A DNA stretch of 29,000 bases from contig JBHIFL010000051.1 of assembly GCA_046761065.1 (NCBI GenBank), forward strand, positions 1 through 29,000. Direction: 5' to 3'. Shown here piece by piece: positions 1 through 29,000 of this stretch. Position 1 is the first letter of the stretch. Each line of letters starts with the position of its first letter. Position numbers and translations under genes: made by a program. The stretch is from Candidatus Heimdallarchaeota archaeon. Lineage in GTDB: Archaea > Asgardarchaeota > Wukongarchaeia > Wukongarchaeales > JBHIFL01. The notes under the pieces are model-generated. The model saw only the letters and a list, made by a program, of their open reading frames with translations, did not search any database and was not told the origin of the DNA.

Positions 1-81
1 TCTTCAGCTGGTTCCGTTGGTTCCTCTTCTTCAGCTGGTTCCGTTGGTTCCTCTTCTTCAGCTGGTTCCGTTGGTTCCTCT
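1..81. repeat. 27-bp perfect tandem repeat, at least 3 copies (encodes EEPTEPAEE)
   Basis: tcttcagctggttccgttggttcctct at 1-27, 28-54, 55-81; may continue past the left edge. Confidence 0.95.
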
Positions 82-170
82 TGGATGTGTTCTTCGGATT
101 CTGTAGGTTGTTCACGTTCAGAATGCTCTTTTTCGCCCTCTTCTCTCTGATCTTGTTTCTCCTGGTTCAT
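1..170 (-). CDS. 5' part of a protein with an acidic, Glu/Pro-rich low-complexity N-terminus (runs off window edge)
   Basis: ATG at 170 (minus strand), GGAGGAGG RBS at 181-188; translates MNQEKQDQREEGEKEHSEREQPTESEEHIQEEPTEPAEEEEPTEPAEEEEPTEPAE with no stop before position 1. Not in ORF track. Confidence 0.75.
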   Translation of the reverse strand, partial: MNQEKQDQREEGEKEHSEREQPTESEEHIQEEPTEPAEEEEPTEPAEEEEPTEPAE

Positions 171-695
171 TATTTAAAAGCCTCCTCCACTATCAAGGTT
201 CCGTTCTTTATTGGCTGTAGCAACTGTGAGATTTATGTTTCTAATTAAGGTAACAGAGATATATCGTTTATGATTTGCATACATAATGTTTTATATAGTC
301 TTTTATTCAGAATAATCACGAACAAAGACCTCCTGCTCTAGGATGAGTGATACTTATTCCATAAATTCGATTTGTCTTTTTAGTCGGCACCATAAATGAA
401 GATAATGTGCTTTCTTAGACTCAATTTATATTATTTTGTAGTGTAGCCATCTCAAAGTGGTTAAAAAATCTTACAGTGGTTTTTTCATTATCAACGCACA
501 GTTAGACGAGATTTTTTCTTACAAATGAATATCGTGATTTATAGGAATTATAAATCATGGGAAATGGATTTTTAGTTAATCTGAAGAAAACAAGATCACC
601 AAATATGTAACTTATCCTAAAATATTTGACTAAACATCGAAAAGTGATTTTGAAAAATACCTTTGCCCATCATAAATACATGGGGGATCGATTTT

Positions 696-1829
696 ATGTT
701 GTTTGTCTCTAAACAGATCTCACTTCTTGCTCTTTTGATAACTATAAGTCTGTTAGGAGCTATTCCTTATAGTGAAACTACTCAAACCGATTCCTATCCA
801 CTAGAATTTGCTGGGTCTAACGCTTTTTCATATTTAGAAGAATATATGGAATTGAGTCCGATCATTCCCGGGTCTCCAGCTAGTCTCCAGTTCCACACCT
901 ATGCGACCCACTATCTTGAGAAGTACTCTTGGGAAGTTGAGCTCCAAATCTGGGAGCATCAAGGTACGAGTCAAATACTACACAATCTAATCGCCAAAAA
1001 ACACGCCTTAAATAGCATCACTAAAGAAATATTGATCCTCGGAGCCCACTATGATACACGACTTTGGGCAGATAAAGATCCTGACTCTTTGAAACGTCAA
1101 TCCCATGTACCTGGAGCTAATGACGGGGGTAGCGGAGTTGTTGTCCTATTGGAACTTTCTCGAGTATTGAATTTCCCACAAGATCTCGAGATATGGCTGG
1201 TTTTCTTTGATGCTGAAGACCAAGGAAATATACCTGGATGGGATGGTGGCATTCAAGGATGGTGTATAGGCAGTACCTACTTTGTCGGGCAATTATCGCC
1301 TCTCGAACAGGAAAAAATCCGTGTTGCAATCATTATCGATTTAGTAGGTGATTTTAATCTCATCTTAAAGAAAGAAGGGTACTCTGATCCGACTTATGTG
1401 CAGGAAATCTGGCAGGCTGCCGCAGAATTGGGCTATTCAGATTGTTTTGTAGATGAAATTGGCAGCAGTATCATTGATGATCATTTTCCATTCCTCCAGG
1501 CGGGCATCTCTGCCGTGGATATTATTCAACAAAGAAGTCGGGATGGGTATTCCTTTTTTCGATGGCATCATACTGTAAATGATACTATTGAGAACGTCTA
1601 TCCGGAAAGCCTTGAAAAAGTAGGGCGGACACTTGAATACTATATTGAAAACAAGTTATATCAAGACTCATCAACTATTATAACCCAAACTGCTTCTGAA
1701 CTCGAAACACAACTTCCTAGTTTCCCGAAAGAGTCATTTACACTTCTCACCCTTTCTGTTCTCATCATTTACATTTTTATTCAAAAAATATTAAAAAAAA
1801 CCATGAATAAGACTAATTCGGTTAAATGA
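696..1829 (+). CDS. Secreted, membrane-anchored M28-family Zn peptidase (glutaminyl-cyclase-like)
   Basis: Motifs GAHYDT, GANDGGSG, FFDAED, DDHFPF, WHHTVND; hydrophobic signal peptide after ATG 696 (ORF track starts at TTG 663); C-terminal Thr/Ser linker, TM helix and basic tail. Confidence 0.88.
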   Translation: MLFVSKQISLLALLITISLLGAIPYSETTQTDSYPLEFAGSNAFSYLEEYMELSPIIPGSPASLQFHTYATHYLEKYSWEVELQIWEHQGTSQILHNLIAKKHALNSITKEILILGAHYDTRLWADKDPDSLKRQSHVPGANDGGSGVVVLLELSRVLNFPQDLEIWLVFFDAEDQGNIPGWDGGIQGWCIGSTYFVGQLSPLEQEKIRVAIIIDLVGDFNLILKKEGYSDPTYVQEIWQAAAELGYSDCFVDEIGSSIIDDHFPFLQAGISAVDIIQQRSRDGYSFFRWHHTVNDTIENVYPESLEKVGRTLEYYIENKLYQDSSTIITQTASELETQLPSFPKESFTLLTLSVLIIYIFIQKILKKTMNKTNSVK

Positions 1830-1914
1830 AAATACGAGAACGCTTTAGAGCGAATTTTATTAAAATAAATTCAATAGTTTCGCATAATAATTCAAAAAGG
1901 AGTTCATCAACGCT

Positions 1915-2829
1915 ATGCAGATAAGAAATCCGGTTAAAGAGCCAAACTCTCAGCCATTCTTTGGGATTGAGCATTGTGACATAAATGAAGCAAATTTAGT
2001 CGTTTTAGGGATATGTTGGGATCGATCTTCATCTTACCGACAAGGTGCAAGTGCTGGTCCTCCTATAATAAGGGGTGCAACGACAGGAAAGCTTTATAAC
2101 AGCTTTACTGAAAATTTAATTAATCTTAAAGAGAAATGGAAAATCTATGATGCAGGTGATATAGTTAGTAAAGTTCGTGAACTGAGTTTTATTACTAAAC
2201 AAATCCAAGAGCTATATACAAGCATTCCACGACGAAAGTATCTCTTTCTGGGCGGAGATCATCTAATAACATACTTTTGCACAAAAGCTCTAACCTCATG
2301 TGACAATGCCCGGTGGGGACTTCTCTATCTTGATGCGCATCCAGATCTTTATGAGAGTTATGAAGGCAATTTGTATTCTCATGCTTGTGTTGTTAGACGT
2401 ATTATTGAGGAAGGACTTATTCCTGCTAAAAATATCCTAGAAGTTGGGATTCGGGCTCCAACCCCAGAACAATTGACATATGCTCAACAAAAGAATTTCA
2501 AAATTATTCCAACTTCGGCTATTATTGATCGAGGTGCTCCAAACATTGCAAAAGAAATTGTAGATTACTTTTCTGATAAAATAGATCAATTATATCTTTC
2601 AATGGATCTGGATGTTCTTGATCCCTCAGTAGCCCCTGGAGTGGGGAATCCGGAAGCGGGTGGGGTTCCTACAAGAGTCATTGTTGATATAATACAAGGA
2701 ATTTCATCCTTGAATATTCATGCATTTGATATCGTGGAACTCTGCCCTCCCTATGACTGTTCAAGTATAACGGCTTTTGCAGCAGCAAAAATCATTCGAG
2801 AAACCCTAGGAGTTCTTATGGACACCTAA
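1915..2829 (+). CDS. speB: Agmatinase (ureohydrolase/arginase family)
   Basis: GGDHLIT, DAHPDL, SHAC, DLDVLDPS-APG, DIVE motifs; AGGAG RBS upstream. Confidence 0.88.
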   Translation: MQIRNPVKEPNSQPFFGIEHCDINEANLVVLGICWDRSSSYRQGASAGPPIIRGATTGKLYNSFTENLINLKEKWKIYDAGDIVSKVRELSFITKQIQELYTSIPRRKYLFLGGDHLITYFCTKALTSCDNARWGLLYLDAHPDLYESYEGNLYSHACVVRRIIEEGLIPAKNILEVGIRAPTPEQLTYAQQKNFKIIPTSAIIDRGAPNIAKEIVDYFSDKIDQLYLSMDLDVLDPSVAPGVGNPEAGGVPTRVIVDIIQGISSLNIHAFDIVELCPPYDCSSITAFAAAKIIRETLGVLMDT

Positions 2830-2956
2830 AAGGAGATTCGGCTACATAATTTAGTTATCACATTCTGCTATTTACTAAATGGGTTATCATTTTTATTATG
2901 TCACGAATCTGATTATTTTAGTAGACAGTTATTCGTGACATACAACTAATGAAAAT

Positions 2957-3676
2957 TTAATTTCCTTGAGAAGATTGGAACCAAAGACCAGAAAAATGCG
3001 TTTCCAAATTATCCGTTGCAAACTTCCCCAACTCTGAGATTGTATACTGTTTCACCTCCCTGGTCCCAACAAGCCGCGGTTCGACCATGATCAATCCTTT
3101 CCGTCTTAGAAAGTCAAGCTTGGCTTCGAGTCGGGGGCGGGATAACCCAAATTGCTTGCGGAGCTCATACCGGGTATGTCCTTCTTGGTCGGAAAGGTAG
3201 GTGAGGATCCGAACGGTGGCAATGTCAAGCACGAGCTGCTCGTTCAAGGTATGGAAGTCGATCCAAGCCGATACCGGGAATCCTCGCGTGACCTCCTGCT
3301 CGATCTTGGTTCGCAGCCATTCGAGGACCTCGCGATTCCCCCGCACTTGGGATTGTAAAATTTGATCTTCAACTAATTTTAGAAGCCGACAAATCCTCTC
3401 CATCAGGGCGAATACCCGTGGTTTAAACTCGACGGCCGCTCCCACCGATCCTTTCGTCACCACGGCGAGGATCATGCTGTCGGTCCGATTCAGAAACACG
3501 CGTAAATTTTGTGCAATTAGTTCACACAGTTCAAGGCCAAGGGCTTCCATCGAAAAGGCATTAAGCGCCGAGAGCAGGCCACTAAAGAGGTCTTGGCTCA
3601 AGCCCGTATCACTGTGGCCAAAACTGAGTATACATTTGCCGCTGCGTTTAAAAAGAATTACTTGCTGTATTCGCAA
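2957..3676 (-). CDS. Longin-like domain fused to C-terminal winged helix-turn-helix (ArsR/MarR-like) regulator
   Basis: N-terminus VILFKRSGKCILS...LFSGLLSALNAFSMEA matches the longin-like N-termini of 4235..5620 and 17669..18829; C-terminus RILTYL..TRYELRKQFGLSRPRLEAKLDFLRRKGLI..YTISELG is a wHTH pattern. Confidence 0.75.
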   Translation of the reverse strand: MRIQQVILFKRSGKCILSFGHSDTGLSQDLFSGLLSALNAFSMEALGLELCELIAQNLRVFLNRTDSMILAVVTKGSVGAAVEFKPRVFALMERICRLLKLVEDQILQSQVRGNREVLEWLRTKIEQEVTRGFPVSAWIDFHTLNEQLVLDIATVRILTYLSDQEGHTRYELRKQFGLSRPRLEAKLDFLRRKGLIMVEPRLVGTREVKQYTISELGKFATDNLETHFSGLWFQSSQGN

Positions 3677-3750
3677 GTTTCTGTCTCCATTAACATTGGA
3701 TTAAGCCATTATTTCCTAATTCTCTTTGGACTATCTAACTCATGGCATTC

Positions 3751-3888
3751 TTCAAGTTCAACAATCCATTTGTGCTGAATAAGCAGGATAAAACAAATTA
3801 CTTAAATCGTTCCAAATTGTGTGTTAGATCTTTTACGAGCAAACAACTTTCTAAAACCGAATAGTTTTTGATATCTATTGTCCTGGAA
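3751..3888 (-). pseudogene. Possible degenerate remnant of the 113-aa protein family (28189..28530)
   Basis: One frame reads FQDNRYQKLFGFRKLFARKRSNTQFGTI*VICFILLIQHKWIVELEE vs LEDDELSFGLSKNVRQLSITQKEIFKVFLLLRNGWIEEIEL. Confidence 0.4.
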
Positions 3889-3919
3889 ATCACATATTCC
3901 GGTTATAAAGAAAATATTG

Positions 3920-4190
3920 TTAATTCTGCCTAGATTTCATGGTATTTATAGGAATATCTAATGAGTTCTAAAGATCTTGTCGAATGGCTAGGATTTCATT
4001 ATTATTGAGACATAACTGGCACAAAACTCGTAGAATGTTCTTAATTGGTTCCGATATATGAATTACTTCGCCCAATTAAGTAGGACAATAAAAAACCATG
4101 AAAAAGCTAGCAATGCTTTAGTTGGAATTGAACTAATGAGCTATCATCTTATTCTAATTGAAATAGAACTCGAAGTGTGGATTTGGATTT
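3920..4190 (-). pseudogene. Pseudogene paralogous to the small protein at 27859..28149
   Basis: 4069->3920 reads EVIHISEPIKNILRVLCQLCLNNNEILAIRQDL*NSLDIPINTMKSRQN* vs EVVHISQPAKHTLRIFCQPSLNNYENRVIRKFLENLLNTPVDIKPNPWQNY; stops correspond to GAG->TAG (3968-3970) and TAT->TAA (3920-3922); frameshifted upstream; 5' boundary approximate. Confidence 0.85.
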
Positions 4191-4234
4191 ATATAAACGC
4201 TTACTTCGCAACCTGAGCTGGCAATCCATTTAAT

Positions 4235-5620
4235 TTACTTTTCAAATTGACTAAACGCCAGTCTGATATCCTCTTTGCTAATCATATTGCGTTTGGCGTG
4301 TCTTGCCAGCTCCATAGCTGATTCACTAATTGTAATCGCAATATCCTCTAGGATGTCTCGCAAGATCTCTGTAGCTCCTAAATTGACACGTTCAGCTCCT
4401 AATGTCTTGATAAGACGATCAATTGGTGCCAAGGGCAATTCTCGTTTTGCTACTAGATCTTGTTGACGGGGTAAAATTTCTGTAAGTCTATCAAAGATCC
4501 ATTGAAATACTTCTTCTAACCCTACTAAAGTAACAGCACTAGTTTCAAATAAACAGAATGGTCGTTTGATATCCCTTAATATCGGTGGTAACGCTTTTTC
4601 AAACATATTTTTACCAGCATAATTGGGGAGATCGTTTTTATTCAGTAAAAGGGCGAGAGGTATCTTTGGAAATTCTTCGAGGATCTTTTTCAATTCCTGT
4701 ATTGCTTCCTCCCAGCGTTGGGAATCCGCTCCATCAATGACAAAGACAAGGATATGGGTTCCTCGTGTGTTTGGGATCCATTGCGTCCGATAAATATCTT
4801 GGCCCGGCATATCCCAGCAAGCAAAGGTCAAATTCCGGAATTTGATGCGTTCCACTGAAAACGTTGTTGTAGGCGTGGTGTGATAGTCTTTTCCTTGAAT
4901 CGTATTTAGTATGGCAGTTTTTCCTGCACGATCTAAGCCCAACATTGATATTTTTGCAGTTTTTCCCCAAAGTTCCATGTATCGGCTTAATTTGTTTAAC
5001 AGTTCTTGGAGTGGTGACTCCGCCACAAGCTGCTCAGCAACTGAAAGCATCCCGTTGATTGTTATGATTACTTGTTTCAAAGCTATTTTTAGTTCAGATG
5101 AACCAAAAGTCTTCAGTAGTTCATCTATAGCTGTTGTAGGACTAAGTTCTTCTCTAGCTACAGCAAGAAACGTTTGGATTGCTTTCTCAAGGTCATATCC
5201 GGGTGAAACTGAGAGGTTACGCGCTTGTTGATTAATTAGTTGATCTAATTTTTTTTGAAATGCTTCCATCATTGATGGTGTTATCAGACGAGGCTGTTTC
5301 GATGCTTGCTTTATAAGATCTTCTGGGAATATCTGGAAGAAAATTTGGATTGTCTGCTTCATGACCTGTGCAATAAGTTCCTCACTCGTAAACTCTGTAG
5401 TTCCTATTACGAAGAGCATATCTTTTTCTTGTGTCATATATAGAGTCAAGTTTGTCATCCGAAGGGCTTCGATGGTGCCTTGTTCAAGTTCTTTCGCAAA
5501 TGCAAAGAGTGCAGATAACATCCCCGTTAGAAGTGTTTCATCTACTTCGATTTTGGGTCCATACGCGCGGCTCGCTATTGGGATCCCTGATTTTGAGAAT
5601 ATCCAAACCTGCGAAATCAA
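4235..5620 (-). CDS. Longin-like domain + helical linker + Arf-like small GTPase + C-terminal archaeal histone fold
   Basis: G1 GLDRAGKT, G3 WDMPGQ, G4 NKND, G5 ETSAV; last ~70 aa (4235..4453) ELPLAPIDRLIKTLGAERV...ELARHAKRNMISKEDIRLA align without gaps to HMf-type histones (ELPIAPIGRIIKDAGAERVS...LARHAGRKTIKAEDIELA). Confidence 0.9.
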   Translation of the reverse strand: MISQVWIFSKSGIPIASRAYGPKIEVDETLLTGMLSALFAFAKELEQGTIEALRMTNLTLYMTQEKDMLFVIGTTEFTSEELIAQVMKQTIQIFFQIFPEDLIKQASKQPRLITPSMMEAFQKKLDQLINQQARNLSVSPGYDLEKAIQTFLAVAREELSPTTAIDELLKTFGSSELKIALKQVIITINGMLSVAEQLVAESPLQELLNKLSRYMELWGKTAKISMLGLDRAGKTAILNTIQGKDYHTTPTTTFSVERIKFRNLTFACWDMPGQDIYRTQWIPNTRGTHILVFVIDGADSQRWEEAIQELKKILEEFPKIPLALLLNKNDLPNYAGKNMFEKALPPILRDIKRPFCLFETSAVTLVGLEEVFQWIFDRLTEILPRQQDLVAKRELPLAPIDRLIKTLGAERVNLGATEILRDILEDIAITISESAMELARHAKRNMISKEDIRLAFSQFEK

Positions 5621-5721
5621 AGTATCATCTCACGCAAAGGCGATAGCCGACCCATTGCTCGTTCCTATCAAGGGAGAATACTTTTCTCCAAATAAACCCT
5701 TTTTTTTACCTGGAATCCTTT

Positions 5722-7119
5722 TTAGAGATCAATTTTCCATGTTGTGAATACACCTTTATCTTCAACTATCCTAGGGGCATCTAAGTGAAAGGTTTTGAGA
5801 ACACCTTCTAAAACTCCATCAAAGAGTGTAGTTATCAACTCTTTAGGGAATCCTTGGATGATCTGATAATCAATCGTTATAAATAGCGACTGACCTCTCT
5901 GAACAACAAGAATTCGTGAAGATAATTTCGGATGTGGTCGCGGGTTCCATTCGCCCATAAGATATTGCATCCATGTTCTTTGGAGAGATGGTCCATAAGC
6001 CGTTCCGATAGTAACTGCACTTTTATGGAGTTTTGATTTCAATCCATTAGTAAAACTTTCAACTCCATCCCGAAATTCTTGAGTCACTTGGTAAAATGCA
6101 GGTAAGATCACTTTTTCAAAATGCTCTAAGAATTCCTCTTCTAATATGCGTCTAAGCATAATATCTGGCAAAGAGAAATAAAATGTCTTGATGAGGGCAA
6201 GATTGCTGCTCGAGTCTTCAATTGTCGTTAAATAAAAAGTTGCAAAGTCAATAAATTCCCTGAAAATTATTAAACACTGCTGAATATTCGAATGCAATTC
6301 CTCTCTTTTTGGGGGATCATATTTATGGAAGAAAATAGCCAATCTTGGGGGACTTTCATTGATTTTTGAAACTATATTCCATACTTCGCTTAAGTAGTCT
6401 TTAGCCGTTTCAAAAGTTTCGGGATCTTGAAGGTCAACGACAAAGATTAGAGCTGACATTTCTTTCCACATTAAATAATACTTGTCTAGGGTTAAGTATT
6501 GCTTTCGATAAGCAACCTGCCCTCCGAAATCCATGATTAATAAGCTCTGATCTATGAACTCTTGAAATTTTTGTGTGATCTCAACATCAATCGTTGGTTT
6601 AATTTTCATCACTCTGTCTTTTGACCAATTTTCAAAAAACACATTTTTGATGGAAGTTTTTCCCGCATTTTCCAACCCTACTAGTCCAATCTTTGGAATA
6701 ACCTTTTGTTTGCCGAATTCTTGAATTGATCCAACTAAAGGATCATGCACAAGTGGAGTAAGAATCGGTTCTAACTTTTTCTGAAATACCTCCTTACTTG
6801 GAAAACCTATCTTTTGATTCTCAGTTAAAATTTGCATAATTTCTTTAGATAATTGCTCAAACAGCCCTTGAATTTCTTCCATATGGATCTTTTCATCAAA
6901 CAATAACTGTAAGGTGAAGTTTTCATATGTTTTCGTATATAACATTAGATTAGAAAATTGGATCTGTTGAATTGGATCTAGAGGTTTAGAAAATGCTCGC
7001 ATGGCTTCCATAAATGCTGATATTAATTGAGGGGTGCCAAATAGTTCCTCAGGTTGTTCAGGCTTGTAAGCAAAAACTTCTCCTTCACCTTCCATTGTTA
7101 TCAAAAATTGTCTCAGCAC
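5722..7119 (-). CDS. Longin-like domain + Rag/Arf-like small GTPase + C-terminal putative V4R/Bet3-like domain
   Basis: G1 GLENAGKTS, PT switch I, DFGGQ, HKYD (Rag-type G4), TTIED; N-terminal LISAFMEAMRAFS longin helix; C-terminal LFDGVLEGVLK pattern (tentative); GTG start. Confidence 0.75.
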   Translation of the reverse strand: MLRQFLITMEGEGEVFAYKPEQPEELFGTPQLISAFMEAMRAFSKPLDPIQQIQFSNLMLYTKTYENFTLQLLFDEKIHMEEIQGLFEQLSKEIMQILTENQKIGFPSKEVFQKKLEPILTPLVHDPLVGSIQEFGKQKVIPKIGLVGLENAGKTSIKNVFFENWSKDRVMKIKPTIDVEITQKFQEFIDQSLLIMDFGGQVAYRKQYLTLDKYYLMWKEMSALIFVVDLQDPETFETAKDYLSEVWNIVSKINESPPRLAIFFHKYDPPKREELHSNIQQCLIIFREFIDFATFYLTTIEDSSSNLALIKTFYFSLPDIMLRRILEEEFLEHFEKVILPAFYQVTQEFRDGVESFTNGLKSKLHKSAVTIGTAYGPSLQRTWMQYLMGEWNPRPHPKLSSRILVVQRGQSLFITIDYQIIQGFPKELITTLFDGVLEGVLKTFHLDAPRIVEDKGVFTTWKIDL

Positions 7120-7258
7120 ATTTTTTCCCCTTTGAATTTTAGTGATTTTGAAAAATATCCATCTTTATTAAGTTGATTGAAGTTTATTTTAAAAAATACT
7201 TTTACGTTGCAAATTCAGTCAAAGCATTCGAAAAAGTCAAAATTGCAAATTCATGACC

Positions 7259-7834
7259 CTAGCCAGGATAATTTCTTTCCAAGAACCCAACAATTAAATC
7301 TCTCAATTCTTGGAAAGCTTGTTGAACCTTCTCTCCTGTTAAAGCGGATGTTTCCACATAGGGAATTGAAAAGCCATTTTTTTCAGTCGTCTCTGAAAGT
7401 TTTTCTGCTAGTTGTTTTCCCATCTTTATTGACAAAGTGTCTTCTCGACTCAGTCGTAGATCTGTCTTGTTCCCAACCAGAACAAGGGGAATTACAGGAT
7501 ATAGCCCATTATACTTCCAAATTTCGGTTGCCCAATTTAGGACATTTTTAAAAGTGGATTGTCGGGTTATGTCGTAGACCACTATCCCTCCAATACATCG
7601 TTTATAATAGGTTTTAATCATTTGAGAGAACTTGGGTTGACCTGCGATATCCCAAATTTGCCATCGAATTGTTTCATTGCCAATTATTGTCTCATGTACG
7701 ACGAAATCTGCCCCAATTGTACTAATGTACTCCTTCTTAAAGCCATAACCCATGTATCGTTTACGTAAACTTGTTTTTCCAACTGCCCCGTCACCTGCAA
7801 GAACTATTTTAAAAAGCCGTACTTCGTGATCCAT
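7259..7834 (-). CDS. Rab-like small GTPase (standalone, no prenylation motif)
   Basis: GDGAVGKT, TIGADF, WDIAGQ, YYKR, VVYDIT, NKTD, ETSAL; AGGAGG RBS at 7841-7846. Confidence 0.92.
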   Translation of the reverse strand: MDHEVRLFKIVLAGDGAVGKTSLRKRYMGYGFKKEYISTIGADFVVHETIIGNETIRWQIWDIAGQPKFSQMIKTYYKRCIGGIVVYDITRQSTFKNVLNWATEIWKYNGLYPVIPLVLVGNKTDLRLSREDTLSIKMGKQLAEKLSETTEKNGFSIPYVETSALTGEKVQQAFQELRDLIVGFLERNYPG

Positions 7835-8179
7835 TATTTTCCTCCTGTTCAGCTATGAAACTGGTCTAGATTGTATGATTGCCATACATGCACCAATATT
7901 ATTTAATTAATCAATAAATAATGTTTTGAATCATAAGAACATATCTTAATGGCATATTAAATGCCACATTCAGCTTGCATAGATGATTCCAGTTCTTCAC
8001 TGTCATTATTCCAGGAGTGTTATATGATTTTATCTTGAGATTTGGATGTTACATCAAGTTGGATCGAGTTCTAGATAAGAGTTCTTCAGGTTTTTAGCAC
8101 AAACTATTAGAAATAGCTTAAATAATATTTCCTCTTTCTTATAAAATAAGAGGGAATTTAATTACATGGAGATTGAGAT

Positions 8180-8947
8180 TTGATAGACCGGATAAAAACA
8201 GGAATTGATGGGCTTGACTCATTGGTCAATGGTGGGATACCTCGAGGTAGCGTGATTAGCATAAAAGGACAACCTGGGAGTGGAAAAAGCATTTTTAGTC
8301 GACAATTTTTGGCCCATGGTTGTCAGAAATTCAATGAGATCAGTCTTTTAGTCATTCTTGAAGAGGATATCAGTGAACTTATTGAGAGTTCTCTAATGTT
8401 TGGGTGGGATTTTGAGCAGCTCGCGGAAAGACAAAAATGCTATTTAGTAGACCTAACTCCTAAGAGAAATGCCTCAGACAACCTCTCGCATAAATTCCTC
8501 TTCCCTAAAGGATACGCGTTCATCCCACATAATGAATATACACCAGCAAATTTCAATGCCATTATTAGTAAACTAATCAAAGATCTTATGCCGGTCCGGA
8601 TGATCATCGACTCGATTACTCCTATTCTGATGATGCATACCGATGTTTTTCATGCAAGAGGATGGATGGCAGAATTAGTGACAATTCTAAAACAAAAAAA
8701 TACAACCACTTTGTTGGTATCTGAAAGGACATACCCTCCTGCTTTTGACATGATCGACTTGTCTATTGCAGATGGTATAATAACTTTGAATACCCATGCG
8801 GTTGGAAATTGGAAAAAACGCTATTTAACCGTCGAAAAAATGCGAAAAACAAAACATACCATGTCGCCTATCGTTTTCCGCATCACAGAAGGAGGGATCA
8901 ATATATTTCCTGATGAACCTGTTTTTACCAACTCTGAAACAGTATGA
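8180..8947 (+). CDS. Single-domain KaiC/RAD55-family (RecA-superfamily) ATPase
   Basis: RIKTGIDGLD, Walker A GQPGSGKS, LEE catalytic pair, Walker B MIIDS, IADGII, EKMR arginine finger. Confidence 0.9.
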   Translation: MIDRIKTGIDGLDSLVNGGIPRGSVISIKGQPGSGKSIFSRQFLAHGCQKFNEISLLVILEEDISELIESSLMFGWDFEQLAERQKCYLVDLTPKRNASDNLSHKFLFPKGYAFIPHNEYTPANFNAIISKLIKDLMPVRMIIDSITPILMMHTDVFHARGWMAELVTILKQKNTTTLLVSERTYPPAFDMIDLSIADGIITLNTHAVGNWKKRYLTVEKMRKTKHTMSPIVFRITEGGINIFPDEPVFTNSETV

Positions 8948-9151
8948 ACGGATCTAAAATCCTTTAATGATAGATTGAAACGTCCATTAAAATACGATGA
9001 ACATTATTTCAATAAAAGAGGTGATGTTTCACGAGGAAACCTTGTTGAACGCTTCACAAAACAAAGATATGTCGTACTTACTACTTACTTGATTATGATA
9101 AGAGTGGTTTTCATATTAAGTAGAAACATACCAATTTGAGGGAAGTAAACC

Positions 9152-10489
9152 TTGAAATCTATATCTCAAGTGGTGAAAGAAAAAATACTCTTAGAAACGC
9201 TCCAGACCTATTATATTAAAGGATGGAGTTATTATGGGCTTCCAGAACTTCTAGACGGGCTGTGGAGTATGAGTGAAATTGAGGCATATATGCGTGAACA
9301 TAATTATCCGAAAAGGACTGAACTTCAAGATTTTACCAGCACCCTTCAACAAATTAGACAAAAAATTGTTGGGCTTAAGAAGATACTAGAGGATTCAGAC
9401 CTCCAAACTCTAGATGAGTTACCACAGCAAATCGTCAAACATTTTTTGAAGTTGAAAGAGGAACAATTGCGCAAAGAGAGAGTTTTGTTGGAAGCACTAT
9501 TGAAATACTATAAAGGAGGGGAAAACCAAACTGAGCTTTTAATACACACTAGAGGAGAATGGAATGCTGAAGAGATTAGCTCTTATATGGAGGAACGAGG
9601 TTATCCCTCATCGATACAATCTCCGGATCATCTTGCACTTCAGCAACGAGTTCTGATGGAAATAGCGCAAATCGAGAAACAACAACTAAAATTTGGGTTT
9701 GACATTGAACGCACCCTAACAGGCATATTGGTTATCCCTTCGTGGAGGAAGCTGATAGGGACGGAATTTACCGGATTCTTTAAACAAACTCTAGTTCGTT
9801 CGATCGAGCGGGATTCTGTGGTTATGGTTGTTGATCTAGGTCGAGGATTTCAAGAGGTAACTGGTGAAGATCTTTTTCTCATAACTGGTCCTGGGATCTA
9901 TTTTACTGAATTCAATCTTGGAACCGAACTCCCAATACAAGACCATCGAGAAATCACCGGCATAATATTGCCACGCTCGATCTACCAAGCTATACAACAA
10001 GCTGAGCCAATCTATCGAAGTGAAAAAATTCGGGCTACTATAACTGATTTGGCAGCATTTATCCCCTTCAGCATGGTCACCCAACCCTATCCAATACAAG
10101 CATATCTTCGAGGCGTGCTGATGCGAAGTATCTTTTCACCACATAGGGATATACTCACCTTATTGGCTCAAAATTGTAAAACTAATCGCGCTTACTCTGT
10201 TGATGAAGGTTTTAAGGTATTAAGCGCAAGTTCGATTCATTTCAACCGGTTACTCGTAGAATCTAAGTTTCTTCTTACTGCGAATTCGCAAGAATACATG
10301 CAACTCACGGCAGGACTTGCAAATATTCAACCAGGCCTGGAAAATATCATTGTCGATCTGTTTCCTACCGAAGAAGCACAGCAAGTCTTAGGAAGAATCA
10401 ATTCACTCAAAGAATACTATGCTGAATTTGGAGAACTCCTCCTCTTTAATTGGATACCTGATTGGGAAAGAGCAACGACCAATCCTTAA
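9152..10489 (+). CDS. Uncharacterised 445-aa protein with an N-terminal tandem duplication, downstream of KaiC
   Basis: Long ORF with a GAGGGA RBS; gapless internal repeat with 99-aa period starting at E10 and E109. Confidence 0.8.
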   Translation: MKSISQVVKEKILLETLQTYYIKGWSYYGLPELLDGLWSMSEIEAYMREHNYPKRTELQDFTSTLQQIRQKIVGLKKILEDSDLQTLDELPQQIVKHFLKLKEEQLRKERVLLEALLKYYKGGENQTELLIHTRGEWNAEEISSYMEERGYPSSIQSPDHLALQQRVLMEIAQIEKQQLKFGFDIERTLTGILVIPSWRKLIGTEFTGFFKQTLVRSIERDSVVMVVDLGRGFQEVTGEDLFLITGPGIYFTEFNLGTELPIQDHREITGIILPRSIYQAIQQAEPIYRSEKIRATITDLAAFIPFSMVTQPYPIQAYLRGVLMRSIFSPHRDILTLLAQNCKTNRAYSVDEGFKVLSASSIHFNRLLVESKFLLTANSQEYMQLTAGLANIQPGLENIIVDLFPTEEAQQVLGRINSLKEYYAEFGELLLFNWIPDWERATTNP

Positions 10490-10569
10490 GTTCATAGAAG
10501 AAAAAGTTTGGGGGCTATCAATATTTGGTTATTGAATTTTTGAGTGTCATCTGATTTTATAATATAACG

Positions 10570-11997
10570 TTACTCAGTTGCAAACGATCGGGTTGCCTTA
10601 GAAGGAGAAGGAGAGGAGTGTTCTACTTCTAGCTCACAATAGCCATTATTTCTTGTATTTATATCCATAACGAGCCAAAGGTCCGTTTTTGTGAGTTCAC
10701 TCAACAAACCAGAAAAGAATCCGACCTCATAAAAATAGAGGGGTTGGGGTTGGCTCGTTTCCTTCTTTAACTGTGTCTTGCGATCATAGAGTATGATTTT
10801 ATCCTTTAGTAATTCAATGTACTCATAATGGCCTCCAGAGAGTAGTTTTTGTTTTGCTGACAGTTTTTTTGTGGTTTCGAAAGCTTTATCGAGCGAAAGG
10901 GCTCCATTTTTACCATACAGGGTGGCCACACTCCTCCCATGCTTTCGACCTGCAGAAACCAGCAGGAATGGGCCATAATTTTCAATAGATGCAAGGGTTG
11001 AGAAAAATAGTTGAAATAAGGAAAAGTGAACATAATCAGATATTCCATAGCGGATTTTTCGTCCTTTTCTTATACTAAGGTGCTCACTGCGAATTAGAGA
11101 ATGAAGAACTTTTTGGGCATGAAATTCCCAGCAATTATGGGTTGATCTTGAGAGAATCTCAGTGGATTGTGGATTTTCATCCAATCTAATGCGAAAATCA
11201 CAGTAATTATTTCCAAGACCCCAACAACATATCTCGTTAACCACCACGGGAGTACCAATAAAGGTTTCCACAATTCCTGCAATCAAACCAGCATCCAAAT
11301 AACATGTAGGGATGCCTATATCTGGGACTCCTGTTGCTGCCGGAAGCTCAAAGAGTCTCAAGATGGCCACACTACTGCTTTTTCCATAGAGGACAGCTTT
11401 TTTGGTGATATTTAACCCTATATCAGATGTACGAGAATAAAAGTCTACAAGTCCTCGCAATGCCGTCTGGAAATGTTCCCAAACCGTCACTGATCTCGCC
11501 TTTAGATGAGGTTCCTCAAAGAAGCCGATAAAACCTCCATATTTCCCTGCGATTTTTCCAAGGTCGAACAACAGCTCGCACATGTGCCTTGATTGGCTTA
11601 GTAGAATGAAGTTTCTGATCTGTATGTTGGAAATGTGAATGTAGTCCGACAACCCCGGCATGATCGGGTTTATTCCCATTAGGCTCCCCATCATATTCGC
11701 ACTCGCATCAAAACAAACTCTTTTTATTTGGGAAGGGATTTCATCGATATGCAATTGGTTTCTTGCTTCTTGGGTGATACATTGCCAAAAAGCATCCAGA
11801 AAGGCTTTGGGAGAAAATTTGGCCGAATAAAACACCTTCCCTTGGAACTTTGCAGTCACATGGTTCCGATTCCCATTGGAAAATTCGATATGGTACTTTA
11901 GGGGGAGATCTCTCAAAATTTGATTAAAAATATTTTTTAGATCTTTCTGATGAATAGAAGACTCTACTTGTATTTCAAGACGATTTTGGGGATTCAT
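10570..11997 (-). CDS. Tandem V4R-domain protein
   Basis: First V4R: PTCYLDAGLIAGIVE..VVVNEICCWGLGNNYCDFRI; second degenerate: YFYEVGFFSGLLSEL...GYCELEV; each unit opens with G(L/I)SDY(I/V)H. Confidence 0.82.
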   Translation of the reverse strand: MNPQNRLEIQVESSIHQKDLKNIFNQILRDLPLKYHIEFSNGNRNHVTAKFQGKVFYSAKFSPKAFLDAFWQCITQEARNQLHIDEIPSQIKRVCFDASANMMGSLMGINPIMPGLSDYIHISNIQIRNFILLSQSRHMCELLFDLGKIAGKYGGFIGFFEEPHLKARSVTVWEHFQTALRGLVDFYSRTSDIGLNITKKAVLYGKSSSVAILRLFELPAATGVPDIGIPTCYLDAGLIAGIVETFIGTPVVVNEICCWGLGNNYCDFRIRLDENPQSTEILSRSTHNCWEFHAQKVLHSLIRSEHLSIRKGRKIRYGISDYVHFSLFQLFFSTLASIENYGPFLLVSAGRKHGRSVATLYGKNGALSLDKAFETTKKLSAKQKLLSGGHYEYIELLKDKIILYDRKTQLKKETSQPQPLYFYEVGFFSGLLSELTKTDLWLVMDINTRNNGYCELEVEHSSPSPSKATRSFATE

Positions 11998-12000
11998 TGT

Positions 12001-12963
12001 CTAACCGCTCATTATATCACCAATTATGGTTTCAAACATTTCTGTTACATTGGTATCGGTCTTTGCTGACGTTTCGAAAAACTTACAACCCAACTTTTTT
12101 GAAAGCTTAACTCCTTCGGCTGTGGACAGGCTTCGTTGGTTCTCAAGATCATTTTTATTACCTACCAGACAGAAACGTGCGTCTGGACAATGTTTGAGAA
12201 CTTGATTCATCCAAAACGTAATCTTTTCAAATGATTCTCGGGAGGTCAAGTCATAGACGAGTATGGCAGCTTGAGCTGCTTTGTAGTAAGCCGGAAGTAA
12301 AATATTAAACCGTTCTTGACCTCCAGTATCCCAAAATTGAACTCGTACTTCTCTATCGTTGATTTGAACATCTTTTCGGAAGAAGTTCACACCAATAGTC
12401 GTAAGATATGTTTCTCGAAATTCGCCTGTAGCGTATCTCGTAGTGAGACTTGTTTTCCCAACCGCTGGATCGCCTACAACCACAATCTTAAGGTTAACAT
12501 ATTCCCTTTCCACTTTATTCATTTTTGGGCTTTCATGGATTAAGACTTCCATCTCATTAAAAAGGGGAGCAATTATTTGTGTAAGCTCCTGCTGGGCCTT
12601 TCTAACTGGCTTTTCAGGTTTCGTTGAATCAAAAATATAGAATGCTTTGTAAAACTCTTTTTTTCCTTGTATCTCCTCCGCAACGCTCGTGAGCGCCTTT
12701 TTCACTCTGTCTTCTGGAATCTTATATGTTTGGGAAAATACTACAGATATCATAACAAGTTCGCGTTTGCCTCTTGCCCATTCCGAGGGAATCTCGAAAT
12801 GATAGTTAATGACTTTATAGGAATCAATCACATAACTGAAGAACCCTAATGTGATAGTATCAAGTAGACTCGCGACTTTTTCCTCCACGGTAGATTTGTG
12901 CCACGTTGCAGGAAGCGACATAAGTAGGCGTGGGCCTATGTAGGTATCAAAGAAAGACACCAT
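12001..12963 (-). CDS. uDENN/longin-like domain fused to Rab-like GTPase
   Basis: N-term VSFFDTYIGP...HFEIPSEWARGKRELVMISVV; C-term GDPAVGKT, TIGVNF, WDTGGQERF, YYKAA, NKND, ETSAK; true start possibly ATA at 12990. Confidence 0.88.
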   Translation of the reverse strand: MVSFFDTYIGPRLLMSLPATWHKSTVEEKVASLLDTITLGFFSYVIDSYKVINYHFEIPSEWARGKRELVMISVVFSQTYKIPEDRVKKALTSVAEEIQGKKEFYKAFYIFDSTKPEKPVRKAQQELTQIIAPLFNEMEVLIHESPKMNKVEREYVNLKIVVVGDPAVGKTSLTTRYATGEFRETYLTTIGVNFFRKDVQINDREVRVQFWDTGGQERFNILLPAYYKAAQAAILVYDLTSRESFEKITFWMNQVLKHCPDARFCLVGNKNDLENQRSLSTAEGVKLSKKLGCKFFETSAKTDTNVTEMFETIIGDIMSG

Positions 12964-13334
12964 GATTGCAAATTTATTATCGCTGGTTATCGTTTATCCC
13001 TCTTGTTGGCGAATTTTAATATGTTTCTTGAGGACGAGATTATCTTCAAGATGAAAAAAGACATTTGACCAAAATTAATGTTAGGTTATTCGACTTGTGA
13101 GAAAGGAATAAAGCGAGTCTAACTCCATTTTTGATCAATTGTACTCTATTTCCCTTTTACTAAAGTACTTAATTGAAACACTATAAATTGTTTTAGTCAA
13201 TTGTGCATTTATCTTGAATCAAATGAGTTAATGATCTCCTTTATATGGATGAGTCCTTACAAAAAGGGGTTGAGAGTACTCCGTACCCCCTAGTTCAAAA
13301 GGTTTCTTTGAGATCTTGTAATTCCTTGGATTTG

Positions 13335-14195
13335 TCAAATAAGAGAAGGTAGTCCTTCGAATCCTTTTGACTTTTTACTTTCACGAAAGGGGATTATTTC
13401 TCGTGTTAGATAGTCTACAATTATGGGCCAAATTATTGGAAGAACCATCCTCCAAGAAATATCAAAAAAAATATCCTCCCCCTCTGTGAGGGGATATTCT
13501 TCAATTATCGTTTGATAATCCTTACCAATCGTGATAGCTCTTAGTTTTTTCCCATCCAATATGCGAGTGTGCTGGCTCAAGAATCCGGCTATCGCCACAC
13601 GCATTAAAGTGGCAGCAAATCTCATATCCGTTAATTGAAGTGCATTATGGATTTTTCGAAGTGTTGGAACCAAATAGTTGGTTAATGTCAAAACTTTCAA
13701 AGATTCGTACTCTTCTCCCGCCTTAATTCGTGTTAAAATGAAATGGATTGATCTGATGTTCATTTGGAAGGTAAATATTCGTGTTACAATAAAGCGGGTC
13801 AATTCGCTGGTCATTTGGAAGGTTACTAAGAAAGCCTCAAAAAAAGGGGACAAGATTTCAGTGGTGAATTGCGTTGGATTGGTTCCAAGAATTAGAGCAT
13901 CCTTCTTAGCGAGTCCTATGTAGGTTGAAATGTCTATAACAAATTCCTTGGGTGTGGCAAGAAATAATTCTTGCTCCATTGCTACTATATATGAAGCCGC
14001 AATAAGCTCTCTAAACAACCCCGAATTCGCGGAGAAAAACTCAATTCCCTCAATTTGTTTTAAGATATTATATATTTTAGAGTCCTTGGTGGTAAGTGAA
14101 AAGATAATCAGCCATTGTAGGTATTCAAGCCTCTGTTTAAAATCGTATATGGCCTTCTCATAGAGTGATAAGATAGTACTGAGCAGCATAATCAA
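13335..14195 (-). CDS. Hypothetical, mostly alpha-helical protein
   Basis: 286-aa ORF co-oriented with the cluster; no recognisable motif. Confidence 0.65.
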   Translation of the reverse strand: MIMLLSTILSLYEKAIYDFKQRLEYLQWLIIFSLTTKDSKIYNILKQIEGIEFFSANSGLFRELIAASYIVAMEQELFLATPKEFVIDISTYIGLAKKDALILGTNPTQFTTEILSPFFEAFLVTFQMTSELTRFIVTRIFTFQMNIRSIHFILTRIKAGEEYESLKVLTLTNYLVPTLRKIHNALQLTDMRFAATLMRVAIAGFLSQHTRILDGKKLRAITIGKDYQTIIEEYPLTEGEDIFFDISWRMVLPIIWPIIVDYLTREIIPFRESKKSKGFEGLPSLI

Positions 14196-14390
14196 TCATC
14201 TTCTACAACATAATCCTCTTAATTCGCTGTTCTTAGGCTTGCGTCTCTTCATTTTGTCATTCTGTTGTTCTTTTTGTATAGATAGCTTCGGATTCTATAT
14301 TAATCTCATCCTATTGATTTTTTCAAAGTCTTCCTTCCTTTCCTCTCGCCAGTCTCAATTTTTTGAACGATTTTCAAATGAGTTAGTATT

Positions 14391-15656
14391 CTAATCATGC
14401 TGATGGCGGTTGAGATTCTTCCAACTGAGGAGTTGATCCCATTGTGCAGATTCTGTTCCTACTCCAATCCATTCCGAGAATTTCCAGGTCTCAATTGTCG
14501 GATACATAGAGATTTTTTGGGTTGAATACTCTGTTATTTTTTCTTCGCTAAGGGTTTTTATGAGTGCACGGATCGTCACGGTTGGCAATGTACTAGTTCC
14601 TTGGAACCTACTATCACATATGGCGGTCACCATTAGGAACCTGTCTCCTTTTTGCTTTGGGACATTGTAAAGATATAAAACGTCCTGTCCTTCCACGGTG
14701 TTGAAGATCGTCTCCTTGAAGAATGACACGCTTGATTGAAATATCCTTCTTTCGATTCGGTTTAGCATAAGACGAACTTGGCTTGGTAAATCCGAAGCTT
14801 GGTACAAAAACAATAGATCAATCGGGAGATATGAACGAATATTTTGTGCTTCCAATCTCAAGAATTCCTTGGGGTATGCTATTGCAATCCGCTCTGGTTG
14901 AAAAACCGGAGGACCCCATCCAAGTTCCCCATCGCAGTTCGAACATTCCTTTTTTTGGCGATATTCCGGTCGATAAATATGGCCACATTGACCAAAACAT
15001 TGTTTTAACGCTGAAAGCATTCCTTCTTGAAAAAGAATAGCAACCAGATTGCCTGCTTTGGGGAATTTCTCAGAGATTCCTCGCATTGAATGGTCTGAAA
15101 ATACTTTATGATATAGCGCTTGATTTAGAAGCCGACTAGCTTCCTGACACTGATCTCGCCTTTCTTGAACTGAGATTTTCATATGCTCAATTTCCGTTGT
15201 TCCTCGCCGATACACCCCATTGAAATTTTGACAGAGTTCCCTGGCAGCCTCTCGGAGTTCTGCGACATTTAGGTCATCCCAAGGAGTTAATAGAAGCATC
15301 ATAAGTATACAGTCTTCATATCTTGTTTTGACAGCGTATATATTGGGAAGAAGTGTTAATTCACGAGTTAATCCTAAGGTTGAATAACTTGCGGAAGATA
15401 AAATAAAATCTGGTTGATTGAGAATATCTGCGATGTTTAGTTGCCCATATCCTTCTTCAACATGTCTTTCTGATGTCTCATCATTAACAACCATTTGATT
15501 TCGAAATATAATCGAAAAATTCTCGAAGGTATTCGCATAACGGTCAATTGCTGAGAAAAGGGCAACTATCATTCTCGCATGGGGTATCTCTTCGTAACGC
15601 GAAATCGATCCCATTTTGTATGGTTCTCCCAGGATTCTCGAATACGACCAAATCAC
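14391..15656 (-). CDS. Hypothetical protein with a Zn-ribbon and possible divergent longin-like domains
   Basis: CFGQCGH-x11-ECSNC at 14934..14999; N-terminal ALFSAIDRYA resembles the longin helix of neighbours. Confidence 0.65.
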   Translation of the reverse strand: MIWSYSRILGEPYKMGSISRYEEIPHARMIVALFSAIDRYANTFENFSIIFRNQMVVNDETSERHVEEGYGQLNIADILNQPDFILSSASYSTLGLTRELTLLPNIYAVKTRYEDCILMMLLLTPWDDLNVAELREAARELCQNFNGVYRRGTTEIEHMKISVQERRDQCQEASRLLNQALYHKVFSDHSMRGISEKFPKAGNLVAILFQEGMLSALKQCFGQCGHIYRPEYRQKKECSNCDGELGWGPPVFQPERIAIAYPKEFLRLEAQNIRSYLPIDLLFLYQASDLPSQVRLMLNRIERRIFQSSVSFFKETIFNTVEGQDVLYLYNVPKQKGDRFLMVTAICDSRFQGTSTLPTVTIRALIKTLSEEKITEYSTQKISMYPTIETWKFSEWIGVGTESAQWDQLLSWKNLNRHQHD

Positions 15657-15774
15657 CCTTTAGAATCTCATACGGTGAGGATCCTTACACAGCAAAAGAA
15701 AAGGTGAGTCTGTGTTTTTGTAGCCCCCAGACTACCGCCATTTTTTCGATACACTTCTTAGGAGGCTTCGTTAT

Positions 15775-16872
15775 CTACCAATATTGCTGGAGGTCTGTAA
15801 GCGTTTTCCTCTTTTTTAGTTTAGTTTTCAGTTCGGACATTAAGGCAAGTTTTATTGCTTCCGGACTATCTACAGCGGCGGGGATAATACCAAGCGCTTG
15901 ATTTAAGGATCTATTGATCTTTCGCATTGTTTCGAACATTACGGGTGTCGGAGAAGATGAACAAAAGATTACAGACATATGTTCGGGAGAAATGGCTTCA
16001 AAACAAGCGGTGAAATCCTCAAAATCCAGCGGAACAGGTCCACTAAGTTTTTTAGATTCAACTTCATCTACAAAGGATGTTCCAACCGTTTTGAGCGCAT
16101 TTGCTGCTGCTCTCAGCAGGGTTTTGTCAGAGGTCGTCTTTGCTACACCGGAAACATAAGTGCCGTCCCGCTTGAAAATTCCTAGAGCTGAAAAATCGTC
16201 ATGTTTTTGGAGCTGTTCCTCTAACACTAGCGCCAACCGCTCAGTAACCTTGTCGACACGAGTGGCCTCTTCAGGGCTCGGAATGATATCTAGTAACTCC
16301 TTTTTAGGGGGTTTGGCCTCCACTGTAGGTAATTCTTCAAGCTCCACTGGAGGAAGAATATCCCAGAGAATTTGTCTGGCTGCTCTGTCTGCCGTATCTC
16401 CATAGATACTCGTTGCAAAACTAACAGCTGGCGATCCAAGGAATGGTTTAAGAATACTAAAAATCTCACGCGCCCGAACAAGGTTGTCTTTTAATTCCCC
16501 TGTCTTATCAGGATCAAATTTATGATATAAAATATACTTGTGAACTGGTTCTTTCTCCACAATTTTGAGGATTCGCGCCCAGTAGCTAGCAGCCTCCACG
16601 AATCGATCAGGATCTTGGATGTCAACAACAAAAATAAGGGCTGCGGTGCCCTGTAGCATCTCTGGTTTATCGAAGTAGCGATCACGATATTGAACCTGTC
16701 CCCCGAGATCCCAAATTATCATTTCCGCACCGATAAAGTCATACGGTTGCCTTTCAACCCCTTGGGTTGGTGACATTTCAGCTAAAAGGCTGGGATCTTT
16801 TAGATTGAACGTTTTCTCAAGGAGACAAGTCTTTCCCGCATAATCCAAACCTGCCATAATTATTTTTTGCAC
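15775..16872 (-). CDS. Rag/Arf-like small GTPase + Pro/Glu linker + roadblock-like domain
   Basis: GLDYAGKT, PTQG, WDLGGQ, HKFD, TSIY; C-terminal DFSALGIFKRDGTYVSG...helix...FEAISPEHMSVIFC roadblock-like topology; AGGAGG RBS at 16881-16886, GTG start. Confidence 0.82.
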   Translation of the reverse strand: MQKIIMAGLDYAGKTCLLEKTFNLKDPSLLAEMSPTQGVERQPYDFIGAEMIIWDLGGQVQYRDRYFDKPEMLQGTAALIFVVDIQDPDRFVEAASYWARILKIVEKEPVHKYILYHKFDPDKTGELKDNLVRAREIFSILKPFLGSPAVSFATSIYGDTADRAARQILWDILPPVELEELPTVEAKPPKKELLDIIPSPEEATRVDKVTERLALVLEEQLQKHDDFSALGIFKRDGTYVSGVAKTTSDKTLLRAAANALKTVGTSFVDEVESKKLSGPVPLDFEDFTACFEAISPEHMSVIFCSSSPTPVMFETMRKINRSLNQALGIIPAAVDSPEAIKLALMSELKTKLKKRKTLTDLQQYW

Positions 16873-17111
16873 ACATCCATCCTCCTAAAAATTTCATCTT
16901 CGGAATCCGCTTGAAGTTGATTTACGTTTCATCTAGGGCATTTTATGAAATCCAGTGTCTATTCATTTCTATTATTGCCAAGAACTGTTTCCTTTACTAT
17001 TTTGCAAGGAGGAAGAAAACAGCTCCATTCAATAAGAAACTTCTATCTGCTTATTTAATCCATATACCTCCTAATTAACTTTTGTCTTTTAAGGGAACTC
17101 GAATTAAGGGT

Positions 17112-17138
17112 ATAGAGTTGAAATTGTTCTAACTCTAT
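17112..17138. promoter_or_regulatory. Inverted repeat, possible operator or hairpin upstream of the GTPase-roadblock gene
   Basis: atagagtt-N11-aactctat (8-bp perfect arms) in AT-rich intergenic DNA. Confidence 0.3.
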
Positions 17139-17464
17139 TTTTATCCATCTAGCTGTTTTGCCTTTCATCTTTAAATATCTGTTTTTTTCCCCCTCTTATC
17201 CTTTTTTCAAGGGTTTTAAAAAGCTGAAACCACATATCAAAGAAAATAAACCCTATTTTGATGATATTAATGAATGTCTCTTTTTATCGTGGATAAAGGG
17301 GATCTATATTGGCAACTGACTCGGTAGGGCATGAAACCAGTACCAAATACATGAAAATTCAAGTCGGGCCAAGAATTTTGCCATTAACATCGGTTGTGGA
17401 AAAATCAAGCTTAATTGATATGATACAAGGTTAAACAAATTATTTATTTATTATATTTCCTTCA

Positions 17465-17659
17465 TTATAGTTCGTTGTTCTCCTCCATGACCGAATTTTG
17501 AATGTGATGTCATGCCAACTCTACGGTCAATTTGTCAATGATACTAGAAGATCCTTCGGATTTTTATAAAGCCAATGTAGCCTTTGAATAGACACATTCA
17601 GCATCAGCTTCCCTGATACGGTGATCAATTGATGTACATTCTCGTTATCGTTTTGCCAT
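17465..17659 (-). pseudogene. Degenerate archaeal histone fold in frame behind the longin-Arf paralog
   Basis: Reads MAKR*RECTSIDHRIREADAECVYSKATLAL*KSEGSSSIIDKLTVELA*HHIQNSVMEENNEL* vs VAKRELPLAPIDRLIKTLGAERVNLGATEILRDILEDIAITISESAMELARHAKRNMISKEDIRL; codon register kept apart from a net 3-nt loss. Confidence 0.82.
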
Positions 17660-17668
17660 TATAGATTC

Positions 17669-18829
17669 TTAATAGGGCAGGATTTCTGCTAGCCTATGAA
17701 AAATCCAGTCAAATAGGTCCTCTAACCCTTCTCCAGTGACGGCACTGGTTTCAAACATACAAAATGGTCGCTTGGATTCTTGCAATATTAAGATTAGACC
17801 CTTATTGATCACCTTTTTTCCGGTATAATATGGAAGATCCGCTTTATTCAGTAATAAAGCAAGAGGGGTATTTGGGAATTCATCAAGAACCGTTGTTAGT
17901 TCTTGTCTCGCTTCCTCCCAACGTTGTGGATCTGCACCATCGACGACAAAGACAAGGATATGGGTTCCGCGCGTGTAAGGAATCCATTGTGTTCGATATC
18001 TTTCTTGACCTGGTATGTCCCAGCAAACAAGGGTTAAGTTTCGGAAGTTGATGCTTTCCACCGATAAAGATGTTGTGGGTGTGGTGTGATAGTCCCTTCC
18101 TTGAATTGTATTTAGTATGGCAGTTTTTCCTGCACGATCTAAGCCGATTATTGAAATTTTGGCGGTTTTTCCCCACAACCCAATAAAACGATTTAATTCT
18201 TGTAACAATATTTGGAGTGAGGACTCCGCAGCAAATTGCTCGGTGACCGATAACATTGTGTTTAAAGTTGTAGTTACTTGTTTCATGGTTGATTTTAGTT
18301 CAAACTGATCAAAGATCTCCAGTAGTTCATCTCTCGCAGTGATTGGGTTAAGTTCCTCTTTAACCACAGCACGAAATGTTTGTTTTGCTTTTTCAAGGTC
18401 ATAATCCGATATAACTGTAAAGTGACGTGCTTGTTGATTAATAATAATGTCTAATTTCTTCTGAAACGCTTCCACCATTGAGTGAGGGATCAGATGTGGC
18501 GCCTTAGCTGATTTTTTTAAAAGCTTGTCAGGGAATGTCTGGAAGAACGTTTGTTTTATCTGATGCATGACCCGCGTAACAAACGTATCATCGACGACAT
18601 GCGGCTCAGTACCTATGACGAAAAATAGATTCTTTTCATGAGACCCGAAAAGGGTTAGATTCGTCATCCGCAGGGCTTCGAAAGTGCCTTTATTCAGTTC
18701 TTTTGCAAAAGCAAAGAACGCAGTTAATATTCCTGTTAGAAGAGGCTCATCCAGTTCGAGTTTGGGGCTATACGCTCGACTTACTATTGGTATTCCTGAA
18801 TTCCTGAATATCCAAACATATGATATCAC
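17669..18829 (-). CDS. Longin-like domain + Arf-like small GTPase (paralog of 4235..5620 lacking an intact histone)
   Basis: Colinear similarity to 4235..5620 over its whole length; GLDRAGKT, WDIPGQ, NKAD, ETSAV; GGGAGG RBS at 18838-18843. Confidence 0.9.
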   Translation of the reverse strand: MISYVWIFRNSGIPIVSRAYSPKLELDEPLLTGILTAFFAFAKELNKGTFEALRMTNLTLFGSHEKNLFFVIGTEPHVVDDTFVTRVMHQIKQTFFQTFPDKLLKKSAKAPHLIPHSMVEAFQKKLDIIINQQARHFTVISDYDLEKAKQTFRAVVKEELNPITARDELLEIFDQFELKSTMKQVTTTLNTMLSVTEQFAAESSLQILLQELNRFIGLWGKTAKISIIGLDRAGKTAILNTIQGRDYHTTPTTSLSVESINFRNLTLVCWDIPGQERYRTQWIPYTRGTHILVFVVDGADPQRWEEARQELTTVLDEFPNTPLALLLNKADLPYYTGKKVINKGLILILQESKRPFCMFETSAVTGEGLEDLFDWIFHRLAEILPY

Positions 18830-18883
18830 GTCATCGTCCTCCCGTAAGATAAAATTAACTTATTGCTCTATTATTAGGTTTTA

Positions 18884-21800
18884 TCAGGACTCCGATAATC
18901 GGGGAAGAAACACTGAGAATGTAGAACCCTTCCCAAATTCGCTCTTGACAAAGATTTCTCCTTGGTGGAGTGTTGTTAATTCCTGTGCGATCGCCAGCCC
19001 TAAGCCGGTTCCTGGAATCTCCTGAACGTCTTCCGATCGGAAAAAACGTTCAAACAGATAGGGCAGGTCTTTCTCCCGAATCCCTCGCCCGGAATCGTGA
19101 AAGTGAATTAAGACGCCATCCCTCCCTTCAGGGTTATAAGGCCCTTGATAATGATCGATCGCTTCGATTTTAATCCGCGTCTGATCATCGGAATATTTTA
19201 AGGCGTTATCGAGAAAAATGCGAAAGATCTGGCCTATTTTCTGGTGATCTCCAACCAATTCAATATTCTCGTCCACCTCCACTTCAACCGTGATGGCTTT
19301 CGCTTTTCGGCTCGGCTCTAATTGGGTTAAAACTTCCTGCAGAACTTCTAACGGGCGGAGCTGCTTCCTCTCGATTTCTATTCTTTTTTCATCCATTCTG
19401 GATATGAACAGTAAATCGTCTATCAATTGTGTCATTAACTTGACATTTCGTGAGATCATGCCTAACAGCTTGTCTTGCTGTTCTTCCGACAGTCGCTCTT
19501 TGTACTTCATTATGTTATTTATTGACTGGGCTATGGCGGAAATCGGTGTCCGTAATTCATGCGACACACTTGACACAAATCGCTTCCGCATGTTGTCGAA
19601 GTTGATGAAGGGGGAGATGTCTCGCACTTCTATTATTGCCCCAAAAGGCATCTCCCCAGGAACTTGGGTAACAGCTGAAATGAATTGCAAATGGAGGCCA
19701 GGTTTCGGTTCTATCGTTATCACCTCTCCTGTTTTCGCGAGGAATAGTTTCTGGACCGTCTCGAGAAAGCTATTGTCAGTTCTTTGTAGGCAATTATATC
19801 CAACATGGAGTTCTTCGTGAAAAAGGTTCCAGTAATATTCTTTGACGGTTTTATTGGCTAAGGATAAGGTTCCATCTTTGTTGAAGACTAAGAGTCCCTC
19901 AGGGATCGTTTCAATAATGGTTTCCACCCGCGCTTTCTCCTCTAAGAGATGCCGCGTTTTTTCAGCCACTTGTTCCGTTAAATGATCCTTTGCCCGAGCA
20001 AGGGTTTCCTCTGCCTGCTTACGCGTGGTGATGTCCTTGGTGATGAGTAAAACGCTGTCTTCAGCTGTCTTCGCATAATCAGCAAGGAACCATCGTTCCT
20101 CCCTGGTCGTGCGAAGTCGTCCACGCATCTCCTCTCGTAGCGTTTCACCCGTGGTTAAAACGTGTTTGATGGTTGAACCAAGTCCTGAATAGGAGTAATA
20201 GGGAATGTTCGAACTTCCCAACTCAGTCCCTATGAAATCTGTGATTCTCCCACCGGATAGCTCAAAGGCGGCCTTGTTGACAGCTACCAAGATGATACGG
20301 CCATCCATTTGGCGTTTCCAAAGGTATGCAGGATCAGGGATGGCCTCAAAAGTTCGCCTGAATGTCCTTTCACTCTCTCGTAGCGCCTCAGCCATTCGCC
20401 TTTGCTCAGTGATGTCACTGATCGAGACTAAAACTTTCGCCCAAGTGTCCTCGTAGCCGGGGGCTACAGATAATCGCAACCGAATATGGATTTTGTCGCC
20501 CGTTAACGTTTGGTTGATGGCTTCACCTTCAAACATTTCGCCTTTCGTGAGAGCAATCAGTTCTTCTCTAAACACCCCATAAGTTTCTTCGCAAAAAACT
20601 TGGCTTAAACTTGTTAGAAGTTCATTTTTACTTCTTGCGTTGTACAACTTCAGTGTCGCTTTATTCACATCTAGGATGCGTACCAATCCCGCATATTGGG
20701 TTACCATGTCAGGGTGCTGTGCAAAATAAGTGCGAAAGTCGCTGATTCCTGCCCATCGTAACCTATCAATTTCTTGCTTGACGGCAGAGAAATCTTCTTC
20801 CCAAAGGGAAATAGGAGACTCCTCAAACAGACTACGATACCGTTCTTCACTCTCTCGCAGGGCTATTTCGGTCTGTTTGCGGTCGGTGATGTCGCGGACA
20901 ATACCCCGGAACCCGGTGGGTTCACCTGTGGAACTAATTTGCAGAGAAACAGATGCTTCAACGAACCTCCTAGTCCCGTCTTTCCTAACAATCTCCCAGC
21001 CAAACGCTTTTGTTGGGTTTCCTGTTCGGTAGACCTCATTAAAGGTTTGATATACCGCCTTGGCGGTCTCTTCATCCATATACTGGCGGTTATTCATGCC
21101 CATTAATTCATTTGCGGGGTATCCAAAAAGCCGGCATAACGAATCATTGAAGAAGGTAAAGTTCCCAGCAAGATCAACCTCGTAATAGCCCTCTTCGATA
21201 GTCTCGAGGATCGTTCGATATTTCTCTTCACTTTCCCGCAGCGCCATTTCGGCCTGTTTGCGGTCGGTGACGTCGCGACCGATGGCAATGGATCCAATCG
21301 GAGTGCCCTCCTCGTTTACCAGATTCCTAGAATGCCATGCAATTGTTTTGAGTTGACCATCCTTACACCGGATAGTCGTCTCGTCACCTTTATCTTCTTC
21401 CTCGCCTTCGATAATGGTGGCGGCTTTCGCAAGAACCGTGGTGCGATACGCTTCCTCGGGATACAGCCATCCCCAGATCTTGGCATGCCCAACGACCTCT
21501 TCCCGGGAGTAGCCGCTGATCTTTTCGGCCGCTTTGTTCCAGATCACCACGTTGGCGTTTTCGTCAAGCACATCCAGCCACACGCTAGCGTTATCGATAA
21601 TGCTCTCCAGAAACTGGTTGAGCCGGTGGATCTCCTCCTCCGCCTGCTTCCGCTCCGTAATGTCTGCGATAATCATTCCTAGGCCCTCCCCTACTTTGAA
21701 AACCTTAACAGTTAGATGCCTATCTCCAAATTTTGGATGGGGAACTATTTCCTCTAAAATAAGGGGTTCTCCAGTCCTTATAACTCGCCTATATTTATCA

Positions 21801-22447
21801 TATCGCCCTAGTTCTTTCAAGTGAGGATAAATATCGAATAGGTTCTTTCCGAACATGTCCTCCTTCTTTAGACCCTTGGCTTGCCATCCGGCTCGATTAA
21901 CCTCAACTATGTTTAATTTGGGATCACAAATTATGATATAGTCAGTTACGGCGTCCATAAAACTCCTTAACCTTTCTTCGCTCTCCTGTAGCGTTTTTTC
22001 CATTCGCTTGCGCTCAGCAAGTTCTCGCTGAAGCTCCTTGAATAGCCTTCTACGCTCTATTATCAGGTACTGCCTCTCAAGAGCCTCCCGAACTGCATGC
22101 AATACTTCCTTCATATCCAAAGGTTTCATGATGTAGGCTGATGCCCCATTCCTCATGGATTGCACCGCAGTTTCCAAAGAGGCATAGCCAGTGATCATCA
22201 TCACCACTATGTCAGGATGTAGTTCCTTCAACGGCGTAACTAGCTCTACTCCTTCCATATCGGGTAGCTTGATGTCTAAGAGAACCAGATTGAATTTTTT
22301 TGCCTTTACTTTCTCTAAGGCTTCTCTTCCTGTCTCAACCGTCTCTGTTTCATATCCCTCATGATCAAATAGGAGCTTCAGGCTTCGGCAGATGTGTTCC
22401 TCATCGTCTACGATCAGAATCCTCTTTTTCGTATCGATCTCTTCCAT
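18884..22447 (-). CDS. Cytoplasmic hybrid sensor histidine kinase: REC - 6x PAS - HisKA - HATPase
   Basis: REC ILIVDD/LLDIKLP/ITG/MKP; six PAS units ending in D(I/V)T/S-type linkers; SHELRTP, NALKYS, DSGRGI, GTGLGL; probable ATG at 22447 (ORF-track extension to 22519 overlaps the upstream gene). Confidence 0.92.
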   Translation of the reverse strand: MEEIDTKKRILIVDDEEHICRSLKLLFDHEGYETETVETGREALEKVKAKKFNLVLLDIKLPDMEGVELVTPLKELHPDIVVMMITGYASLETAVQSMRNGASAYIMKPLDMKEVLHAVREALERQYLIIERRRLFKELQRELAERKRMEKTLQESEERLRSFMDAVTDYIIICDPKLNIVEVNRAGWQAKGLKKEDMFGKNLFDIYPHLKELGRYDKYRRVIRTGEPLILEEIVPHPKFGDRHLTVKVFKVGEGLGMIIADITERKQAEEEIHRLNQFLESIIDNASVWLDVLDENANVVIWNKAAEKISGYSREEVVGHAKIWGWLYPEEAYRTTVLAKAATIIEGEEEDKGDETTIRCKDGQLKTIAWHSRNLVNEEGTPIGSIAIGRDVTDRKQAEMALRESEEKYRTILETIEEGYYEVDLAGNFTFFNDSLCRLFGYPANELMGMNNRQYMDEETAKAVYQTFNEVYRTGNPTKAFGWEIVRKDGTRRFVEASVSLQISSTGEPTGFRGIVRDITDRKQTEIALRESEERYRSLFEESPISLWEEDFSAVKQEIDRLRWAGISDFRTYFAQHPDMVTQYAGLVRILDVNKATLKLYNARSKNELLTSLSQVFCEETYGVFREELIALTKGEMFEGEAINQTLTGDKIHIRLRLSVAPGYEDTWAKVLVSISDITEQRRMAEALRESERTFRRTFEAIPDPAYLWKRQMDGRIILVAVNKAAFELSGGRITDFIGTELGSSNIPYYSYSGLGSTIKHVLTTGETLREEMRGRLRTTREERWFLADYAKTAEDSVLLITKDITTRKQAEETLARAKDHLTEQVAEKTRHLLEEKARVETIIETIPEGLLVFNKDGTLSLANKTVKEYYWNLFHEELHVGYNCLQRTDNSFLETVQKLFLAKTGEVITIEPKPGLHLQFISAVTQVPGEMPFGAIIEVRDISPFINFDNMRKRFVSSVSHELRTPISAIAQSINNIMKYKERLSEEQQDKLLGMISRNVKLMTQLIDDLLFISRMDEKRIEIERKQLRPLEVLQEVLTQLEPSRKAKAITVEVEVDENIELVGDHQKIGQIFRIFLDNALKYSDDQTRIKIEAIDHYQGPYNPEGRDGVLIHFHDSGRGIREKDLPYLFERFFRSEDVQEIPGTGLGLAIAQELTTLHQGEIFVKSEFGKGSTFSVFLPRLSES

Positions 22448-22451
22448 TGTC

Positions 22452-23207
22452 CTATAATCCCACCTTATATTTCCGTTCCCAAATCTCAACGACCAACCTG
22501 AGCAATTTTGCCATATCAAGTGGCTTATAGAGACAAGTGTAGGCGTGATTGTTTAGAGCTTCTTGCACCAAATCATCCATCTCTTGGCGATAGGCCGTCA
22601 TCATAATAACTACCGCTTCTGGCTGAATCTCTTTGAGGGCTAAAAAGGTTTCCAGGCCATTGATGGTTGGTAGCTTCATGTCAATGAAGATGATGTTAAA
22701 GACTTTCTCCTGCGCTATGGCGATAGCCTCCTCGCCGGTATGAGCGATGCCCACTTTGTAATTCCTCTTGGTTAGGATGTTTTTCAATGTGAGACAAGTC
22801 TCTGGGTTGTCATCAACCACTAAGATGAGCGCTCCTCGCTTCTCCTCAAGTGCCTTTTCAATGAGAGTAACCACTCTTTCGATATCCAGTGGTTTGTAGA
22901 CAATCCCGAAGGCACCTTCCTGCAACGCCTCTTGCACCAGGTCCTCCATCGCGTAGGCGGTCATCATTATTACTATCGCGTCGGGTCGGATCGTTTTGAT
23001 CCGTTTGTAAATTTCCACGCCGTTCATAAGGGGCATCTTGATGTCCAGGAAGATTATGTCGAAGGGGTGCTTCTCCACCCTAGCGATAGCTTCTGGCCCG
23101 TCTTCCGCAGTGCTAACAACGTAGCTCTTGTGTCTCAGTACGAACGCCATGGTCTTGCGCAGACTGGCATTGTCATCTACGATTAAGATGCTGGCTTTCG
23201 CTTCCAT
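22452..23207 (-). CDS. Response regulator made of two tandem REC domains, no output domain
   Basis: ILIVDD..FLDIKMP..MMTAY..YKP and ILVVDD..FIDMKLP..MMTAY..YKP. Confidence 0.92.
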   Translation of the reverse strand: MEAKASILIVDDNASLRKTMAFVLRHKSYVVSTAEDGPEAIARVEKHPFDIIFLDIKMPLMNGVEIYKRIKTIRPDAIVIMMTAYAMEDLVQEALQEGAFGIVYKPLDIERVVTLIEKALEEKRGALILVVDDNPETCLTLKNILTKRNYKVGIAHTGEEAIAIAQEKVFNIIFIDMKLPTINGLETFLALKEIQPEAVVIMMTAYRQEMDDLVQEALNNHAYTCLYKPLDMAKLLRLVVEIWERKYKVGL

Positions 23208-23213
23208 GCCATG

Positions 23214-24815
23214 TTACCTCCTCTCCTCTCGGTTCATAGGTAGGTAGACCTTGAAAGTGCTTCCCTTATCCACTTCACTTTGGACCTCGATGGTGCCACC
23301 GTGGCCCTCTACCAGCGTCTTGGCAACAGCTAGTCCCAACCCAATACCCTTAGATTTGGTCGTAAAGAGGGGCTCGAAGATTTTCCCTAAGTTTTTCTCG
23401 GGGATGCCCGCCCCGGTATCTGCAAAAGAGACGACCACCCATTCAGGACTGCGACCTTCAGACATGACGACTAACTGCCCCCCCTTGGGCATTGCCTGGA
23501 TGGCGTTGCGGGCGATGTTTTCGAAGACTTGATTGAGTTGCTCGGGATCAGCCAGGATCGACGGTAAAGTCCTGTCTAGGTGGCTCACGACCTCAACGTT
23601 CTCTGGCACGTTAATCCGGCCTAATGTTTTTTGGACAATGTCGTTGATATCCACTATCCGGTAGGTAGGAGCTTTTGCGCGAGCGAAGTCCAGCAGACTG
23701 CTGATGATCCTTTCGGAGGTCGCTACTTCCTTATCCAAGATCTCCAGTGTCTCCTTCACCTCAGGGTCGGGTTCCTTTAATACCATGTTAAGGAAGTACG
23801 CGGCGTTCTTGATGGCTCCTAGTGGGTTGCGGAGTTCATGACCCACACCGCCAGCCAGTTGCCCAAGGACCGCCAGCCGTTCCTTGCGGACCAGTTCCTC
23901 CTGAGCCTGACGTAACCCTAAAGTGCGTTGCTCTACCGTCTTTTCCAGTCGTTCCGAATACCTCTTTAGCTTTGCTTCTGCTTGCTTCCGCTCGGTGATG
24001 TCCTCGATCGCCATGAGAATCATCTGAGTTCGGTTTGCCTCGCGATAGATGCGACGGGCGTTTAGCAGCATCGTTTTCTGTCCTATCCTTGGGAAGTCAT
24101 GGTCAACCACAAAGGCCTCAATGGTTGTGTTTTGGGGGAGAATTTCCTCCAACAACTCTCTGAGCTCTGGGATATCCCATTGGTGGTTTCCCAACTCGTA
24201 GATGGGAAGATGCTCCGTTTCCTCCCTTGTGACGTGAAATGTTTCGTAGAAGGCTCGATTGGCAGAAAGCACGCGTAGTTCCGCATCTAGGACCACTAAA
24301 GGCTCCCGCAACGTCTCCACAATGCTCTCAGCGTAGGCTTGTGCCTCTCGTAGCGCAGCCATTGCCCGTTTCCGCTCGGTGATGTCTCGAAAGATTAAAA
24401 CAACACCTAGAAGGGTTCCTGCCTCATTACGGACGAGGGCTGCACTGCCATCAATCGGGAATTCAGCGCCATCCTTCGCGATGAGGATCGTATGATTGCT
24501 TAAACTGACCACCCTGCCATCTTGGAGGGCTTTCCTTACAGGGTTCTTCGCTAAGGCACGTGTTTCTTCGTTTATTATATGGAATACATTGGTCAACACT
24601 TGGCCCAACGCGTCTTCATACTTCCAACCTGTCAGCACTTCGGCCACGGGGTTCAAATAGGTGATGACACCTTTGGTATCGGTGACAATCACCGCCTCGC
24701 CGGTATTCTTGAGTGTAGCAGCAAACCACGCTCTATCAAATTCTGCATAGGCATGTTTAGTTGTTTCATCTTGTCGATCCTTAATTTTTCGAGAATTTGT
24801 GAGTTTATCCTTCAT
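23214..24815 (-). CDS. PAS-PAS sensor histidine kinase (NtrB-like transmitter)
   Basis: Two PAS domains; GHELRNPL, NAIQAM, DTGAGI, FEPLFTTK, GIGLGL; AGGAG RBS. Confidence 0.92.
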   Translation of the reverse strand: MKDKLTNSRKIKDRQDETTKHAYAEFDRAWFAATLKNTGEAVIVTDTKGVITYLNPVAEVLTGWKYEDALGQVLTNVFHIINEETRALAKNPVRKALQDGRVVSLSNHTILIAKDGAEFPIDGSAALVRNEAGTLLGVVLIFRDITERKRAMAALREAQAYAESIVETLREPLVVLDAELRVLSANRAFYETFHVTREETEHLPIYELGNHQWDIPELRELLEEILPQNTTIEAFVVDHDFPRIGQKTMLLNARRIYREANRTQMILMAIEDITERKQAEAKLKRYSERLEKTVEQRTLGLRQAQEELVRKERLAVLGQLAGGVGHELRNPLGAIKNAAYFLNMVLKEPDPEVKETLEILDKEVATSERIISSLLDFARAKAPTYRIVDINDIVQKTLGRINVPENVEVVSHLDRTLPSILADPEQLNQVFENIARNAIQAMPKGGQLVVMSEGRSPEWVVVSFADTGAGIPEKNLGKIFEPLFTTKSKGIGLGLAVAKTLVEGHGGTIEVQSEVDKGSTFKVYLPMNREERR

Positions 24816-26268
24816 TATGCTCCTCCTAGACCTGCTTGTGTTCGATGATGCTCTTGGTGATCAGTAAAATGCATTTCCCGAGAGTCTTTAAATAATCAAC
24901 CAAGAACTATTGTTCCATTCTGTAAATATACTTATTTTATTCTTTTTTAGTTAGGAACGGGCTCCCTTAACACCCTTCTTGCTATGCATGCCTTCTTAGG
25001 TTTGGACTATCTTAGGCCTTAGTCTTTACCATTCTATTGAAAAGTTGCTACCAAAATACGCTTCCCATGAAGTATACCATGCAAAACACCATAATATCTT
25101 TTCAACGCAGAAACATTCCCGTTTCCGTAGCCGATCCCTGATTTATTTATGAAAATATATTATATTAAAAGACTCTCCTAAAAAATCTGCTCTTTTTTAC
25201 TTTACCAATAGAACAGCTAAAATATCAATGTAACTTCCTCCCTCCTCTCTTATCTCTTTCCTCCTACGTGTAGGTGCTCTGAGATGTCATATGGCAGTGA
25301 GTTATGTCTCACTTGGATCGCCGCTGTCACATATGCATCATGATTGATGGTTTTATAACTAGCTGCTATAAATATAACGCTTATCTGTCCGATTATTTCT
25401 ATCTCAATGCCTAAAACAACAGTGTTTTTGGACATCAGCCCTAGTTGTTACCTAATCGATTATGGAGTTGGGTTATTTTTTTACATTTGTATTTTATCAA
25501 TAAAAAGGTCTATCCATCCAGTGGAAGTGCGGATTGGCTCAAGTAACCGCATACTAGCTTGAATTTGTGCCAACAGATTGCTTTCGGATTAATCTTAAAC
25601 TTTTATGAATTTTACAAACAAAAATCCCACCATGGCGATCTTTTATAACATCAAGAAGAAGTCTAACTTTAAGATCCCCCAAAAACGCGGGTGATGTAGT
25701 TATTTAGGCAAACTCGTAGTATAGAACAATATTTTGCGTTCTAACCCGAACAACAGATTATTAAGGAGGATAAACAGTATAGACAATAGATACAAAACTT
25801 TATTACCAATTTTAAAGACGGAAGACGCTAATTGATATAGGCGGTTTGCCACTCTGGGGAGATATCGCGCTATTATGCAAGGATTAGGAGGAGGATCAAA
25901 GCCAAAACCTTACTATTATGGGCATGAGTGATGAATAATAGGAGACAATTAGTAGAATTTGAAACGGCATCATATGGCTGAATGTACCTAGATACTGTAG
26001 CATTAGGAGATTATCAGATGGAATCAGCTCCATGGGAAAAAAAGGGATTATACGGGGGCTAGGGGGGATTTGTGACAATGTTAAAGATCTGGAAGAATAA
26101 CAATTGTCTTATTAACTACTGATATTGATAAAGGAGGATTAAATGGTTCATCCAGTTGTCAGATTGATAGGCAAAAACTTTCAAACCTCTCTCTATTGCG
26201 ACTGAAACAGATCTAAACACCTTTTTTAATCCTTTAGGTTATTTATTGAATTTGAAGGAATTATCCAA

Positions 26269-27159
26269 CTATAGGATTGGAGTTGTTAATATTCCCGAAA
26301 TAGTTTCCCAATATTGCTTTTTATCCCACTCTTTGGCCGCTTTTATGCGATTTGCAAGGTCTTGGAGGCATTCCTTGATTTTTAAGGATTCAAAATAACT
26401 GATCTTTGGCGCAATGATTGCTACCATGAATTGGCGACAGCCCCCCCTGACCGTTTCATCGGCAAATAAATCGAAGTAGAGATAACCTGCCTGTTTGATA
26501 TTTTCAATATTTAGTAAAATCCCTTGCGCTTCATAAAAGCCGGTCTGACCATAAATTGACACGGCCGCCTGAAATAACTGAACTCCGAGTTTGTGGAGGG
26601 AAAAGGGTGGGTTTTTTTCCTCGGGAACGACAACCTTTACTACTGGACCCCTCACTTCATCCCACACTACCACAAGCAAAAAAACCTTTTTTTTCTCTTT
26701 CTCAGAGATTGACGGGCGTACATCTATCTTTAAGGAAGCCATCAAATTGGTTTCTAGGCGTTTTTGAAGAGATTTGGTTTTTTTGGTTCGAGCAAGTTTA
26801 CCAGCAATAATAGCCAATAAATCTTCTTCTTGAAAGGGTTTTGTGAGATAATCATCTACACCGAGCATTTTGCCAAAGCGGACATCTTCAGGTGTCGCAA
26901 GAGCAGATAAAAAGATAAAAGGAATGAATGCCCACTGAGGGTTAGCAGAAACCATCTTAAAAAAATTATAACCATCCATTTTAGGCATCATAATATCACT
27001 GATGATGAGGTCTGGAGGGGCTTCTAGATCAGAAAGAAGCTGTAGGGCTTCTTTCCCATTGGTTGCAGTAATTACTCGATAATTATTAAGTTCTAAGGTC
27101 AATTTTATGTTAACCAAGATATCTAGTTGATCATCAACAACAAGTATCATGGGGTTCAT
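26269..27159 (-). CDS. REC domain fused to uDENN/longin-like output domain
   Basis: Intact REC (ILVVDD, ISDIMMPKMDG, FLSA, LTKP); C-terminal LVVVWDEVRGP...YFDLFADETVRGGCRQFMVAII parallels VSFFDTYIGP...HFEIPSEWARGKRELVMISVV of 12001..12963. Confidence 0.8.
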   Translation of the reverse strand: MNPMILVVDDQLDILVNIKLTLELNNYRVITATNGKEALQLLSDLEAPPDLIISDIMMPKMDGYNFFKMVSANPQWAFIPFIFLSALATPEDVRFGKMLGVDDYLTKPFQEEDLLAIIAGKLARTKKTKSLQKRLETNLMASLKIDVRPSISEKEKKKVFLLVVVWDEVRGPVVKVVVPEEKNPPFSLHKLGVQLFQAAVSIYGQTGFYEAQGILLNIENIKQAGYLYFDLFADETVRGGCRQFMVAIIAPKISYFESLKIKECLQDLANRIKAAKEWDKKQYWETISGILTTPIL

Positions 27160-27362
27160 CTCTATCTCCTTACACCTAATTTTAATTTGCGTTTTTTCTT
27201 ATAATACTGTTCTAAATGTTTATTTTACTAGAAGACCACTAAAGATTTCTTCGTTTAATCTAGTTATACAGAAGTTGATACTGAAAACACATCTGCCATC
27301 CCATTTCATGAGTGTAACTTAATGAGTTCACATGTTTCTACTTGCATTCCTTTTATTGTCAT

Positions 27363-27678
27363 TCCAAGTCCTGGAAGTTGCATGGTCATCTGATGCGGGA
27401 GAAACTGACCTAATTCCTAGAGTTGATATATGTGGATTGTTCTCCTTCTTCCGAAATGATCGTCATCGAAGATTAAATTTTCATCGTTGATAACGCCTTG
27501 CATTCTAAGCTACTCTAGCTTCTTACTGATTAGAGCTTTACTCACTTTTATCATTGCAACTATTTTGGTTTTTATTTGACCGATCCCTGCGTTTAAGAAA
27601 TCCCAGAATTCGACACATCTTTTGATCAATCAATTGAGTAAGATCAGTTATTGATTTTTCATACCACTTGGTTATTGG
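27363..27678 (-). pseudogene. Degenerate winged-helix domain paralogous to the C-terminus of 2957..3676
   Basis: PITKWYEKSITDLTQLIDQKMCRILGFLKRRDRSNKNQ/(frameshift near 27563-27573)/IVAMIKVSKALISKKLE*LRMQGVI...RTIHIYQL*ELGQFLPHQMTMQLPGL vs PVSAWIDFHTLNEQLVLDIATVRILTYL...LSRPRLEAKLDFLRRKGLI...REVKQYTISELGKFATDNLETHFSGL; TAG at 27510-27512 and 27417-27419. Confidence 0.75.
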
Positions 27679-27858
27679 CTTCTCAGGTTTTTTATTATAA
27701 GCAATTCCGCTTCGATATGAACCAGTGATCCTCTTACTCTATTTTTATCGCGATTTTTTTCCAATAAAACTTAATTTTCTTGTTAAGAAAAAGTATCTCA
27801 TTTTGTGATACTAAATGGAGTAAAGTATGTTACAGAGGTTATTTCTTTAAAAAGCAAA

Positions 27859-28149
27859 TCAACTAATTTCAAAATCTATATAATTTTGCCATGGATTTGG
27901 TTTAATATCTACAGGAGTATTTAATAAGTTCTCAAGGAATTTACGAATAACTCGGTTTTCGTAATTATTGAGACTTGGCTGACAAAATATTCGCAAGGTA
28001 TGCTTAGCTGGTTGTGAAATATGAACAACTTCCTTTCGATTGATTAGAGCTGACACAACAATTGAAATGTTTGGAATATCGAGGGATGATGGAATCTGCC
28101 CATCATCCTTCGATCGTATTCTCAATAGAGGATTGGAACTATTCTGTAT
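27859..28149 (-). CDS. Small hypothetical protein (88-96 aa), same family as 28189..28530
   Basis: ORF track 27859..28125; open in frame to ATA 28149 behind a GGGGT RBS; coding status supported by the decayed paralog at 3920..4069. Confidence 0.72.
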   Translation of the reverse strand: MQNSSNPLLRIRSKDDGQIPSSLDIPNISIVVSALINRKEVVHISQPAKHTLRIFCQPSLNNYENRVIRKFLENLLNTPVDIKPNPWQNYIDFEIS

Positions 28150-28188
28150 CGAAATCTACCCCTTTTGTTTTTAGGAACCCCTTAGGGT

Positions 28189-28530
28189 TTAGATTGGAAT
28201 GAGATCTATGTACGTCGAACTCCAATAGATGTTAAAGGGGGCATCCACTGTTCGTTCTAGCAACTTGCGAAGCACCTGGACTGCTTGTTCCAGAATTTGA
28301 CTTGGATTGGTCCCTATATGAAACCGGAACCCCTCATTATCAAGCAGCTCAATTTCTTCGATCCAACCATTTCGCAACAACAAAAAAACTTTGAAGATCT
28401 CTTTCTGGGTAATCGAGAGTTGTCGAACATTTTTCGATAAACCAAAACTCAACTCGTCATCCTCTAAAGACAAACTAATTTCATGATTTATATTTGCCTG
28501 ATTTAAAATCTTATTTGCCTGTGCGGTCAT
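28189..28530 (-). CDS. Small hypothetical protein (113 aa)
   Basis: AGGAG RBS; C-terminus VLRKLLERTVDAPFNIYWSSTYIDL resembles VIRKFLENLLNTPVDIKPNPWQNYIDF of the neighbour. Confidence 0.72.
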   Translation of the reverse strand: MTAQANKILNQANINHEISLSLEDDELSFGLSKNVRQLSITQKEIFKVFLLLRNGWIEEIELLDNEGFRFHIGTNPSQILEQAVQVLRKLLERTVDAPFNIYWSSTYIDLIPI

Positions 28531-29000
28531 ATTTTAGCCCAACTCCTTTTTTTAAATAGCCATTCTTGCCTTACGGGACTCCTGTCCCACCTTCAGATGA
28601 TACTACCTTCATATCATTTTTAGTTGGTGGAAATTACTCCCCCACTATATAATTTTTATAATGATGTGAGCCCTCATATCTTTCTCTTAAAAGAGATATT
28701 AATGATGGAACAACCATCTTTTCATATTTTTACCTAATTTAATGGCAATATTGTGAAAAGAAGCCGATATTAATTAAATTACTAGAGAGTTTTGTGAATT
28801 AATAACAAAAATTCCGGAAAAAAAATAAAAAAAATAGGACATCAATTCGGTCTTATAGAAAGGAATTTATTGAAAATGAATAGCAGTTATACTTGAATAA
28901 AAAAGTGAATTTTTTTTTAAAGATTCAGATATTGGCTCTATGGTTCTAACTGGTCTATGATCCTTATGTTATCGATTTTTTGACATTTTTCCTTTTCTCT

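Follow-up and report, generated by a model that had tools for sequence, protein, structure and literature searches.

The window analysed here, a stretch of 29,000 nucleotides from contig JBHIFL010000051.1 of a Candidatus Heimdallarchaeota archaeon, contains a gene whose 461-aa product combines, from the N- to the C-terminus, a longin-like domain, a helical region, an Arf-like G domain, a linker of 9 residues and a full HMf-type histone fold (Table 1). The same stretch holds a paralog of this gene devoid of histone, itself followed by a decayed histone gene. The initial annotation, made from the DNA letters, had proposed an uninterrupted reading frame joining an N-terminal longin-like domain, an Arf-like G domain with G1–G5 intact and, after a short linker, a histone fold, and each of these elements was recovered in the analyses described below.

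Table 1. Position of the fused gene, its encoded domains and the related genes in the window.
Feature	Residues	Coordinates	Strand	Basis and remarks
Whole fused gene		4235..5620	(-)	461 codons, TTG start, TAA stop 4235-4237, no interruption
Longin-like domain	1-110	5291..5620	(-)	AF2 topology, sub-cut-off Pfam match, Atlas structural matches
Helical region	111-217	4970..5290	(-)	AF2 helices 115-216; specific to this small longin-Arf GTPase family
Arf-like G domain	218-384	4469..4969	(-)	Pfam Arf, Foldseek, G1-G5 intact
Junction (RQQDLVAKR)	385-393	4442..4468	(-)	DNA alignment with the paralog and the C23 free histone gene
Nucleosomal (HMf-type) histone fold	394-461	4238..4441	(-)	Pfam, solved structures, AF2
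Paralogous longin-Arf GTPase gene without histone		17669..18829	(-)	386 aa, 66% identical; 13 kb from the fusion
Decayed histone gene 3' of the paralog, same frame		17453..17668	(-)	tblastn; ATG retained, several internal stops

For the first 110 residues, AF2 predicts a β-β-α-β-β-β-α topology with pLDDT values of 77–96. Pfam Fuz_longin_1 matches the N-terminal region with an E of 0.0037, under the cut-off of the family, and structural matches in the ESM Atlas belong to clusters described as 'first longin domain of FUZ/MON1/HPS1' (TM 0.77–0.79, normalised to the match). The longin assignment is weaker but supported by the predicted topology and these structural matches. The helical region which follows has no match in Pfam and is kept in P0005, P0006 and P0007, the three relatives that lack a histone. 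Part of it (residues 154–188) resembles the α1-L1-α2 segment of histones (pairwise BLASTP, E 7e-5), and a second, cryptic histone fold was considered. This idea was dropped as a chance helical likeness, a profile–profile search of the family segment against 40 histones giving a probability of 0.5%.

The G domain is of the Arf type. Pfam Arf covers residues 211–377 (E 2.4e-35, 122 bits) with Ras scoring 35 bits, and the best 50 Foldseek matches are all Arf or Arl proteins, headed by the Asgard GerdArfR1 (8oum), Arf6 and Arl1. All five motifs were located, namely G1 (GLDRAGKT, 228–235), switch I (TTPTTT, 248–253), G3 (DMPGQ, 270–274), G4 (NKND, 327–330) and G5 (TSA, 360–362), with the switch II glutamine, Q274, in place, and all are invariant across the four family members. 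In the AF2 model, the amphipathic helix which precedes the G domain of Arf proteins and mediates membrane binding is absent, in contrast to the Asgard ArfR GTPases, and the 217 residues of the longin and helical regions stand in its place.

At the C-terminus, Pfam CBFD_NFYB_HMF (PF00808) matches residues 393–455 of the whole protein (E 7.8e-11, 42.5 bits for a cut-off of 21.4), and the last 77 aa, searched alone as the initial annotation had proposed for the C-terminal segment, score 47.2 bits (E 2.7e-12). Compared with solved structures, these 77 aa retrieve HPhA (1ku5, E 1e-15) and HMfB (E 2.3e-13), the alignment being gap-free over the entire 69-aa histone. AF2 places helices at residues 397–406 (α1), 414–441 (α2) and 449–460 (α3) with pLDDT values of 92–98. 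With 28 residues in α2 and 12 in α3, both helices have full nucleosomal lengths, nucleosomal histones being defined by an α3 of ~10 aa and a long α2. A TTG at codon 395 (4436–4438) is in principle a possible start for a separate histone.

The host genome is metagenome-assembled (91% complete, 8% contamination), and it could be argued that a real stop at 4463–4465 is concealed by faulty assembly or sequencing or by a minor allele, in which case the locus would be made of two genes. Codon 386 of the fused gene, a CAA at this position, differs from the TAA of the paralog by one base only and, given a stop, translation of the histone could still start at the TTG mentioned above. However, the same 1832-nt Logan contig, covering positions 3900–4931 including the junction, was obtained with 0 differences from 4/4 separately assembled metagenome runs at a depth of 19–34, and none carries a stop at 4463–4465, within the segment (4453–4470) over which the initial annotation had asked for read mapping. 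This evidence comes from assembled contigs, in which minor alleles stay hidden, and the genome assembly may itself derive from these four runs. In the Logan contigs, the sole linear path through the k-mer common to both paralogs is the assembled one. In addition, the canonical start of the histone has been lost (GTA), which fits a locus without need of a start. A stop at this position is highly improbable, and the gene fusion is real rather than artefactual.

Comparison with the paralog and with the free histone gene on contig C23 gives the make-up of the junction, which consists of the former stop, now CAA, a former spacer of 9 nt, the former histone start, now GTA (4451–4453), and the first histone codons (AKR). 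AF2 pLDDT values fall below 50 at residues 387–391 of this segment. The TAA stop of the paralog (17669–17671) aligns with the CAA of the fusion; downstream of it come 9 nt, then ATG-GCA-AAA-CGA, then an in-frame dead histone. In a whole-genome search, the alignment of this remnant reaches query residue 459 and runs through 2 TGA and 4 TAA codons, of which one TAA is the stop that ends the paralog itself. At the nucleotide level, the remnant shares 56% identity with the fused histone and 55% with that of C23, values which do not discriminate its affinity. The C23 protein starts MAKRELPLAPIDRL and shares 63% identity with the fused domain. Among the relatives, the paralog (P0005) and P0006 stop at the aligned position and P0007 6 codons further, and neither tblastn nor sensitive blastn detected histone remnants 3' of two outside relatives (L001 and L002).

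Collectively, these alignments indicate that the fusion is a derived state, reached via the loss of a stop codon between neighbouring genes. In the inferred ancestral layout, a longin/Arf-like GTPase gene and a nucleosomal-type histone gene shared one reading frame, with 9 nt between them. The GTPase stop was then converted from TAA to CAA by a T-to-C transition, and the histone start changed afterwards from ATG to GTA, so that the histone can now be produced solely as the C-terminal part of the GTPase chain. By raw identities, the fusion and the paralog are closest (66% versus 57–61% to the others); in a maximum-likelihood tree with three outgroups, the four sequences form an open fork (82/91), which does not date the fusion–paralog duplication against the lineages of L001 and L002. 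The locus retains the path of the fusion, with adjacent genes, stop loss in one copy and histone decay in the other, and represents a clean textbook case of read-through.

Several observations argue for selection acting on the fused histone copy, which is intact and scores 46.6 bits in Pfam, versus 48–53 bits for the free histones of the genome, while the copy next to the paralog has gained stops. Against the C23 histone, its dN of 0.32 is below its dS of 0.97, and the GTPase parts have a dN/dS of ~0.2. A non-adaptive origin can nevertheless be envisaged, in which the stop was lost by chance, the read-through is transient, the product does mild harm or is simply tolerated, and decay of the histone is setting in. 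One transition suffices for such an event, the fusion is found in this genome alone, and the dN/dS of the fused histone (~0.33) is above that of the G domain (~0.2). The histone of the sister copy is a pseudogene and, because it died, GTPase-linked histones are dispensable in this lineage. Moreover, the rare residues at DNA-contact positions, detailed below, could equally be read as early decay, and the conserved ones may be a legacy of the time when the histone was a free gene. On the other hand, the 68 codons of the domain contain neither stop nor frameshift, all fold-critical residues are kept and the Pfam score is on par with that of free histones. The stop loss is also not brand new, because the old ATG is altered at two positions while the domain is still intact, and GTPase–histone and histone–longin/Roadblock fusions have arisen independently in other Asgard lineages. 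A transient read-through is, on balance, unlikely; were the fusion a neutral accident of one lineage, its wider significance would be small.

No other protein with these combined domains was found among 5.8 billion clustered proteins, 1.84 billion representatives, 60 related genomes and the JGI metagenomes, and the domain-architecture search proposed by the initial annotation thus gave no instance outside this genome. The genome itself has six histone-fold loci, none of which encodes a histone–Roadblock protein, and its free histones lie on contigs C23, C59 and C33. A 313-aa ORF from the related genome G025, matching query residues 218–454, proved to be an Arf-like GTPase with a roadblock-like C-terminus, not a histone. 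Ten matches from a metagenome scan with residues 340–461 were due to a chance VNLGATEI pattern in large high-GC bacterial proteins and brought no relative, nor did a scan of genome contigs with a single-domain query.

The residue pattern of the histone fold was examined in HMfB numbering, obtained by subtracting 392 from the residue number. R10 (R402), G16 (G408), R19 (R411), L46 (L438), H49 (H441), R52 (R444), D59 (D451) and L62 (L454) are unchanged, each being the majority residue among 66 comparison histones. R52–D59 form a fold clamp, L46, H49, D59 and L62 mediate dimer–dimer contacts and G16 is involved in stacking (Henneman et al., 2018; PMC6136690). Three positions differ: the RVS motif is RVN (S21 = N413) and the RKT motif is RNM (K53 = N445, T54 = M446), so that only R10 and R19, the two minor-groove arginines, are kept from the complete DNA-contact set (R10, R19, K53, T54 and the L1 serine). 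These readings all agree with the initial annotation, which was correct at the level of each residue. In the comparison histones, T54 is a threonine in 62/66, K53 a lysine in 41/66 and S21 a serine in 55/66. For HMfB, the passage of PMC6867714 which cites Soares 2000 states that K13T-R19S-T54K abolishes DNA binding. The fused domain thus has in common with the nucleosomal histones HMfB, HPhA and HTkA the full fold (with ~45% identity to HMfB and HPhA), the R52–D59 clamp, the tetramer residues, G16, R10 and R19. It departs from HMfB-type histones by N, M and N in place of K53, T54 and S21 and, while nucleosomal histones are free proteins of 65–75 aa, it is fused, with a large N-terminal mass adjoining α1.

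Histone folds are not known to exist in monomeric form, and the C-terminal domain would most likely serve as an obligate handshake dimeriser. It would pair either with another copy of the protein, which makes a GTPase with two heads, or with one of the free histones of the cell. Prediction with two copies of residues 216–461 gave a pairing score of 0.66, against 0.00 for the best of 3 controls; this level is reached by 20/30 solved one-chain pairs and by 1/23 solved single chains. Agreement between the runs covers at least 86% of contacts, partner pLDDT is at least 76, and the predicted interface involves solely residues 394–456, with an α2–α2 crossing (427:427) and L1–L2 pairing (413:447). 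Because histone dimers have already been solved, this result reads as likeness to them and may reflect structures known to the predictor. The initial annotation had put forward a nucleotide-switched chromatin component, or a GTPase oligomerised or brought to DNA via its histone; of these possible functions, histone-type homodimerisation alone is model-supported.

Such an interface, confined to the histone fold, would also suit a fold recruited as an all-purpose dimerisation tail for the GTPase, without any part in DNA or chromatin functions. A comparable part is played by C-terminal roadblock domains in Rag/Gtr GTPases and in Asgard GTPase–roadblock proteins, and C-terminal roadblock or longin domains are common in Asgard Rag/Arf-like GTPases (Tran et al., 2024; PMC10933270), as in a 312-aa ORF in L021. 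Since Pfam returned no match for the C-terminal portions of nearby GTPases (P0157, 195–365; P0002, 290–465), the roadblock analogy is drawn from the literature only. The replacement of the near-invariant DNA-contact residue T54, and of K53 and S21, is consistent with this reading. However, R10, R19, L46, H49, D59, L62 and G16 are kept, none of which is needed for a mere dimer, and P0005, P0006 and P0007 apparently function without a C-terminal dimeriser. It is thus rather unlikely that dimerisation is the sole function of the histone fold.

Taken together, the kept fold, tetramer and minor-groove arginine residues, the three rare L1/L2 substitutions and the bulky N-terminus suggest that the protein would join histone–DNA particles and, alone, would bind DNA less well. 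As ~390 residues end only ~9 residues before α1, stacking inside a long hypernucleosome would not be expected, and the protein would instead mark or cap such particles, its longin-bearing head being switchable by GTP. Pairing with free histones, tethering to chromatin, the capping role and a possible influence of GTP or GDP are what we infer. As a whole, a stop-loss fusion acting as a histone-fold-dimerised GTPase, possibly tethered to chromatin, is the best explanation, with a probability of roughly one half.

A more elaborate proposal is that of a GTP-switched chromatin component, in which the nucleotide state of the Arf domain would control the pairing of the histone fold with free histones and the entry into, or capping of, histone–DNA particles. 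The nucleotide state would be set via the longin domain and the surrounding island of two-component, GTPase and longin-wHTH genes; neighbours of the fused gene encode a longin-wHTH protein (2957..3676) and a longin-Rag-like protein (5722..7119). This proposal is speculative and quite improbable. If true, it would provide a direct small-GTPase-to-chromatin output in an Asgard archaeon, a logic otherwise known only in eukaryotes, with Ran–RCC1 on nucleosomes as an example.

In Asgard archaea, both the expanded set of small GTPases and longin proteins and the histones receive attention as precursors of the trafficking and chromatin of eukaryotes. Two links between histones and GTPase modules have been published in these archaea, the Rab GTPase histones of Lokiarchaeota (Schwab et al., 2024, Nat Commun, PMC11390915) and the histone–Roadblock/LC7 fusions of Hodarchaeales (Hocher and Warnecke, 2024; PMC10919886), and the fused gene described here is a third, independent one. 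The initial annotation makes no mention of the Hodarchaeal fusions. By the Rosetta-stone argument, repeated fusion of this kind suggests that GTPase switches and histone folds are connected, physically or functionally, in Asgard archaea.

In the Rab GTPase histones, the initial annotation had placed the histone N-terminal to the Rab-like domain. The published proteins have the GTPase at the N-terminus and an α3-truncated histone at the C-terminus, and domain order is therefore not the novelty of the fused protein, with which they also have predicted histone-fold dimerisation in common. The expectation of a different architecture was nevertheless borne out. While the Lokiarchaeal histones have an α3 of 3–4 aa, a shorter α2 and a face-to-face-like character, the fused domain has helices of nucleosomal length and aligns gap-free with HMfB; its G domain is Arf-like and not Rab-like, as reflected in the Arf and Ras scores; a longin and helical module of 217 residues is present in addition; and the fusion is an independent event, visible as the loss of a stop codon.

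The histone–Roadblock/LC7 proteins of Hodarchaeales similarly unite in one Asgard chain a histone fold and a domain of the roadblock/longin class, known as small-GTPase regulators. They lack a GTPase domain and join the two parts directly, whereas here ~280 residues, comprising the helical region and the G domain, separate longin and histone. The N-terminal 384 residues, in which an Arf/Rag-like G domain comes after a longin domain, are of the same kind as the longin–GTPase fusions of Asgard archaea (Tran et al., 2024; PMC10933270) and as ArfR GTPases such as GerdArfR1 (8oum), but none of the longin–GTPase or GTPase–roadblock architectures described ends in a histone fold. In eukaryotes, SOS likewise carries a histone fold within a small-GTPase signalling protein. 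Its double histone fold is an intramolecular pseudodimer which binds lipid and regulates a GEF, without a fused GTPase domain, and has no sequence relationship to the fused protein. Compared with these systems, the fused gene is the first such link whose histone is truly of the nucleosome type, and also the first to assemble longin, GTPase and histone in one chain.

The minus-strand ORF 4235..5620 runs for 461 codons without interruption and encodes a longin-like domain, a helical region, an Arf-like G domain and an HMf-type histone. Residues 211-377 match Pfam Arf (E 2.4e-35), with Ras, Roc and Gtr1/RagA scoring far lower, and Foldseek assigned the G domain to the Arf/Arl group, its top match being the Asgard GerdArfR1 (8oum); motifs G1-G5 are intact and invariant across the family. 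The histone fold, called from the sequence alone in the initial annotation, was borne out by Pfam CBFD_NFYB_HMF at residues 393-455 (E 7.8e-11; domain alone, 2.7e-12) and by solved structures, the last 77 residues aligning gap-free with HPhA (E 1e-15) and with HMfB over its entire length (E 2.3e-13). The longin assignment of the N-terminal domain draws support from a Pfam Fuz_longin_1 match below threshold (E 0.0037) and from structural matches in the ESM Atlas, which are Asgard longin clusters (TM 0.77-0.79). An AlphaFold2 model based on a 102-row alignment (mean pLDDT 80) delineates the domains listed in the table. Residues 154-188 (window 5066-5161, minus strand) form a helical segment resembling histone alpha1-L1-alpha2 (34% over 35 aa, pairwise E 7e-5); profile comparison gave no support for a second histone fold at this place.

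Domains of the fused protein, its histone-less relatives and neighbouring genes
Feature	Location	Strand	Length	Remarks
Longin-type domain	residues 1-110			beta-beta-alpha-beta-beta-beta-alpha (AlphaFold2)
Helical region	residues 111-217			AlphaFold2
Ras-like alpha/beta domain	after helical region (>217)			AlphaFold2
Linker	residues 387-391			low confidence (AlphaFold2)
Histone fold	alpha1 397-406, alpha2 414-441, alpha3 449-460			alpha3 full, 12 residues; AlphaFold2 pLDDT 92-98
P0005, paralog	window 17669..18829		386 aa	66% identical to fused protein
P0006, relative	NCBI metagenome contig		388 aa	
P0007, relative	Logan contig		392 aa	
Rab-like GTPase	7259..7834	-		
Longin-Rag-like GTPase	5722..7119	-		longin-like + Gtr1/RagA-like; 170-aa C-terminal region with no Pfam match
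Longin-wHTH protein	2957..3676	-		longin-like + winged helix; HTH matches E 5e-4 to 1e-3, below cut-off
Arf/Rag-like GTPase	15775-16872	-	365 aa	170-aa C-terminal region with no Pfam match; syntenic with relative on locus L001

It is very likely that the gene is truly fused in the DNA. An identical 1832-nt Logan contig was found in all four hydrothermal-vent metagenome runs, which belong to one study and are possibly the assembly's own source; it spans 3900-4931 without a difference at a depth of 19-34, extending from the G1 region across the junction and past the stop. Across 4453-4470, where the initial annotation had considered a stop hidden by misassembly, contigs of the four runs, which may hide minor alleles, match the assembly and show no stop at the junction. 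Logan contigs break at 4910-4931 and 18108-18145, an exact word common to the fused gene and the paralog which splits the de Bruijn graph and leaves a 38-nt contig at double depth. Since a 13-kb contig between these positions joins both genes, the assembled order is the sole linear solution; the N-terminal architecture is the same in both. Along a 300-nt stretch of their G domains (4608-4907 and 17814-18113) they share 78% identity, and this is a possible site of recombination or gene conversion between the copies. Three of the four runs have a further break at window 10460-10515, at the 3' end of ORF 9152..10489. Loose ends 23-25 nt long and side contigs of 53-55 nt at low depth suggest that the population harbours a small inverted repeat or a strain variant there.

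A search of 5.8 billion clusters returned only three whole-protein relatives, all devoid of the histone. P0005 and P0006 end exactly at the position of Q386 of the fusion, and P0007 six codons further. The junction of the fused gene reads CGT CAA caa gat cta GTA GCA AAA CGA GAA TTG CCC, and the aligned paralog TAT TAA gaa tct ata ATG GCA AAA CGA TAA CGA GAA. Downstream of the paralog stop, tblastn revealed a recognisable histone in the same frame, riddled with stops; in a whole-genome search this remnant was read to query residue 459, with two TGA and four TAA codons (the paralog's stop is counted among the TAA), and it shares 56% nucleotide identity with the fused histone. Among five other histone-fold loci in the genome, the free histone of contig C23, which begins MAKRELPLAPIDRL, shares 63% identity with the fused domain and is nearer to it than any representative of a 1.84-billion library (at most 52%). 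Collectively, these data support that two adjacent genes were joined through stop loss (probability about 0.8). A free histone gene would first have been placed in frame with the GTPase gene, 9 nt beyond its end, and the resulting cassette duplicated; the histone would then have decayed in one copy, while in the other TAA changed to CAA and the ATG, no longer needed, drifted to GTA. An ancestor already fused, instead of adjacent genes, costs one extra change, and this four-step history of adjacency, duplication, decay and stop loss is the simplest. At L001, syntenic with the paralog, a 365-aa GTPase gene comes next, and tblastn and sensitive blastn detected no histone remnant.

The fused histone is intact, its Pfam score of 46.6 bits being comparable to the 48-53 bits of the genome's free histones. 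Rough Nei-Gojobori estimates gave dN 0.32 and dS 0.97 relative to the C23 histone and, between the paralogs, a dN/dS of about 0.2 across their GTPase parts; with dS near saturation, they show only purifying selection through most of the divergence. That the former start codon has changed at two positions suggests a stop loss that was not very recent. Aligned to HMfB (numbering, residue minus 392), the domain retains R10, G16, R19, L46, H49, R52, D59 and L62, while the L1- and L2-loop motifs are altered from RVS to RVN and from RKT to RNM, so that the earlier residue-level statements all proved correct. Using the residue roles of Henneman et al. (2018; PMC6136690), the majority residue of 66 comparison histones is present at all structural, tetramer and stacking positions and at both minor-groove arginines. 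The fused histone carries M at T54 (T in 62/66), N at K53 (K in 41/66) and N at S21 (S in 55/66). A K13T-R19S-T54K variant is cited in PMC6867714 as abolishing DNA binding by HMfB (Soares, 2000).

The histone domain probably folds and dimerises. Two copies of residues 216-461 were predicted to form a classic handshake dimer with an interface limited to 394-456, runs sharing at least 86% of contacts with pLDDT of at least 76. The score was 0.66 (best of three controls, 0.00); 20 of 30 solved one-chain pairs attain this mark, as does 1 of 23 single chains. As histone dimers are already solved, this pass shows likeness and may reflect memory. In the prediction, the G domains do not stand in the way of the handshake. 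In archaeal histone-DNA complexes, the alpha1 N-terminus lies on the DNA-facing side, so about 390 residues tied by a link of about 9 residues would hinder tight hypernucleosome stacking. Tentatively, the fusion may serve to attach the GTPase to particles of histone and DNA; the alternatives are simple dimerisation and a neutral accident.

In its minus-strand run, the fused gene follows the Rab-like and longin-Rag-like genes and precedes the longin-wHTH gene, in an island also containing other GTPases, V4R, KaiC and two-component genes. This context is consistent with a possible signalling role. The gap to the longin-wHTH gene measures 558 nt; putative decayed copies of small ORFs lying at 27859-28530 had been flagged there (window 3751-4190). 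The contig start (window 1-82) holds three perfect tandem copies of the 27-nt unit TCTTCAGCTGGTTCCGTTGGTTCCTCT, which may belong to a repeat-containing ORF that the contig end truncates. A second histone-GTPase neighbourhood occurs on contig C21 of the same genome (L008, in locus coordinates), where a divergent histone-fold gene (1492-1722, minus strand; weakest Pfam match, 26.8 bits) and a Ras/Rab-like small GTPase ORF (852-1382, plus strand; G1 motif GDMGVGRT) lie tail-to-tail, about 110 nt apart; this pairing could be chance in a GTPase-rich genome.

No second protein joining an Arf/Ras-type G domain to this histone was found by word-based searches of 5.8 billion clusters, using the whole protein and the histone region at lengths 253-807. 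Similarly, no fused relative emerged when residues 285-461 were run exhaustively in HMMER against 1.84 billion representatives, a search in which it would rank first and for which two-stretch matches were checked; 60 related genomes, JGI metagenomes and 185,579 species genomes gave none either. As the collection holds no relative of this genome nearer than order level, sister lineages are unsampled. The architecture is real, unusual and transparent in its evolutionary path, and limited to one genome.

Residues 1-384 are of the same kind as the longin-GTPase and GTPase-roadblock architectures of Tran et al. (2024; PMC10933270). In Lokiarchaeal Rab GTPase histones, the Rab domain is N-terminal and a face-to-face-like, alpha3-truncated histone C-terminal (Schwab et al., 2024; PMC11390915). 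The GTPase-then-histone order is therefore common to both, and the novelty that the initial annotation saw in domain order, on the premise of a histone-first arrangement, does not hold. Its wider claim of a different architecture does: the fused protein has another class of histone, another class of GTPase and, in addition, the longin module, and lacks two defining features of that family. Hodarchaeal proteins carry a histone fold fused to Roadblock/LC7, with a function stated there as unknown (Hocher and Warnecke, 2024; PMC10919886). The fused protein is a third, independent Asgard junction of histone folds with GTPase modules, being the first whose histone is of the nucleosome type.
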